Of a DNA stretch of 64,000 bases, positions 1 to 64,000 are shown piece after piece. Below the pieces are notes generated by a model. That model saw nothing but the letters and a program-made list of their open reading frames with translations, had not been told where the DNA came from and ran no database searches. Positions within the stretch are counted from its first letter, which is position 1. The number at the start of each line of letters is the position of its first letter. The position numbers were made by a program, and so were the translations under genes. Origin of the DNA: an uncultured bacterium (GTDB lineage Bacteria > Chloroflexota > UBA5177 > JANWHV01); assembly GCA_963827235.1 (NCBI GenBank), contig CAWHAE010000010.1, positions 256,001-320,000 on the forward strand. Reading direction: 5' to 3'.

Positions 1-816
1 CTGGGCTAGCCACTGCGCGATTTCGCTGGCGGGATCATCTACCGCTTTCTGCAGGCGTACGGCCGAGTTGAGAATGTCGTCACTTGCGATCGTGTCATCG
101 ATGGACGTGCCGCCCGTCGTGACCATCGGCGTCATGTATAGGTCCTGGGCGACCTGCACCGGCATCGCGAGGCCTGAGTCACGAGCAGCCTTGATGGCTG
201 CGGCATCGGGTGGTGATCCTTGCGCTGTGAAGCCGGCGATCTTCGGCACCAGGTGTTGATCCGGCCATTCGGTGGCAAGGATTGTGCCTACTTCAGGCAG
301 GGTCCAGGACCGGTGATCGAAGATGTCGATGAGGTAGGCATCGTAGGGGCGAAAAAGGACAAACATGACATGCGTGTCGCCTCGTACGAAGCCAGCCCGG
401 TTCCCCACAGTCTCCATGGTCAGCGACACGTGTAGGTGGTGAACGCCTAGATCGTTCAGCAACATATCCAAGTCCGGGCGTGCTGTGTACTTGCGGCCCG
501 AATTTCGCTGCTCGTAGGTCACGTTGATGCGTGCACTCAGGTAGCGCGTGAGATCCGTGCCACGTTCCATGTCATGCTCGATGGTAGCGATCGATGCCTG
601 GTACTGCGGGTCGCTGTGCAAGGAATTGGCCATGTAGCGTGCAGAGCGATGCAGAAAGCGCGGCCGCGCCGCCACGCGTCGGTGCAGCCAGGTCATGTAG
701 CGGGGCATCAGGTTCCTCACGTGCATTCCCTGCAGCTCGGCCAGGGTTACCTGGTCGGTGATAGGCGCCGACAGGGCTGCCAGTGCCTGTTCGCGCGCTT
801 GCTCTAGGAATGTCAT
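1..816 (-). CDS. Conserved hypothetical protein, 3' end runs off the window edge
   Basis: Not in the ORF track because it has no stop inside the window. ATG at 816 follows a GAGGTG RBS and the frame stays open to base 1 (MTFLEQAREQALAAL...DLDMLLNDLGVHHLHVS...YLIDIFDH...EWP). Confidence 0.7.
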   Translation of the reverse strand, partial: MTFLEQAREQALAALSAPITDQVTLAELQGMHVRNLMPRYMTWLHRRVAARPRFLHRSARYMANSLHSDPQYQASIATIEHDMERGTDLTRYLSARINVTYEQRNSGRKYTARPDLDMLLNDLGVHHLHVSLTMETVGNRAGFVRGDTHVMFVLFRPYDAYLIDIFDHRSWTLPEVGTILATEWPDQHLVPKIAGFTAQGSPPDAAAIKAARDSGLAMPVQVAQDLYMTPMVTTGGTSIDDTIASDDILNSAVRLQKAVDDPASEIAQWLAQ

Positions 817-925
817 TGCTGACACCTCACAATCTGGGCTTTGCGACTGAGCCGCAGGGTAACAATCCAGGTCCAGTGTACCGCGCCTCGGTTGCGGCAT
901 TAAGCTCGCTCTCCAGCAGCATCTG

Positions 926-2098
926 TCAGATCTCACTGTCGGGAAGAGCTTGGGCGACTCGCAGCTGCGTCGTTCCGCTCAGACGCTCGGCGAAGCGCTG
1001 CCCGGACGAGCTGAACGGCGGATTGTGCAGAAAGGCGTCTGGCGCGATGTGTAGCCGGCGTGCCGCGTGCCTTGCAAGCGCGATAGCGACTCCCTGGCGG
1101 CGGTAAGGAGGTAGGACGCAGACGCCAGCGATCATCCACCCTTCTGGGCCAGACGCCTCGGTAAGCGCGGCTCCGTCGAATATGTGCGTTTGCCGGCTGC
1201 GTCGAAGCAACAGCACGCCCATGGCGCGTTCGTCCACGATCGCGATGATCGCATGCTGGCGGTGCCGTACGTGATCAGGATGCGTGTCCGCGCGCGCGAT
1301 CGCCGCGGAGCACAGGTTGAAGTCGTAGTGCTCCTCATGCTGCAAGAAGCCGCTGAGCTCGTAGGCGATCTGCTGATGCCGTACGCGGTCAATGCACGAG
1401 ACGTAGGCAAAGCTGAGGAAACTGGGGTGGTGCCACGGCGTCTCGAAGTCGATCATAGTCCCGCGCTCTTCCCGCAGCGAATCGGGTACGTCGATGCCTG
1501 CCGTACGGCGCATGTGGCGGTGCGCGTGTTTGCGCAGGTCACCAGGTGAGGTTGTGTACTGGAAGTCGCAGATTGGGCAGAAGCGCCCCGTCGAACGGCG
1601 CGGTCGCATGGCAGGCATGGTCTGTCGTGAGGATTCTAGCTGGCGGGCATAGGCGACGGTTGGCGCTTCCTCCGGCGCTGCGTTGGTACCAGCTTCAGCG
1701 CCAAAGTAGAGTTGGTTGAGGGCGTTGAACAGCAGGCAGAGGGGCGTCGGCGCCCCCTCGACGCTGCGCAGTGTCCCATAGCTGTAGCTCCCCTCGTAGA
1801 GGGTGTCGCTGCCGCGGGGTGTGATGGCGTCTTGCACTAACCGCGGGCAGTTGGCGTACCAACTGTCGACCGTGGAGAAAGGCTCTACCTCCCGATCGCG
1901 CCACGGACACGCGACCGTCGCGCGATCCAGGGAGTCCTCAAGGGGATCGACGTCCCACTCGACCTGCACGCGCCGTCCGTATGGCGTTGTTTTCCCGACA
2001 TACACCGTGATGCAAGGGACGCCTCGTTCGCGGCAGGACCTCCTCCAGCTGCTGTGCAGTTCAAGCCATCGGCGTTTCGCTCCGTTGCCGGGTGCCAC
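926..2098 (-). CDS. C2H2 zinc finger + GNAT acetyltransferase (Eco1/ESCO-like layout)
   Basis: CPICDFQY...DLRKHAHRH finger; acetyl-CoA motif VCVLPPYRRQGVA; C-terminal PPFSSSGQRFA. The frame stays open upstream to 2311, so the start is uncertain. Confidence 0.72.
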   Translation of the reverse strand: MAPGNGAKRRWLELHSSWRRSCRERGVPCITVYVGKTTPYGRRVQVEWDVDPLEDSLDRATVACPWRDREVEPFSTVDSWYANCPRLVQDAITPRGSDTLYEGSYSYGTLRSVEGAPTPLCLLFNALNQLYFGAEAGTNAAPEEAPTVAYARQLESSRQTMPAMRPRRSTGRFCPICDFQYTTSPGDLRKHAHRHMRRTAGIDVPDSLREERGTMIDFETPWHHPSFLSFAYVSCIDRVRHQQIAYELSGFLQHEEHYDFNLCSAAIARADTHPDHVRHRQHAIIAIVDERAMGVLLLRRSRQTHIFDGAALTEASGPEGWMIAGVCVLPPYRRQGVAIALARHAARRLHIAPDAFLHNPPFSSSGQRFAERLSGTTQLRVAQALPDSEI

Positions 2099-2391
2099 CA
2101 GGAGGTAGCCACGGCGTTCTGTTTCGAGGATGAGTTCCTTAACCGGTGAGCCGTCCGGCCATGGGCGAGCCCGTAGGTTCTTCAGCGTGGGCAGCCGACT
2201 CTGATCGACAATTGCTGTGTCGATCTCGGTTAGCGGCCAAGTAGAGGAATGGCCCCGGTGGTAGCTGCGTGCGGTGGTGTGGCCAGCGGGTCCCTGACGT
2301 CTCCAGCTGCACTAGTCTCCTCCTTCACTACCTGGTCCCGATGGCTCCGAGGGTCCGCACCTGATCCAGGAAGAGCCAGACGAACCTCCAT

Positions 2392-2630
2392 GCCCGCGCA
2401 TGCCCTCAGGAACTAGCAGAGCCATGCTGTTCAACTGTCTCTCATTCGTTGGTGAGTCCTTGTGCATTCGCTCGGATGGCAGCCAGCGCGCCGGTGAGGG
2501 CAGCCGGATTCCGGACTTTGCCGTCATCGTACATGATGTGCATCCGCGGCGGCTCACCCGCAGTTTCAAGGAGAGCTTGTACGAGCGATTGGTCTTGCGG
2601 CCGCGCCGTACGCAGGGGGTGTCGTGTGTC
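2392..2630. repeat. 239-bp direct repeat, copy 1 (3' end of an unknown gene plus downstream DNA)
   Basis: Ungapped alignment with 5734-5972, about 30 mismatches counted by hand (~87% identity). Confidence 0.92.
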
Positions 2631-2656
2631 ATGTGTTCGCAAGTCTACACGCACCA

Positions 2657-3241
2657 CTATTGCGCAGGCCTCGAGTCCGTGTGACGTAGCTGCCTGTTGT
2701 ACCAGCGCAGGTTGCGCTGCGTCTCCGTAACGTGCTGGAAGTGCCTACCGTCGCCGACGAGCTGCCTCCCGTCGGGGTCGGTGAACACCCCGTGGCCCGC
2801 TGCGAAGGGCTCGCTCAGCAGCTTGATGAAGGCCTGCACGGGCGCCGACTCCAGGATAGCGATCCCGTCATTTGAATAGCGACGCCAGATAAAGCGCTTG
2901 GAGAAGGCAGGGACCAGTACGCTATGAGCGTACCCTGTGTACTGGTATCCGCCGAAGCTGAACAGCATGCTCTCGGGTAGCCATTGCCCGTGCAGGACCG
3001 CCACGGTTTTGAGGCCGGACGGGGCTTGTTCCATCCTCCTGTCGGGCAGCGTGATCCGGCCGCCGGTGATAACGCCGTCAGTGAGCGCATCGAGCGCCGC
3101 AGCCCACGTGTCGCTGAGTTGGGCGTCGGTGACCGTGTCGTCCACGTATGCGTTGACCACTGCGCTCCCGGCAATGCCGTTGGAATCGCTCAAGCGTGCG
3201 GTAAAGCTGACGCGGATCGTGGGCGTCATGATTTCTGCCAT
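2657..3241 (-). CDS. Hypothetical protein, 194 aa (possible small-virus coat-like protein)
   Basis: GGGAGAAGGGG RBS; globular alpha/beta composition; basic C-terminal tail. Confidence 0.72.
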   Translation of the reverse strand: MAEIMTPTIRVSFTARLSDSNGIAGSAVVNAYVDDTVTDAQLSDTWAAALDALTDGVITGGRITLPDRRMEQAPSGLKTVAVLHGQWLPESMLFSFGGYQYTGYAHSVLVPAFSKRFIWRRYSNDGIAILESAPVQAFIKLLSEPFAAGHGVFTDPDGRQLVGDGRHFQHVTETQRNLRWYNRQLRHTDSRPAQ

Positions 3242-3322
3242 GCCCCTTCTCCCTGTTTCAGCCTCAGTTCATCCCGCCATTCATTCGTTCATTTTGCCCC
3301 TTACTGCATTACTGAGCACGCT

Positions 3323-3340
3323 CTTAGCTGGTCTTTTAAC
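3323..3340 (-). mobile_element. Isolated IS-end-like sequence, inverted relative to the right end of the IS at 5680-5697
   Basis: CTTAGCTGGTCTTTTAAC versus the reverse complement of 5680-5697, CTTAGCTTGTCTTTTAGC (16/18). Confidence 0.5.
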
Positions 3341-3421
3341 TGCATGGATCAGACGGCTGAGGGTTTTGTGCGGCGTGAAGAAACCCAACAGCGACCAAGC
3401 GCGGTCGGATCCGAGTCTGGA

Positions 3422-4126
3422 CTACAGCAAGCCGTCCCAAGCAAGGCTCCCCGGCAACGCGAACATTGCTTCAGCGCTGTGGATACCAACGCCGCGAAAC
3501 CCACCCTCGCCTTCAAGTGCGTAGTCAAGAACTGGGTTGTCAGGTCGGCCTGCATTAAGTAGCAGCTCGGCAAGCAGGGCGAGCGCACGGTCGCTACCGC
3601 ACACGCGCACCAGGTCGCGCGAGGTCCACGCCTCCTCGCTTTCGCGACCCTCTCGCACCTCGAGCAGGAAGCGTGGTAGATCCTCCGCCCGCACCCCGCC
3701 CGGTGTCCGCCACCAGGGATGACGGTCTGTATCGCCCGGATAGTAGCAGTACTGGTACGGGCGGCTTTGGTAGCCCGGGTAATCTTGCTCGAGGTACTCG
3801 TACTCGACCACGAGGTCCTTGATGTCGGATGCAGTATGGACCAGACTCACGGAGGTCTGAGAGGGCTGCTCGTGAAAGAGTACCGCCAGAATGAGCAAAC
3901 CCAGCTGGCGGAGCGTACGTCGAGACGCCTGAAACCACAACGCATCAGCGAGATATTCCACATTGTATTGATGGCGTGCCTTGCGAATGAATAGTTTGTC
4001 AGTCGCGAGGATCGGAGGTGGAACAGGCAAAGTCTGTGTGGAGAACACGAAATTGGGATAGCCCACTGGCCCTGTCGGCACGCGTTCCGCGATGCTTCCA
4101 TATACAGCTTCGAGGTCACATTCCAC
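3422..4126 (-). CDS. Hypothetical protein
   Basis: GTG at 4126 follows an AAAGGAG RBS. The longer ORF call to 4240 runs into IS sequence. C-terminal LEGEGGFRGVG...SAE...LPGS motif. Confidence 0.72.
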   Translation of the reverse strand: MECDLEAVYGSIAERVPTGPVGYPNFVFSTQTLPVPPPILATDKLFIRKARHQYNVEYLADALWFQASRRTLRQLGLLILAVLFHEQPSQTSVSLVHTASDIKDLVVEYEYLEQDYPGYQSRPYQYCYYPGDTDRHPWWRTPGGVRAEDLPRFLLEVREGRESEEAWTSRDLVRVCGSDRALALLAELLLNAGRPDNPVLDYALEGEGGFRGVGIHSAEAMFALPGSLAWDGLL

Positions 4127-4140
4127 GTACCCTATCTCCT

Positions 4141-5697
4141 TTAGGCTCAAGCATACTGCCAACGAGCAACAAACCTCTCTCAGGGCCTGGGGGAGAGGGC
4201 TGGCGCTCGAGAAGAGGGCCAGGCCGATGACCTGGAACACGCTATGGTATGGCCTGGTAGGCTACGACGCCATGGACCACACACCTGACTTTCGCCTACT
4301 GCAGCAGTGCCGTACCGACCTGTATGCCGCATTTGACCGGCCAGCCGATGCCCTGTTCGACCTAGTGGACGCTCTCCTGGCAACCGGCGCTGCCCCTTCA
4401 CCGGCACACCTGACTCTGGCTCCGTCGCATCAGCGTGGCTGGGGCAGCCTGTACGCCGCCCTGAGCAAAGGGCGCATCGACCGCGAGGCACTCTTGGGGC
4501 GTGTCGCACAGCTCCCGTTGGCTGCTGGCGAGCCCATCTACGGCGTGGACGCCAGTGTCTGGGCACGTTGCGACGCCGAGACCAGCCCCGAACGCGGCTT
4601 CTACTACCATCCGTCCCGCCATTCGGCCGGGCAGCCCATCGTGGCCGGCTGGTCCTACCAGTGGATGGCGCAGCTCGGTTTCGTCCGCGATAGCTGGACG
4701 GCGCCGGTCGAGGTGCAGCGGGTGCTACCAGGCGACAACACCCACACTGTGGCGGTCGCGCAGATCCGGGCCTTGCTGCGCCGCCATGGGCCGACAGCGG
4801 CGGTGCCCCTCTTCGTGTTTGATGCGGGCTACGACCCGGTCCCCCTCACGCTTGCCTTCGCCGACGAACGGGTGGCCATTCTCGTCCGCATGCGCAGCGA
4901 CCGCTGCTTCTTCGGTGAGCCACCCGTCAAGGCGCAGGTAGGCAATGGGCACGGACCGCGCTTCCGGCATGGAGCCAAGTTCGCCTGCAAGGACCCCACC
5001 ACCTGGCCCGCGCCGACGGACGAGCATCGCGAGGACGAACAGCACGGCGCGGTCCGCGTACGCTGCTGGACTGCTTTGCACGGTCGGCCCAAACGACAGG
5101 TTGGCCACGGCCACGGTCGCCGGCCGGTCGTATCGGGCGCCGTGGTCCTGGTGGAAGTCAGTCGCTTGCCTGGCCACACGCGCACACCGCAGGTGCTCTG
5201 GCTCTGGTGGGCAGGACCGGGCACCCCTAATCTGGCCACGCTCTGGCGCGCGTACGTGCGCCGCTTCGATCTGGAGCACACCTTCCGTTTCCTCAAGCAG
5301 ACCCTGAATTGGACCACGCCGCGCTTGCGGCATCCGGCACAAGCTGACCGCTGGACCTTGCTGGTACTGGCCGCCTACACTCAGCTGCAGCTCGCCCGTG
5401 GTCTCGTCGCCGACCAGCGCCTGCCATGGGAGCGACCCCAGCGCGCAGGCCGCCTGACGCCTTGCCGCGTCCAGCGCGCCTTTGCCGCGCTCGTGCCGCA
5501 CTTGGGTAGTCTCGCCAGTGCACCACAACCCTGCGGACGCTCCCCGGGACGGCCGAAAGGACGCCGCTCAGGCCCTGCTCGGCGCTATCCAGCTATCAAA
5601 CTCACCGCCTGAGCCCGCTCCCCAGCGACCAGTGGTCCGGATTATGCGAGCCGACGCCTAACCGGCTGACCTCGTCATGGCTAAAAGACAAGCTAAG
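4141..5697 (+). mobile_element. IS701-like (DDE superfamily) insertion sequence; ends approximate
   Basis: Intact transposase; right end ...GGCTAAAAGACAAGCTAAG; left boundary inferred next to the RBS of the 4126 gene. Confidence 0.7.
4272..5612 (+). CDS. DDE transposase (IS701-like/DDE_5 type)
   Basis: DALFDLVDALL, RGWGSLYAAL, VDASVWARCDAETSPERG, FVFDAGYD, YVRRFDLEHTFRFLKQTLNW, GRSPGRPKG. Confidence 0.92.
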   Translation: MDHTPDFRLLQQCRTDLYAAFDRPADALFDLVDALLATGAAPSPAHLTLAPSHQRGWGSLYAALSKGRIDREALLGRVAQLPLAAGEPIYGVDASVWARCDAETSPERGFYYHPSRHSAGQPIVAGWSYQWMAQLGFVRDSWTAPVEVQRVLPGDNTHTVAVAQIRALLRRHGPTAAVPLFVFDAGYDPVPLTLAFADERVAILVRMRSDRCFFGEPPVKAQVGNGHGPRFRHGAKFACKDPTTWPAPTDEHREDEQHGAVRVRCWTALHGRPKRQVGHGHGRRPVVSGAVVLVEVSRLPGHTRTPQVLWLWWAGPGTPNLATLWRAYVRRFDLEHTFRFLKQTLNWTTPRLRHPAQADRWTLLVLAAYTQLQLARGLVADQRLPWERPQRAGRLTPCRVQRAFAALVPHLGSLASAPQPCGRSPGRPKGRRSGPARRYPAIKLTA

Positions 5698-5733
5698 TGT
5701 GCTGAGCCACGTAGAGGCAGACAAGCCCTCAGC

Positions 5734-5972
5734 GCCCGCGCATGCTCTCACAACCTAGCAGAGCCGTGCTGTTCAACTGCCTCTCATTCGTTGGTGAGTC
5801 TCTGTGCTCTCGCTCGGATCGTGGCCAGCGCGCCGGCGAGGGTAGCCGGATTCCGGACTTTGCCGTCGTCGTACGTGATGTGCATCCGCGGCGGCTCGCC
5901 CGCCGTTTCAAACAAGATTTGGACGAGCGATTGGTCTTGCGGTCGCGCTGTACGCAGGAGGTATCGTGTGTC
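5734..5972. repeat. 239-bp direct repeat, copy 2
   Basis: See copy 1 at 2392-2630. Confidence 0.92.
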
Positions 5973-6326
5973 GCGTCAGACGGGAGTCCAGCAAGTTGCG
6001 CCGCGACGGTCAGGTAGTACATGCCAGTTCGCGGCCGACAACTCATTGCGACGATCCGCAACGCCCAGCCCGTCCTACCACGCAAACAACCGGGCAACGA
6101 CCGGCCCCTACTTCTACACAAGCTCCACAGGCGCGGGGCGCTGCAGGCGCGCGCTCACGTTGGCATGCAGGTGTCTCAGCCCGTCGGCGTGCACTCGGTA
6201 TTCGCCGGTCAGCTGTTTGACCACACCCAAGGCGGTGGCAGTGCGCCTTGCAGCTCGGCCGAATGGATGATTCGCCTGAAGGTCGATTCCTTGAACGTAG
6301 AGATCAGTGCCGACGAATGACTTGTG

Positions 6327-6549
6327 TTGACATGCGGTCTATGATCGGTTTGTGGTGGATGCGCCGACCTGCAGCCCTAGATAGGACCCGACGCCTCGAG
6401 AACCGCGAGCGGTGATGTCGCTCCCGTCCCGTTGACGTCTCTATTCCTTGGCCACCCTTGGACCGCAACGAGCAACTGGTGGACCCGGCCACGACGGCAC
6501 GGTCGTGCGCCGGGTTTTTTGTACTTGGCGTCGCACGGGAAGGAGGTGG
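6327..6549 (+). ncRNA. Putative structured leader/ncRNA, copy A
   Basis: Homologous to 15550-15774; stems are conserved while loops differ; ends in AAGGAGGTGG. Confidence 0.55.
6483..6520 (+). terminator. Intrinsic terminator-like hairpin inside leader A
   Basis: ACCCGGC-CACGAC-loop-GTCGTG-C-GCCGGGT followed by a T run. Confidence 0.65.
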
Positions 6550-6710
6550 AGCGCTGTGCGTGCGAGGCGTGGGCATGGGCAGCTGATGGCTCTCGGCGAC
6601 GGTACTGTGCTGCGAGTTGAAGCCGCTTAGCAAGACTGGACGGCCTCTGCGCTGGGCGAACGGTCAAGGCTGCGCCTGCGAGGCTGTCCCTCTAGTAGAA
6701 GGGCCCGACA

Positions 6711-7451
6711 ATGATCGGTACCTGGATAGGCGCCATCGCGTTCACAGCGTTCGGCCTGGTGTTCCTGCTTATCTTCTGGCGTCCAAAGGACTCCGACGAC
6801 TGGATCACCCTGGCAGCCTTCAAGGCGGGGTCGCTCGTAGCCCTCTCCATTGGCTACATTCTGCTTCAGTCCGCGGTTCACGCTCACTGGCCTGTGCTCG
6901 GAGAGCAGATCGCATGGACGATCATCCTAGCACCTTTTGTGGCGGGATTTCTTTGTCTCGGTTGGTACACGGTATCCAGTCGCCGTGATCTCAAGGCGCT
7001 GGCACGCGCACCACTGTCCACCACAATCGAGGCGATTGGCGAGAACGCAGTTGAGAATGCGTTTTCGGAGGGTCCACCCGATGCGTTGAAGACGGCCGCC
7101 GCCGGTGTGGTCGAAGTAGGCATCTTGCGCTTGCCCTTAGGCTGGCTCGTACTGGCACTGCTTCCCGCTGTCGTCGCCGTTGTGCTTGTATTCGGTATAT
7201 GCGAACTGTGGGTGACCGGCCCCGTTGCAGCCGGCACAACCTCTGACACTCATGGGGGCGTGAACGTTCCAGCTCTATTCGAACACGTCGCCTACTATAC
7301 ATTCTTTGGCGGTATGCTCGTCGGAGGACTTGCGATGGGCCTCATGCACTGGATAGACAAGGAGCACACGGATTCCGACTGGCTTCTCTGTGTCGCAGCC
7401 GCTGCCGTGTTCTTGGTCCCCTACATGCTGTTCGAGGGCGTTTGGGCATAG
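6711..7451 (+). CDS. Hypothetical multi-pass membrane protein
   Basis: 246-aa ORF with about six hydrophobic segments; AGAAGGG RBS. Confidence 0.7.
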   Translation: MIGTWIGAIAFTAFGLVFLLIFWRPKDSDDWITLAAFKAGSLVALSIGYILLQSAVHAHWPVLGEQIAWTIILAPFVAGFLCLGWYTVSSRRDLKALARAPLSTTIEAIGENAVENAFSEGPPDALKTAAAGVVEVGILRLPLGWLVLALLPAVVAVVLVFGICELWVTGPVAAGTTSDTHGGVNVPALFEHVAYYTFFGGMLVGGLAMGLMHWIDKEHTDSDWLLCVAAAAVFLVPYMLFEGVWA

Positions 7452-7655
7452 TCGATTCATTCAGGCAAATCCTCGCCAGAGAGTTGACTGTCTCTGGCAA
7501 GCTCGGGGAAGGCTTCGCCCAGCCGAACTCGGCGGGACCCCTGGTGTCCAAGGCTTTCAGACTGCTACTCGACAATAAGCGCAACGCGTGCGCATTCGTT
7601 CCATCGCTGGTGACGGGTGGTGGCCTGGTCGCCGTGCCCCGGTTGCGCCACTCTC

Positions 7656-8030
7656 TACTACGGCTTACGTGCGGCCGAGTACGATGAGTGGTTCTATCGT
7701 ACACGTCGCTACAGCCTTGGACCAAAAGAGGATGCACGCTGGTTTGCCGAGGTGCGACAAGTCTTCAGGGTACTCAAGGAGCTTAGTCTTCAAGGGGACG
7801 TACTTGAGTTTGCGGCGGGCACAGGCATATGGACGGAGCAGCTTGCGCTTGTCCTGTTCAGAGGGCGCATCGTCCTCACCAGGAACGCGCTGCTCTACCC
7901 GTACCACAAGTAGCTGCTGGCCGAGCTGGGCAGGGCAGAACACAAGCCGGAGCACCTGCTCGCCGAGATTGCCGACCTCCTCGCTGAGCCCAGCGTTGAG
8001 AAGGTGACCGCCTACTGCCGGCGAGTCCTG
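7656..8030 (+). pseudogene. Chimeric relic: class I SAM methyltransferase N-terminus joined to a fragment of an unrelated gene
   Basis: YYGLRAAEYDEWF...DVLEFAAGTGIWTEQLA, then LVLFRGRIVL...LYPYHK*LLAELGRAEHKPEHLL with an in-frame stop. Confidence 0.6.
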
Positions 8031-8389
8031 GCCTTTGCCGAGTGCACAGCCGAGGGACTCGCCTGGCCCAATCAGTTCATCCGGGACTCGGAACTGAACT
8101 AGGTGAACCAGGAGCCTCCCGTCGACGACCTGTAGGTGAGGGAGGCGAAGCCGGGTGGCACGCAAGATGGCCGGGACGCTCCGGACTGAGGAGACGTGTC
8201 CGCGTCAGCCTTGCGCTCTGGGCGCTCAGCTTATAGACAGCTCGATGTGGCCACCTCGGGGCCGCCGACGGGGGTGCCGGGCACCCGGGCTCCCCGCATG
8301 CGGATGCAGCGCCGTGGACGGATCGCCTCCGCGCTGTTGAAAGTGTCGTGGCTGTAGCCGCGTAGGCTCTCAACTCGTCGGCACGGAGG

Positions 8390-8735
8390 CTACCAGGTCT
8401 GCTCGGCGGCACGCACCAGCATCTCGTTGACCGCTACCCGAGGATCACGGGTGACGATGTAGGCGACCGCGTCCGCGATGTCCTCCGGCTGCAGCGGCGT
8501 AATGGTCGCCGTCTGGCTCGTCGCCGCCCGACGCACGTTCTCCCGCAGGTGGGAGGCGAGTTCCGTGTCAACGGTGCCCGGCTCGACCACGCTGACGCGC
8601 ACGCGCTTCCCCAGCACCTCCTGGCGCACCGACTCCGAGAACGCCGCGATGCCGAACTTGGTGAGCGCGTAGACGCCGGCACCGGGTCGGGCCACCTGGC
8701 TGGCGGTCGAGCTGATCGTGACCAGGTCGGCACTG
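8390..8735 (-). pseudogene. SDR oxidoreductase, C-terminal half only
   Basis: ISSTAS...VYALTKFG (YxxxK)...VRVSVVEPGTVDTEL...LQPEDIADAV...VNEMLVR; the N-terminal Rossmann fold is missing. Confidence 0.8.
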
Positions 8736-9120
8736 CCGCTCCTGGAAGAGCAGTTGAGCCCAAAGGTGGTGGCACAGGGAGTGGGGGTAAATCGGTCGAG
8801 GGGATATGCCTGGCGGAGGACATGGCGCTTACGGGGTCTGGCTGGGACGATCCGGCGGCAGGTCTGGCCGCGGAGTCTGGATGCGGCTGCAGAGGCCGGA
8901 CTGGAAGGGGAAACCCGGTTGGCCTGGGTGCTGCACATGGACCCGCAGGCGCGGGGCCATGTGACCAAGGGCTGGACGGCGCCAATGCTGCGCGTGGAAG
9001 CGCGGAAGGCGGGTTTTGCTGTGGGAGCGAAGACGTTGCGGCGTAGCCTGTATCGGCTGGGCTGGCGCTGGAAGCGATCTAGATACGTCCTTGGGCGACC
9101 CGAACCAGCCTGCAAGGAAA
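8736..9120 (+). mobile_element. IS630-family transposase relic (HTH part)
   Basis: DPQARG...GWTAPML...GFAVGAKTLRRSLYRLGWRWKRSRYVLGRP; no DDE domain follows. Confidence 0.7.
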
Positions 9121-9948
9121 CTGGGCTTGGTCATCCCTACAAGTTGATAAGTCGCGTACGCTGACGTGAAAATCCTGTGCAGCAGTGAGAGTGCTCTTGC
9201 ACCCCGGTTCCACACGCGGGCTGCCAGAACACCCTGCGGAGGCAGAAGGTAGCCTCTTCCTCTACACAGCACGTTCCGGTCGAGCGACCGCCCATGCCCA
9301 CGGCGGAGACACGAAGGAGGCTACTGGGACTGTGGCTACGGCAGTAGCGGAAGGCACCGCCGCACTGGAAGCGGAGCTGTAGCAGTGATCGAGCGGACTC
9401 AGAAGATTGCGGATTGGTGACGCCATGCAGGTCAGCCGACCGACGATCTCGCGGGTGCCGACAGGTGTCACTTGACGGACTCGTTCACGGACCGTTGCCG
9501 AGCCCCGAACTGCCACACTCATAGTTGCCGGTTGCCATCCCCGGTCAGCTTTCTCTGCGGGACTCCTCTCCCCCGCGCAAGGTGCATGCCGACCTAAGTG
9601 CTCTTACCAGCCTTGTCGTACCGCGCCGCCGCGCAAGCCGCCTAAGCGCCGGGAGCCCGGCAGCTCCACGGCAGCAAGCCAGAGGAGCCCGCTGCCTGAG
9701 CATACCCGCAACCGCTCACCCCTACCGTTCGGCCTGCTCCTCCAGCAGTAGGGTGTTGAGCAGGTTCAGCTCGTTGGAAGCCGCCAGGTAGCGATCGTCG
9801 AACACGCGGCGCGGTGCTGGCGCCGCTCGCCCACGCCAGCGCGGGCCAGGCGGCCCACGGCCGGTCACTGCTCCTCAACGTCGCGTCGCACATGGCGGCT
9901 CTCACGACGTGCCGCACGTGCCACTTGCGGGACAGCCTCCTGGTAGTA

Positions 9949-10410
9949 CTATTGTCGCGGCGCCTGCGCTTCTTCCGCTGCACAGTCTGCGCACAGCCCC
10001 CGAAATTGCACCACGTACTCCTCCACGTGAAAGCCCAGGGGAGCAGCGGGCACAGGCAAACTATCCAGCGCCGGGTCATAGAGGTCCAGGACACGCTCGC
10101 ACATGCGGCAGATCAGGTGGTGGTGGCGAGGCGTGTCAATCTCGTAGCGGGCCGTGGCACCGGGGTGCGAGACCTTGCGTACGACACCGATGCGCGTGAA
10201 CGCCTCGAGCACGCGATACACGGTGGTGCGCGAGAGTTCCGGCAGGTGTTGCTGAACCTCATCGAAGATCTGGTCGGCGGTGGGATGATCCGCCCGCCGA
10301 GCCAGCGCCTCCAGGACGAGCCGCCGCTGCACGGTGACGGGGAGCCCGTGGTCGCGGCAACGCTGCGCGAGTTGGGACACCGAGGGTGAGGCAGACCGTT
10401 GCGGATTCAC
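9949..10410 (-). CDS. Fur-family transcriptional regulator (PerR/FurA-like)
   Basis: TVQRRLVL, HPTADQI, LSRTTVYRVL, HHHLICRMC, CADC; divergent from ferritin-katG. Start could be 10410 or 10446. Confidence 0.92.
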   Translation of the reverse strand: MNPQRSASPSVSQLAQRCRDHGLPVTVQRRLVLEALARRADHPTADQIFDEVQQHLPELSRTTVYRVLEAFTRIGVVRKVSHPGATARYEIDTPRHHHLICRMCERVLDLYDPALDSLPVPAAPLGFHVEEYVVQFRGLCADCAAEEAQAPRQ

Positions 10411-10677
10411 GGTTGCAATTCTAGTGCATCTGGTATAAACTAGCAACCGCCAATCGCGTGTTTCGCAGTGTACCCGTCACGTGCACCAGGTGCTCGGCGT
10501 GCGTCGGAGGAGGCTTCTTGCCATGCCCGGAGACGTTCCAGCCAACTACCGCTACGCTGCTTGGGCTCCTGGGCGTCCAGGCACTGCTGTGAAACGTGGC
10601 CACCAGTTGGCTGGTCCCGCACGATGCTGACCATGGGTGCTCGCACGGCCTGGCCAGAGAAGGAGAAGAGTGCATCG

Positions 10678-13418
<2,741 letters not shown>

Positions 13419-14381
13419 TCAGAGCTGATGGTGTTCCGGCTCCATGCCTCGTCGGGGCGGATCGCGAACACTGATCAGGTGTGTGGTGGCACGGGGGAAC
13501 CTGCACAGGTGGCCGCATGCTGGATCTGCCCACCGGAGAGCTTCACGCCGCGTGGTCGGATCCAGCGTGTTGAGCCGACGCACAAGCATGACGTCCACGA
13601 ACCGTATCAGCGCGCCCACTTCCCGGGAAACGATAGTCTGTGCCGTCGAAGTAGTGCTCGTTGAGAAAGCTGAAACTGGAGGCGCCGACAACGACGGCGC
13701 ACACGACGGGCGTACCCTGCACCCACTAGGGCTGGCGCACCAGTCACCCTGGTGCTCAAGCCACGTTGGGTCGCCAGCGCAAGTGGTAGCTGGCGACCCA
13801 GCCGGTCGTGGAGGACGTGGTCTATACACGGCCCCTCGCCAATGCGCTTGCCCGCCGGCCACGCTGGCTCATTCCCCGGCGTCGTACTCGCCATCGTGCC
13901 CTCCTCGCACCAACCTGCGACGACCGGTTGCCGCAAGCGGCCGCGCGGACCTAGCGACCCAGATCGCGCACTTCGACGCGAGGACGAGCGACGCCAGGCT
14001 AGAGCGCTCCGCACTGCCTGGCCGCAGTGGCGCGTCCTGGCCCGTCGCCGGCGTGCTGTGATCCGAGTGAGGCCGCGTGGCGCTGCTCACGCGCGGCCGC
14101 CATACCTTCAACCCTGGCACGAGGAGCGAACGATGCTGTATAGCGGGGTGATCACGGTGGCTGGCCCACGCAGGACACGGGCACTCGTCCCATGGTCGAG
14201 CGCGCTGATGCGTGTCCATACATCAGCAATGGCCAACTGCGCCGTCACAGGAGCGGAGCCATGGGACGAGCAGATCTCAGTATTCGCGAGTCTGGCAGGG
14301 GCGCAGGTCACTCGTCCCCGGGACGTCGGGGACGGGCAAAGAATACCTCACTGGGCGAACGGAAGCGTGACGACGTAGGCG

Positions 14382-14666
14382 TTAGGGAATCGGCCGACTG
14401 AGGAGCGCACCGGCCCGCGTACGGGTTGCCTGGACGGGCGGCGTCTCCTGTTGATCGTGGCTCAGAACGTGGCTCGCCACCGCAACGTGCGACGCGACAA
14501 TGCAAGCGTGGCACCATTTCAGCCTGCCATTCCTGCAGCCGTCGGGCCAGTACAGGCGTCGGGCAGGTACAGTCAGTCCGCAGCAGGTCTGGTGGTTCCC
14601 GATCGGCACTGTGTGAAGGCTAGCGGAGCCGGGCCACCACACAGCCTGCCATTGCCGTGGTTGCAT
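14382..14666 (-). CDS. Small Cys/His-rich hypothetical protein
   Basis: GAAGGAG RBS before ATG; H...TCCG...CHAC possible zinc ligands. Confidence 0.45.
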   Translation of the reverse strand: MQPRQWQAVWWPGSASLHTVPIGNHQTCCGLTVPARRLYWPDGCRNGRLKWCHACIVASHVAVASHVLSHDQQETPPVQATRTRAGALLSRPIP

Positions 14667-14899
14667 CGTGCACTCCTTCGCGCCTCGTCAACGTCTGCGG
14701 GGTCTCTGAGCGCTTTGAGTCGCCGGTTATGACGGACCGCCGGCACGACGAGTCGAGATAAACCGGGCTCATGCTTTCCGCACTCGATCTTACCAGATCT
14801 GGAGCCGGATCGGGATCATATCGCAACATGTAGTGGTTGATCCATGGGCTGTGTCCGCTAGGCGACGTCGACACCCTGCCTTGGCGTCGCTCTCCTCAT

Positions 14900-15475
14900 A
14901 GGCGTCGCGCACTTCTATCCCCTGATGTTCTTCGCAGGCCTCTGGGTCCCACGGGCGACCATGAGCGCGAACCTGCGGCAAATCAGCGACCTCACCCCGC
15001 TTGGCGCAGCCGTGCAGGCGTTGCAAGATGCCATCCACGGGCATTGGCCGATCCCGCTCCACCTTGGTGTGCTGCTCGCCTATGCTGCCGTCTGCGGGCC
15101 GGCTGGAGGACGATGGTTCCGGTGGGAGGACGCGTCTACGCGCTGGCCATCGGTATCAACGTGGGAGTAGCCGAAGTCATTACCTGGTTCGGCCTCGTCA
15201 GTCAGGCAGTGCACGGCTCGAGGCGCGCCGATGGTGCACGCGCTAAGGCCCCAGGTCCTGGAGCGGGCCCAGCTGACCGAGGCACTTGCCGACCTGGCCC
15301 GGCACTGGTCCCAGCTCACCGGCGTGCCCGTAGCCGGTGAGACGACCGGCGAGCCCCGGCCGCTGTTGGCCCAGATCGAGGCGACCTAGTTGCGGGTGGC
15401 GCAGGAGGCGCTACACAACGTGGCCAAACATGCCCACTCGAGGAGAGTGGGTCTGACCCTTACGTATTTGACGGA
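14900..15475 (+). pseudogene. Relics of an ABC-2 permease C-terminus and a DesK/NarX-type histidine kinase
   Basis: FYPLMFFAGLWVP...DLTPLGAAVQAL...FRWE; then LRPQVLE...EALADL...GEPRPL...*LRVAQEALHNVAKHA with stops and deletions. Confidence 0.72.
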
Positions 15476-15549
15476 CGCATGTCTGTTGAGCCTGGCGGCG
15501 AATGCCCGCTACGCACCTGACAAAGCGAGCAAGCTGACCAATCCGTGCC

Positions 15550-15774
15550 TTGACATGCGGTATATAATCGTTTTGGAGTGGATGTGACGACCTGCCGTCC
15601 TAGAAAGGGCCCGACGCCGAAAGAACCGCGAGCGACACGAGCGCTCCCCTCCTGCTGACGCCTGCTCTTATCTGGCCACCTCTGGACGGCGGCGAGCAAC
15701 TGGTGAACCCGGCCACGAAGGATCTGTCGTGCGCCGGGTTTCGTGTGCTTGGCGCCGGAGAGGCAAGGAGGTGG
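15550..15774 (+). ncRNA. Putative structured leader/ncRNA, copy B
   Basis: Homologous to 6327-6549; long pairing CTGCCGTCC/GGACGGCGG; terminal hairpin; AAGGAGGTGG. Confidence 0.55.
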
Positions 15775-16049
15775 ATCGTCGCACGCTGGACGAGGGCCCG
15801 CGCTTGTAACAACTATCATCCCCGGACTCTGCGATGTCGCGCAGCCGCGCACTGCCGGCATGCGAGGCGAGATGCTTCCGCGGAGCCGGCGAGAATGGCA
15901 GACCGAGGTGCCGGCCAGCCCGAGCTGCGCCCAAGTTGAACGGCGCGCAGATCAGCCGGAGGTCCAGCGTTGCGCCAGAGCTTCCCATAGGCACGTCACC
16001 TGGCCGGGCCGCGGCCGGCATCCGCAGCGGCGAGGAAGGAACGGAGGAA

Positions 16050-17168
16050 ATGGTCACGGCAGCCGAGGTCACAAGTGTCGCGGACAGTTGGCATACGGGT
16101 CGGGAGAAGAAGATCGACCTGGTATGCGAAGGCGGCGGCGTGCTGGGGATCGGGCTCGTCGGCGCCTACTCGGTGCTGGAGGAGCAAGGCTTTAAGGTAC
16201 AGAACCTGGCAGGCACGTCGGCCGGGGCGATCGTCACGGCACTTGTCGCCGCCGGCTACACCGCCGCCGAGATCAAGAACATAATCTACAGCCTGGATTT
16301 CAGGCAACTGCTGGATCCGGTACCTGTGATGGACTGGCCCCTGGTAGGCGAGGCGCTGCCGATGAAGCTGCTCGCGCTTGTCTCCGCGCACGGGGAATAC
16401 CAGGGCAATGCGTTCGAGCACCTGATGACACGGTATCTGACCGGTAAGCAGATCAGGACCTTCGGCGACCTGATCTACGATAGCGCTGAGCCGAAGACGT
16501 CGGTGTACCGCTACCGTCTGCACGTGATCGCCTCGGACGTCACCGCGCGCCGCCTGCTGCGGCTGCCGCTCGACGCCGGCACGCTGGGCTACGATCCGGA
16601 CGAGCTCCCCGTGGCGAGAGCGGTACGCATGAGCATGAGCATCCCGTTCTTCTTCGTGCCGGTCGTGCAGGCCGATCCGCGAACCGGGCAGAAGCACACG
16701 GTGGTGGATGGCGGCATGCTCTCGAACTTCCCGGTCTGGCTGTTCGACGTGCCGGGCGTTCCCAAGTGGCCCACGTTCGGCGTCAAGCTGGTCGCCGGGG
16801 CGCAGACGGACGAGATCGGATCGACCCTGGCCGCGGTGCCGGTCCTGGACACGATCAGCTACGTCCAGTCGCTGGTCGGCACGATGACAGCATTCCACGA
16901 TCGGCTCTATCTCGACACCCACTCGGCGGCTCGCACGATCGCGGTGCCCACCGGCGCGCTCTCCTCGACCAACTTCGACCTCTCACCCGCGGACAAGGAT
17001 GAGCTGTTCGCAAGCGGGCGAAAGGCGGCCCTGGAGTTCGTCGGGGAGGATGGCAGCCGGTGGCCGTTTGCTGGCTACATCGCCGCGTTCCGGTCGGGCA
17101 AGGAGCGGCCACAGCGACAGCAGCTGATCTTCGACGAGATGCGGCAGGCGGTGGCGAAGCTGAGCTAG
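16050..17168 (+). CDS. Patatin-like phospholipase
   Basis: EGGGVLG oxyanion hole, GTSAG nucleophile, SMSIPFFF, VDGGMLSNFP; GGAGG RBS before ATG 16050. Confidence 0.93.
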   Translation: MVTAAEVTSVADSWHTGREKKIDLVCEGGGVLGIGLVGAYSVLEEQGFKVQNLAGTSAGAIVTALVAAGYTAAEIKNIIYSLDFRQLLDPVPVMDWPLVGEALPMKLLALVSAHGEYQGNAFEHLMTRYLTGKQIRTFGDLIYDSAEPKTSVYRYRLHVIASDVTARRLLRLPLDAGTLGYDPDELPVARAVRMSMSIPFFFVPVVQADPRTGQKHTVVDGGMLSNFPVWLFDVPGVPKWPTFGVKLVAGAQTDEIGSTLAAVPVLDTISYVQSLVGTMTAFHDRLYLDTHSAARTIAVPTGALSSTNFDLSPADKDELFASGRKAALEFVGEDGSRWPFAGYIAAFRSGKERPQRQQLIFDEMRQAVAKLS

Positions 17169-17213
17169 ACCTGGCACACGACCGTATCGGCGGCAAACGA
17201 TGCGGAGGAGTCA

Positions 17214-17642
17214 GTGATGGGCGCACCGACCGTGGACACCAACCGTCGTGCGGGCCGCACGGTGGCTGAGTCTTCGAGAGTACAGGGCGGGGCTGCTGGC
17301 GTGGCGCCGGCAGCGCCGGTAGTGCCACACTCGGTCGCCGGGCACTGGCGAGTGTGGCACACGCACAGGAAGACCGACGTCAAGTCGAAGCCTGACTATC
17401 AACTGTCCCACTGGGATGACCTGTCCCGAGGCGATATGGATGGCAGCTTCGAGCGGTTTTCGCTGACCAGGATCCAGATGTTCAACTTTACCGTCGTCGT
17501 GGTCGGAGCCTCCGTCGCGGCGCAGCTGGCGATGTTGACCGGGAGAGGACAGCCCACGGCGCTGTATTGCAGCATGGTCGCGTTGCTCGTCCTCAGCCAC
17601 GCCGGCTACATCACAGGCAAAGCGGTGCCTGCCAGCACGTAG
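17214..17642 (+). CDS. Small membrane protein, possibly internally deleted
   Basis: GGAGGAG RBS; LTRIQMFNFTVVVV and LLVLSHAGYITGKAVP hydrophobic segments. Confidence 0.55.
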   Translation: MMGAPTVDTNRRAGRTVAESSRVQGGAAGVAPAAPVVPHSVAGHWRVWHTHRKTDVKSKPDYQLSHWDDLSRGDMDGSFERFSLTRIQMFNFTVVVVGASVAAQLAMLTGRGQPTALYCSMVALLVLSHAGYITGKAVPAST

Positions 17643-17798
17643 ACGAAAGAGCACGCCGCACGGGGGGAAGGACGCGAAGGGAGGTGAAGCAGCGAGAGAA
17701 GCCGCCAAACGCCAAGCCAGGACGAAAGTAGTGGATACCTTCTCGAGGTTTCCAGTGCTCGAGCGCAGACGTAGTGCGTGCAGAATCGAGGACCTACA

Positions 17799-18548
17799 AT
17801 GCCGTATCGTTTTGGAAAGAAGCCTGCACCGGCCGACTGGGCGGACCGTGCTTCAGGCAAGTTCGCTGCTGTCTCCGTCACCCGGCCCCTTCCCACTCCG
17901 CCGTCCACCTACAGCGTGCTGCAAAGGGTGGAGAAGAGCCTCGAGCGTACGGACATTCCCACGCTGTTCCCGATGGACCACAACGACACCGTCGGTGACT
18001 GCACGTGTGCCGGCGTCGCGCATGCGCAAACGGTCTACCGCGGACTCGACTCCGCCCTGTGCATCTGGGGTCCCGACGACGTGGAGAAGTTCTACTTCTC
18101 CATGACAGGTGGGCAGGACACCGGCCTGTACTGTGTGGACGTGCTCCACCACTGGAACCACGAGCCAATCAATGGGGATCGCCTTATCGGGTATGTCGCC
18201 GTCAACCCGGCAAACCACGAGCATGTGCGGCAGGCCATTCAGGTTTTCGGCGGCCTGTACATCGGGTTCATGGTGACGGATCAGTGCATCCAGCAGTTCG
18301 ACGCGCACCTGCCCTGGACACCGGGGAACCTTATCCAGGAGGGGCACTGCGTGTTCGTCACTGACTATGACCAGAACTGCCTGACCTGTCTGACCTGGGG
18401 CGCGACGCAACAAGGCACCTGGGCCTGGTGGGATCAGGGTGTGGATGAAGCGTACGCGCTTGTCCCGCCAGAGGCAGCGGACAAGGAGTTCAGCCCCGGG
18501 TATACGATGGCACAGCTCATCGCCGACATGCAGGCGATCAAGGTGTAA
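17799..18548 (+). CDS. Papain-like cysteine peptidase domain protein
   Basis: NDTVGDCTCAG (catalytic Cys), EGHCVFVTDYD (His), LTWG; GAGGA RBS. Confidence 0.75.
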   Translation: MPYRFGKKPAPADWADRASGKFAAVSVTRPLPTPPSTYSVLQRVEKSLERTDIPTLFPMDHNDTVGDCTCAGVAHAQTVYRGLDSALCIWGPDDVEKFYFSMTGGQDTGLYCVDVLHHWNHEPINGDRLIGYVAVNPANHEHVRQAIQVFGGLYIGFMVTDQCIQQFDAHLPWTPGNLIQEGHCVFVTDYDQNCLTCLTWGATQQGTWAWWDQGVDEAYALVPPEAADKEFSPGYTMAQLIADMQAIKV

Positions 18549-19078
18549 GCCACGAGGCAATACCATCATAATGCCCGCACCTGGCGTGTAGGGCCGGGAA
18601 CAGGATCAGTGCAGGCCAGCCGGTGGCCGGTAGCAAGCAGCGCCTCAGCGCCAAGAGGCACTGTACCGGCCACCGGCGGCAGTGCAATTGGAGCCAGTCG
18701 ACCACGCAGCTAGTCCCGACCCCACAGTAGGCACCTCAATGCCAGCACGACCGAGTCTAAACGGCACCATGCCGCTGCCAGGCGGCAGTAGGCCTGATGG
18801 AGTGCCAGCATGTTGCGGCAGTCAGTTGCCCCTGTCAGGCACGGTCAACTTCCGGCGCTCAACTCGCACTGAGATCTGATGGTCCCATGTCGTCGTCAAC
18901 TCACCGCTTGTGAGCTCTCACCGTCGCCCACCGGCCGACAGGTCGATACAGACGCACGCCCCGACCTGACGGACCGACAGGCGAGTCGAGGCCGAGCATG
19001 CTATGCTGGAAGAAAGCCCGGCACGGCGCCGTTGCCACACGGCAGCGAGAGATTGCTCGCAGGAGGTTGGCGACATCC

Positions 19079-21842
19079 ATGCAACCGTCCGGACAATACC
19101 TGGCGTTTGGCGAGTTCCTGCGCCGCTATCGGGAGACCGCGGGCCTCTCGCAGGAGGTCCTGGCCGAGCGAGCCGGATTGAGTGCGCGTGGGCTTCTCTA
19201 CTTGGAGCGTGGCAAGCACCGGCCGTATCCGGGTACCTTGAGCCGGCTCGCGGAGGCACTTGGGCTTGGGCCCGAAGAGCGCGAGATACTCTCGCAGGCC
19301 ATCCGGCAAGGGAGCACCCCGCTGCCGTCGGGCGTCGAGAAGCCCGTTCCACCCCCTGCAGCCGATCGGGCGTCGGCACAGGCCGCCACACCCTCGGGCG
19401 GCTCACTGCACAATCTCCCCGCGTCCCTGTCCAGCTTCATTGGCCGCGAGCACGCCCAGGCCAGGGTGCATGATCTGCTCACATCCCACCGTTTGGTGAC
19501 GCTGGTCGGCCCGGGCGGTGTGGGGAAGACCCGGCTCGCCCTGGCGGTCGCGGCGGAGGTTGTCGCCGCCTACCCAGCCGGCGTGTGGCTGGTGGAGCTG
19601 GCCCCACTGGCCGACCCCGCGCTGCTGCCTGCCACGGTTGCGCACGCTTTGGGTCTGCACGAGGAGCCGGGCCGCTCAGTCGTGGAGACGCTCCGCGACC
19701 ATTGCAGCGGGAAGCAGATGATCCTGGTGCTGGACAACTGCGAGCACCTCGTGGCAGCCTGCACCGAGCTGGCCGGAACGCTGCTGCGGGCCGCGCCCGA
19801 CCTGCGCATCCTGGCCACCAGCCGGGGCTCGCTTGGCATCGCGGGCGAGCGCTGCTACCAGGTTCCCCCGCTCAGCGTGCCCGATCCCGAGCACTTGCCC
19901 GCACCCGAGCTAGCAACCAGCTACGAGGCGGTGCGGCTGTTTGTCGCCCGTGCCCAGGAACGGCGAGACGGCTTCGCGCTAACCACGGGTAACGCCCGAG
20001 CCGTGGCCGAGATCTGCGCCCGGCTCGACGGTTTGCCTCTGGCGATCGAACTGGCGGCAGCGCGGGCAACCGCGATGAGCGTGGAGATGATCGCCGCCCA
20101 CCTGAACGACCGCTTCCGGCTCTTGACCACCGGCTCGCAGCGACCTCCCCACACGCCAGCGAACCTTGAGGGCGACGCTGGACTGGAGCTGGGACCTGTT
20201 GGACGGGCGGGATCGGACACTGCTCAGTCGATTTTCCGTGTTCGCGGGCGGCTGGACGCCTGAGGCGGCAGACTCCGCGTGCGCGGGCGGGGATCTGGAC
20301 CACTGGGCAGTGGTGGACGGTGTTGATGGGCTTGTCAATCGCTCCCTGGTCGTGATGGACGAGAGCCCGGACGGGGCAGTGCGCTACCGGCTGCTCGAGT
20401 CGGTGCGACAACATGCCGCTGAGCAGCTTCGCGCTCAAGGCGAGGAAAGCGCGACCCGTGACAGACATCTTTCCTACTTTCTTGCGCTAGCCGAGAAGGC
20501 AGAGCCGCAGTTGTCGGGGCCGCAGCAGGGGACGTGGCTCGACAAGCTGGAACACGAGCACGACAACTTGCGCGCCGCCATGGCCTGGAGCCGGGAGAAC
20601 AGAGCGCGGGAGCGCGGGTTACGGCTGGGAGGCGCGTTATGGCGATTCTGGATACTGCGCGGCTATCTGAGCGAAGGACGACGTCAGCTGGACGCGCTGT
20701 TGGGTGAGCACGAGGCGGAGCCGACGGCGGCACGGGCTACGGCCCTCATGGGGGCGGGCGTGCTGGCATACAAGCAGGGCGACAACGAGAGAGCAACGGC
20801 GCTGCTGGAGGAGAGCGTGGCTTTGCATCGGCAGGTGGGGGGGACGGCGGGCATTGCCGCAGCGCTCGGCAACTTGGGCGTTCTGGTGTGGGAGCAGGGC
20901 GAGTATGTGCGGGGAGCGGACTTGTTCGCGGAGGCCTTGGCGCTGCGACGTGAGCTGGGGGACAAACGTGGCATCGCCACCATGCTCAATAACCTCGGAG
21001 GTGTGGCCTACGAGCAGGCCGAGTATGTGCGTGCGGCTGCGCTCTACGAGGAGTGTCTGGCCCTGCTGCGGGACCTGGGCGACAGCTTGGGCATCGCCAC
21101 GGCACTCCACAATCTAGGAAGCGTGGCGCATTTTCAGGGCGCGTATGGCCGGGCGACGGTGTTGCACGAGGAGGGCCTAGCGCGACGCCGGGAGTTGAGT
21201 GACCGCTGGGGCGTCGCCTCCTCGCTGCTCAATCTGGGGAAGGTGGTGCTCGACCAGGGCGACCACAGTCGGGCTGCTGCGTTGTCCGAGGAGTCCCTGG
21301 CGCTCTACCGGGAGCTGGGGGACAAGGGGGGTATCGCCAACTCACTCAATAGCCTGGGAAGCGTGGCGTACACGCTGGGCGACTACGGCCGGGCGGTGGC
21401 CCTGCATCAAGAGAGTCTGACTCTGAAGAAGGAGCAAGGGGACGAGGGCGGCACGGCGGCAGCGCTCAACTCTCTGGGCAGGGCTGTGGCTGCTCTGGGC
21501 GACGCCGGGCGAGCCACGGACTTGCAGACGGAGGCCCTGGTGCTCTGCCGGGCAATTGGCGACAAACGCCTGAGCGCGCTGTGCCTGGAGGCATTGGCTG
21601 GAATTGCCAGCACCCAGGACCAGCCCGAGCGCGCTGCACGGCTGCTTGGAGCCGCCGAGGCCGTGCGCAGCCGCATCGATGCTCCCCTTCCCCTGAACGA
21701 GCGATCGCGCTATGAGCGCCTGGTAGAATCTCTGCGTGTCCAACTGGAAGAAGCGCTGTTTGCGGCGGCATGGGCCGATGGGCAGGAGATGACCCTGGAC
21801 GATGCCATCGCGTTGGCGCTAAGCGGAGAATTGGCCGGCTGA
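19079..21842 (+). pseudogene. XRE-HTH / NB-ARC-like STAND ATPase / TPR protein, frameshifted near 20138
   Basis: FGEFLRRYRETAGLSQEVLAERAGLS; GPGGVGKT Walker A; LVLDNCEHL; LDGLPLAIELAA; continues in another frame as DLPTRQRTLRATLDWSWDLL followed by TPRs. Confidence 0.85.
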
Positions 21843-21989
21843 GCCGACCGGCGCGTGAGGTCTTGCCAGGGCTGGAAGGTTGACGGGTCCAGTCGTGGCG
21901 ACGACATTTGACTGCCACTGCGATCCAGTTTGGTCAGTTGGTCGCGCAGCAGAACCGTCCCCCCCGCGCTGAACGAAGCGATTGCCTGT

Positions 21990-22150
21990 GGCGTGCGGCA
22001 ACTCCTATCAGGCGGTGTCTCGATGATAAGCGTGCACGGTACCTCCGAGCACGTCTGGACAACGGATCGGCGGCAGAGTGCTTGGTACGGCCATGCCGTG
22101 CGCGCCGCCTTGATCTCGGTCGTCCAGAGCCCGCTCAGCGCAGGCGCTGG
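21990..22150 (-). mobile_element. Integrase-core (IS3/IS481-like) transposase C-terminal relic
   Basis: IRCPDVLGGTVHAYHRDTA* matches the typical ..LGGL.HEY...A C-terminus. Confidence 0.5.
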
Positions 22151-22354
22151 CAGGCGATCGGCACGACGATGCGCAGGGCCAAGGCGCCGACAACCTTGGC
22201 TCAGCAGATACTGCCGGCCAGGGCCAAGCTCTCCGCGCTGCGCTGGACAGTAGCTTGCTCGCCGGCATCGGCGCCTTCCCGACCCACCACCTCAACGCCG
22301 GCAACGTATACGGCTGCCCCTCCCACTAGAACTGATCCGCCGGGTTGGGCCGGA

Positions 22355-24196
22355 TCACTTCACCGTGTAGGTCATCCTGTACTCGAGCGTGTCGCCGTTG
22401 TTGTCGGTCCCGACCACGATGAACTCGCCCTTGCCCGCACTCAGCGGCGAAGAGGTAGCTTCGGTAATAATGAGCGTATTGCCTTTCACCGCCGCGCTGG
22501 CCTGTCCCTCTCCTGTGGGATTGCCTTTGCTGTCCATCATCAAGACGCTGATCTCAAAGTGTGTTCCCGCGGGCAGCGCCGACTTGAAGGTCACCACAAT
22601 CGTCGGGGTTCTGGCAATTGTGCTGCCGGGGAACGGGCTGATGTTCGCAATGCCGGGCATGTCGCCTATCACGACCACCTTCCCGGGTATGGTGCGTGCT
22701 ACCACGGTCGGCGTGGCGCCCGCGGCGGGCGTGCTGTTTGCAGACGGCGCCGCGCTCACGGCGTACGTCCCCTCGTAGAAGACGCTGCCCCCGGTGTCGC
22801 TCGTCGCCCCGACGTACAGCGTGTAGGTGCCTGTATCCAGGACCGTCTTGGAGAAGCGCGTGACGCTGACCGTCTTGCCGTTCACCACTGGGGGCCAGAG
22901 TACGACCACCCCTCCCGGTCCCTTGAGCATGAACGACATGTACGCGTGCGCGGGCAGTGCATGCGCGAAGGTCACAGCGATGGTGCTGGCCGTGGCGAGC
23001 GTGCCACCCGGCGTCATGGAGATCTGCTCGATGCCTGGGATGTCGCCGCTGCCCGGCGCCGGCAGCACGCTGCTCGCGGCCGGCCCTGAGCCGCCCGGGG
23101 AGGAGAGCGCAGGTCCGTACACGGCTACCATGCTCGCGTCGTCGCCGCCGAACGTCGCCCGCAGCGCGCCGTACGCGGCGGTAGCCGTCAGACTCACGGA
23201 GCCCTCGACCGCCGAGCGGGTCAGTTGCTCGCCGACGGTCTTGCTCAGGTCTGCACCGGCGGCGTTGGGATTGACGCAGCGGCCCGGCTCGTTGGCCGTG
23301 TCCGTCTCGGCCGCGGCCGTGAAGCTGAGACGCAGACTACCCAGGGAGCCGCTATAGCTGAGGGTGGTCGCCGCCTGGCCTGCCTTGTTGGTGCCGGTGG
23401 TCAGACCCGCAGACGGCAGCGTATCGGAGGCAAAGTGGCTCGAGCCGGTGAGTCCAAGGGCAGCCGTTCCGGTGGACTGCAGGGTGAAGGTGATCCTACC
23501 CCCCTTTGCCGTCCTCGTGCCCTCCACCAGCAGGCCCTTGTTCGGGCCCAGCGACTTCGCGGCGGTGACACGCGTGAATGCAATGCTCTGGTCCGGGGAT
23601 GCGCTGCTCGCGGGCAGGCTGACATCCTGCCCGCTGTCGAGATTCACCTTGGCGCTGCTGAGCGGGGCGTTCACGGCCCCCTCCCACGGCAGCGAGAGGG
23701 CTAGGCGGCCGGTGGCGCCGGCGACCGCGCGCGTCACGGACCTTGCGGCGGTGCCCAGGCAGGGATCGGCGACAATCGCGAGCTGGGCGGGCTGTGCCGC
23801 ATAGGTCCACTGCACGCTGATGCGGCCGTAGCTGCCCAAATGCTGGCGCGTGTCCAGACCGGCACCATTGCCGGCGATCACCAGGTCGCTCGCCGGCACG
23901 CCGAACGTGAAATTGCTGCCCGAGGTGCTCGCGGCATTCGTGATCGCGAGTGCCAAACGCACCGTCTTGTCGTCGCCGCTGCGGCGCACGTCCAGGCGCA
24001 CGGTGCGGGCAGCTCCCTGGCCCGTGCCGGGGATCGTGCCGGAGAGGGAGGTCGCGAAGTCACTGCCAAGGGAAATCGGCGCGGCGACGTGCGCCATGGC
24101 GCCAGCTGCCTGCACGCTCGCCCGCGCGGGCATCGCGGGACCCGCGATGATGAGCAGCACGAGCGCAGCCACCCGGAGAAATTGTCGGTCACTCAC
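22355..24196 (-). CDS. Secreted Ser/Thr/Gly-rich protein with two C-terminal Ig-like repeats
   Basis: Signal peptide ending PARA; AAAGGAG RBS; duplicated motif GDIPGIEQISMTPGGT..IAVTFAHALPA / GDMPGIANISPFPGST..IVVTFKSALPA. Confidence 0.8.
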   Translation of the reverse strand: MSDRQFLRVAALVLLIIAGPAMPARASVQAAGAMAHVAAPISLGSDFATSLSGTIPGTGQGAARTVRLDVRRSGDDKTVRLALAITNAASTSGSNFTFGVPASDLVIAGNGAGLDTRQHLGSYGRISVQWTYAAQPAQLAIVADPCLGTAARSVTRAVAGATGRLALSLPWEGAVNAPLSSAKVNLDSGQDVSLPASSASPDQSIAFTRVTAAKSLGPNKGLLVEGTRTAKGGRITFTLQSTGTAALGLTGSSHFASDTLPSAGLTTGTNKAGQAATTLSYSGSLGSLRLSFTAAAETDTANEPGRCVNPNAAGADLSKTVGEQLTRSAVEGSVSLTATAAYGALRATFGGDDASMVAVYGPALSSPGGSGPAASSVLPAPGSGDIPGIEQISMTPGGTLATASTIAVTFAHALPAHAYMSFMLKGPGGVVVLWPPVVNGKTVSVTRFSKTVLDTGTYTLYVGATSDTGGSVFYEGTYAVSAAPSANSTPAAGATPTVVARTIPGKVVVIGDMPGIANISPFPGSTIARTPTIVVTFKSALPAGTHFEISVLMMDSKGNPTGEGQASAAVKGNTLIITEATSSPLSAGKGEFIVVGTDNNGDTLEYRMTYTVK

Positions 24197-24208
24197 GAGC
24201 GGCTCCTT

Positions 24209-25393
24209 TCATGACTTGGGGGGATTCTTGAGCGTAAGCGACCACGACTCGTGGATCGTGGTGGTCATGCCGCCGGAAGTCTTGGGCGGCGGGTCGTAGT
24301 CACCGCTGAGCTTGTACGGGTTCGGATTCTTGGAATCCATCTCACCCGTGATGACCTGCGCCGCGGCATCCCCTTCGCCGGACGTCCCCGGCGGAGTCAG
24401 CTTGTTGACCTTGCCGCACGGCGGCTTGGACCATGACAGGATCTTTCCGACCTCTGTTCCTTGACCGTAGACCGGGCCGCCGCCGGCTATGCTGATCGTG
24501 TATGTCCCGCTGCTCCGATCGACGCCGACGCCCACCTGTGCATCGAAACCGCCCTGGATCTGCCTCGTAGCGTCCCCCTCAGAGGTATAGGTGATGGACT
24601 GCAGCTTACCGTTGCATGAGTCCAGGTCCGGTGTCACCGCATGACTATGGCTATTCCACGTGTATTGATACTTCACCTGCGCGCTTCCGCCGCTGGCGTT
24701 GCCGGTAGATTTGGAGAGGCTGCGCGGCGGGACGAGCGAGACGCTCTCATACAGGTGGCTGGTGATCTTGAGGTCGGTGTCGCCGCCCTTCTGGTCCTCG
24801 ATAATGCTGATGCTCCCAACCCAGTAGGACCGGCAGAGCCCGACCGACAGCTTGTCCACGGCCGCGCCGGCGAGGTCAAGGAAAGCATCCGTCCCCTGGC
24901 CCGTGGCCGTGACCGAGCTCTTGTCGACCACGCTCCCCGTCGTGGTGTCCATCACGCTCACCGTCACCACGGCCACGTCGCCCATCATCGCGTACGACGG
25001 GACGACCACCGTGCTGGTTCCCAGCGCGCCCGCAATGCTCTGCAGCACGTCGGCCTCCTGTTCGGGTGTGGTTGCGCCCAGCAGCTCCTTCTGCTTCTCC
25101 TGACCCAGGACATTCGCCAGGTCCGCGCTGGTAGCGATACTGGCGCATGGGTACTTATTGGCCAGCTCCTGTGCCACGAGGAATTGGATCGCGTCGCTAA
25201 TGGCCTCCTTCTCGGCGGCGGACACTCCGGCGTCTGCCGTCCCGGTGACCGGCGGGATATACACCTGATCGGGACCCGGCGCCGCGTGCACCGGGGCGGG
25301 CCTGCCCCCGGCCGGTGCCCACGGTAGCGTGATGAGGACGAGGACCATGCCTACCAGCAACCGGACCCACCGGCTTCGCGCACGCAGTCTCAT
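24209..25393 (-). CDS. Secreted protein with a CsgG/TolB_N-like alpha/beta N-terminal domain
   Basis: GGAGG RBS; signal peptide; EKQKELLG...IAGALGTSTVVVPSYAMMGD...VTVSVMDTTTG pattern. Confidence 0.75.
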   Translation of the reverse strand: MRLRARSRWVRLLVGMVLVLITLPWAPAGGRPAPVHAAPGPDQVYIPPVTGTADAGVSAAEKEAISDAIQFLVAQELANKYPCASIATSADLANVLGQEKQKELLGATTPEQEADVLQSIAGALGTSTVVVPSYAMMGDVAVVTVSVMDTTTGSVVDKSSVTATGQGTDAFLDLAGAAVDKLSVGLCRSYWVGSISIIEDQKGGDTDLKITSHLYESVSLVPPRSLSKSTGNASGGSAQVKYQYTWNSHSHAVTPDLDSCNGKLQSITYTSEGDATRQIQGGFDAQVGVGVDRSSGTYTISIAGGGPVYGQGTEVGKILSWSKPPCGKVNKLTPPGTSGEGDAAAQVITGEMDSKNPNPYKLSGDYDPPPKTSGGMTTTIHESWSLTLKNPPKS

Positions 25394-25658
25394 TGCTCGT
25401 ACCTCCGTGCCATGCGTTCGCGGTCGTCCACGGCGGCAGCCAGGAACATGCGCCGCCTCTCGCGACCAATCCCTGCAACTCGACACCACGAGCATAGCGT
25501 GGCTGAGCCCGCTGCGCAACACATTGCCAATGCACGCAGGCTACTCAAAGCTCTGAACGGCGCGCATTGCCGCCGGTTCGGACCGAGTGCCGGTTGGTCT
25601 CCCTGACGCACCGCGGAAATGTTGCTGCAACCAAGACACTACATGAGCGGTTGGACGG

Positions 25659-26002
25659 GTGTACTGGACCTGGGACGACGACAAGGCGGAGGCCAACGCT
25701 ACATAGCACGGACTCACGTTCGACACGGCCCATTCGACGATCCACTGATCCTCTCCCGACCGGATCCGTATCCGGATGCAGCACGCTGGCAGACCACCGG
25801 TATGATCGGTGGCCTCGTGGTCGTCGTCGTGCACACCTGACCGGATGACGAGGATGAACCGGGGCGGATTATCAGCGCTTAGCGGTTGGATGCCGACGCT
25901 GTGGCTTGGTTCAAGGCACACGCCTCGAAGAGCGAGGGATACCGGACGGCGATCAACGGCGTGCTGCGCGTGTACGTCAGGGAGCAGGCGCGCTCTGCCT
26001 GA
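25659..26002 (+). pseudogene. BrnT toxin / BrnA antitoxin pseudogene
   Basis: WTWDDDKAEANAT*HGLTFDTA..FDDP..RWQTTGMIG..VVVVHT*..RIISA* joined to RLDADAVAWFK..GYRTAINGVLRVYV. Confidence 0.8.
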
Positions 26003-26360
26003 TCGGCGGCCCGTCTTGAAAAACGGTCATCAGCTCAGAGTGGTGCTCGAGTGCGTCATGGGCGCATTACAGCGTGCACAGCAGCGCCATGCACAGCCAT
26101 CGCGCCGAGAAGACTGCGGGTAATCACCCGGCGCACGTCGTACGCGGTGTTCGCAGTGGCAGGGGCATGGAGCTTGGCTACAGCTTCATGCATTGCAAAT
26201 TACCGCAGCCTCATCTAGTATTATCCCGCCACCGAGGTCAGCCCGGGAGACCCGTCAGTACGTCGTCGGTGCCGGATTTCTGTGGCATATGCGCTTTATG
26301 CCGAGCCTATGAAGAGGGCCAGTACACGCGATTCGCGATCGCCAATGAGGGTAGACAGCG

Positions 26361-26975
26361 GTGACGCTAGAGGCACAGCGACCGGTAGCAGCGAGCAACG
26401 AATCAGCCGTCCCGCGCGCCGGCGATAGCGATCGCGATCGCACGGCAGCTATACTGGCGCAAGCGTATGCGGAAGGCAAGCTGAGCGAGGGCGAGTTGGA
26501 AACACGCACCAACGCATGCTACGCGGCAATCTCGATCGCTGACCTTCAGAGCCTCGTAGTGGACGTGGCTGACAGGTCAGTTGGATCGCAGAGAGTACCC
26601 GCGCCCCCGCGCGTTCGAGTAGGCGCCTGTGCCTGCGACATTGGGGTGATCTTCGCGTTCACCATGGCATGCGGCGGACTGATCACGCTCCTACCCTTCG
26701 CTACCGGGCTCTTCGGCGCCGTGATTCTCATCGCCCCGCTCCTCTATCTCGCAGGAGTGCTGCCTGGAGGCACGCTGGGGCAGCGTGCATTCGGGCTACG
26801 GCTGGTAGAAGGAGACGGAACGCCACTCCGCTTTGGCAGACGCCTCACTCGCGTGATGGTCTGGCTGTGCTGCCTCGTCCTCCTGCCAAGCCTGCTCTGG
26901 ATCATATTTGACCCGCAGCATCAGGGCTGGCACGACAAGCTGGCGGGATCCCTGGTGTTCCAGGCAGCACGGTGA
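26361..26975 (+). CDS. DUF1707 (SHOCT-like) + RDD domain membrane protein
   Basis: RAGDSDRDRTAAILAQAYAEGKLSEGELETR; TLGQRAFGLRLV; QGWHDKLAGS. Confidence 0.85.
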   Translation: MTLEAQRPVAASNESAVPRAGDSDRDRTAAILAQAYAEGKLSEGELETRTNACYAAISIADLQSLVVDVADRSVGSQRVPAPPRVRVGACACDIGVIFAFTMACGGLITLLPFATGLFGAVILIAPLLYLAGVLPGGTLGQRAFGLRLVEGDGTPLRFGRRLTRVMVWLCCLVLLPSLLWIIFDPQHQGWHDKLAGSLVFQAAR

Positions 26976-27239
26976 CGCCCCTGGAGTGCTGCCCAGGACT
27001 CGCCTCATCATTATGCAGGCGCCGCGAGAAAGCGTGCCCGGCTCAGCCCACATGCTCGGATGCCGGGCTTCAGTGATTGCCAGGGGCGCGGATTCTTCAC
27101 GCGCCCACCCAAGGTACCGGTGGCCGGCTTTCGCTCTCCGGTAGCCCTCTGCCCAGCGGACGGCCGGATCGACGCCACAGCGGAACACCAGCCAGAGCTG
27201 CAAACCCAGTTCAGGACGAGCCCGCGCGCTCCGCAGTGC

Positions 27240-27521
27240 TTGCTCGATGCGCCCGCCCAGCGCATGTATCGCGAGCCGCTCATCGAATCGCTCTGGCCGG
27301 AGGGGACTCCGCCACCCATGCCCGCGGCCGGCACCGCCGCTGTGGGCGCGCCACCGTGGCATGCACTCCCAGCTACGTGCATTCCCCTCTGGCAGGCGGC
27401 CTTCGCCGAGCTTGCTGGATGGGACGCGGAGCAGGAGTTTGATTTCGGACTGGATGCGCTCCTGCAAAGCATCCTTGCTGTGGCGCCATCGCCGGCAGGC
27501 GCGACGGCAAGCACGAGATGA
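27240..27521 (+). pseudogene. Regulator relics (SARP-like wHTH fragment + TetR C-terminal fragment)
   Basis: LLDAPAQRMYREPLIESLWPE, then FAELAGWDAEQEFDFGLDALL. Confidence 0.4.
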
Positions 27522-27548
27522 TGGGCAAGATGATGTGACTGGCTTGAC

Positions 27549-28748
27549 TCAGCCGCCTTTCACGAGCGCCACATGGTACTTCATGCCCGACGCCATAATC
27601 TCGAGGCGACAGCCATGCGAGCAGTCCGTAGCCGGCCGAGCCGTGTTCGATCCCGAGACGGTTTGCGGGTCAAAGACGTTACGTCCATAGTCGTTGCTGT
27701 CGTGCAGAACCAGCGCGAACTGGGGGTCCGCGATCCCTTTGATCACGGTCCACTGGCTGCGGATGGTGAACGCGCCGGCAACCGTGAACTTGGGCGTCAT
27801 TCTGTCCATGTCGTTAGTGCCCGAGATGTCGAGCAGCGTGCCGGCAGGAAGCGCCGTTGGTGTCGGCGTCACGGGCTGGGCCTGCAGCACGGGCGGCTGC
27901 GTGCCCCGCTGGGTCGCGGTCTGCCCGGCACCAACGTTCACAGTCACGCCCGCAGTGCGTATCCACTCGGAGCCGCTGATGACGTGGAGCGTCGTGATCT
28001 GAGACTTGGGGTCGTAAGAGACCCAGAATTCGGTGTAGCGGCCGCCGAGGCTCGCGCGCTCAGTGCTGACGGGGAAGTCGTTATGTCCGCCGAATTGGCT
28101 GGTGATCGTCGCCCAGACTTTGCCGAGCGTCAGAGTGAGCGCGATTTTCCAGTTCGTCGTCCCCTCGTCGAACTTGCAGCCGGCCGGGACTTCCATGTTG
28201 GAGCCGGCCGTCATCCTGATCACGGAGTTGTCGCCCAGCGTCAACTCCACATCCTGGTCCGCTGCGATGGTCTGTCCCGGTGTCAGGTGCGTGCCCTTTA
28301 GATCGGCGAGGTCGCTCCGCGCGCCGCTCGGGTTGTCCACGCGCACGATCTCCGTCTCATCGTCCGTGCAGGGGTTCACCGGCCCAGCGCTCACAGTGAA
28401 CGCGTACAGCACGATATCCGTTGGATCCAGGTAGTAGACGAGTCGATAGTGCCCGGGCCGCTCAAACCGGTTTGCGCAATAGTACGGATCCGATGGGTTG
28501 CCCTGGCTACCCTGGTCCCCCACCTCCTCGAAGTAGTGCCACCCACCTGCAGCCCACACCTCGAACTTGCTCCACCAACCGTCCGGGCCGCACTTGCCGC
28601 GAAAGACGGTGCCTACCGGATACACGTGGCCGGGCTGGGGCACGATGCCGACGGCGAACGCCGTCCGCGTGCCGCCTAGCACAACGTCCGCACCGAGCAG
28701 TCCCGCCAGTAGGCACGACACCAGGGCCACGCGCAGCAGGGTCTTCAT
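27549..28748 (-). CDS. Secreted protein with a central FecR-like domain
   Basis: Signal peptide ending TAFA; VELTLGDNSVIRMTAGS...LTLGKVWA...VSTERASLGGRYTEFWV...LHVISG. Confidence 0.78.
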   Translation of the reverse strand: MKTLLRVALVSCLLAGLLGADVVLGGTRTAFAVGIVPQPGHVYPVGTVFRGKCGPDGWWSKFEVWAAGGWHYFEEVGDQGSQGNPSDPYYCANRFERPGHYRLVYYLDPTDIVLYAFTVSAGPVNPCTDDETEIVRVDNPSGARSDLADLKGTHLTPGQTIAADQDVELTLGDNSVIRMTAGSNMEVPAGCKFDEGTTNWKIALTLTLGKVWATITSQFGGHNDFPVSTERASLGGRYTEFWVSYDPKSQITTLHVISGSEWIRTAGVTVNVGAGQTATQRGTQPPVLQAQPVTPTPTALPAGTLLDISGTNDMDRMTPKFTVAGAFTIRSQWTVIKGIADPQFALVLHDSNDYGRNVFDPQTVSGSNTARPATDCSHGCRLEIMASGMKYHVALVKGG

Positions 28749-29074
28749 CGCTCCCCTCCCACCGGATACTTTTGGAACTCGGCAGAGCAGCCTCTGCCAG
28801 AGTACTTCCGGCCACCACAGTAGCCCAGCAAATGGCCGCAGTCAAGCAATGCTCCAGATGCTGTGCCCGTCCGAGTCGAATGTGCGCTGACCACGGGGGT
28901 TCGCGTGGCGTCGCCCTGCAGGCACTATGCGTGTGTATGAACGGGGAGCCGACGACATGTGTGACGACGGCTTCCTCACAGCCTGCCCAAGCGACGAGTT
29001 CGTTCCCTAACGCGCCTGTTGTCCGGTCACGGGAGGCTGATAGACCCAGATCCATCATCGTGGCAGGCTCGGAT

Positions 29075-30472
29075 CTAGACTGACGGAATTATCGGCGGTT
29101 CGGGCGTAGTACCCCATGCAAGGGAGCCAGTGAATACCGCGCCACCGTGCGGCCCATTCGCCACGCTCAGATCACCGTCGTGTGCTAACAGGATGCGGCG
29201 CGCGATGGTCAGCCCCAGGCCCGCTCCGCCGGTTTGGCGGTTGCGCGAGCCCTCGCCGCGATACAGTGGGGCGAATAGGTGCGGTACGTCCTCTGCCTTG
29301 ATGCCCGGCCCACTGTCGGCGACGGTGAATTCCGCGTGGTCGCCAAAGCTTTGCCAGCGTACCCGGATGGTCCCTCCTTCGGGAGTGTAGCGCCGCGCGT
29401 TATCCAGCAGGTTGCCCACCGCACGTGCCAGCAGATTCGCGTCGCCAGACACATGGCAGGGCTGTGCCGGCCCATCCCAGAGCAGCACGATCCCTTTGGC
29501 CTGGAGCTGTGGGTGCAACGTCTCAGCGGTATTCCTGAGCAGTTCGCCCAGGTCGAATGGTGCGTACACCGGCGGCTGTTCCAGGTACTCCAGTCGTGCA
29601 TAGGTGAACAGATCGTCAATCAGTCGTGCCAGGGCATCGGCACGCTCGCGGCAAATCGCCGTATACTTCGCCGCCTTCTCCGGCGTCGCGGCCAATCCTT
29701 GTTCCAGGCCCTCCAGGTAGCCGCGCAAGGAGAAGAGGGGTGCGCGCAGGTCATGAACGATTGCACTGATGAACAGGCGGCGTTCCTGCTCAATCTCAGC
29801 CTGTCGAATCAATGAGGCACTCAGCGCGGCGCCCATGGTGGCGAAGGCCGCCGAGACATCGGCGATCTCGCGGACCGGCGAGACGGGCAGGGTGACCGCC
29901 AGGTCGTTGACGGCGACTCGATGCGCGGCCCGACTGAGGATTGCGAGAGGCCGCTGCACTGCCCTGGCCGTGAATACGGCGATTGCCACCAACACGAGCA
30001 CAAGCGCCAGCAATCCGCCGGCCGGAAGCAGGTAGGCTGCTCCGAGGACGGGTGATTGCTCGAAGACCTCGACCGTGCCACGAATCTGACCACCGGCGCG
30101 CACCACAATCACCTGTAGCTGCCCATCCTCGGCGATCGCCGTGTGTACGCCACCGGCCGGCGCGGCGGCACCAGGATAGGCAGTTGCCGGCGCGAGAGGA
30201 TCCATCCCGCTGCGATAGATGGTGCGGCCCGCGCTATCACGGATCACCACGTCCACGCCCAGATGCCGCAGCGTGGCTCGCTCGCTCACCTGCCAGGCAC
30301 GATCGGCCCAACGGCTCGGGTGGGCGGTGAGGTCGTCGACTGCCGCATTGCTGGGGAACCTCAGATCCCGCGGTAGCAAGAGGCCAATGATGATGATAGT
30401 CAACACCGGGACGAGCACGAGCGCCAGCAAGGCGAGCGCCAGCCAGGTGCGCGTGGTCAGCGTCACCCTCAT
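29075..30472 (-). CDS. HAMP-domain sensor histidine kinase
   Basis: Two TM helices, HAMP, HDLRAPL H-box, NLLDNA, DSGPGI, GAGLGL. Confidence 0.95.
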   Translation of the reverse strand: MRVTLTTRTWLALALLALVLVPVLTIIIIGLLLPRDLRFPSNAAVDDLTAHPSRWADRAWQVSERATLRHLGVDVVIRDSAGRTIYRSGMDPLAPATAYPGAAAPAGGVHTAIAEDGQLQVIVVRAGGQIRGTVEVFEQSPVLGAAYLLPAGGLLALVLVLVAIAVFTARAVQRPLAILSRAAHRVAVNDLAVTLPVSPVREIADVSAAFATMGAALSASLIRQAEIEQERRLFISAIVHDLRAPLFSLRGYLEGLEQGLAATPEKAAKYTAICRERADALARLIDDLFTYARLEYLEQPPVYAPFDLGELLRNTAETLHPQLQAKGIVLLWDGPAQPCHVSGDANLLARAVGNLLDNARRYTPEGGTIRVRWQSFGDHAEFTVADSGPGIKAEDVPHLFAPLYRGEGSRNRQTGGAGLGLTIARRILLAHDGDLSVANGPHGGAVFTGSLAWGTTPEPPIIPSV

Positions 30473-31164
30473 TGGGGGATACCCTCAAAACGATAGCCGA
30501 CACCCCAAACAGTCACGACGTAGACTGGCTTCCTTGAATCCACCTCGATCTTCTCTCGGATGCGCCCGATGTGCACGGCGACCGTGTGACGGTCGCCATA
30601 ACTGCCCCAGAACCGTTCGAACAACTGATCGCGGGTGAATACCTGGCGAGGATTCTCCGCCAAGAGCTGCAACAGCGCGAACTCCCGTGCGGCAAAGGGG
30701 ACGACCTGTCCGTCTATGCGCACCTCTTGCGCTCGCAGATCCAGCACCAGCCGCCCAAAACGCATCTCGGCGGCAGCTTGGGACGGTGCCCCACGTTGGT
30801 AGCGCCGCAGCACGCTCTTGATCCGTGCTACCACCTCGCTGGGGGTGGCCGACTTGACGATATAATCGTCGCCGCCCAGTCCCAGCCCGCGGATCTTATC
30901 CATATCGCCATCGCGCGCGCTGAGGAAAAGTATGGGCAGATCGTAGGTCTCACGGATCTGGCGGCAAATCTCGAAGCCCGAGAGGCCCGGCAGCATCACA
31001 TCCAACAGCAGACACTGGATGGGACGTTGGGCGATCAGGTTCAACGCCTCAGCACCGTCCTGGGCCATTTCCACGGCGTAGCCCGCTGCCTCCAGGAAGT
31101 CGCGCAGCAGCTCGCGAACCTCCGGCTCGTCATCTACCACCAGTACAGTCGGTCGCTCTGTCAT
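30469..31164 (-). CDS. OmpR/PhoB-family response regulator
   Basis: LVVDDE, LLDVMLPG, GGDDYIVK, VHIGRIREKIE, TVWGVGYRF; overlaps the kinase start. Confidence 0.96.
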   Translation of the reverse strand: MTERPTVLVVDDEPEVRELLRDFLEAAGYAVEMAQDGAEALNLIAQRPIQCLLLDVMLPGLSGFEICRQIRETYDLPILFLSARDGDMDKIRGLGLGGDDYIVKSATPSEVVARIKSVLRRYQRGAPSQAAAEMRFGRLVLDLRAQEVRIDGQVVPFAAREFALLQLLAENPRQVFTRDQLFERFWGSYGDRHTVAVHIGRIREKIEVDSRKPVYVVTVWGVGYRFEGIPQ

Positions 31165-31301
31165 GCCGGCGAGTTTCCTTTATCACAGCACTCCCACCAC
31201 GAATCAACTCCCGGCCAGCCCCAGTCTCACGCCATGCCGTGGCGGAGTCGAGTGCTCAGACGGACTATGCAGAGTCATTTCATTCTCAAATTGCTCTGCT
31301 G

Positions 31302-31326
31302 TTGACACGCAATTGACAATTGCGTG
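31302..31326. promoter_or_regulatory. Probable operator between the two-component genes and the ABC operon
   Basis: Perfect palindrome CACGCAATTG-A-CAATTGCGTG (31306-31326) overlapping TTGACA repeats 11 bp apart. Confidence 0.6.
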
Positions 31327-31414
31327 ACGGGCTGTTGCAACCTGGCCACTACGATTGGAATCGTAGCAACCAGTGTCATGGATGGCACAGGGCGCAGGAA
31401 GGACTACCTCTATC

Positions 31415-32176
31415 ATGCACACATCGAGCGGGAGCGCGATGCCAGGAGTGACGAGTACCGCAGCAGTTGTGGCCATTGAACTACGCAAGAGTTTGCCGCT
31501 GGGCGGCGAGCGGTTGGAGATTCTCAAAGGTATCAGCTTTCAAATCCGGCACGGGGAGTTCGCCGCGATCATCGGCCCCTCTGGTTCGGGCAAGTCTACG
31601 CTGCTGGGCATCATCGCCGGGCTGGACAATCCCAGCGAGGGGCGAATCCTGATCGACGGCATCGATATTACCACCATGAGCGAGACCCGCCTGGCTACCA
31701 TCCGCAATCAAAAGATCGGCATGGTCTTCCAGTCCTTCAATCTGATCCCCACCCTCACCGCGCAGGAGAACGTGGAGGTGCCGCTCTACGTCGGCACGCA
31801 TCCAGGCCGCCCCTCGGTACGCGCCCGCGAGTTGTTGGCCTTGGTCGGACTGAGCCACCGCTTCGACCATCGACCCAACCAGCTTTCCGGCGGCGAGCAG
31901 CAACGGGTAGCCATAGCGCGTGCGCTGGCTACCAATCCGGCGCTCGTCATTGCCGACGAACCCACCGGCAACCTGGACGGCAAGAACGGGGCCAAAATGC
32001 TGGACTTGATCCGTGACTTGCAGTCCCAAACGAAGACCACCTTTATCATCGCCACGCACGATCCGGGGGTGGCCGCTGCCGCCGCGCATGTGATCACGGT
32101 GGCGGATGGGCAGATCGTCGCCGAGACCTTCGCCGACCAGGTCGACTACGCCACTCAGGGGGAGCGTCCGGTATGA
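31415..32176 (+). CDS. ABC transporter ATP-binding protein (LolD/MacB type)
   Basis: [33 protein letters not shown]; start could be 31373, 31415 or 31439. Confidence 0.95.
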
Positions 32177-35043
32177 AGATTACCCTCTACCTTCGCTATG
32201 CCACCCGCTCGCTCTGGCGCGGCGGTAGGCGCACCGGGCTGGCCGTCCTATGTGTGACAGTCGGCGTGATGGCCCTGGTCGCGCTGCAACTGATAGGGCT
32301 GATGGCCAACGACGCCCTCACCAGCAACATTCGCGCCGTGAACGGCGGCGATCTTGCCGTCTCACCGGCCGCGGGGAGTTTTACCGCGCCCGACCTGCGC
32401 TTCTTCTCCTGTCTGCGCGCAGGCATCGCACCTGCCGAGCGCGCCTCGTGCGCCGCCGCGCACCTCAAGGCGAACGGAGAGATCCTCGAATACACCGCCT
32501 CTGCCGGTGGCGGAGCTACCGCCTATCCATCGGATGGGCGAACGGTGCTCGTGGTCTTACAGGTGGTGAACACCAGGAGTGACCCTGTCGCCGGGGCTCC
32601 ATACCCGCTGGTGGGCTCGCCGGCCCTCCAGCAGCCACCAGGCGCCGATTTTCAGCGGCTGTTGGCCGCCGGCGCCAACAATGCCATAGTGACCAAGAGC
32701 CTGTTCGATGCCGTGGGCGAGCCCCTGGGATCCACCGTGCGGGTGGCCACTGCCGGCAGCGCGGTCTTCAGGGTGACCATCGCCGGGGTATTGGCCAATG
32801 AGGGCGCCTACGCGCTGGGTACTCCCCAGATGGTGATCCCGCGCACTCTCCTCCGTGCGGTAGCGCCTGATCAGGCAGGCCTGTACAACACGGTCAATCT
32901 GACCACCAGCAACTCGGCGCGTACCAACCAGGTGCAAACCGATGTGCAGGCGCATTTCCCCCTGGTCACCCTGACTACCACCGAGTCCCTCTTGCAGCAA
33001 AGCAAGCAGCAGGTGGATTACGTCCGCAAGTTCCTACAAATCGTCGGCTTGATGGCCTTGTTGATCGGCGGTGTGGGCATTGCCAACACGATGCAGGTGC
33101 TGTTGCGCCGCCGCCGCATCGAGATTGCGATGCTGAAGACCACCGGCTATCGGCGTCGTGATTTGTATGTGCTCTTTGGCCTGGAGGCTGGGTTGCTGGG
33201 GCTGGTAGGCGGTGTGCTGGGGGCGAGTGCCGCCGTGGGCCTGGGTCTCGGCCTCAAGAGCCTGGCCGAGGCGGCGCTGAGCCTTTCCCTCCCCTTTGCG
33301 CTTGACTGGCCCACCGTCGGGTCAGGCGTGCTGATCGGCGTGGTGACGGCCCTGGTTTTTGGCCTCCTCCCGATTGTCAGGGCCACCGCCGTCCGCCCGC
33401 AAACCGTCCTCCGAGAGATCGAGGAGCGGCGTGGCTGGCGCAGCCGAATTGTGACTGCCGGCTTGCTGTGCCTGCTCTGCTTTGTGTTCTTCCTCGTAGC
33501 TACCGCGATCATGGGGGATCTGATCTGGAGTGCCGGTGTGGTTCTTGGCGGCGCGTTCCTGGTGGGAGTACTCAGTCTCGCGTTTACCGGCATCGTCTGG
33601 TTGCTCAGCGCCCTCCCCGTCCCCGAACGGGCGACGCCCAGCTATCTGCTGCTGGTGACCGTGGCGGTGGCGGCCACCGTGGCCCTAACCGTGGCCTCAC
33701 CGGCCTTCGGCCTCCTGGCGCTCCTGGGTGCCCTGCTTGGCTATGCACAACTGTTCTTTCCGCGTCGCTGGAAGGCCATGGTGAAGTTGTGTTTGCGCAA
33801 CATCGGACGGCAGCGAAATCGTACCGTGGCAACTCTTCTGGCGCTCTTTGTGGGCGTCTTCTCGGTCAGTTCGGTCCTGGTCCTGGGTCAGGGCATCAGC
33901 GACAAGCTCCAGAACGGCATTGCCAACAGTGTGCCCTACAATATGATTGCCAGGGTACCGACAGACCAGCAGGCCGCAATCGACGCGGCACTGGTCACCC
34001 TGCCGGGATTGGTCCATGTGGGGGCCGACCAGCCACTGGTGGTCAATACTGCCTACCAACTGACGCCCGTATGCGTCGGCAATAAGCCGATCAGCGCCTT
34101 CATCACCCCTGGGTCCAGCACCAACGCACTGGGCCAACTGAGCAGTGTGCAAGGCTACGATCTGGCGCGCTATCCCGGTGGGGTGCCCAACGTGAGCATG
34201 GCCTCCGGCAATGCTGCCGGCCGGATGCTGACCGTCGCAGACGCCGGCACCACGGCCGTTCTGGCTCGAAGCAGCTTGCGGAACGCTCCCTTCCATCTCC
34301 GGGTAGGCAGCACAGTCACGCTGTTCAACGCACTCGGCGCTGGTCCTGGGGCCAGCGGTGCGGGCAGTGTCGCTTGCGGCACCCTCGGCCAGGGTCGTGG
34401 GCACCAGGGTGTCACCACCGTCACCATCGCCGGCTTCTATAGCCAGCCGTTCCTGACTCTCGACCTGGTCGGGCTCTATGGGAGCGATCGGTTGGTGCGC
34501 GCGATCGGCGGGCGCCAGACCGAGATCACCTGCTATCTCAAGGTGGGCAGCAACCAGACGGGCACCGCGGTACGGCTCCTGGGACTCGCCGCGCCAAAGG
34601 CGTACATTATCAACACATCGGACTTAGCGGTGACAATCAACCAGCTTCTGAGCAAAGTGGTTACGGCGTTGACCGCTGTGGCCGGGCTCACGCTCTTGGC
34701 CGGGATCCTCATTATCGCCAACGCCGTTGCCCTGGCCATGTTGGAGCGGCGACGCGAGGTTGGCATTCTCAAGTCGGTGGGCTATACCAGCCGCACCGTC
34801 CTGGGGCAAGTCCTGGTAGAGAACTGCTTGATCGGCGCTCTGGGCGGCTTCCTGGCGATGGCTCTGGTGACCGCGCTGATTTTCGTGCTCAGCAGGGCAG
34901 TCTTCCAGACGAGCTTGGAGGTGGGGATTCCGATCACCTTCCTGGTGATCCTGGGGACGATGGCGCTGGCGATGACCATCGCCGGGCTGGTCGCCTGGCG
35001 CGCCGTTCGGGTGCGCCCGGTGGAGGTGCTGCGCTATGAGTGA
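32173..35043 (+). CDS. FtsX-like ABC permease (duplicated MacB/FtsX domains)
   Basis: GIANTMQVLLRRRRIEIAMLKTTG and IIANAVALAMLERRREVGILKSVG; ends RPVEVLRYE. Confidence 0.93.
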   Translation: MKITLYLRYATRSLWRGGRRTGLAVLCVTVGVMALVALQLIGLMANDALTSNIRAVNGGDLAVSPAAGSFTAPDLRFFSCLRAGIAPAERASCAAAHLKANGEILEYTASAGGGATAYPSDGRTVLVVLQVVNTRSDPVAGAPYPLVGSPALQQPPGADFQRLLAAGANNAIVTKSLFDAVGEPLGSTVRVATAGSAVFRVTIAGVLANEGAYALGTPQMVIPRTLLRAVAPDQAGLYNTVNLTTSNSARTNQVQTDVQAHFPLVTLTTTESLLQQSKQQVDYVRKFLQIVGLMALLIGGVGIANTMQVLLRRRRIEIAMLKTTGYRRRDLYVLFGLEAGLLGLVGGVLGASAAVGLGLGLKSLAEAALSLSLPFALDWPTVGSGVLIGVVTALVFGLLPIVRATAVRPQTVLREIEERRGWRSRIVTAGLLCLLCFVFFLVATAIMGDLIWSAGVVLGGAFLVGVLSLAFTGIVWLLSALPVPERATPSYLLLVTVAVAATVALTVASPAFGLLALLGALLGYAQLFFPRRWKAMVKLCLRNIGRQRNRTVATLLALFVGVFSVSSVLVLGQGISDKLQNGIANSVPYNMIARVPTDQQAAIDAALVTLPGLVHVGADQPLVVNTAYQLTPVCVGNKPISAFITPGSSTNALGQLSSVQGYDLARYPGGVPNVSMASGNAAGRMLTVADAGTTAVLARSSLRNAPFHLRVGSTVTLFNALGAGPGASGAGSVACGTLGQGRGHQGVTTVTIAGFYSQPFLTLDLVGLYGSDRLVRAIGGRQTEITCYLKVGSNQTGTAVRLLGLAAPKAYIINTSDLAVTINQLLSKVVTALTAVAGLTLLAGILIIANAVALAMLERRREVGILKSVGYTSRTVLGQVLVENCLIGALGGFLAMALVTALIFVLSRAVFQTSLEVGIPITFLVILGTMALAMTIAGLVAWRAVRVRPVEVLRYE

Positions 35044-35759
35044 CCGGACACCAGCCGCCATCGGCCGCACGAGCAGAGCGCTGCCTGGGTGGTGGCTGGC
35101 TCTGAGGGCGGTCCGGCGAATCCTGAGATAGGGACCGGTCGACCGCCGCACTTCTGCGATGCCGTCTGCCGCGCAGCAGCCCGCCGTGTCCAGCGCCAGA
35201 CTAATGCCCAACAGCACGGCGCTGCCCGGGCCCGCCGGTGTCGTTTCGCGCATCCGGAGGGCGTGGCTCGTCAGCGTGAGCAACGCAGGCAGCGCGAAGC
35301 AGCCTGGCGCGCCCTGCTTACCCGCGAACGAGACGAGTGACGTGCGGCCGCTTTTTCATTACTCTGGGTGCAAGTCTCAGAATCTGCAGTGCGCTCAACC
35401 CGACGACGGCTCGGGCCGGCACAGGGCAAGCAGTGATGGTCCGTACATTATGAAGATGCGACAGCACGCAAAGCTCTGCGAGAGGAGCGCAGCATAAGCC
35501 GCTCCGGGCTTCACTCTTGACCAACCCTTTTGCAGTTGCACACTTTATGCGGGTCTGCACTGTAGTGGTCGACGTAGCCTGCGCCAGGCAGCAGCGCGGA
35601 GCTGGCGATCGGATCGGGAGCGCAGCCCGCTCGGCGATTCGAGGAGGTGGAGTTCGCCGATTTGCCTTCGCCGTGGAGATCTTGCGCCTGGGTGCGCAAT
35701 ACGATCGGAGTGAGGAGTCGGCGGCGATTGTCGCCTCAGGGCTTGACCCGCGAGATGCG

Positions 35760-36043
35760 CCGGACTCCAGGCGATGCCGGCCCTCCTGCTGCACCCGCGA
35801 CAGGCCGCCGCGGCCAATCAGGTCGCCGGTCAGGCGGTCGTACGCCGTCCACGTATGGACGCCGTCAGTCACCCACCGCCCGGCCATACGATCCGCTTCG
35901 CCTCCGGGCTTCTCCAGGGTCCAGACGCCGAACCACGCGGCAACCGCCGGGTCCTGAAAGAGCCGCCACACGCTCTCGGCGTGCCGTGGACCGACGGGCT
36001 CCAGCCGAAGACGCGAAGTGAAGCGCACACGCGCCGGATCCAT
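35760..36043 (-). pseudogene. RimJ/RimL-type GNAT acetyltransferase, N-terminal relic
   Basis: FTSRLRLEPVGPRHA...DPAVAAWFG...LIGRGGLS; similarity is lost after RHRLE. Confidence 0.6.
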
Positions 36044-36109
36044 GGGCACAATCTCTCCAGGCAATGGGGTGTCGTCAGCCCGGTGCCTGCGTACCTACGA
36101 AGATACCAG

Positions 36110-36290
36110 AGGCCGCATCAGGGCCAGTACGAGTTGCGAGAACTTCTCCCGTATTCGCCCGCGCGCGAACTGGACTCTGATCGCCGGGTCGACTGTGCCG
36201 TCGATCAGAGCAGCCGGCGTGTCGCGGGCGGAGACGTCCGTGATGTCGCTCGCCATGCTGCTGTCTACTATGTTCACGATTTGAGGTAAC
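36110..36290 (-). mobile_element. IS110-family transposase internal relic
   Basis: NIVDSSMASDITDVSARD..AALIDGTVDPA...ARGRIREK..QL..AL resembles the IS110 segment NIKLSSVASDI.GVSGR....LARGRLR.K. Confidence 0.6.
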
Positions 36291-36758
36291 GGCGCTCTGG
36301 TCGCACGGAGCGGACGTTGGGCTTTTCGCCGAGCCCGCCGCGCATCGAGCGGACTCACGTATGAAGATGCAACCTCACGTTCGCCGTCGTGGGGCGATGG
36401 CCTCGTGAGGTGACGGGTGATCTGGCTGGCCCGACTAGTCGTGCCTGGGCGCAAGGACTTCGGGTTGGGTCATACACTGGACCGAGTTTCAACGTAGAGC
36501 GTGCCCGCCTGCAGGCATGCAGCGTGGCCCACGCCTCTATCGTCGACAGCGCACCTAGCAAGAGGTGGCGAACAGTTGAGCACACGTGGAACCGTGGCGC
36601 AGAGATGCCAAGCGCGCCTGGTAGAGTGCACGCCGCGCACCTAGTCCTCCCGCGGCCACAGAGTGGTATGACGGGGAAAACGTCGGGCTAATTGTCAGTG
36701 TAGAATTGTGTGTGTCCGAGCATCGTATTGATTTCTACAGAAGCAGAAGGGGCTGCAC

Positions 36759-37295
36759 ATGGCCGTCAATGCGTATCTCAACTTTACTCTATATGATGGC
36801 ACCACTCTCACGTCTGAATCGCAGAACACGGTACACCCAGGATGGTCCGAGGTTGCCGACTTCAGCTTTGACATCGAGCAGGTCCTCAATATAGGGTCGG
36901 CCAGTGCGGGCGCGGGTGCGGGGAAGGTCACGTTCAACCCGTTCTCGATCACGAGAAAAGTGGATATCAACTCCCCAATTCTCTTTGAGATGTGCTGCTC
37001 CGGTACACCCTTCAAGTCCGTTGACCTGGCTCTCCGCAGGGCTACCGGCGCCTCCGGTACCCCGAGCGCCACGCAGGATTATCTGGTCTTCTCGTTCAAG
37101 TTGGTCGCCGTGCGCACGATCAGCTGGGCCCAGGGAGATGAAGGGCCCGGTGAGGTTATCACGTTTGAGTATGGCGGATTGGATATCTCCTATTACAAGC
37201 AAAATGCCGATGGGAGTTATGTTGCCAAGCCGGCGTTCGCAGGCTGGAACCGGGTGAAGAATCTTGCGGACACGGCGACTGCGGTCATCCAATGA
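36759..37295 (+). CDS. hcp: Hcp1-family type VI secretion tube protein (orphan)
   Basis: MAVNAYL..SESQNTVHPGWSEVADFSF..GAGAGKVTFNPFSITRKVDINSPILFEMCCSG..EVITFEYGGLDISYYKQNADG..AGWNRVKN. Confidence 0.9.
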   Translation: MAVNAYLNFTLYDGTTLTSESQNTVHPGWSEVADFSFDIEQVLNIGSASAGAGAGKVTFNPFSITRKVDINSPILFEMCCSGTPFKSVDLALRRATGASGTPSATQDYLVFSFKLVAVRTISWAQGDEGPGEVITFEYGGLDISYYKQNADGSYVAKPAFAGWNRVKNLADTATAVIQ

Positions 37296-37831
37296 CAGAC
37301 GGGGAGAATCAGAGTATGAGCATGCTCGAAGAGACCGTAGCCGCGTTGCAGCGCCGGGTAGAGGCGCTCGAGATGGAGAATACCGGACTGCGCCGGCACG
37401 TGCAGGGTCGTGCGCTTGCCGATCAGCCGACGAGCCGCCGCCGCCTGTTGTTCGGCAGTGCGGGGCTGCTTGGGGCGTTGGCCGGAGGCTCGCTGTTGGC
37501 GCACACTTCGGTCGCATCCGCCGCATCCGACCCGCAGGTCGAGGACCGGCAAGTAGCCACCCTTCGCATCTCTCCGACGGTCATGCGCAGTAAAGGCGTG
37601 TACTGGGCTGAACATGCGTGGCACCTGGGACCCCAGTTCAAGGGCGATCGCGCGCCGCTGGTTATTGCCACGGCGACAGACGACTACATGCACCGCGATG
37701 TGACCGTGCAGTGTTCCTGCTCGGTACGCGTTGAGGGGACGCCCGGTGACTATGTTGCGGTCCTGATGGTTCGCGGGATTAGCAGCCACGCACGGAGTGT
37801 CGACGTTCAGGCCGTCGCATTTGGCGACTGA
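37292..37831 (+). CDS. Hypothetical protein: N-terminal coiled coil, then a twin-arginine signal-like segment
   Basis: ATGA overlap with the hcp stop; LEETVAALQRRVEALEMEN; SRRRLL + hydrophobic stretch + ASA. Confidence 0.72.
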   Translation: MTDGENQSMSMLEETVAALQRRVEALEMENTGLRRHVQGRALADQPTSRRRLLFGSAGLLGALAGGSLLAHTSVASAASDPQVEDRQVATLRISPTVMRSKGVYWAEHAWHLGPQFKGDRAPLVIATATDDYMHRDVTVQCSCSVRVEGTPGDYVAVLMVRGISSHARSVDVQAVAFGD

Positions 37832-37839
37832 ATGAGCCG

Positions 37840-37883
37840 GGTGGGCCGTCCCATCGCCTCCAAAGGCGATGGGACGGCCCACC
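37840..37883. terminator. Perfect 20-bp-stem hairpin closing the hcp operon
   Basis: GGTGGGCCGTCCCATCGCCT-CCAA-AGGCGATGGGACGGCCCACC. Confidence 0.75.
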
Positions 37884-38071
37884 TATTGGCCAATCCGAAG
37901 AGCATTGTGGCAGTGGATGTCGGCACTGCACGCAGGATATCTTGACTCTCGGTGCCGGCCACGAGATTGAGAATGCCATTCAGCTGGTCTTGCCCTCGCC
38001 CACTTTATTGGTTGGCCGCCATATAGAGGCAACAAGCCGCTAGCGTGCGTACTGCAGTACGATTGTGGCAA

Positions 38072-39178
38072 ATGCGGAACGCTCTCCACGCCATCGCACT
38101 CATATGGCTCACCTGGGCGCTGGCCGCGGCGCTCCTACCGTTGCACGCCGGCGCGGCTACCAGTGCCGCCTGGCTTACGACGGCGTACGAGGGGTCCGCG
38201 GCAGGGAGCGTCCAGGGCACGCGGCGCCCGGCTGTGCCGAGCTACAGCCTGTCCTATCCGCCGGAGTGGGCTCTCCAGCGGTGGCCCGACACGCTGGCAA
38301 CATTCGGCCAGCTTTCGCTGTGGTCGCCGTCTGGTAGTGTCGTCGACCTCGTGATCGTCCCTCTCAGACCGGGCGGACCGACGCTCCACGACGTGATCGA
38401 CCACGATGCCGCGTTTCTGCACGGCACCACGCGCGAGCCGGTAGCACTTCCTCTCGGCCGCGGCACGCGGCTGACGGGGGTGCCGGCTTCTGCCGGCATG
38501 GTTGAGACTGTGCTCTACGTGCGGCACATGGGCTTCGTGTACCGCATCAACGCCGACACGACGGCCGGCGGCCTACCGGACAGGACACTGGATGTGCTTG
38601 CCGCCGGCATCCACGTGCCCGCCAACGCCGCAGTGTCACCCGCGCGACCACCTTCGCATCTTCCGCCGACGGGATCGTGCTGCCATTGCCCCGCGTGGGG
38701 GTACGGATGGGGGCGCGTCCTCACCAGCCTGGATGGCGTACAGGTCTACTCCAACGCCGGTGACGTCGACAACGGTTGCACGAGCACCTACGGCATCTCG
38801 TATCAGTGCGTGGAGCTGGTTCAACGCTATTTCTCCATCCGGTGGGGCTACCCCGCCATCTGGCAGGGCGTGGCTGCGGCTGCCGACATGCGAACGCACC
38901 ATCCGGCGGGTGTCATCTTCGTGCCGAACGGCGGCTCGCCGGCACCCCGACGAGGCGACTCCGTGCTGTTTTACGGCGGCGGATTCGGGCACGTCGCGTT
39001 AGTGTCTGCGGTCGACAGGAAGGCCGGAATCGTACGTCTGGTTGAGGAGAACTGGTCGCCTACCGGCACCGCCAGCCTGACAGTGTACCCTGACGGGACT
39101 GCCGGCATCCGTGACAGCGCCTTCGGGTCCTATATAGTTGCCGGCTGGCTCCACAGTGTGAAGAACAGGGCGCCGTGA
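38072..39178 (+). CDS. Secreted CHAP-domain amidase
   Basis: Signal peptide; YQCVELVQRYF (Cys), GDSVLF, FGHVALVS (His), LVEENWS. Confidence 0.85.
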   Translation: MRNALHAIALIWLTWALAAALLPLHAGAATSAAWLTTAYEGSAAGSVQGTRRPAVPSYSLSYPPEWALQRWPDTLATFGQLSLWSPSGSVVDLVIVPLRPGGPTLHDVIDHDAAFLHGTTREPVALPLGRGTRLTGVPASAGMVETVLYVRHMGFVYRINADTTAGGLPDRTLDVLAAGIHVPANAAVSPARPPSHLPPTGSCCHCPAWGYGWGRVLTSLDGVQVYSNAGDVDNGCTSTYGISYQCVELVQRYFSIRWGYPAIWQGVAAAADMRTHHPAGVIFVPNGGSPAPRRGDSVLFYGGGFGHVALVSAVDRKAGIVRLVEENWSPTGTASLTVYPDGTAGIRDSAFGSYIVAGWLHSVKNRAP

Positions 39179-39404
39179 TGTACCTGCCGGGGGCGCATCG
39201 CCCGGTGCGTCACGGGCGGTTCTGCGGCTGGCCCTCCTGCGCACAGAGCTCGAGGCGCTGGGGAGCCCTGCGGATGGTCAGAACGACGCCGCAGCGGTCA
39301 CCAGCCAGAGCAGCACGCCACGTTCATGATGATTCCCTGCATTCCGCCGACTGGTGAATTGGGTGCGCCGACTCGCGCTCGCCGTCAGCAGCGACGGCTG
39401 GGCA

Positions 39405-39710
39405 CTCGCTACTGACCCTGCTCGATCCCGACGTCGTGCTGCGGGCCGACCGCACCGTCGCGGCGCGACCGCGGGCGCAGCTGGCCCGTGAGGTTCGCGG
39501 TGCGACGGCCGTCGCCCAAGCCTTCTCCGGGCGGGCCCAGGGCGTGCAACCCGCCCTGGTCGACGGCGCTGTAGGAGCCGTCTGGACGGTGGGCGGCACG
39601 CCGCGCGGTGTCTTCGAATTCCTGAGTATCTCGGGGAAAATCGTCGCCATCGACGTGCTCGCCGACGCCGCCTTGCTGCAGGAGCTTGACGTGCAGATTC
39701 TCCAGGATGA
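39405..39710 (+). pseudogene. ECF41/SigJ-type sigma factor, C-terminal SnoaL-like relic
   Basis: LLDPDVVLRAD...EVRGATAVA...PALVDGAVG...GKIVAIDVLAD. Confidence 0.7.
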
Positions 39711-39788
39711 GCCAACGGGTAGACGACGCTGTTCTCGGGTGTTGCTGGGGCGGCCGGGGTGCTCCCCAAGTCGCTGGACCTGACGTCG

Positions 39789-40658
39789 TCACTCGTGCTT
39801 GCGTGAGATCGTTTCCTCGCCCGCCAGCTCGACCACCAGGCGGCCGTCGCGCTCCACCCATACCCCGCACAAGCCGCCAGCCCCACTTTCTCCCAGTGCC
39901 AGCGGCGTGCCGTCCATATGCAGTGCCGGGTGGTAGAAGCGTGCCACCTGCTCAGCCGCACCGTCAATGTAGTGGCCGATGAGCGCGCGGCGGAACCGGT
40001 CGCGCGTCGTGTTGGGGAAGCTGCCATGCACGAGCGCGCCGTGGAAGAACAGCACGTCACCGGGTGCCATGGACACTGGGCGCACGTCGGCGTCGCGCGG
40101 GAGGGGCACCGTGATGTCGGTAAAGCTCAGTGCGGTGTCCGCCTGCTGGGTGCAGAGAATCGGCCAGTGCTGACTGCCCGGGACCACCTGCAGGCAGCCG
40201 TTGGCCTCGTCGCACGGGTCGAGGGCCATCCAGGCAGCCATGCACGTGCCCGGCTGGGCACGCAGGTAGAAGTTGTCCTGATGCAGCGCCTGGCCGCGCG
40301 ACCCTGCCGGCTTGAAGTAGAGCATGGTCTGCACGGCGTAGGGCTCGCGCCCGATCAGCGTGGTGAGCCAGGCGTTGAGACGGGCATCCAGCAACCAGCG
40401 CAGCGAGACGTCGTCCCAGCGGTGCATGTGGATCATCCGCGGATAGCGCTTGAGCGGGTCAGCGCTCTGCGCGTCCACGCCCGCGAAGTCGCCCTCGTAG
40501 CGGCCGCGACGGCGCAGCGTCATATAGTGCTCGCGCAAGCGCTCGACTTCATCGGGGCCGAACAGCTCATGTGCCACCACGAAGCCGTGCTCTGCATAGT
40601 AGAATCTCGCGTCCCCTGGCACGTGCGCCTCAGCCCCATTAGTCCGTGTCGTCGTCAT
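39789..40658 (-). CDS. Phytanoyl-CoA dioxygenase (PhyH) family protein
   Basis: ALHQDNFY (HxD), WMALD...NGCLQVVPGS, GDVLFFHGALVHGS.PN...R. Confidence 0.93.
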   Translation of the reverse strand: MTTTRTNGAEAHVPGDARFYYAEHGFVVAHELFGPDEVERLREHYMTLRRRGRYEGDFAGVDAQSADPLKRYPRMIHMHRWDDVSLRWLLDARLNAWLTTLIGREPYAVQTMLYFKPAGSRGQALHQDNFYLRAQPGTCMAAWMALDPCDEANGCLQVVPGSQHWPILCTQQADTALSFTDITVPLPRDADVRPVSMAPGDVLFFHGALVHGSFPNTTRDRFRRALIGHYIDGAAEQVARFYHPALHMDGTPLALGESGAGGLCGVWVERDGRLVVELAGEETISRKHE

Positions 40659-41300
40659 ACGCCCCACTCCGCCTGTCCGCTAGTTGTATCAGTTGTCCGG
40701 CAGCCGCGTACGCAGTCGCTCTGCACCGCCGGCCATGCGCCAGCTCTCTCCCGAGCGCCGCACGGTCGCAGTCCCGGTTCGAGCGCTTTCGTCGGCAGCT
40801 GCATGGTGCTCGACCGGGCACGGCGGCCCGCGTGCCGCATGGCCATACATTGAGCATACGCCGGATCTGCGACGCAGCCAGCCGGCGAAAACTCTCGGGA
40901 TGGGACCAGTCGGCAGGCATGCCGTGGACGCTTGGCGATCACTGCCGAGACGACAGGTCACGGAGCGCTCCTTGGGCCGGGCGGGCCGGTAAGATATGAT
41001 CGCAGACCGTAGCCGTCTCGCGGCACCAGCGAACGACGAGGGCGAAGACACAGGGCGCCCTGAAAGCAGCGGGAGGGCAGCGCCTGAGCTGGCGGGCAGA
41101 AGCCGCCGGGAGGCAATGCCCGGCGCATCTGTCCGTGATGCGGCGTGGCGTCAAGGGGAAGCGGCGAAGGCGGCTTGGCATGACGCGAGACAGAGTTCGG
41201 AGACTCCTGCTGCTGGTGCGGCACCGCCAGACATGTCTCGCGCTCAGGCCCCAGGAGCCGCAGCTGACACTGCTTTGAGAGAGTGGGAGGAAACGCTGTC

Positions 41301-42314
41301 ATGCAATCTCGTGAACGGGTCGTGCGCGCTATCGGCTTCGATAGACCCGATCGTCCCCCAATCTCACACGCCATATTGCCATCCGCCCAGTATCACTACG
41401 GTGATGCACTTCAGCGCATCACCGATACCGTGCCGGAAGACTTCGGCTGGGGCCTGCTGCCGGACCTGCCTCCCGAAAGACTGCCGCCGCTCTACAAGGC
41501 AGGGGAGAACAGGGACGAGTTCGGCACGCTCTGGAAAGTGACGCACCAGGGTCGCTGCGGCATTCCCATCGCGTTTCCCATCGCCGCGGACTGGAGCAAC
41601 TATGAACAGTTCCGCTGGCCCGTGTTTGCCGCCGGCGTGCCCCAGTACCGCCTCTATAGCGGGCACATGGCCGGGACCGACAGCGCCTACTACGCGCGGG
41701 GCGGCTGGATCACCTTCTTCGAGCAGTTGCAGCAGCTCCACGGTTTCGAGGCCACACTGGTCGATCTGGTGACGCACGAGCCTATGCTCGCTCGCCTGCG
41801 TGACGATCTGCTCCGCTTCAACCTCGACTGGCTCGACCGGTGGCTGGCCGAGGAGTACCAGGGCCTGCACTTCGCCGACGACTGGGGCTCGCAGACCGAT
41901 CTACTGATCTCACCCAAGCTGTGGCGCTCCTTCTTCAAGCCTGTCTACGCTGCCATGTTCGCGAAGGTCAAGCAGGCGGGCCTCGACGTGTGGTTCCACA
42001 GCGACGGGAACATCCTGGCGATCATTCCGGACTTGATCGATCTGGGCGTCGACGTCCTCAATTGCCAGGTGTCCGTCATCGGTCTCGATCGCCTGCGGCC
42101 CTTCGTTGGCGCGGTGTGCTTTCGCACCGATATAGACCGGCAGCAGGTCCTGCCGTTCGTGACGCCGGCGGAAGTGAAGCGGTTCGTGCACCACCTGTTC
42201 GAGGCGCTCGGCACGGCAACGGGCGGCATCATCGCGTGCGGAGAGGTGAGCGAAGACGTACCGATCGAGAACATCGCCGCGATGTACGAGGCATTCCTCG
42301 ACTTCCGCTACTGA
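41301..42314 (+). CDS. Uroporphyrinogen decarboxylase / methylcobamide methyltransferase family protein
   Basis: SRERVVRAIGFDRPDRPP, DEFG, FADDWGSQ, WFHSDGNI, DLIDLGVDVLN. Confidence 0.9.
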   Translation: MQSRERVVRAIGFDRPDRPPISHAILPSAQYHYGDALQRITDTVPEDFGWGLLPDLPPERLPPLYKAGENRDEFGTLWKVTHQGRCGIPIAFPIAADWSNYEQFRWPVFAAGVPQYRLYSGHMAGTDSAYYARGGWITFFEQLQQLHGFEATLVDLVTHEPMLARLRDDLLRFNLDWLDRWLAEEYQGLHFADDWGSQTDLLISPKLWRSFFKPVYAAMFAKVKQAGLDVWFHSDGNILAIIPDLIDLGVDVLNCQVSVIGLDRLRPFVGAVCFRTDIDRQQVLPFVTPAEVKRFVHHLFEALGTATGGIIACGEVSEDVPIENIAAMYEAFLDFRY

Positions 42315-42753
42315 CCGGCCGTGACTGGCGGCAGCCTGATCTCCCTCGTGCGTGAATACCGCACGCCCGCGATCGCGGCGGCAATGTCAGTGGTAGTACC
42401 GACGCCGCCATTGCAGCTGGACACGAACACATTGGCGACGTGACCACGGCAGTCCGGCACTCCGCCGTGTGCTCGCTCTGCATGCCGAAGGCAGTGTCAC
42501 TGACTCGATATGCCTCAGCCCGCCAGTCTCTACTGGGTCTCCAGCACGCTTCCGGCATACTGCCAGACGTGGAAGGAAGCTCGCGGCATGGGCGCATGGC
42601 TTCGATCAGCACTGCTACCTATCGAGCATGCACCTGCCATTACCGCATGCTCGGTTCACCCCAGGGTCGGGCAGGCGGTGACTTGATGTGGGCAGGGCCT
42701 GATTGGCAGCGTGACTGGTGGCTGATGCGGCCCGGGTACAACACCGGACCCGG

Positions 42754-43797
42754 TCAATCGCCCGAGACGCGAATCACGAGCTTACCGAAGTTGCGCCCTT
42801 CCAGCAGCCCTATGAATGCAGCCGGCGCGTTGTCCAGACCCTCGACCACGTCCTCCCGATACTTGATGCGGCCTGCTCGCAGCCAGGCGCTCATCTGCGT
42901 GAAGAACTCACCGAAACGAGGGCCATAATCGAGCGTTATGATGAATCCCTGCACCTTGATCCGCCTGGTCAACAGCGTGCCCATCAGGCCCGGTAAGCGA
43001 TCGGGAGCGGCAGGCAGGCCCACGGCGTTGTAGTGCGCGATCAGGCCACACAGCGGTATGCGGGCTTTCGCATTGAGCAAGGGCAGCACGGCCAGGAACA
43101 CCTCGCCGCCCACGTTCTCGAAGTAGACGTCGATGCCGCCCGGGCAGGCCTCGCGTAACCGTTGCGGCAGATCCGGCGCGCTGTGGTCGAGGCACGCATC
43201 GAACCCCAGGACCTCGACGGCATAGCGGCACTTCTCAGGCCCGCCGGCAATGCCGATGGCCCGGCTGCCCTGGATCTTAGCGATCTGGCCCACAACCGAG
43301 CCGACAGCTCCCGTGGCCGCGGCCACCACCACGGTCTCGCCGGGCTGTGGCGCGCCAATATCGAGCAGGCCCATGTAGGCGGTGAAGCCCGGCATGCCGA
43401 GCACGCCAAGCGCGAGAGAGGGCGGTGCGAGGCCTGGGTCGAGCTTCGTGACCCCCGTGCCATCGGACACCGCGTAGTCCTGCCAGCCGCTGGACGCGAG
43501 GACCAGGTCACCAACCCGGAAGTCGGCGTGTCGCGAGGCCGCGACACGACAGACAGTGCCGCCTACCAGCACGTCGTCAAGCGCAACCGAAGCGGCGTAC
43601 GACGGACCGTCGTGCATACGCCCGCGCATGTACGGGTCAAGTGACAGGTAGATCGTGCGCAGCAACACCTGTCCGTCTGCAGGCTCGGGGACGGGTACGG
43701 TCTCCAAGCGAAAGTCCGAGGTCTTTGGCCTGCCAACCGGCCGTGCTGCCAAAACAATCCTGCGGTTGACTCGTTGGTGTTCACCGACATCCATCAT
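42754..43797 (-). CDS. NADP-dependent oxidoreductase (PTGR/CurA-YncB family)
   Basis: LSLDPYMRGRM, LGVLGMPGFTAY, AATGAVGSVVGQIAK, GIDVYFENVGG, GRNFGKL; AAAGGA RBS. Confidence 0.95.
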   Translation of the reverse strand: MMDVGEHQRVNRRIVLAARPVGRPKTSDFRLETVPVPEPADGQVLLRTIYLSLDPYMRGRMHDGPSYAASVALDDVLVGGTVCRVAASRHADFRVGDLVLASSGWQDYAVSDGTGVTKLDPGLAPPSLALGVLGMPGFTAYMGLLDIGAPQPGETVVVAAATGAVGSVVGQIAKIQGSRAIGIAGGPEKCRYAVEVLGFDACLDHSAPDLPQRLREACPGGIDVYFENVGGEVFLAVLPLLNAKARIPLCGLIAHYNAVGLPAAPDRLPGLMGTLLTRRIKVQGFIITLDYGPRFGEFFTQMSAWLRAGRIKYREDVVEGLDNAPAAFIGLLEGRNFGKLVIRVSGD

Positions 43798-44112
43798 GCG
43801 CCTGTCCTTTCGGCCGGCCTGAGAGGGCAACCTACTATAATGTCGTGCACTCTGGTGTGTGGTGCGTCCGACTGCATCCTCAAGCAGCACGCTGAGAAAG
43901 ATAGCGCATTCGGCGACCAGCGACTGTGCCGCGTTGTGCGAGCCGCGGACTGGTACCCCTGGCCCGGGTAGGGCGCCGCCGGGCTGTCGTGCCAGAATCG
44001 ACGCGTAGTGCCGCCTGACCTGCAGGACCGCTGGCGCTGCCAGAGGTGCCAAGCTCTTTGCCAGGTCCTCATCCGGAGGATCAAAGGCGTTGGGCGCGCG
44101 CCAGCGATCACG

Positions 44113-45263
44113 TCAGTGCTGAGTCCAGGTGTGGCCGGCGTTCGCTGTGGCCAGGATGAGACCGGCGCGTGCCGGCGGCAATGTCGTCATCACCAGCCAG
44201 CCCTGCTGGGAGGTGGGGAACGATATCGCGAGGTTCACATCATACCCGACTCCGGAGATCGATGGCTGGTTGTGCCAGCTGCTGCCGCTGTTCATGGTGT
44301 GTCCCACCGCCGTGGTACCGAGGCCGCACGCGACGCAGCCGCTTGCCAGGAAGGCGACCGTCCCACTCGCGCCGAGAGGACTTCCCGGTAGTTGCCGGGA
44401 CCCGGGATCGATTGCGACGTCCCAGGAGCCGGGCCCGCCCCGGCCGTACTCTCGGCCACCACAACCCGCCAATGGGCACCGGCGTCACCCGTGCGATAGA
44501 GTGCGTAAGCATGCTGGCTCATGCCGTACCCGCCTTCCAGCGTCACCCATACCGTCGAGGGGGCCGTGCAGGCAATCTGCCCCCCGTACTGGTATCCGGG
44601 ACCGGCCGTGAGGGTCGCCAGCCAGGAGCGACCACCGGTGGTGGTGTGCCACACGGTGTCACCTTGCAGCGCTACCGCCCAAAGGTCGGTGAGCGGGCCG
44701 CTGCCGGCGCCCGGTGGGGCTGCACAGACCGCCGTGACTGCTCCGGGGGTGGTGAGCGCCGTCCAGGTCTGGCCGCCGTCGGAGGTGGTCACGATCCAGC
44801 CGCCTCCGGCGGTGGCGTTCGCTGTGGCGACGCCGACGCCTCGCGTCGGGCTGACAAAGCGGATGGACAACAATTGGGCCAGGTAGAACTGGCCGGAGGG
44901 TTCCTGCGCCATGCGCCAATGCATGCCCCCATCGGTGGTGCGAAGGAGCACGGCCGTTTGGGTCGCGGTGGTGCCCAGGGCCCAGCCGTCTTGGGTGCTC
45001 ACGAAGTCGAGTGCGCTGATAGTCGCGGCCGGATTGGTCTGCCGCGTCCAGGTCCGGCCGCCATCGCGGGTGGCGAGGAGACCGGTGCCGGCGGCCCAGC
45101 CGTGCTGGGCATCGACGAAGTCGACGGCATCAAGCATCCCGATCGCGGGATGCGTCGCGGCCGACCGGGCTAGGGCCGAGGGCGACCGCGGGCCGGATGA
45201 CGCGCCAATCAGGGTCCAGATGAGGGCGACGCAGGCCGCGCGGATCAGGGTCGTCGTTCGCAT
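44113..45263 (-). pseudogene. Secreted Ycf48/BNR-repeat beta-propeller protein, frameshifted near 44385
   Basis: Signal peptide; repeated FVDAQHGWA..TRDGGRTW units; the C-terminal repeats continue in ORF 44113..44472. Confidence 0.75.
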
Positions 45264-45856
45264 CGAGAGCACTCCTTCGGTGATGACGCTTTAGCACAGC
45301 CCGCGGATGGCAGCCCTGCGACTTGACTTGCAGCGGCGCGCTCGTGAGTGTGCGGCTCGGTCCGGCACGCCTCACGCTACACATGGCAACGCTAATGTTC
45401 AAGCCCCTGGCGGTGTCGCGTCGGGCGTGGGCGTTCCGTGCGCCTAGACCAGTGCAGCGATAGCACCCCAGACAGCGAACGATGGATCCTCGAGCGGTCG
45501 ATACGTCCTCGGCAAAGTACGTCGCCTCGAGGTCTCCTGTCGAGCTACGCAGGAGCGCAACCTGCAAACCGAGGTGCGTGTTCGCAGGCGAGGCGTATTG
45601 AATCAACGAAACGACGTGGGTCAAGCCGCCCACACAGAAGCTTCCGTCTCGAGAGAATGCGAGGGGCGCAAGCCTCACGGCCGGGCCGACCAGGCCTGGG
45701 CTCCTGGTGCGGGAGCGTGCGCGTGTGTCGGATAGCCCTGTCAGGCCAGGTGGTCAGGGTGCCTGTACATGGCGGCCGGTTCGGCGCATAATGCGGGAGC
45801 AGGCTCAGCGCAACGGTGAGTAGCGCGGTAAGCGCGCGGCAAGGTGACGTGCGGCC

Positions 45857-47503
45857 ATGCGGCAGTCTCGACCACATTGCCTGGCAGCGTTACAGATTGC
45901 GCTAGTCCCGGTGCTCGTCGTCGCCGGGCTGGCGAACGTGCGTGTAGCGGCCGCCGCGGCACCTGCAGCGTGCTCGCTGCCGCACCGGCTCGTCGTGGTG
46001 GGCGGCGCGCGAGCGCTGGCCGTGGACGCCGAGGCGCACCTGCTGATCGTGGCGGCGCAATCCACGCTGGTTCTGCTCGACAGCTGCACTGGGAAGCTGG
46101 TGACGCGAGTGAGTGCCGGTGGAGCAGCCACGCAGGTGGCAGTCGATGCTGCTGCGGGCAGGGCCTTGGTCGTGGTGGCGTCGCGGGTCCGCCTGTTCGA
46201 CACTCGCCACCGCCGCTGGCTGGCTGACGCGCGGCTTCCCGCGGACGCCCGTCCGCGGCAGATGGCGATCGCCGGCGAGACGCACGAGGCACTGCTTGTC
46301 GATCCCGGCTACGCCGCGCTGTGGGTGGTGGACACGAGGACCGGGGCGGTCGTCCACCATGTAGGGGGCCTGCGCGGCACGCTGGACGCTGTGGCGCTGG
46401 ATGCCGGCCGCCATCGGGCCTTCGTGGCCAGTGCCAGCACCAGCAGCGTTGGCGTCATCGATTGTGTCCGGTGGAGGCTGCTGCGGTGGACCGGCGTCGG
46501 GCGCTGGCCGCTTGCGCTGGCAGTGAGCGTGCGGGCGGGGCGCGTATTTGTGGCGAACCGTGACAGCGGGACGGTGAGTGTGCTGGACAGCGCGAGCGGC
46601 CGGCTCCTCCAGACTGTGGCCCTGCAGCTGACGCCGCGAGCCGTGGCGGTCGATGAACGGCGCCAGCGGGCGTATATTGCCACGCAGGGTGCTGGAGCAG
46701 GTGCAGAGGGGCAGCTGGTCGTGGCGGACGTCAACACGGGGAAGCTGCTTGGCCGGCTACGAGAGAGGCCGAGTGGTGCCGCGCTGGCGGTCGATGCACA
46801 GACGGGCACCATCCTGTGCTTGGAGCAAGGCACGGGTGCTATCGAGGTGGTGGTGGCCGGCACCATGGCGGGCCCAGCAGCACAGCCGACCGCGACGTAC
46901 CGCGCCTCGGCGACGAACTCGGCGACGCCACGGAGTACTGCGAGCGCGACTGCGACACCGCGTCCAACCGTCACCGTGACGCTGTCCCCCACGCGCACCG
47001 CGGCGCCCACCATGAGCGTCACGCCGCAGTCTACGCCCACGGCGACGCCCACCGCTCTTCCGACGTACACACCGGTGCCGACGAACACACCCCTGCCCAC
47101 CTACACGCCCCCGCCGACGCCTTCACCAACGGCCTCGTTGCTCCCGACCCCGACGGTCACTGGGACGCCGACGCCAACCGTGACCGCCACGCCGGTGCCT
47201 CTCTCGGCCGCGCAACTGGTGGGCAACTGGAACAATGTCCTCGCCTACACGCCCAGCGTGCCGCAGGTGACAATCTTGGCCAACGCCGATGGCAGCTACG
47301 CCGTGCACGGCTACGGCAGCTGCTCCCCCACGTACTGTGACTGGGGCGTAACGCCACTTATTGTGGTACCCGGCAGCGCGACGGCCGTCGCCCAGTTCGA
47401 CAATGGCAATACGCTGGTCCTCAGCCTGAGCGGAAACGAGCTACGAGTGGACGACCACCGCACAAGCGGCCCCGTCACGACCGACTACCTAGTCCGGGCC
47501 TAG
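45857..47503 (+). CDS. Secreted YncE/YVTN-type beta-propeller protein with a Pro/Thr linker
   Basis: Signal peptide; VFVANRDSGTVSVLD repeats; TPTATP linker; C-terminal domain GSCSPTYCDWG. Confidence 0.85.
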   Translation: MRQSRPHCLAALQIALVPVLVVAGLANVRVAAAAAPAACSLPHRLVVVGGARALAVDAEAHLLIVAAQSTLVLLDSCTGKLVTRVSAGGAATQVAVDAAAGRALVVVASRVRLFDTRHRRWLADARLPADARPRQMAIAGETHEALLVDPGYAALWVVDTRTGAVVHHVGGLRGTLDAVALDAGRHRAFVASASTSSVGVIDCVRWRLLRWTGVGRWPLALAVSVRAGRVFVANRDSGTVSVLDSASGRLLQTVALQLTPRAVAVDERRQRAYIATQGAGAGAEGQLVVADVNTGKLLGRLRERPSGAALAVDAQTGTILCLEQGTGAIEVVVAGTMAGPAAQPTATYRASATNSATPRSTASATATPRPTVTVTLSPTRTAAPTMSVTPQSTPTATPTALPTYTPVPTNTPLPTYTPPPTPSPTASLLPTPTVTGTPTPTVTATPVPLSAAQLVGNWNNVLAYTPSVPQVTILANADGSYAVHGYGSCSPTYCDWGVTPLIVVPGSATAVAQFDNGNTLVLSLSGNELRVDDHRTSGPVTTDYLVRA

Positions 47504-47888
47504 GGTTTGACCCGCCGCGAAGGTGTGGCCAATGAGGGACGAGCGCACGTGGCTCTAGGGGTCTTTCCAGGGTGGTGGAGCATGCGGGTCAGAAAAACGC
47601 CGACCCGGCCACGATCACCTGCGCTGATCGGAGGCTTTCGCGAGCAGTCGCCTTCACGAACGGCTCGAGTATGAAGTTCTCTTGGTCGCGGATCTTGATA
47701 CCCTCGAGGGTGGCCGGCAGGCCTGGAATCACGATTCCCGGGTAGTGGTAGCTGGGCTGGCAAGTCAGCGAGAGCAGGCCGTAATGGTATGCCTGCAGGA
47801 AGTAGAGCGTCATCGTCCCACCGAGGCGGCACCACTTCTGGCTCCCCGCGTTGAAGACAAAGGACCGCAAGAACATACTTGCGCATGC

Positions 47889-50800
47889 TTAGCCTTGCCC
47901 GGCGACGATCTCGCGCACCATGTTATTCCCGGTGTCGGCGACATAGACGTTGACGCCACGTGGGAGCCGCGCTCCCCGATACACAGCGTACGTCGCCACG
48001 CCATAAGGCTGATCCAGCTCTGCCCGCGTCGCCGGGCCGGAGCCTCCGGCGAGACCAGTCACGCCGGTACCGGCTAGGGTGCGAATTGGGTCGGTGCTGG
48101 ACAGTAGAGGGCCGCCCACTTGGCGGATGACCTCACGCACCGCGTCGTTGCCGGCGTCGGCGACGACGATGTTGCCCATGTAGTCCAGAGCCACGCCTCG
48201 CGGCTGGTTAAGCTCAGCCTGGCCGGCCTCCCCACCGTCGCCCGCATAGCCCTGTTCGCCGTTTCCGGCCAACGTGCTGATCGCCGGTGTACCTTGCCTC
48301 GATACCCGGCGAATCACGTTGTTTCCGGTGTCGGCGATGTACATATCACCCCACCCGGCATAGGATCCATCCGGCCGGATAGCGACGTCCTCCGGTCCGC
48401 GTAGCCGCGCCTGGGCGGCGGTGCCGCCGTCGCCACTGTAGCCTGCCATGCCGTTCCCGGCCACGGTGCTGATCCTGTGGGCGGCCAATATGACCTCGCG
48501 AATCCTGTTGTTTCCCGTGTCCGCGATGAACAGGTTGCGGTGACTGTCCACAGCGACGCCACACGGTCCGTCCAGCATGGCCGCAGTCGGCGGGCCGCCA
48601 TCTCCGTCGAACCCGGCCTGGCCATCGCCGGCTACGGTCGATATGATGCCGGATCCGAGGTCCACCTCGCGGATCGCGTTGTTGCCCGTATCGGCGATAT
48701 ACAGCAACTCGTCGCCGGATAGCGCCAGGCCCTCGGGCGCGTTCAGCCGAGCGGCGGCAGCAGGTCCGCCGTCGCCGGCGTAGCCGGGCAGGGTGCTGCT
48801 GCCTACCTCCTGCGTCAGGAGGCCGGTCGACGCATGCAGCTCCATTACGCGATTAAACAGCGTGTCCGCAATGAAAACATTGCCGTGGGAATCCACCGCA
48901 AGTGATCGCGGTTCATCCAGGCCGGCCTGGACAGCCGGTACCTGCCAAGAGAAAGCGCCGGCCTTCCCCGTGCCCGCCGCCGTCAGCACCGTCGCCGAGA
49001 CGGCCTGCGGTGGTGCGCCGACCTCGCGTATCATGTCGTTGCCCGAGTCGGCAATATAGAGGTTGCCTGCAGCGTCGAGGGCGATGGCGCTAGGCTGACT
49101 CAGCTCCGCCTGGATCGCCGGGCCACCGTCTCCGCTGAAACCGCCGATAGTGGCGGCCTGGAAGCCCCCGTGCTTGGCATCATAGCCGCCGCGATAGGCA
49201 GCATACCCGGTGCCGGCGACGCTCATAATGATGCCGCTGGCTGCGAACACTTCGCGTACCGTGGCACAGCCGCTATCCACGATATACAGATTGCCCGCGC
49301 GGTCCAGCGCGAGGCCGGTTGGCCGGATCAGCCCGGCTGATTGTGCCTGATCCCCGTCTCCCACACATCCGTACGTCGTGGGCCCGGTCCCAACTCTGCC
49401 GTGAGGGCCCGAGACGAAGCCATTCCTGTCGGCGGCAGCGTAGAGGTGGCCGGCGCTATCCACGGCCAAGCCCTCCGGCCGGCTGACCTCGTCTATACCA
49501 AGCACCGCGGTGATCACGTGACGGCTCAGGCTCAGCTTGAGCAGGACCACGCCCTGGTCCGAGGTGCCGTAGGCAATGTAGAGATTGTCCTCCCGATCGA
49601 TGGCCAGCGCGTGGGGTGCCAGCAGCGGCGCGACAGGAGCCGCAACGCCCTGAGCGAGGCGCCCGGGATTGTTGCTGGCGGACACGGTCGAGATGATGCC
49701 GCTGCCGGTGTGCACCTCCCGGATACGCTGATTCCCGCTGTCGACGATGTACAGATTGCCGGCGCTGTCCAGCGCCAGCCCTTCCGGCGAGGCCAGCAGC
49801 GCCTTCGTGGCGGGGCCACCATCGCCGCCGTCGCCTCGTGTGCCGGTGCCGGCGAACGTTGTGATGATGCCGGTTGCCGCGTCCACCCGGCGGACCTGCT
49901 GGTTATTGGTGTCCGCAATGTACAGGTTGCCAGCGCGATCGACCGCCACGCCTTGCGGATGATTGAGCCATGCCCGCGTGGCAGGCCCGCCATCACCGCT
50001 GTGGCCGGCGCGTCCGGCGCCTGCGACGGTGAGAATCTGTCCGGCACGCGGTCGCGCTGGCGTGCCCTGCAGCCTGCTCCGCCCGAGGTCAGGAGTTGGC
50101 TGTGTGGTCGGGGTGGCCGTTGCCGGCGGCGTGGACGCGCTGCTCTGCTTGAGGGCGTCCGCGGGCGCGAAGACCTCGCGCACGACGTTCGCCTGTGCAT
50201 CGGCGATGTAGAGATCACCCTCGCCATCCACGGCGATGCCCTGAACACAATCGAATTCCGCCTTCGTGGCAGGCCCCGCATCGCCGCTATAGCCGACCTG
50301 GCCGGTGCCCGCGACCGTGAAGATGGCCCGGGATGAACGCTCCACCATGCGCACCACGTTGTTGCCGTCCGCGATGTAGAGGTCGCTCTGCTGGTCCACA
50401 GCCACGGATGTTGCCAGAAACAAAGACGCCTGCGTAGCCTGCCTGCCGTCGCCGCTGTACCCGCTGTGGCCGCTGCCCGCGACCCCGATTACCCCGCCAA
50501 CGGCTGAGATCTCGCGCACGCGCATATTCCCGGTGTCGGCAACGTACACGTTGCCGCGTGCGTCCGCGGCCAGTCCGCTCGGATCGTACAGGCCGTCGGT
50601 GTTGCGAGCGCCATTCCCCGCTACCGTGCTGATGATGCCGGTTGTCCCGTCGACCTTGCGTACGCGCTGGTGGGCACTGTCGGCGATGAACACGTCTCCG
50701 CCGGCATCCACGGCAACGGAGACCGGGTTGATCGCGGCGTCGATAGCCGGTCCGCCGTCCCGCAGCGCGATGCTCTTGCCGGGCCCGGCTATCGTGGTGA

Positions 50801-52475
50801 TGATCCCGGTCGCGGCGCGCACCTCCCGGACCCTGCCGTTGCCCGTGTCGGCGATGAAAAGATCGCCTGCCGCGTCGACCGCAACCCCCTGCGGTGCTGA
50901 TAATTCCGCCGCCATTGCCTTGTGGCCGTCACCGGCGAACCCTGCCGTGCCGTCGCCGGCCACGGTGGTGATCTTGGCCATGGTCATCGGCCAGGACGAG
51001 TGGACCTCGCGAATGACATTGTTCCCCGTATCGGCGATGAACACATCGCCGGCCTTGTCCACCGCCAGAGACCTTGGCCCATCGAGCATCGCGCGCCGGG
51101 CACTGCCGCCATCCCCGAACCAGCCTGCCGTTCCATCCCCGGCAATGGTCATGATCTCGCCGGCCGGCATGGATGGCACGTGCGGTGACGGCGAACCATG
51201 TGCCTGCGGGGTGATGTCAGGAATCCGGATGACTGTCGGCGTACCGGCCGGCGTGGAGGTTGCGGTTGCCGCGCCGGCAACTGCGGGCGCGGCAACCTCC
51301 AGCACCTGGTTGGCATTATTGTCGGTGAGATACAGGTTGCCCGCGCCGTCCACGGCGATGCCCCACAGGTTGTCGAAGTCGAAGCTGGTCGCAGCGTCGT
51401 GCAGGTCGCAGGGGTACCTGGCTTCCGTGTCGGCAGTACCGGCTACGGTGACTATCCTGCCCGTCGGATCCACCATGCGCAGCACGTCATCGGCGGTGAT
51501 GTACAGGTTGCCTTTCCCATCCACGGCGACGTCACGAGGCTCGTAGAGCCCCACCGCGTTCGCCGTCGCCTGACCGCAGTCGCCGCCGTAGCCGCCGTTT
51601 CCGCTGCCGGCGGCCACGCTCATGACGTGGGGCGGTGCGGCGTCCACCTTGCGCACGCGCAGGTTGTTGTAGTCGGCGATGTACAGGTTGCCGGCGGTGT
51701 CCAGGGCCAGGCCACTGGGCCCGGAGAGCTTGGCCTGGATCGCCCGCACGCTGGCACACTGCTCCGGCGCGCAGCCCACGCCGCTGGCGTCGTCCCTATT
51801 GTTCCCCGCCACGGTCGTGATCGTGCGCGGGCTCGCGGTGTTGATCTCGCGCACCTCCGTGCCGTCGACGACGTAGACGTTGCCGGCGGCATCGACCGCG
51901 ATGCCTTTGGGGTCCATTGCGGCGCCGAGCGCCGGTCCGCTGGGCTCCCGGTCGGTCGCATTCCCGTCGCCGCTATCCCCCGCCACGGTGGTGATACTGT
52001 GCAGGTCGGCAGACACCTCGAGCACCCGGTGGTCGCCAGTGTCGGCGATGAACAGGTTGCCCTGTGCATCCACGGCAACACCTGCCGGGTTCTCCAGCGC
52101 GGCGTCGGTGGGCGACCCGCCGCTCGCCGCGTCGTCGCTACCGCCCCCGGCCACGGTGGTCAGGGTCCGCGTGCCCGGTTTGATCTCGCGAACCAGGCTG
52201 TTGCCGGTGTCCGCGACGAACACGTCGCCGGCTGCGCTCACCGCTATTCCCTCCGGCTCCTTGAGCGGGGGAGTGCCGCTGCCGGAGATATTCGCGATGC
52301 AGCCACGCGCCATAGCGACGCCAGGTTGGCAGAAGGGCTGCACCTGCGCCGGCCGTGCACTGGCGGCCATGACGCCTGCGGGAAGGCGGGGTCTCCAGTC
52401 TGCCGGCCGGCTCAGCCCTATCGGCAGCACCACGAACGCAACACACACGCACCGCGGTTGCCATACTCGCCACAT
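47889..52475 (-). CDS. Large secreted NHL-repeat protein (four propeller blocks)
   Basis: Many P.G.AVD..GNLYIADTGN..VR.V...G.I.TVAG.G..G.SGDGG repeats; GGGAGG RBS before ATG 52475. Confidence 0.92.
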   Translation of the reverse strand: MWRVWQPRCVCVAFVVLPIGLSRPADWRPRLPAGVMAASARPAQVQPFCQPGVAMARGCIANISGSGTPPLKEPEGIAVSAAGDVFVADTGNSLVREIKPGTRTLTTVAGGGSDDAASGGSPTDAALENPAGVAVDAQGNLFIADTGDHRVLEVSADLHSITTVAGDSGDGNATDREPSGPALGAAMDPKGIAVDAAGNVYVVDGTEVREINTASPRTITTVAGNNRDDASGVGCAPEQCASVRAIQAKLSGPSGLALDTAGNLYIADYNNLRVRKVDAAPPHVMSVAAGSGNGGYGGDCGQATANAVGLYEPRDVAVDGKGNLYITADDVLRMVDPTGRIVTVAGTADTEARYPCDLHDAATSFDFDNLWGIAVDGAGNLYLTDNNANQVLEVAAPAVAGAATATSTPAGTPTVIRIPDITPQAHGSPSPHVPSMPAGEIMTIAGDGTAGWFGDGGSARRAMLDGPRSLAVDKAGDVFIADTGNNVIREVHSSWPMTMAKITTVAGDGTAGFAGDGHKAMAAELSAPQGVAVDAAGDLFIADTGNGRVREVRAATGIITTIAGPGKSIALRDGGPAIDAAINPVSVAVDAGGDVFIADSAHQRVRKVDGTTGIISTVAGNGARNTDGLYDPSGLAADARGNVYVADTGNMRVREISAVGGVIGVAGSGHSGYSGDGRQATQASLFLATSVAVDQQSDLYIADGNNVVRMVERSSRAIFTVAGTGQVGYSGDAGPATKAEFDCVQGIAVDGEGDLYIADAQANVVREVFAPADALKQSSASTPPATATPTTQPTPDLGRSRLQGTPARPRAGQILTVAGAGRAGHSGDGGPATRAWLNHPQGVAVDRAGNLYIADTNNQQVRRVDAATGIITTFAGTGTRGDGGDGGPATKALLASPEGLALDSAGNLYIVDSGNQRIREVHTGSGIISTVSASNNPGRLAQGVAAPVAPLLAPHALAIDREDNLYIAYGTSDQGVVLLKLSLSRHVITAVLGIDEVSRPEGLAVDSAGHLYAAADRNGFVSGPHGRVGTGPTTYGCVGDGDQAQSAGLIRPTGLALDRAGNLYIVDSGCATVREVFAASGIIMSVAGTGYAAYRGGYDAKHGGFQAATIGGFSGDGGPAIQAELSQPSAIALDAAGNLYIADSGNDMIREVGAPPQAVSATVLTAAGTGKAGAFSWQVPAVQAGLDEPRSLAVDSHGNVFIADTLFNRVMELHASTGLLTQEVGSSTLPGYAGDGGPAAAARLNAPEGLALSGDELLYIADTGNNAIREVDLGSGIISTVAGDGQAGFDGDGGPPTAAMLDGPCGVAVDSHRNLFIADTGNNRIREVILAAHRISTVAGNGMAGYSGDGGTAAQARLRGPEDVAIRPDGSYAGWGDMYIADTGNNVIRRVSRQGTPAISTLAGNGEQGYAGDGGEAGQAELNQPRGVALDYMGNIVVADAGNDAVREVIRQVGGPLLSSTDPIRTLAGTGVTGLAGGSGPATRAELDQPYGVATYAVYRGARLPRGVNVYVADTGNNMVREIVAGQG

Positions 52476-52864
52476 GATGGCCTCCCTCACTCCGGTGAGG
52501 CTGCCGTGACCTCCTCGGGCACTCATCCATCCTGTTGGGCTTGAGGCTCGCGGCCCAATCATACTGCTGTTCAACTCGCTTCGCAATGGAGTAGCCGATC
52601 CTGCAGATGCACACACGGTAGTCGATCTGTCACCGCGACCGCCTGCGCACTGAGCACGCGGACCTTGCAGCATATGCAATCCATCGGCGCATTGTTCACT
52701 CCGACCGATGTCCTTGAGATTTGAGATAACATTACGCCCCGCACAGGGCGCTGGGCGCCTGGCGGCAGTACACAACGGCGCTGGTGGTCGGGTCAAGGAG
52801 CGGATGGCCGGTACCATAGGCTAGCTCTGGAGGGTACTGACCCATGTTTCCTCCATGCGGCGGC

Positions 52865-52895
52865 TTGACTTTGACCTTGGGGGAAGCCGCAGTCT
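52865..52895 (+). promoter_or_regulatory. MerR-type promoter with a 19-bp spacer
   Basis: TTGACT-19 nt-CAGTCT with an imperfect dyad in the spacer, directly upstream of the MerR gene. Confidence 0.65.
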
Positions 52896-52931
52896 TGTTC
52901 TGTAACGGTCATGTCGATGAGGAGCGAGCAC

Positions 52932-53771
52932 GTGGATCAGATGAGCATCGGAGAGTTCGCCAGACGTTCGCGACTCTCCGCCAAGGCATTGCGGCTCTAT
53001 GACGAGCTAGGTCTACTGCCGCCTGCACGGGTGGATGAGGATTCTGGCTACCGCTTCTACGAGCTCGGCCAGCTGGGGCAGGCACGCCTGATCGCGGCGC
53101 TGCGCCAGCTGCAGGTCCCGCTGGCGGAGATCAAGGCGATCCTGCCGCTCGAGCGGGTGCACGCAGCAGAGCGCGTCCGCCAGCTCAGGGCTGCCGCCGA
53201 GGCCGAGCACGCGGCCCTCCGTGCGCTCGCTACCTACCTGATCGACGAGCTGAGCGGGAAGGGGCCTGTTGTGTACGAGGTCGGCACGCGGCAGATGCCC
53301 GAGCGGAGCCTGCTGTGTGTGAAGCGCAACGTCGTCGGGGTGGATCGGGCGTGGGCGTTCGGCAAGGAGTTCGTCGGCCTGCTTCGGCACTACCAGCTGC
53401 CGCAGCTACCGGGACGCCCCGGCGCGTTCTTCTGTATCTTCTGGGGTGAGGTCAGCGAGGACAGCGACGGTCCGATGGAGTGGTGCCGTCCCGTCCCAGC
53501 AGACGAGGCGGAAGCGCTCGCCGCCCGCTGCCCGGAGCTGACCCTGCGTGCCGAGCCCGCCCACCAGGAGGCGTTCGTGAAGATCGTCGATGGGCAAGTC
53601 GACGGCGCCGACTGGCACGTGGTCTCACGATCGCTGGAGGCGTGGAGCGAGCAGCAGCCAGACATACTCCCGACTGATCTGGGATTGCGGCTCACCTATC
53701 TCCCCAGCGAAGTGGGGCAGGATACCTACCAAGACTTCGCGGTCCCGTTCGACGGTCGGACACGCGGATGA
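52932..53771 (+). CDS. MerR-family regulator with a GyrI-like effector domain
   Basis: MSIGEFARRSRLSAKALRLYDELGLL.PARVDEDSGYRFY. Confidence 0.93.
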   Translation: MDQMSIGEFARRSRLSAKALRLYDELGLLPPARVDEDSGYRFYELGQLGQARLIAALRQLQVPLAEIKAILPLERVHAAERVRQLRAAAEAEHAALRALATYLIDELSGKGPVVYEVGTRQMPERSLLCVKRNVVGVDRAWAFGKEFVGLLRHYQLPQLPGRPGAFFCIFWGEVSEDSDGPMEWCRPVPADEAEALAARCPELTLRAEPAHQEAFVKIVDGQVDGADWHVVSRSLEAWSEQQPDILPTDLGLRLTYLPSEVGQDTYQDFAVPFDGRTRG

Positions 53772-54664
53772 CGGCCGTCGTCAAAGCCGAGTCGTTGACC
53801 AAGCGCTTCGGTGCGGTCCCCGCGGTCACGGACCTGTCATGTGCGTTGGAGGCTGGGACGATCACGGGCTTTCTCGGACCGAATGGCGCTGGCAAGACAA
53901 CGACGCTTCGGATGATCCTGGGTCTGGCGGCGCCGACGAGTGGACGAGCACTGGTGTTCGATCATCCGTACGCGGCGTTGCCGCGTGCGGCGTTGCGGAT
54001 TGGTGCCGTGCTCGAGGCGACCGATTTCCATCCCGGCCGTTCGGGCCGCGATCACCTGCGGATGCTCGGGCAGGCCGTTGCTGTGCCTGACTCACGTGCG
54101 GACGAGGTGTTGCGCTTGGTGGAGCTGGGTGGCGCCGCCCGGCGGCGTGTGAAGGGATATTCGCTTGGGATGCGTCAGCGACTTGGGCTCGCGGCGGCGC
54201 TGCTTGGCGACCCGGAGCTGCTGATTCTCGACGAGCCGGCCAACGGGCTTGACCCGGAGGGCGTTCGCTGGCTGCGTGACTTCCTGCGCAGGCTGGCCGC
54301 AGCGGGTCGCACGGTGCTCATCTCCAGTCATGTGCTCTCCGAGGTCGCGCAGACGGTTGACCGGGTGCTCATCATCAGTCGCGGGCGGCTCGTGCTCTCG
54401 TCCGCACTGGCAGAGCTGACCGCCCGTGCCGGCGGCGCGGTTCGCGTCCGCTGTGGCGATCCGCAGCGGCTCACTACGGCGCCGCGTGATCAGGCGTTGC
54501 AGGTGACGACGGGTACCGACCACGCGCTGCTCGTCCAGGGAGCATCCAGCGAGCGGATCGGTGAGATCGCCTTCGCCGCCGGCGTCCCGGTTCACGAGCT
54601 GGTCAACGATGGCGGCGTGCTGGAGGACATCTTCCTCGAACTGACCGCGAAGGCACCGGCATGA
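53768..54664 (+). CDS. ABC-2 type transporter ATP-binding protein
   Basis: GPNGAGKTT, YSLGMRQRL, ILDEPANGLD, SSH. Confidence 0.95.
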   Translation: MTAVVKAESLTKRFGAVPAVTDLSCALEAGTITGFLGPNGAGKTTTLRMILGLAAPTSGRALVFDHPYAALPRAALRIGAVLEATDFHPGRSGRDHLRMLGQAVAVPDSRADEVLRLVELGGAARRRVKGYSLGMRQRLGLAAALLGDPELLILDEPANGLDPEGVRWLRDFLRRLAAAGRTVLISSHVLSEVAQTVDRVLIISRGRLVLSSALAELTARAGGAVRVRCGDPQRLTTAPRDQALQVTTGTDHALLVQGASSERIGEIAFAAGVPVHELVNDGGVLEDIFLELTAKAPA

Positions 54665-55071
54665 TCGCGCAGATCCGGGCAGAGCTCCTGAAGATTCGCT
54701 CGACCCGGACCACGCTCGGACTGGTCCTCGGGATGATCGCGCTGATCCTGCTCATTACGCTGCTCACCGGGCTGCTCACCCTCCCAAGCGGGCTTGCCGG
54801 CAAACAGGACCAGCGTCAGCTGCTGAGCCTGAGCAGTCTCGCAGGCGTGTTCTCTGCACTTGCAGGGGTGTTGCTTGTGACCGGCGAGTACCGCTTCGGC
54901 ACGATCCGCCCGACGTTCCTGTTCAACCCCGCGCGCTCACACGTCCTGGCCGCCAAGGTCATCGCCGGCGCACTGGCCGGCATCGCATTCGGCGTCCTCG
55001 GCGAGGCAATCGCCTGGGCGATTCCGCTATGCGATCCCCGCCGGGCGTGGCATCACTCAGCTCAGGCATGA
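54661..55071 (+). pseudogene. ABC-2 permease, truncated
   Basis: IRAELLKIRSTRT...GEYRFGTIRPT; only about half the usual length and it collides with the convergent gene. Confidence 0.7.
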
Positions 55072-56240
55072 GCACCGGCGGTCACCGTGCCCACGGTCAA
55101 GCTGGGCTGGGCACCGAGCATGGCCCCGATGCGCTCCACCTGGTCGCGCAGTGCCCGGTCTTGCGCGGCACTCAGGGCATCGAATGGCTCCACGGTGATC
55201 GCCGCGCGGCGGCCCGTGCGGCGCACGTGCCACACGCCAGCGACCATGCCGTCGATGAGCAACACCGGATAGTTCCCGGCTTGGCCGCTTGGGGTCAGCG
55301 CGCGCGTGCTGGCGCGACCGGGAAACAGCAACGCCCGCGGCTGGCAGCCGACGACATAGGCATCGAAGTAGGGGAGCAGCCGGACACTTGCCGGCGGAGC
55401 AGGAGAAGCCTCGCCGTCGTCGGCGCTGACCCAGGCCCTGGTGCCGGCGACGTGGAGGGGCCGGAGTTGCTGACCGAGGGACGCGAAAAGACGGCGCGCC
55501 CAGGCGTGGGGTGCGCGCAGCCACTGGGCGAAGTGCTCCGGCGTGGCCGGCCCGTAGGCATAGAGGTAGCGGTGCACTAGTGCGACAAGGGCCGCCTCGC
55601 CTTCCAGCGGGCGGAAGGTGGGGAGCCAGCGGTGGGGACTGGTGTAGGTGACCGTCTTGCCTCGGTTCGGGCCGAAGCAGAGCATCCCGCGATGCGCCGC
55701 CGTGGCCAGCGCTTGCCGCCACCGCGGCCACAGCGTGCCGAACGCGGGCATGACGCGCTCGCCCGCCCAGCCGCCAGCGCGCGCAATAACCGCCGCGTCC
55801 AGTTCCTCCAACGTCAGCTCCTGGTCCTCCAGCGCCCGTCCGATCGCATCGACCACGGAGTCAGTTTGCAGCGGCGTCAGACGCACAGCCGGAGCGTGGC
55901 CGAGCGGGGCGAGCGGCATGGCGGAGAGCGCCCCGATCCACGCGGGCAGGTCGGCCGTCGCGAGCAGGTGGACGGTGCCGCGCGGCCCGAAGGTCTTGAT
56001 CAGGCTACGCTCGCGCCACAAGGCGTCCTGCACCGCCGTGCGCGACAGCGCGGTGGCGCGTAGCCCAATGGCCAGCTCTGCCGCGGAAAGCACCTGCGCG
56101 TGCACAGCGCACAGCGTAGTCACAATGGCTGCGGGTTGGGCGGTGTGGCGTGGCTCGAGCAGCGCATGCCGCGCCAGGCGCCTCGCGCAGACGTTGCGCC
56201 AGGACCAGCTCGGAAAGTCGATGTTCTGGCCATCCGCCAT
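55062..56240 (-). CDS. HTH_42 / AlkZ-like DNA glycosylase family protein
   Basis: AVHAQV, PRGTVHL, RYLYAYGPAT, VRLLPYFDAY, LIDGMVAGVW; GAGGAGG RBS. Confidence 0.9.
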   Translation of the reverse strand: MADGQNIDFPSWSWRNVCARRLARHALLEPRHTAQPAAIVTTLCAVHAQVLSAAELAIGLRATALSRTAVQDALWRERSLIKTFGPRGTVHLLATADLPAWIGALSAMPLAPLGHAPAVRLTPLQTDSVVDAIGRALEDQELTLEELDAAVIARAGGWAGERVMPAFGTLWPRWRQALATAAHRGMLCFGPNRGKTVTYTSPHRWLPTFRPLEGEAALVALVHRYLYAYGPATPEHFAQWLRAPHAWARRLFASLGQQLRPLHVAGTRAWVSADDGEASPAPPASVRLLPYFDAYVVGCQPRALLFPGRASTRALTPSGQAGNYPVLLIDGMVAGVWHVRRTGRRAAITVEPFDALSAAQDRALRDQVERIGAMLGAQPSLTVGTVTAGAHA

Positions 56241-56256
56241 GAGCAGCGCCTCCTCC

Positions 56257-57426
56257 TCACCGTCCAGGAAGCGCCACGCTCGAGCTGGGCGGCTCCGGCC
56301 GCCACCATGGCACGTCCACCGTTCCCACGGCGTCCACGTCATCAGGAGCCGCGGGCGGCATGGCCTGCGCGGTCCCGGCCAATGGCGTGTGCGGTGGGCG
56401 GCGCGGGATGCGCTGGTCCGATGGAGGGATGCCACCGCCGGGGGTCCAGTCGCCTGGGCGCCGCACCTCCCACTGTTGGTCCGGCCTGTCGCTGCCCAGC
56501 GCGATCACCATCACCAGGAGGTCATCGCCCAAGCTGCCGTCACTCACGACGCCCAGACAGGAGACCTTGCCTTCTCCGGCCTCCGCGACCATCAACGTCG
56601 CCACTTGGGCGGCTTCGAGCGGCGAAAGCTGGTCCGCTGCCACTGCATAGAACAGCCGGATCGCGTTGCTCGGCGCAGTCCGCAGGAGCGGGCTTGTCAG
56701 CGCCTGCAGGGCGGCGTATGTCGCGCGGTCCAGACCTGACGCCCGGCCGATGCCGATAGAGCTGCGACCTCCGGCGGGGAGCAGGCCATTCAGGTCCGCA
56801 ATGGAAATCCCAGCTATGCTCGGCTCCACGAAAGTGCGCGCAAGGATGCGCACGACAAGCTGCACGAACTCGTCGGCGAACGCGAACGCCATGTCCATCG
56901 AGAATTTCCTGTCTGACACGTGCAGCAACAGGTCGCACGGGACGACAATCAGCAAGTCGACCGCGGATGTTAGTGTGTCGATCGCTTCGGCGGCCGTGTC
57001 GCGGCGGCGACCTTCAAACGTGAACGGCGCGGTGACGACGCCAATGGTCAGAACACCTTCTTGACGAGCAATCCCGCCAAGCACGGGTGCGCAGCCGCTT
57101 CCCGTCTCGCCGCCCATGCCGGCCACGATGAAGAGCACGTCGTTTCTCTCGACGGCCAGCCGGAGCGTCTCACTTGCCTCCTGGGCGGCCCTTCGACCTG
57201 GGCTTGCCGCGACGCCGGCGTTCGGTCCGCTCAGGGTTGGCGCGACGAGGTGAATCTTCTTGGGCGCTCTCGACCGCGCCAGAGCGTCCGCATCGGTATC
57301 GATGACGGCGATCTGCGCCTCCGGAATCCCGGCAAGCATCATGGCATCAATAACCCTGCCGCCGGCGCCGCCCACGCCGACAATCCTGATCCTGGCGTCG
57401 TGCGCTGGCGAGTCCTGCTGAGCCAT
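56257..57426 (-). CDS. ftsZ: Divergent FtsZ paralog
   Basis: IRIVGVGGAGG, IDTD, FIVAGMGGETGSGCAPV, LTIGVVTAPFTFEGRRR, VDLLIVVP, A..ALTSPLL, VMVIALG; not in a dcw cluster. Confidence 0.85.
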   Translation of the reverse strand: MAQQDSPAHDARIRIVGVGGAGGRVIDAMMLAGIPEAQIAVIDTDADALARSRAPKKIHLVAPTLSGPNAGVAASPGRRAAQEASETLRLAVERNDVLFIVAGMGGETGSGCAPVLGGIARQEGVLTIGVVTAPFTFEGRRRDTAAEAIDTLTSAVDLLIVVPCDLLLHVSDRKFSMDMAFAFADEFVQLVVRILARTFVEPSIAGISIADLNGLLPAGGRSSIGIGRASGLDRATYAALQALTSPLLRTAPSNAIRLFYAVAADQLSPLEAAQVATLMVAEAGEGKVSCLGVVSDGSLGDDLLVMVIALGSDRPDQQWEVRRPGDWTPGGGIPPSDQRIPRRPPHTPLAGTAQAMPPAAPDDVDAVGTVDVPWWRPEPPSSSVALPGR

Positions 57427-58041
57427 GCCATACACCTTACGCGCTGTCTGGTAATCCAGCTCATTGTCGCACAATGCTGCGAAGCGACGCGCCGGCACCA
57501 TGTGGCGGCCCGCCGAACCCTCCGGTACGGTTGAGCGGGGACATACCGAATCTGATTGAGTGGACGTTGCTCTCTAATACCGAGTTTGATCGATTTAGCG
57601 GACTTACCGACGTAGAACTCATCTTTCGCGAGGCACGTTCAAACTGCTCTTGGCGGCGGCATCGGCGTGCTGACGGCGCTGGGGCATGATGACCTCCCTG
57701 ATGCGTCACGTTACGGTTGCGGGTGAGGGGCGTCGACGTGTGTGCCGCGTACCGCCGGACAGCGTGTCCTGCTGGTGGGCCATACACGGTCACGATGCCG
57801 GCCGGGCGCGCAACGCCCCGACGAGCCGCGGACCGGTGAGCCGATCGTCCTGGAGCCAGGAGTCATCGAACTCGAGGATCACCTGGGCCCGCCAGCGCTG
57901 GATGGCACGCTCTCCCTCGAACCGGTCATACCCCACCAGTTGCACGAGCAGAAGCCACGCAACCTGCCGGTCGTGTAGCGGCGGCGGTAGGGTCGTTGCA
58001 GTATCATGTGCGCAACACACGTTGCTGTTAAGGTGGCAGGG

Positions 58042-59172
58042 ATGGCGACAATCAAGGATGTGGCGCGACTGGCCGGCGTTACCCACACCACGGTCTCGCA
58101 TGCGCTGAGCGGGAATCGGCCGGTGGCACCCAAGACGCGGGAAGCCATACTGGACGCGGTGCGCGAGCTCAACTACCACCCGAACGCCAATGCCCTCAGC
58201 CTGACCGCGCGATTCACGAAGCGCATCTGCCTGGCCGTGCCGCTGGATGCGCCGAATCGAAGCCTTTCAAAGGGACCGTCCTTCGACTTCATCGCGAGCG
58301 TCGGCGATCGGCTCTCCCACCATGGCTATGCACTGGTGTGCGAGATCTCCCATGGACTGGACGCGGCCAGCGTGGTCGATCTGGTGCGCCGGCGCCACGT
58401 CGACGGTGTGTTGCTGCTGGGCACACAGTTGGTTGACCCTCGCGTGGAGGCTCTGCGCAAAGCAGGCGCCCCGTTCGTGACTCTTGGCCGCACAAAGCGG
58501 CCATCGCACTACGTGCGCGTCGACGCAGACGCGGCCGGCGCGGCGGAAACCGCGGTGGAGCACCTGTTCAGCCTCGGGCATCAACACATCGGCCTGGTAT
58601 TGCCGGTGCTGAACGGGGCGCCGGTACTGGGCAGCCACTTTCACGCGCTTGCGGGCTTCAAGCGAGCCTATGCCGGCTTGGGCCTGCCGGTACACAAGCG
58701 GCAGATTGTGACCTACAACCTGATGGAGGGCGTGCGCGAGAGCCTGCGGCCGCTCTTCGAGCGTCGCAGCGAGCTGACGGCGCTCATCGCGGCGGGCAAC
58801 GACCTCGAAGCAGTCTCCGTCCTGCGTGCGCTGATCGAGCACGGCCGGCGCGTGCCCGAGGACATCTCGCTCATGGGACTCGTGGATTCGCCCCTCACTC
58901 AAATGTCGCAACCCTCGATTTCGGTGACGGATCTTCCTGTGAGCGAGATGTGCAAGCTCGCGGTGGACTTGCTGGTGGACCTGGTTCAAGGGCGCAAGCC
59001 GCGCCAGATGGAGTACCTCTTGCCCGTGACCCTCATCGAGCGCCCCAGCACGGCACGGATTGGCGCGTCGCTGTATCACGAGCCGAGGCCGCTCGGCAAT
59101 CGTCCTCGAGCCACTGCACCGCCGTTCCGCCAAAATGCATGCTCAGATCGTCGATCAGGCCGTTCGCATTGA
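58042..59172 (+). CDS. LacI-family transcriptional regulator
   Basis: MATIKDVARLAGVTHTTVSHALSG, YHPNANA, VPEDISL, LIERPST. Confidence 0.95.
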   Translation: MATIKDVARLAGVTHTTVSHALSGNRPVAPKTREAILDAVRELNYHPNANALSLTARFTKRICLAVPLDAPNRSLSKGPSFDFIASVGDRLSHHGYALVCEISHGLDAASVVDLVRRRHVDGVLLLGTQLVDPRVEALRKAGAPFVTLGRTKRPSHYVRVDADAAGAAETAVEHLFSLGHQHIGLVLPVLNGAPVLGSHFHALAGFKRAYAGLGLPVHKRQIVTYNLMEGVRESLRPLFERRSELTALIAAGNDLEAVSVLRALIEHGRRVPEDISLMGLVDSPLTQMSQPSISVTDLPVSEMCKLAVDLLVDLVQGRKPRQMEYLLPVTLIERPSTARIGASLYHEPRPLGNRPRATAPPFRQNACSDRRSGRSH

Positions 59173-59413
59173 AGAGCAGCTGGAAGGCCACGCCCTGGAC
59201 GACCAAGAAGATCACGCAGGGGAGATAGCAGATAGCGCGGAAGAGCCGCACGCCGCCGTGCGGCTGGTTGAGAAAGACGGCCAACGCGAGGCTTCCGGCC
59301 ACGCCCGCCCCGACGGGTATCCCGGTGAACAGCACTGCCTGCTTGATCACCGTGCCCAGGTAGGGATCCTGCGGCGCGTCGGTGTAGTCGCTCCAGCCCT
59401 CCCTCCAGCGCAT
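59090..59413 (-). pseudogene. Carbohydrate ABC permease relic
   Basis: DPYL...SLALAVFLNQ...LFRAICYLPCVI...NGLID...VQWL; no EAA loop or C-terminus. Confidence 0.65.
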
Positions 59414-59619
59414 GTGCGTGCCTGGAGAGCCGTATAGTTGGTAAAGCTCAAGATGGGGTTGAGTGTGGTGTCAAACCCTCGCTCGCCGGGCACCTCGGGC
59501 AGGCGACCGAACCGGATCGGGATGATTGGACAAGAACGGCGAAGTTGCCAAACAAGCGCGACCGTTGAGGCGTTGACGCCGAGCCACTATGTCGGTGCGG
59601 CGAGCGCGCGCATGTCCCT

Positions 59620-59720
59620 CAGGTTGCTGAAGGCAAGGAGCCAGAGCGGTACGAACGCGATGCCGCGCCGTTCGCACTCGACCAGCATCTCGATGTCAAG
59701 TTGCTGGTTGGTTAGGTTCA
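59620..59720 (-). pseudogene. Aldo/keto reductase-like fragment
   Basis: LNLTNQQLDIEMLVECERRGIAFVPLW. Confidence 0.4.
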
Positions 59721-59780
59721 GCGGCAGACCGAGAGGGCGTAGGTGATACGTACACGCGCTGCTGTCCTCGAGGTTCCGCC

Positions 59781-59880
59781 TTGCCTACCCCTCGCAAACC
59801 CACCGAGCCGGCCGCCAGGGCGATTGACGCCGTCTGCGTCCAGTTTGACCATCTCTTCAATCGGCTTCATCAATCGATCG
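59781..59880 (+). mobile_element. IS701-like transposase N-terminal relic
   Basis: GAGG RBS, then MPTPRKPTEPAARAIDAVCVQFDHLFNR. Confidence 0.4.
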
Positions 59881-59944
59881 GATCCCTGGGCGCTTCGCAA
59901 GTGGTGGCGAGACCCGCGCTCCGGTCTGCATCGCTAACTGTGTC

Positions 59945-61270
59945 CTACACCTCAAGGTGCTTGAATTGCGGCAGATAGCCGCGATTCTGGGCAAACATCT
60001 CGTTGACCATTGTCCGGATTTCGGCGAGTGACAACACGGCCGCGGTCAGTGGATCGTAGGCGACGGCCTGGAACACAAGCCGCGGATTGCCGGTGAGGGC
60101 TGCCTCCACCGCCATCTCCTCGACCATGACGCTCACATGGTTGAGCGTCACCAGCTGTGCGGGCAACGCGCCAACGTGTACGGGCCGGAAGCCATTCCGA
60201 TCCACATACACGGGGACCTCGACACATGCGTCCTGCGGCAGATTGGAGATCAGCGATGTGTTCCGTACGTTTCCGTTGAAGCCGAAAACCTCGCCACCTA
60301 GCAGCGCGTTAATGATGTACGCCGCGTACTCGTAGCCGCGTTCCAAAGAGATCGGAGTCTTGCTATCGAACCACTCGCGTGCCTCATCGCGCCAAGTTGA
60401 TTCGCGATCGGAATAGTGCTTGACGATGTAGGCGTACTCCCCGGGGTTCCAGCCCGTGCCATGAGTGCAGTACTTCTCGATGAGATCGGGGCGCTTGCGG
60501 AACCACCAGTTGTATTCCGAATTGTGCCCGCTGGACTCGGTAGGATAGTAGTCGAGATGCAGGAACATCTCGTTGCGAACGATCTCTTCGTTATAGATCT
60601 CCGGGTTACGCATGGCCTCGGCGATGCGCGGATACGCATCCACGCCATTCCACGCGTAGCGCAGATAGAAGGCTTGGTGATTGATGCCGGCGCATGTGTA
60701 GGTGATCTCGTCCATCGGCGCCCCGATCCAGCGCGCGAGCATCTCCGCCGTACCCTGTACGCTGTGGCACAAACCGGTAGTCACGATCGGCGACGTCCGT
60801 TGAATAGCACGACAGAGCATGGCCATGGGATTGGTGTAGTTCAGCAGCACAGCATTGGGACAATACCGTTCCATGTCCCTGACGATGTCCTGCATTACCG
60901 GGATGGTGCGCAGCGCGCGAAAGATGCCTGACGGCCCTCGGGTATCGCCCACGTTTGTGTCGACGCCGTACTTCTTGGGGATCTCGATATCATGCCGCCA
61001 CACGTCAACACCGCCGGCCAGGATGGTGCAGAGTACGACGTCGCTGCCTTTGAGCGCCTCCGCCCGATTCGTCGTGGTCTCGACGCGAGCCGGATACTGG
61101 CCGAGCTCGACAATCCGGCGCACCGATCGGTCGGCAAACTCCAGCCGCTCGCCATCGACGTCCATCAGGACCAGCGTGGCATCCCGAAGCAACGGGAAGG
61201 TGAGAAGGTCTCGAACCAGCCCACGGGTAAACCCGTAGCTACCAGCTCCAACAAATGTGATTCTGGTCAT
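59945..61270 (-). CDS. melA: Alpha-galactosidase, glycoside hydrolase family 4
   Basis: [70 protein letters not shown]. Confidence 0.95.
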
Positions 61271-61339
61271 GGCGCTCTCTCCCATCCTCGTTTGGCGTGC
61301 GCGGTTTGCCCGATCAGACTGCATTCTGCCGGGTGGCGA

Positions 61340-62416
61340 TCAGGGCACCCAAGATTGAGTCGTGGTGGACACGGGAACCCCGCTCTTCACCGCGGCGTCG
61401 ATCGAAAGACCCAAATAGTGGTCCTGTGCCGCCTCCGGTAGGCTGTAGAAGCCGGATCCGCCGCTCACATAGCGGTCCATATGCAGCAGGCAGGTTCCGA
61501 CCGCGATCTCGTCGTCGGCAAGTCGTGCGGGCGCGAGGGGATTGTGATAGAGCCACTCCTGCCCTGCAAGAATGCCCTTGTGATAGTAGCCTTCCAGGTT
61601 CCCATCCTGGCCTGCATCCTCGCGCCGCAAGGTGAGGACGACCGGTGTGCGGTAGTCAGCGAGATAGCGGAGCTCCGCATTGTGTATCTCGCCGCGCTCA
61701 CCCCGAACGAGCAGGCGCGGCGAGCGAATCCACGAGAAGTACTGGTCGCCGGTGAAGTCGTACACGCCGAGTTTGTCGCCGAAGTCGAGATGAGCGATTA
61801 CCGTCGTCGATTGGCCGATCTTCTCGTTCGAGGGTGGCCCCTCTCGCCCAGGGCCATCGACGATTGGCGCGACGAACTGGCGGGCGGTGATGGTGGCGTT
61901 CTCGAACGATAGGCCGAGCAAGCGCCGCAGCATGCTCATGCCGTGGTAGCCGTGCGCCAGCGACACCTCAGCCAAGCGCACGGTGCCCAGCTTCCCGGAC
62001 GTCACGATCGCTACCCGCGCCGCGTTGAGCGGCTGAAACGGGTACTGCTCGGCCACCTGTATCTTGGCGTCCGCTCCCACGCGCCGGTAGAGCTCATTGA
62101 GCGCCTGCAGATCCGGCGCCGGTGGCGTCTCCGCCAATGCCGGCACACCGCGATCGTGCAGGTCGCCGAGCACGGCGGGCGTCGCCGCCCAGGGGACGCT
62201 GGCCACGACGAAGCCAAGGTCCGCTACGCCGAGCAGCGCGTCGAGTGAGCCATAGGTCGCCACCTCAAAGCGATCGCTCAGTACCCGCTGCTTGGCCGGA
62301 TCGCGAACCACCACGCCGGCAACGCGAAAAATGTCCGGCAATTCTCGTGCCACCCGCAGATAGAAAGCAGCCCGCCAGCCTCCGCCGACAATGCCAAAGG
62401 ATATGGGTTTCATCAC
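61340..62416 (-). CDS. Gfo/Idh/MocA-family oxidoreductase
   Basis: FGIVGGGWRA, LAETPPA, QVAEQYPFQP, HGYHG. Confidence 0.9.
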   Translation of the reverse strand: MMKPISFGIVGGGWRAAFYLRVARELPDIFRVAGVVVRDPAKQRVLSDRFEVATYGSLDALLGVADLGFVVASVPWAATPAVLGDLHDRGVPALAETPPAPDLQALNELYRRVGADAKIQVAEQYPFQPLNAARVAIVTSGKLGTVRLAEVSLAHGYHGMSMLRRLLGLSFENATITARQFVAPIVDGPGREGPPSNEKIGQSTTVIAHLDFGDKLGVYDFTGDQYFSWIRSPRLLVRGERGEIHNAELRYLADYRTPVVLTLRREDAGQDGNLEGYYHKGILAGQEWLYHNPLAPARLADDEIAVGTCLLHMDRYVSGGSGFYSLPEAAQDHYLGLSIDAAVKSGVPVSTTTQSWVP

Positions 62417-62442
62417 ATGATCCTCTTCATAACATTCGTGCC

Positions 62443-63513
62443 CTACGGCGTGCGTCCGTCGCGGCCGCCGCCGAATCCCCCATACGGGATCCCCGGATCC
62501 CAGGCGCTGGGTGCCGGCGGGACAAACCGATCAAGCGGGAACAGCACCTGGCAATGATGACGGCTCGAGATATAGGCTGCTTCGCACATCTCGAGCGCGA
62601 GAAGTGAGCCATCCGGGATGGCATAGTCGAGCTCGCCCGTCGCGATCATGTCGGCGAGCCGCTCGAGGTGCCGCTGATGGCCTGTCACGGGGAGCTCATC
62701 GGGAGTGATTAGCGTGCCGGAGGGGTGTTCGGCGTTGAGCAGGATGTAGCCGTTCTCCCAGCCCCAGAATTCAATCTGTCCCCGTGTCCCGATCAATCGG
62801 AAAAGCGTGCCCTTCCCGGTCTGATTGACCGCGATCTTGTCGCCGGTCTGCATCACCACCCGCACGCCGCTGCGGGTCTGTCCATAAGTCACGGCAACAG
62901 TCTCCACCTGCATGCCGTCGCGGTACGTACGCGTGCTGGTGTCGCACGCGGCGAGCACGGAATTCACGGGCTCGTTGCCGGTAAGGGCGACAAAGAAGTC
63001 GAGCCAGTGAATGCCGGCGTTGATGATGTCCCAACCAGAGCACTGGATCTCAACGAGCTTCAGCTCGCCAATCGCATCGTTCTGCACGAGGCCGATGATC
63101 TCGAGCGGTGTCTTCTTGGCCAGCAGGTTGTGCGGCACGGCCATGGGAAGTGATCCGGCCTTGATCGCGCTCAGAATGCGCCGCCCGGATTCGACGGTGT
63201 GGCCAAGCGGCTTCTCAACCAGGATGCCTTTGAGAGGCAGCGCAAGCGCATCCAGAGTGATCGCCTCGTGGCTCGGCGGGTACGTGCTCACACACACGAC
63301 GTCAGTCGGACAGGCGGCGAACATGTCGCGATGATCCGTGAATGTGCGAATGCCCGGGTACTCAGTCTGCAGGGCCGCGAGCGCTTCTGGTCGAAGGTCG
63401 GCAGCGGCCACGAGGCGAAAGCGGCTAGAGCGCGCGAGCCCTTGCATGCTGAGGTGCCCGCCGACGCCTGCACCGACCACGCTCGCGCTCAAGGGTTCCG
63501 GAAAGTCTGGCAC
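62443..63513 (-). CDS. Gfo/Idh/MocA-family oxidoreductase
   Basis: VVGAGVGG, DVVCVSTYPPSH, ILVEKPL, AGIHWLD; AGGAGG RBS. Confidence 0.92.
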   Translation of the reverse strand: MPDFPEPLSASVVGAGVGGHLSMQGLARSSRFRLVAAADLRPEALAALQTEYPGIRTFTDHRDMFAACPTDVVCVSTYPPSHEAITLDALALPLKGILVEKPLGHTVESGRRILSAIKAGSLPMAVPHNLLAKKTPLEIIGLVQNDAIGELKLVEIQCSGWDIINAGIHWLDFFVALTGNEPVNSVLAACDTSTRTYRDGMQVETVAVTYGQTRSGVRVVMQTGDKIAVNQTGKGTLFRLIGTRGQIEFWGWENGYILLNAEHPSGTLITPDELPVTGHQRHLERLADMIATGELDYAIPDGSLLALEMCEAAYISSRHHCQVLFPLDRFVPPAPSAWDPGIPYGGFGGGRDGRTP

Positions 63514-63937
63514 GACTACTCCTCCTGCCGCTACATCTTCTGCGCGGAGGCTCCGGCGTGCGCTCTGCGCTCAATCGCCACTCCGCGTCCGGCCTTGGCT
63601 TCTGCTTGGCCCGGTTCCGCCAGGCCTCACCTGCCGGCCCCTGTGGACACGTGTCCACCAGGTTAGCAAAGCAGGGCGCCTTTGTCAATCGGCAAACCTT
63701 TCGATCTCGAGCGGGCCGCGAGCCAACCCCGGGGCGTTCACGCTCGACGCCTAGACTCGCCCTGAGGTGCGATGTGTACCGCGCCCCGGGCAGTCGGCCC
63801 TGCCGGCGGCAACCGCGAAAGTTCCGGGTCGCCATGCCCCGCAACGAGCAGGCCAACCGAGAGCGGAAACCGAATTGACGCGTATTTACCACTATTTAGC
63901 GCGGTAAAGAGCGATTGCTGCGCGGTCTTCGGATGCC

Positions 63938-63966
63938 TTGACAAGCGTTGGCGACTCGCATATAAT
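63938..63966 (+). promoter_or_regulatory. Consensus sigma70 promoter pointing out of the window
   Basis: TTGACA-17 nt-TATAAT exact match. Confidence 0.85.
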
Positions 63967-64000
63967 CCTCTCATTCTGTCGTGGTCACGCGTCCATGGAA

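Follow-up and report, generated by a model that had tools for sequence, protein, structure and literature searches.

Two leaders in an uncultured Chloroflexota genome probably represent a lineage-specific long form of the c-di-GMP-II riboswitch class

The window analyzed here, a stretch of 64,000 nucleotides from the 8.0-Mb assembly of an uncultured Chloroflexota bacterium (G000), carries two similar leader sequences on its forward strand. The first (copy A) spans positions 6327-6549 and the second (copy B) positions 15550-15774, coordinates which proved exact when the sequence was read directly. Copy A opens with TTGACA and closes with AAGGAGGTGG, and copy B likewise opens with TTGACA and closes with ...GGTGG, so that the 3' ends of both copies read AAGGAGGTGG as described in the first-pass annotation. 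Copy A is preceded, at a distance of 0.7 kb, by a gene for a DDE transposase (4092-5612). The first ORF after copy A (6711-7451, forward strand) begins at a distance of approximately 160 nt and encodes a hydrophobic protein of 246 amino acids with no Pfam family, while the first plausible gene after copy B (16050-17168, forward strand, its ATG preceded by GGAGGAA) is found some 310 nt after the terminator and encodes a patatin-like phospholipase (PF01734, 87.6 bits). Neither of these downstream genes had a match in the four congeners, i.e., the genomes G001-G004 of the same genus (83-92% complete), so the association between leader and gene could not be traced by conservation.

A search of the 8.0-Mb genome confirmed the similarity between the two copies (79% identity over 223 nt, E 1.5e-46). 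In the pairwise alignment the mean column identity was 84%, and the similarity ended directly after AAGGAGGTGGA. The two hairpins that had been singled out for their exchanged loops, GAGCG/CGCTC with the loops GTGATGT (A) and ACACGAG (B) and CCCGGC-CACGA/TCGTG-C-GCCGGG, are indeed seen in the sequence. The repeat is not a pair, as had been thought from the window, since the genome holds 19 matches at 72-81% identity to copy A, of which 18 are full-length and one (L017) is a 3' fragment. When folded as single sequences, copies A and B had energies no better than those of shuffled sequences (z = 0.09 and -0.41, respectively), and the support for their structure is therefore comparative rather than thermodynamic.

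No Rfam family matched at the gathering threshold anywhere in the window. Below the threshold, copy A aligned to RF03169, the c-di-GMP-II-GAG aptamer, with 23.5 bits (E 0.039, gathering score 40) from 6348 to 6499, an alignment that covers all 86 model positions and skips 74 nt inside the P3 hairpin. Copy B searched alone matched only RF01786 at 15647-15721 (18.5 bits against a gathering score of 53.5, E 0.18), and this alignment was mis-registered, the 3' half of an insertion having been taken for the aptamer's 5' half. Both copies in the window thus fall short of the gathering thresholds of clan CL00127, to which RF01786, RF03169, and RF03170 belong. Of the 18 remaining loci in the genome, 16 matched RF03169 (best model for 13) or RF03170 (3) with 31.4-43.4 bits, the exceptions being copy B and the fragment L017, and the gathering score of 40 was reached by four (L015 with 43.4, L012 with 40.7, L014 with 40.5, and L018 with 40.0 bits). 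No match to RF01786 was found in G000 at E <= 0.01. The congener G001 has a compact copy that matches RF01786 as a canonical aptamer (58.0 bits, gathering score 53.5). When 41 related genomes were searched in full, RF03169 had matches in 20, and in 17 these exceeded the cut-off; these tallies include an unpublished genome (G018) on which no conclusion rests. The matches were 82-104 nt long outside the genus of the window and approximately 150 nt long in G000 and G001. What lowers the scores of copies A and B is an extra hairpin in the P3 loop, 65-75 nt in length.

The aptamer of these leaders is approximately 155 nt long and comprises P1, a kink-turn with P2, a P3 of nine base pairs, and a pseudoknot in which the P3 loop (CCACC/UCACC) pairs with GGUG(G/A). 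Bit scores for the long form derive from a covariance model (R1) built on an alignment of the 18 full copies of G000 together with the written structure. On the forward strand, the aptamer of copy A extends from 6347 to 6500 (129.2 bits) and that of copy B, accessory hairpin included, from 15570 to 15724 (156.9 bits). Within copy A, P1 is formed by 6349-6358 and 6489-6498, P2 by 6360-6362 and 6472-6474, and P3 by 6369-6377 and 6460-6468, of which only six of nine pairs form. The kink-turn GA dinucleotides are found at 6366-6367 and 6470-6471, and the pseudoknot joins CCACC (6452-6456) to GGTGG (6478-6482). In copy B all nine pairs of P3 form between CUGCCGUCC and GGACGGCGG, and the pseudoknot joins CACC to GGUG. 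The CCACC tracts reported earlier are therefore present, but instead of acting against a Shine-Dalgarno (SD) site they provide the pseudoknot with its loop strand, whose partner is GGUG(G/A). A small CCC/GGG hairpin that RNAalifold proposed at the start of the P3 loop was dropped in favor of the P3 of nine base pairs, which is homologous to that of the Rfam model and of compact relatives.

The structure was tested on 56 long forms and 49 pairs, which make up P1, P2, P3, the four helices of the insertion, and the pseudoknot. Overall, 80.5% of cells were paired, compared with 31.7-52.0% when the 3' partners were slid by one to three columns, and 33 pairs changed on both sides, compared with 13-24 in the slid controls; the alignment was fitted to the model, which favors the structure. 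The covariation score over these homologues was 0.213 against 0.091 or less in the slid controls, and none of 500 shuffles reached 0.213. On the same model-fitted alignment, RNAalifold recovered the core of P1, P3, and the apical hairpin and did not return the other helices. P1, P2, and P3 were paired in 75.0%, 96.4%, and 90.0% of cells, respectively, and 13 of their 22 pairs changed on both sides. The kink-turn GA/GA is invariant in all 18 full copies of G000, and P3 forms seven to nine of its nine pairs in 55 of the 56 sequences, copy A being the sole exception. The pseudoknot (U/C)CACC with GGUG(A/G) was paired in 89.4% of cells; its closing pair is U-A in 28 sequences, C-G in one (copy A), and C·A in 25. 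Four of its five pairs barely vary, and the covariation support for this element is accordingly thin. All the structural hallmarks of the c-di-GMP-II class (P1, P2, P3, kink-turn, and pseudoknot) were consequently observed among the 56 long forms.

What sets these aptamers apart is the insertion, which replaces about three loop nucleotides on the 5' side of the P3 loop, directly 5' of the pseudoknot strand, at a site where compact relatives read ...GCAGCCCUAACAUGGUCACCCGGACUGC... and from which it is absent in relatives of 78-104 nt. In copy A this accessory hairpin occupies 6380-6446 on the forward strand, with an outer stem at approximately 6380-6384 and 6442-6446, box 1 (GACGCC, 6390-6395) facing box 2 (GACGTC, 6434-6439), and an apical hairpin of GAGCG (6407-6411) and CGCTC (6419-6423). 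One of the hairpins with exchanged loops is thus the apical hairpin of the insertion. From the outer stem inward, the family shows the GACGCC/GACGCC box duplex, a short stem, and the apical hairpin, and 19 of the 22 pairs in these four helices changed on both sides across the 56 sequences. The outer stem covaries freely (AAGGGU/GCUCUU, GAGGAU/AUCUUC, and AAAGGA/UCCUUU, among others), and the apical hairpin occurs as GAGUG/CACUC, GAGUGG/CUGCUC, and CUGACG/CGUUAG. The box duplex keeps its four G-C/C-G pairs in 45-52 of the 56 sequences, and its other two positions are mostly mismatched: the second pair is A·C in 39 (G-C in 12 and A-U in three), and the fifth is C·A in 45 (C-G in five and U-A in one). 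The occasional Watson-Crick replacements support the pairing of the boxes, and since A·C is so strongly preferred, the mismatches may themselves be under selection. The weakest part of the model is the CAAG/CUUG helix, which was only 54-58% paired and whose register is poorly aligned.

A further pairing had been proposed between CGTTG and CAACG in copy A, and TGCTG and CGGCG in copy B. These strands are complementary, and their columns (UGCUG/CAGCG in most copies) were paired in 79.0% of cells over the 56 homologues, one pair occurring as U-A in 20, C-G in 11, and U-G in 11, with some double changes. However, the helix draws on the P3 3' strand as well as a single box 2 base and is therefore incompatible with the aptamer fold. 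Its formation would preclude that of P3, which is better conserved, and in nine divergent members at most two of the five pairs of the helix can form. In copy A it forms all five pairs (CGUUG/CAACG), while P3 forms six of nine. This helix may be an alternative pairing that some family members adopt without ligand, or may simply reflect the similarity between the two 5' strands.

The aptamer runs into a predicted intrinsic terminator. In copy A, the terminator (6484-6520, forward strand) consists of CCCGGCCACGA...TCGTGCGCCGGG followed by T6 (6515-6520), with a folding energy of -26.6 kcal/mol, and it overlaps the 3' strand of P1 and the core ACCCGG. In copy B, the hairpin (15708-15745, forward strand) has the same CCCGGCCACGA...TCGTGCGCCGGG arms with a weaker tail, TTTCGTGT (-21.8 kcal/mol), i.e., UUUCGUGU in the RNA compared with U6 in copy A. 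Both hairpins are present in the MFE as well as the centroid folds. The element CCCGGCCACGA is common to the aptamer (core and 3' strand of P1) and the terminator stem; the longer string ACCCGGCCACGA holds the core residues and the beginning of the P1 3' strand and serves at the same time as the 5' arm of the terminator, a hairpin that closes with UCGUG-C-GCCGGG ahead of a U-rich tail. Terminator hairpins of -19.0 to -27.4 kcal/mol were found in all 19 copies of the genome, with U-tracts that are strong in copy A and L015 and interrupted in the others, copy B included. In five of the 19 copies the best local fold differs, GCGCCGGG (the 3' strand) being joined to a CCCGGCGC further downstream, a pairing that would be open only to read-through transcripts. 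A consensus scan for promoters and terminators did not list the bulged terminator hairpins of copies A or B, the stem of copy A containing a bulged C.

Upstream of the aptamer, a putative promoter region lies at 6327-6345 in copy A (TTGACA at 6327-6332 and the -10-like TATGAT at 6340-6345) and at 15550-15568 in copy B (TTGACA at 15550-15555 and TATAAT at 15563-15568), all on the forward strand. Both boxes exist as originally described, but TTGACA is only 7 nt upstream of TATGAT/TATAAT and thus cannot be the -35 element of that -10 box. The consensus scan paired TATGAT of copy A with ATGACT (6317) at a spacing of 17 (9 of 12 matches), and listed no sigma-70-type pair for copy B. A TATAAT-like hexamer precedes P1 by 7-8 nt in 13 of the 18 full copies, being absent from L014-L016, and this position predicts a transcription start at the foot of P1. 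A look for public sequencing runs covering 6250-7450, RNA included, yielded no entry.

By sequence and folding alike, then, the P1 3' strand and the core share bases with a predicted intrinsic terminator, the arrangement of an ON-type expression platform. Since aptamer and terminator are mutually exclusive, we infer ligand-induced anti-termination, i.e., an ON switch. Without ligand, the RNA would fold the terminator, whose 5' half is formed by the P1 3' strand (CCACGA...) and ACCCGG, and transcription would stop; with ligand bound, P1 and the pseudoknot would be locked, the terminator blocked, and the downstream gene read. The initial view of a structured cis-regulatory leader with a terminator, either an attenuator or a riboswitch, is borne out by these observations. 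Sequence and structure show the family membership, and covariation in all helices and the overlap with the terminator were observed as well. We conclude with considerable confidence that both are riboswitch leaders whose structural class is c-di-GMP-II and whose long form is specific to the lineage.

The first-pass annotation had placed the element in no known riboswitch family and suggested an undescribed class, which might comprise attenuators of a new kind, sRNAs, type I toxin leaders, or mobile-element ends. The many copies per genome, the transposase gene near copy A, the short ORFs after the SD-like site in both copies, and the lack of a match at the gathering threshold in the window would all agree with such a class. 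Nevertheless, the leaders align over their full length to the models of the c-di-GMP-II clan (RF01786/RF03169/RF03170) with conserved core motifs, and compact homologues score above the gathering threshold across the taxonomic class; the comparison with Rfam that had been recommended returned a family match, the very outcome that had been named as contradicting a new class. Conservation is lacking for the short ORFs that follow copies A and B. Reading the copy ends by eye revealed neither terminal inverted repeats nor target duplications, and the copies do not resemble insertion sequence or MITE ends, as all 18 full copies are upstream of and co-oriented with an ORF and the similarity extends into the coding N-terminus of paralogues. 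Together with the compensatory changes, this orientation leaves the sRNA, the toxin leader, and the mobile-element end without support, and we consider an undescribed class extremely improbable.

The genes downstream of the paralogues point to secreted proteins. Signal-peptide-like N-termini (basic, then hydrophobic), as judged by eye, were found in the ORFs after 13 of the 19 copies in G000. Pfam families were assigned to the products downstream of L002 (Lactonase/YncE-type beta-propeller), L005 (SBP_bac_5), L003 (redoxin), L007 (adenosine-specific kinase family), and L010 (SnoaL-like), with a weak beta-helix match for L015, and eight other proteins, among them a recurring family of 229 amino acids, had no Pfam family. 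A search of the ESM Atlas with this 229-aa paralogous secreted protein retrieved only clusters of "hypothetical protein" with no Pfam family. Surface-protein genes likewise follow published c-di-GMP-II examples (PMC9481103). The similarity among paralogues reaches into the signal-peptide-coding start of the gene, which indicates duplication of a gene family; judging from the alignment, the leaders have been duplicated together with this start. The window copies depart from the arrangement. Their SD-like AAGGAGGTGG (6540-6549 in copy A and 15765-15774 in copy B, forward strand) is homologous to the SD of the paralogues in the alignment of 18 copies and is not followed by the ATG, the paralogues reading AGGAAGGAGAAGGACATG at this site. 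A variant 3' end, AAGGA(G/C)GTGGA(G/T)CG, also devoid of the ATG, is common to copies A and B, L017, and L080 of G001. Copies A and B have thus become separated from the gene family alongside which they were duplicated.

This detachment raises the question of whether copies A and B are decaying relics, i.e., duplicated cassettes whose gene was lost by rearrangement in an accessory region bearing insertion sequences. Both have lost the ATG and the signal-peptide ORF that directly follow in paralogues, the transposase gene is close to copy A, and the genes now downstream have no congener matches. Of the 13 G000 copies whose core is of the GAACCCG type, copy A scores lowest with R1 (129 versus 155-180 bits), and its P3 is incomplete. 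Decay is seen elsewhere in the family, namely in the 3' fragment L017 and in L003, L007, L009, and L010, where the cassette's own ORF is truncated or frameshifted. On the other hand, copy B retains its full P3, pseudoknot, core, and terminator, and copy A has all core residues and the best terminator of all copies (T6, -26.6 kcal/mol). Moreover, the changes in copy A are partly compensatory, as its outer stem GAUAG/CUAUU and the CGUUG/CAACG strands pair, and a switch of the terminator type can control a gene 160-310 nt away. Copy B looks intact and copy A weakened in P3, both having lost their cognate ATG and ORF. We therefore regard decay as a somewhat unlikely explanation, and infer that the two leaders are probably still active.

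As for the ligand, we mapped residues through the Rfam consensus lines and the roles given in PMC13715770, in 3Q3Z numbering. In that structure, A69 contacts Gα, G73 and the ribose of A70 contact Gβ, A70 intercalates between the ligand bases, and A61 forms the ceiling of the pocket (PMC13715770). Among the 56 long forms, A is found at the A61 equivalent in 55 and at the A69 equivalent in all 56, and G at the G73 equivalent in 52. By contrast, the C68 equivalent is A in 54, and the A70 equivalent varies (A in 26, C in 27, U in two, and G in one), being C in both window copies. The core reads GGUGGACCCGG in copy A and GGUGAACCCGG in copy B, and the G in the core of copy A means that, with CCACC, its pseudoknot again closes on a C-G pair. 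The equivalents of G67-C68-A69 are GAA in copy B and GGA in copy A, neither of which is the GAG of the RF03169 variant, where the consensus lines imply that A69 changed to G. On this basis the long forms appear as a third core type, common to the compact GAACCCG aptamers of a sister family. The genome also holds 27 GGDEF matches, i.e., c-di-GMP signalling is present. Given these matches and the conserved equivalents of A69, G73, and the ceiling A61, c-di-GMP is the most probable ligand, a proposal we make with moderate confidence. The C at A70 in copies A and B and the A at C68 in 54 of 56 sequences indicate that specificity or affinity may differ from those of canonical c-di-GMP-II aptamers.

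The same scaffold might instead serve another ligand through the GAA(C/A)CCG core (C68 to A and a variable A70), perhaps with a contribution from the hairpin, with candidates such as 3',3'-cGAMP, pGpG, another cyclic or linear dinucleotide, or a different signal. Changed ligand specificity has been proposed for the -GAG and -GCG variants of Rfam. The best Rfam match of the long forms is to such a variant (RF03169) rather than to canonical RF01786, of which G000 has no match at E <= 0.01, and G001 holds canonical compact copies (GUGCAACCGG) alongside long forms, as expected if the two respond to different signals. The A70 equivalent is not conserved, and a deletion of one nucleotide in a c-di-GMP-II aptamer was reported to give cGAMP binding (PMC13715770). 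Against this, the long forms retain the base-contacting residues (A69 in 56 and G73 in 52 of 56), have A at position 69 rather than the G that we deduce for the -GAG and -GCG consensus, and precede the secreted and surface-protein genes typical of c-di-GMP control. A different ligand is for these reasons a tentative alternative that we rate well below c-di-GMP.

The long form has a narrow distribution. R1 detected long forms of 144-164 nt in all five genomes of the genus (18 in G000, 11 in G001, three in G002, and one each in G003 and G004), with two additional compact copies in G001. In the sister family f3, only compact copies of 78-90 nt were detected (eight of 12 genomes), and in the family f2 no copy was detected in any of four genomes. 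A scan for the long-form pattern in one genome per species (185,579 species) returned two loci, both in Chloroflexota metagenome-assembled genomes (MAGs; G002 and G003), and the same scan of metagenome contigs returned 24 loci, all of which matched R1 with 72-166 bits. In these scans the long form was therefore found only in this Chloroflexota genus and the 24 metagenome contigs. The literature searched, including that on c-di-GMP-II in Chloroflexota, contained no account of the long form, key primary papers lying outside the scope of that search.

A lineage-specific insertion thus hides a known riboswitch class from standard annotation, with no Rfam match at the gathering threshold in the window and 18 full copies in the genome. 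This points to an unusually large regulon of secreted proteins under a single riboswitch type in a poorly studied Chloroflexota lineage known only from MAGs. Two biochemical questions follow, namely the role of the duplex with two A·C mismatches and the dinucleotide sensed after loss of the intercalating adenine. A bolder proposal, which we consider doubtful, is that the long form makes up a distinct and undescribed subclass, in which the c-di-GMP-II scaffold has gained a further input or had its input changed, and which controls a regulon of about 18 genes, mostly for secreted proteins. The box duplex could then act in docking or as a second sensor, for instance through A+·C pairs that depend on protonation or pH, or by binding a metal or a protein, and the unconstrained A70 position could change the dinucleotide specificity; if so, the regulon would answer to something besides plain c-di-GMP. 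If the ligand is plain c-di-GMP and the hairpin a mere scaffold, the value of the finding lies in useful annotation only.

Compared with known systems, the long forms share with the canonical c-di-GMP-II aptamer (RF01786; 3Q3Z in PMC13715770) P1, P2 with the kink-turn, P3, and the pseudoknot between the P3 loop and the 3' junction, as well as the strings GGA.GC..GA and GAGC.A.UGGUG.A.CCGG, the equivalents of A61, A69, and G73, the 5' leader position, and the surface or secreted-protein genes downstream. They differ from it in their accessory hairpin of 65-75 nt and total length (approximately 155 versus 85 nt), in the change of C68 to A and the variable A70 (C in copies A and B), in the change of G57 to C (ACUGG rather than AGUGG), and in scores far under the gathering score of RF01786. 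The variants RF03169 and RF03170 reportedly go back to Weinberg et al. 2017 PNAS. The long forms have in common with them the clan and the architecture, along with a core that departs from the canonical GCAA. However, their GGUGAA(C/A)CCG differs from the GGCGAGACCG of the RF03169 consensus, the change of A69 to G from which the variant names seem to derive is not found in the long forms, and the consensus of these models has no long insertion, so that 71-74 nt are skipped by a local end.

An engineered variant of the c-di-GMP-II-Bh aptamer binds 2',3'- and 3',3'-cGAMP on the same scaffold and demonstrates that small changes near the pocket shift the dinucleotide preference (PMC13715770), but it is a laboratory construct with a single-nucleotide deletion, devoid of an accessory domain and of a natural regulatory context. 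The nearest relatives of the window copies are the compact GAACCCG-type aptamers of f3, in the same taxonomic class (e.g., L021, L022, and L024-L026), which have the same core ...GAGCCACUGGUGAACCCG..., the loop strand GG(U/C)CACC, and a terminator whose 5' half is likewise formed by the core and the 3' strand of P1. Unlike the long forms, these aptamers are only 82-87 nt long, lack the accessory hairpin, and score 45-56 bits on RF03169, above its gathering score. What is new here is an accessory hairpin containing a conserved duplex with two A·C mismatches, a lack of constraint at position A70, and a family of 18 full copies in a single genome.

Different proteins encoded downstream of the c-di-GMP-II-type leaders share an N-terminal module, M.STRKLVALLVV.LA.LALGPAPAARA ... 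(V/I)FPPQ.HPY. In the window's genome (G000), this module is encoded within the ~50 initial codons of the ORFs that follow leader loci L002, L006, L008, L011, L012, L013, and L017. Its carriers are a 229-aa family without Pfam assignment and beta-propellers of the YncE/lactonase type, and an ESM Atlas search with the 229-aa protein returned only clusters of hypothetical proteins. The N-terminal module has been duplicated jointly with the riboswitch leader, and it may serve as a sorting or anchoring signal.

Upstream of the leaders, three (C/T)TGAC(A)-like boxes spaced by ~16-17 nt were found ~60 nt ahead of the -10-like box at copies A and B, L002, L003, L005, and L012 (in copy B, window positions 15517-15555). 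The last of the three is the TTGACA noted in the first-pass annotation. This array might be bound by a regulator or might constitute a non-canonical promoter. A second subgroup, comprising L006-L011 and L013, carries CTGTGCACGCTACTGTGCG in its place. At the other end of the leader, most G000 copies (e.g., L007, L008, L011, L013, and L017) carry CCCGGCGC just 5' of the SD; it is located ~8 nt downstream of the terminator 3' strand, whose sequence, GCGCCGGG, it complements at every position. Pairing between these two segments was the preferred local fold in 5 of the 19 G000 copies, and in read-through transcripts it may act as a third conformer.

Copy A is preceded, at a distance of 0.7 kb, by a transposase ORF of 506 aa with DDE_5 / DDE_Tnp_1 domains (window 4092-5612, + strand), and the segment containing both may be accessory and rearranged. 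Between copies A and B, also on the + strand, are ORFs for a ferritin-like protein (10468-11190) and a catalase-peroxidase-like protein (11037-13418; PF00141, 242 bits). As listed these two ORFs overlap, and therefore the start of one of them was probably called too early. Elsewhere, a 60-nt near-perfect palindrome (L036:1785-1844, equivalent to L015 1809-1868) precedes the L015 aptamer by ~135 nt. It corresponds to a loopless 30-bp hairpin that includes two G-U pairs; its matches to the miRNA models mir-3130 (45.5 bits) and mir-2450 are due to chance.

The 3' half of the accessory hairpin inserted in the P3 loop (..UGCUGACGCCUGCUC..) is similar to the kink-turn and 5' P3 segment of the aptamer itself (..GCGCUGACCUGCAG..), both in copy B (window 15647-15721) and at the equivalent columns of all copies. 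The resemblance suffices for the Rfam canonical c-di-GMP-II model (RF01786) to align this 3' half in copy B as a pseudo-5' half of the aptamer, and it hints at an origin of the insertion through partial internal duplication. An Rfam search of the G000 genome (E <= 0.01) gave no RF01786 match. The congener genome G001 encodes, besides 11 long forms, two near-identical canonical compact c-di-GMP-II aptamers (L034 and L044) with the GUGCAACCGG core.

Follow-up and report, generated by a model that had tools for sequence, protein, structure and literature searches.

Hcp is a hallmark of type VI secretion, and finding it in the culture medium is the usual sign that a type VI secretion system (T6SS) is working. 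It forms hexameric rings and tubes and, within the T6SS, also acts as a chaperone of small effectors. The same holds for the orphan hcp-effector pairs of T6SS-bearing organisms, in which Hcp is the carrier or chaperone of a small effector encoded downstream. The twin-arginine (Tat) pathway is a separate export route that moves folded proteins, and hydrogenase and DMSO reductase are examples of Tat 'hitchhiker' systems. In such co-translocation, which was reportedly described by Rodrigue et al. 1999, a signal-less subunit is exported while bound to a signal-bearing one. In Tat substrates, the twin-arginine (RR) motif sits where the n-region meets the h-region. PMC13673990 (section 6) gives its consensus as Z-R-R-x-Phi-Phi and describes class V Tat substrates such as FecR, which carry an internal, uncleaved RR signal behind a cytoplasmic N-terminal domain.

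Here, we analyzed a gene pair located in a 64,000-nucleotide stretch (the window) of the genome (G000) of a Chloroflexi soil bacterium, in which a T6SS-less Hcp is paired with a protein bearing an RR leader. As judged from the sequence, this pairing suggests a new use for Hcp outside the cell. The first gene, hcp (36759..37295, forward strand, as are all features below), encodes Hcp-A, a protein of 178 aa of the Hcp/TssD family. By sequence profile and predicted fold, Hcp-A is a true Hcp-family protein with the Hcp beta-barrel fold. Residues 18–145 match the Pfam family T6SS_HCP (PF05638) with 69.1 bits (cut-off 23.5; E 5.8e-19), and the AlphaFold (AF2) model (pLDDT 83.6, pTM 0.80) matches Hcp1 of P. 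aeruginosa (1y12) with a Foldseek E of 2.3e-13 and TM of 0.73/0.81. The Foldseek search with this model gave 61 PDB matches at E <= 0.001 and, of those listed, nearly all are Hcp proteins or Hcp1 fusion constructs. An N-terminal hydrophobic stretch is absent from the sequence, in agreement with the first-pass annotation, which had described a full-length Hcp gene without a signal peptide. Compared with T6SS Hcp/TssD proteins such as P. aeruginosa Hcp1, Hcp-A thus belongs to the same Pfam family and has the same predicted fold; however, it scores below the cut-off of the NCBIfam model TIGR03344 (TssD, Hcp1 subfamily; 37.5 vs 58.9 bits), its variable N-proximal loop is shorter (178 aa for the whole protein vs 188–214 aa in T6SS relatives), and its genome is without the T6SS and contractile core families searched for. 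Among the PHROGs, Hcp-A matches only phrog_27303, a family of unknown function.

The partner gene (37316..37831) follows hcp and encodes 171 aa when counted from the conserved start. An alternative start at ATG 37292 (179 aa) would give an ATGA overlap with hcp (37292–37295), from which translational coupling of the two genes had originally been proposed. The letters ATGA are indeed present, but the overlap is not conserved and 'coupling' is probably wrong. In the DNA alignment of the three orthologous loci, this position reads ATGA in G000, GTGA in G001 and holds no start codon in G002. ATG 37316 is kept in 3/3 of these loci, and all full-length metagenomic orthologues of the partner (7/7, P0002–P0008) are called from it. 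For these reasons, the hcp stop and the partner start are most likely 20 nt apart in an operon-like arrangement, and coupling by overlap is not supported. A Shine-Dalgarno-like site, GGGGAG (37301..37306), is located 9 nt upstream of ATG 37316; in G001 the corresponding site is likewise GGGGAG, whereas G002 has CTGGAG. A sigma-70 promoter scan of positions 35000–38200 found none. The pair is closed by a hairpin with a loop of CCAA (37840..37883), whose perfect 20-bp stem had already been noticed at first reading and is borne out by 20 Watson-Crick pairs (37840–37859 with 37864–37883), a folding energy of -53.9 kcal/mol and a z of -7.97, with 0/200 shuffles folding as well. A closely similar hairpin follows the orthologous gene pair in G001. 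The hairpin has no T-run and was not flagged by the terminator pattern scan; it is likely a terminator without a U-tract.

The partner protein consists of a predicted helix, the motif S-R-R-R-L-L, a Gly/Ala-rich hydrophobic stretch, the motif A-S-A and a small beta domain, in agreement with the architecture read from the letters in the first pass (coiled coil, SRRRLL, hydrophobic stretch, ASA, small beta domain). The N-terminal helix (37322..37420, residues 3–35), a leucine-zipper-like coiled coil ahead of the RR motif, is modeled at pLDDT 68–86, and residues 33–75 are disordered. It gave weak matches to GCN4 and bZIP profiles, a PDB profile search with the alignment of the partner family (A1) returned weak GCN4-type coiled-coil matches and nothing else, and the pattern RV-ALE-EN--LR is kept across the partner paralogues. 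The twin-arginine motif (37433..37450, residues 40–45) fits the consensus Z-R-R-x-Phi-Phi as it is given in PMC13673990 (section 6). Its RR, whose conservation had been named as a point to check, is present in 14/14 full-length family members in A1. By sequence and alignment, the Gly/Ala-rich hydrophobic region and A-S-A occupy 37451..37522, and A-S-A was judged by eye to be a putative signal-peptidase I site with cleavage after residue 69. Two short, curated Tat-signal profiles, which make for a weak test, stayed below their cut-offs, and this counts against a Tat signal: PF10518 matches 3/15 family members with a best E of 0.29, and TIGR02811 reaches 15 bits in the partner vs a cut-off of 48.45. 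No Pfam family scores above its cut-off in the partner. We also considered the leader as a general Tat leader of the organism and dropped this idea, as a leader profile searched against the own genome matches only the 3 full-length partner paralogues.

The host genome encodes TatC (PF00902, 185.3 bits, G000:C8:306398-307030; TatA lay outside the search), and profiles for BamA/Omp85 and LpxC gave 0 matches. Together with a Chloroflexi MAG as relative, the latter supports the monoderm host assumed at first reading. The locus resembles Tat hitchhiker pairs, in that the partner has a twin-arginine signal, the neighboring Hcp has none and TatC is encoded. Unlike those pairs, Hcp and its partner are not redox enzymes and have no evident cofactor, and the partner leader contains a conserved coiled coil.

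The C-terminal domain of the partner (37550..37828, residues 79–171) is a beta-sandwich in the predicted model, with a pLDDT of about 95. Its modeled shape is similar to that of H-type lectins and phage receptor-binding tips. Using VIA-align, the C-terminus of the LKA1 tailspike scored Z 8.1, Helix pomatia agglutinin (2ccv) Z 7.9 with an rmsd of 2.9 A over 84 residues, SLL-2 (3wmp) and discoidin I (2w94) Z 7.3 each, and the R2-pyocin fibre Z 6.7. Overall, the structural matches of the model (residues 78–171) span Z 6.6–8.1, rmsd 2.5–3.5 A and 76–87 residues, where a Z <8 possibly reflects a common arrangement according to the tool. In a Foldseek search with the domain, the best matches had an E of 0.009–0.012, with a probability of 0.97–0.98 for the two best agglutinin chains. 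The partner domain may thus have a small beta-sandwich like that of H-type lectins and of the C-terminal tips of phage tailspikes and R-type pyocin fibres. In contrast to H-type lectins, however, the partner family shows no sequence match to Pfam H_lectin (PF09458; 0/15 members of A1 at E <= 5). In the ESM Atlas, no lead exceeded 0.90; the leads were actinobacterial and viral clusters, and clusters of H_lectin or Gp53-like_C scored 0.86. The partner has no match among the PHROGs.

Among 401 genomes of the phylum, the partner family is found only in one genus (g1). Within this Chloroflexi genus, the association of Hcp and partner occurs in four diverged versions. Type A, Hcp followed by the partner, is the orthologous pair of G000, G001 and G002. 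Type B, with a 16-nt spacer, is located on contig C12 of G000, and type C, a short Hcp followed by the partner, on contig C9 of the same genome. In type D (contig C141 of G003), the order is partner, DUF6345 protein and then Hcp; the DUF6345 protein (737 aa) has no sequence relative in the PDB. A partner next to a DUF6345 protein was further found on contig C60 of G002 and in G004. In the tree, the Hcps of types A and B/D fall into different Hcp clades. Conservation of the gene pair, which the first-pass annotation had wanted to see tested, therefore extends from the orthologous pairs in G001 and G002 to diverged paralogous associations in G000 (C12, C9), G003, G004 and G002 (C60). Since the G000 assembly has a contamination of 9% and far exceeds its relatives in size, some of its 'paralogues' may come from co-binned strains. 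As to the surroundings of these modules, an ECF sigma factor adjoins the Hcp cluster on C9 and one fused-Hcp locus, and STAND or LuxR-type regulators flank three Hcp-partner pairs. G000 also encodes a tandem double-Hcp protein; two tube-like domains are likewise found in VgrG/gp27.

When 1.84 billion representative proteins were searched with a profile, 47 of them scored at E <= 0.001. Many metagenomic proteins carry the N-terminal module of the partner, a coiled coil plus an RR leader, joined in cis to an Hcp domain. PF05638 scored above its cut-off in 8/8 tested leader-Hcp fusions, including P0170, in which inspection by eye showed the RR signal but no coiled coil. For P0145, another fused protein, 120 relatives were listed; 25 of these are 245–272 aa long, and RR is located at residues 41–62 in every one of them (25/25). 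Other cargo of the leader includes a pectate-lyase-like domain and fibre-like proteins. Furthermore, inspection by eye revealed signals or anchors in cis in other Hcp-domain proteins of the phylum and in one of a Solirubrobacterales MAG (G154, G263, G035, G199 and L054). The sequences of the leader-Hcp fusions provide independent support for a link between Hcp and Tat. They show that Hcp can be cargo of the leader, and do not speak to a separate Hcp riding along. In the literature, subscription journals and supplements excepted, we found no description of a signal-peptide- or Tat-linked Hcp, of a T6SS-independent Hcp in monoderms or of a coiled coil ahead of a Tat signal.

The reading that we favor, tentatively and at somewhat less than an even chance, is that of an operon-like module of monoderm Chloroflexi in which an Hcp of T6SS ancestry works together with a Tat-exported, lectin-like partner by hitchhiking on it. 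We infer that the partner depends on Tat: its leader, made up of the leucine-zipper-like helix, RR, the hydrophobic stretch and A-x-A, would send the lectin-like domain across the membrane by this pathway. The signal-less Hcp would physically bind the partner in the cytoplasm and be carried out together with it, so that the partner would serve to export or anchor a protein without a signal of its own. Outside the cell, the two might then have a joint role, for example in a carbohydrate-binding surface or in matrix assembly. Counting against co-export, the assembled Hcp hexamer measures ~9 nm across and is thus about as large as typical Tat cargo or larger.

Alternatively, Hcp could stay in the cytoplasm as a ring-shaped chaperone or docking factor that keeps hold of either the leader with its coiled coil or the folded lectin domain up to the moment of export, similar to Tat proofreading chaperones or to T6SS Hcp with effectors in its lumen. 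Such a role would fit the missing signal of Hcp-A, the recurrence of Hcp-partner adjacency in several versions and the leader helix, whose conservation among the paralogues is not usual in a Tat n-region. However, many relatives have the Hcp domain as cargo of the very same leader, other Hcp domains of the phylum carry signals in cis, and the fused forms would export the chaperone along with its client. The leader-Hcp fusions and the cis signals on other Hcps of the phylum therefore indicate that Hcp of this kind is normally found outside the cell, and we consider a purely cytoplasmic function rather doubtful.

Another explanation would keep the partner in the membrane by a Tat signal-anchor of class III or V that stays uncleaved, with the coiled coil oligomerizing in the cytoplasm, the lectin-like domain facing outward and Hcp docking on the coiled coil within a device for sensing or anchoring. 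Indeed, with RR located 40 residues from the start and behind a conserved helix, the leader could equally be an internal signal of class V (FecR-like) that escapes cleavage and has its N-domain in the cytoplasm; class V substrates such as FecR are described in PMC13673990 (section 6). As in these substrates, the RR of the partner is preceded by a structured N-terminal segment, here of about 35 residues; in contrast to them, this segment is a single helix and not a globular domain, and A-x-A follows the hydrophobic region. Profiles of FecR and anti-sigma factors found no match in the partner. The ECF sigma factor and the STAND or LuxR-type regulators mentioned above would suit a sensing device. 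Nevertheless, we regard anchoring as decidedly unlikely. The A-x-A-like motif seen by eye after the hydrophobic region of family members and inspected fused forms suggests cleavage, the hydrophobic region itself is Gly/Ala-rich and comprises only 17 residues, and in the fused forms it is Hcp that would face outward.

A further possibility is an ordinary orphan hcp-effector pair that reached the genus from a T6SS-bearing proteobacterium by horizontal transfer and has since become a relic, or else relies on a T6SS encoded in the unassembled part of the genome. The nearest relatives of Hcp-A (47–59% identity) are mostly from Alphaproteobacteria, with TssC directly upstream of hcp in 10/10 tested loci. 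Given that these relatives are tube proteins encoded within T6SS clusters of Alphaproteobacteria, hcp was probably acquired sideways. In the Hcp tree, the sequences of the genus form an unresolved clade with proteobacterial Hcps of T6SS context, the G002 copy being placed just outside; the root is arbitrary, and the direction of transfer is accordingly not set by the tree. With 56.2%, the G+C content of hcp is lower than that of the genome (65.2%) and of the flanks (64.8–66.9%), as the description of an AT-rich hcp had stated. In addition, G000 is 95.9% complete and not closed. As in orphan hcp-effector pairs, a small gene directly follows hcp, and the partner domain, which has about 100 aa when mature, would fit into an Hcp lumen. 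Unlike in those pairs, there is no T6SS here, the partner has its own export leader and a lectin-like instead of a toxin fold, and no immunity-like third gene was seen at the locus.

Regarding the machinery itself, no T6SS gene was found in the window, which agrees with the first-pass annotation. The whole-genome search for T6SS and eCIS genes, set beforehand as the refuting test, likewise revealed no core family in the 95.9%-complete G000. Here, TssB (PF05591), TssC (PF05943), TssK (PF05936), TssF (PF05947), gp25/TssE (PF04965), VgrG/gpD (PF05954) and the phage sheath (PF04984) gave 0 matches at E <= 0.1, with TssG, TssA, TssJ, TssL and ClpV lying outside the T6SS profile set and the T4 gp19-type tube family outside the contractile-tail set. 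Each of the family searches scored in E. coli, one of 14 control genomes. TssM (PF06761) and PAAR (PF05488) were found in 0/5 genomes of the genus, and no T6SS core family was found in 5/5 of these genomes. TssC is present in 0/301 genomes of the phylum, 5 of genus g1 among them, and Hcp in 15/301. Furthermore, codon comparison with the G001 orthologues (dS 0.42–0.46 for the pair) indicates that both genes are under purifying selection, with a dN/dS of 0.148 for hcp and of 0.158 over the last 124 codons of the partner, which speaks against a relic. Of the searched genomes, only those of the genus contain the partner family, no partner-like gene was seen at the examined T6SS loci, and the association exists in four diverged versions. 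Altogether, an ordinary orphan pair appears very improbable.

Finally, Hcp and the lectin-like protein could belong to an apparatus not recognised so far that resembles a tail or forms tubes, with its remaining components encoded elsewhere and too divergent to be caught by existing profiles; we regard this as most improbable. In its favor, the tandem double-Hcp protein recalls VgrG/gp27, the partner domain resembles the tips of phage tailspikes and pyocin fibres, and the leader also carries the pectate-lyase-like domain and the fibre-like proteins. However, the sheath, gp25, gpD, TssF and TssK profiles were without a match, the modules are small and lie dispersed between genes unrelated to one another, and no relative of the partner family or of the fused protein P0145 was found in viral contigs. 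A phage origin of the module is therefore not supported.

Returning to the favored reading of a hitchhiking Hcp, the Hcp-family domains found here and in the wider metagenomic set occur without a T6SS and are tied to general export signals, which are of the twin-arginine type in cis or in the next gene and of the Sec type in other relatives. If the reading is true, automatically annotating such genes as 'T6SS' would mislead, not only in Chloroflexota but probably in further monoderms as well. It would also mean that Tat exports a ring-forming, phage-derived protein, possibly by hitchhiking and beyond the classic cases of redox enzymes. The coiled coil ahead of the Tat signal would then be a feature of the leader, perhaps with a role in oligomerization or proofreading.

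A broader scenario, which we deem unlikely, is that monoderm soil bacteria reuse the T6SS tube protein as a Tat-exported building block. The coiled coil and RR leader would export phage-tail-like modules, namely Hcp rings, lectin-like or receptor-binding tips and tailspike- or fibre-like proteins, and the coiled coil may oligomerize and thereby present several signals to the three-fold TatBC receptor. Outside the cell, these modules would assemble into a minimal, sheath-less adhesin or nanotube, and the Hcp of the genus would have lost its own leader and hitchhike on the lectin-like partner. Were this scenario true, the locus would encode a Tat hitchhiker pair of non-redox proteins and give Hcp a route that is independent of the T6SS.

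Regarding the immediate neighborhood, a CHAP-domain gene (38045–39178) was considered as a further part of the module and dropped; it lies beyond the hairpin, and in neither G001 nor G002 does it adjoin the pair. Two observations in G001 count against the favored reading: the type B partner stands there without a neighboring Hcp, and both partner copies of this genome are disrupted right after RR. For the type A copy, the disruption consists of a 2-nt deletion and a TAG, and it reflects either an assembly error or real decay.

The gene at 36759-37295 (+) encodes a 178-aa protein that both sequence and predicted fold place in the Hcp family. Its open reading frame matched the Pfam family T6SS_HCP with 69.1 bits (cut-off 23.5, E 5.8e-19) and scored 37.5 bits with the NCBIfam TssD subfamily model, which lies under the cut-off of 58.9. 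For the AlphaFold model, built from a 40-row alignment (pLDDT 83.6, pTM 0.80), the best true Hcp structure was P. aeruginosa Hcp1 (1y12; E 2.3e-13, TM 0.73/0.81, 24-26% identity). The N-terminus (MAVNAYLNF...) is a typical Hcp start without a hydrophobic leader. These data bear out the first-pass annotation of an hcp gene lacking a signal peptide, and its remark on AT-richness also held, with 56.2% G+C in hcp versus 65.2% in the genome. Compared with the orthologue in G001, another genome of the same Chloroflexi genus, hcp showed a dN/dS of 0.148 (dS 0.42-0.46 across the hcp and partner comparisons). The ~1.7 kb 5' of hcp (35044-36758) holds no convincing gene; the sole profile match is a truncated GNAT acetyltransferase fragment at 35318-36064 (-) (PF13302, 25.9 bits, profile positions 1-84 of 138). 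The corresponding place in G001 and G002, the latter also of this genus, is taken by a large divergent regulator (BTAD-NB-ARC-TPR, or cyclase-AAA).

The host genome (G000; 7.98 Mb, 21 contigs, 95.9% complete, 9% contaminated; window at G000:C10:256001-320000) gave no match at E <= 0.1 for TssC, TssB, TssK, phage sheath, VgrG/gpD, TssF or gp25/TssE, and all of these searches had E. coli matches within a set of 14 control genomes. Neither TssM nor PAAR turned up in any of the five genus genomes. Across the phylum sample, TssC was found in none of 301 genomes and Hcp in 15, a count that includes all five members of the genus and one unpublished genome (G018) on which no other result depends. As the search for the defining families of sheath, baseplate, spike and membrane complex named above yielded none of them, the system is not a T6SS, and the lack of T6SS genes first noticed in the window extends, for these families, to the genome. 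Since Omp85/BamA and LpxC were not found either, and TatC is present at 185 bits, the host looks monoderm, as had been supposed, with a Tat system and, on the families searched, without any known contractile machine able to use Hcp.

The gene just 3' of hcp (37292-37831, +, 179 aa in its longer reading) encodes the partner, which showed no Pfam family above cut-off. In its model, with residues counted from the ATG at 37316, a helix (residues 3-35) is followed by a disordered stretch (33-75) and a confident beta domain (79-171). Within the disordered stretch, S-R-R-R-L-L precedes a hydrophobic run rich in Gly and Ala, and A-S-A comes after it. Tat signals are described in section 6 of PMC13673990 as a Z-R-R-x-Phi-Phi motif, a weakly hydrophobic region and A-x-A, and the same source reports TatBC as a 3:3 complex. 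The partner's sequence fits this description of a Tat substrate, and it falls below threshold in curated Tat-signal profiles. The two genes had been proposed to be translationally coupled through an ATGA overlap, which did not hold up: across three orthologous loci this position has ATGA in one, GTGA in another and no start codon in the third. ATG 37316, which GGGGAG precedes by nine bases in the window, is kept in all three, and all seven full-length metagenomic orthologues (P0002-P0008) are called from the equivalent start. Because this ATG is conserved and the ATGA position is not, the genes are most likely separated by 20 nt. The perfect 20-bp hairpin said to close the pair (37840-37859 with 37864-37883) was confirmed, folding at -53.9 kcal/mol (z -7.97) without a T-run, and a closely similar one is present in G001. 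Against the G001 orthologue, the last 124 partner codons have a dN/dS of 0.158 and the first 38, with few sites, 0.84. Just past the hairpin, 38045-39178 (+) encodes a 377-aa protein that starts with a hydrophobic leader and has a CHAP (cell-wall amidase/peptidase) domain at its C-terminus; in neither G001 nor G002 does it adjoin the pair. At 47889-52817 (-), 10 kb downstream of the pair, the window encodes a 1642-aa beta-propeller repeat protein of the NHL/teneurin type.

The beta domain belongs to no sequence family, and none of the 15 family members matches H_lectin. By structure, its model resembles the C-terminal domain of phage LKA1 tailspike gp49 (Z 8.1), Helix pomatia agglutinin (Z 7.9; Foldseek E 0.012, probability 0.98), coral lectin SLL-2 and the H-lectin domain of discoidin I (both Z 7.3), the AP22 and phi297 tailspikes (Z 7.2 and 7.0) and R-type pyocin fibre tips (Z 6.1-6.7). 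As Z values below 8 may, according to the comparison tool, stem from a widespread arrangement, we describe the predicted domain as similar to lectins or receptor-binding tips, without assigning it to the H-type lectins.

The partner is rare: a collection of 5.8 billion sequences yielded 11 proteins at E <= 0.001, and 47 of 1.84 billion representatives scored with the family profile. It occurs in 5/5 genus genomes and 0/36 others of a first sample, and among 401 phylum genomes true members are limited to the genus; five non-genus matches (E 5e-5 to 8e-4) span the signal region only. Both the pairing and the RR motif proved to be conserved, with orthologous pairs in G001 and G002, four diverged arrangements within the genus, and RR in 14/14 full-length members of the 15-row family alignment. 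In that alignment, paralogues sharing no more than 33-42% identity still keep the N-terminal heptad pattern RV-ALE-EN--LR. Neighbouring genes were called with a crude in-house GC3-based routine, so that gene calls are approximate. Type A, Hcp followed after ~20 nt by the partner, is found in the window, on G001 C8 and on G002 C701. In type B (G000 C12), the Hcp is another one (171 aa, 89.6 bits), and the partner begins 16 nt after it. Type C (G000:C9:138251-142813, equal to L070:7252-11814, minus strand) comprises a 518-aa NHL-repeat propeller protein, a short Hcp-like protein (148 aa, 25.3 bits), partner paralogue C, a SAM methyltransferase, a 293-aa protein carrying two Hcp domains in tandem, and an ECF sigma factor; it is a second, larger Hcp cluster of the host genome, with the NHL-repeat protein, smaller than that of the window, directly adjoining. 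In type D (G003 C141), a 737-aa DUF6345 protein on the opposite strand separates partner and Hcp; G002 C60 and G004 C217 carry partner and DUF6345 protein, the G004 Hcp lying at the contig end. This neighbour of the partner in three genomes (737-754 aa, N-terminal leader, weak DUF6345 match of 26.9-29 bits; L067:9475-11688 (-), L068:133-2397 (+), L066:2-1732 (+)) has no sequence relative in the PDB. The pairing has exceptions: G000 C18 holds only a C-terminal partner fragment and no Hcp, and the G001 type B partner lacks an adjacent Hcp, a truncated type B Hcp being on another contig. Both G001 partner genes (G001:C8, L062:8709-9369; G001:C10, L063:9032-9885) are interrupted just past the RR codons, type A by a 2-nt deletion and TAG, and their lectin-like parts 3' of the interruptions are still conserved with mostly synonymous changes. 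Either the two genes were truly inactivated at one and the same site, or an assembly error recurs there in a GC-rich repeat. G000 exceeds its relatives in size and is contaminated, so that some of its paralogues may stem from co-binned strains, which leaves the argument unaffected.

A subset of the partner-profile matches covers only the first 70-90 profile positions, namely the leader of coiled coil, RR and hydrophobic region. In seven of these (P0145, P0152, P0157, P0158, P0159, P0163 and P0165; ~242-255 aa) the leader, read by eye, is followed by an Hcp domain, and in P0170 an RR signal precedes one; PF05638 was above cut-off in all eight fusions (42.8-103.7 bits). Other leader-bearing matches continue into Gly/Ala-rich fibre-like domains or a pectate-lyase-like domain. 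A search with P0145 gave 608 proteins at E <= 1e-10. Among the 120 matches listed, 25 have 245-272 aa, all with RR at residues 41-62 and, by eye, a heptad-rich N-terminus before it; eight others (P0237, P0240, P0259, P0265, P0267, P0273, P0283, P0294; 182-205 aa) pass from a Sec-type-looking signal peptide, again by eye, directly into the Hcp N-terminus. N-terminal signals or anchors were also read by eye on Hcp-domain proteins of phylum-sample genomes G154, G263 (with RR), G035 and G199. In the host genome, the leader profile finds only three full-length partner paralogues, so the leader is not general to secreted proteins there; it accompanies Hcp, either fused to it or encoded by the adjacent gene. 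Judged from these sequences, Hcp domains of this kind serve as cargo of the same leader in relatives. In G199 (L031), an anchor or signal and collagen-like G-P-x repeats precede Hcp, and a Solirubrobacterales MAG (L054) combines an RRRR-anchor, such repeats and Hcp. In G162 (L029), Hcp continues into a propeller- or tachylectin-type-lectin-like region by eye, cut by the contig end.

Within the genus, Hcp has no leader itself, and the four diverged versions of the association each place it near a gene that encodes one. As the simplest mechanism we tentatively favour, at somewhat less than even odds, that Hcp would bind the partner and be exported with it through Tat, and that both would act jointly outside the cell, plausibly binding carbohydrate on surfaces or cells. 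The conserved coiled coil before RR could oligomerise precursors or bind Hcp. An Hcp remaining in the cytoplasm as chaperone or dock is rather unlikely; it would agree with the leaderless Hcp of the genus and sits poorly with the cis fusions. The coiled coil could also stay cytoplasmic as part of an uncleaved anchor, and a partner anchored in the membrane, whose cytoplasmic helix would hold Hcp, is a doubtful reading, compatible with the helix before RR and less so with the A-x-A behind it. Hcp export with the partner, our preferred reading, shares its logic with Tat hitchhiker pairs, but here the proteins are not redox enzymes and the leader carries a coiled coil. The layout is similar to orphan hcp-effector pairs, whereas here a T6SS is lacking and the partner has no toxin fold. 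In the open-access literature searched, we found no description of Tat- or Sec-linked Hcp, or of T6SS-independent Hcp in monoderms, and the pair is of clear interest to the T6SS and Tat fields.

The nearest non-genus relatives of the window Hcp (47-59% identity) come mostly from Alphaproteobacteria MAGs, plus one MAG each of Burkholderiaceae and Solirubrobacterales. The gene directly upstream of hcp was TssC (VipB, 430-464 bits) in 10/10 loci tested; TssF came after (4/4 tested), as did gp25 (1/1) and ImpE (1/1). In a tree of 42 Hcp domains with arbitrary root, five type A genus sequences share a supported clade (95/99) with the ten proteins of these T6SS loci; branching order within it is not supported, and the G002 copy lies just outside. 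Because these relatives sit in T6SS loci and share this clade, in agreement with the lower G+C, type A Hcp was likely acquired from a T6SS-bearing lineage, although the direction of transfer is not established. The Hcps of types B and D group with plain 162-aa TssD-like proteins in the other main clade. That the pair is a relic of a transferred T6SS pair would suit this origin and, given the low dN/dS of both genes, is very unlikely. Least probable is an unrecognised tail-like apparatus: the tandem Hcp of C9 is reminiscent of the two tube-like domains of VgrG/gp27, and none of the sheath or baseplate families searched was found in the genome.

Full-length fusions lie on five metagenome contigs (L091, L093, L094, L096, L097; the last two near-identical). 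Their common neighbourhood includes a divergent 489-524-aa MTS/PrmA-type methyltransferase (4/4 tested) and, downstream, a large 725-945-aa Big_9/cadherin-repeat protein (3/3 tested), to which L093 adds an ECF sigma factor and a likely anti-sigma gene. This neighbourhood may itself constitute a separate conserved system. Methyltransferase and sigma factor are seen again at the C9 cluster of the host genome, and a methyltransferase adjoins the type D partner of G002.
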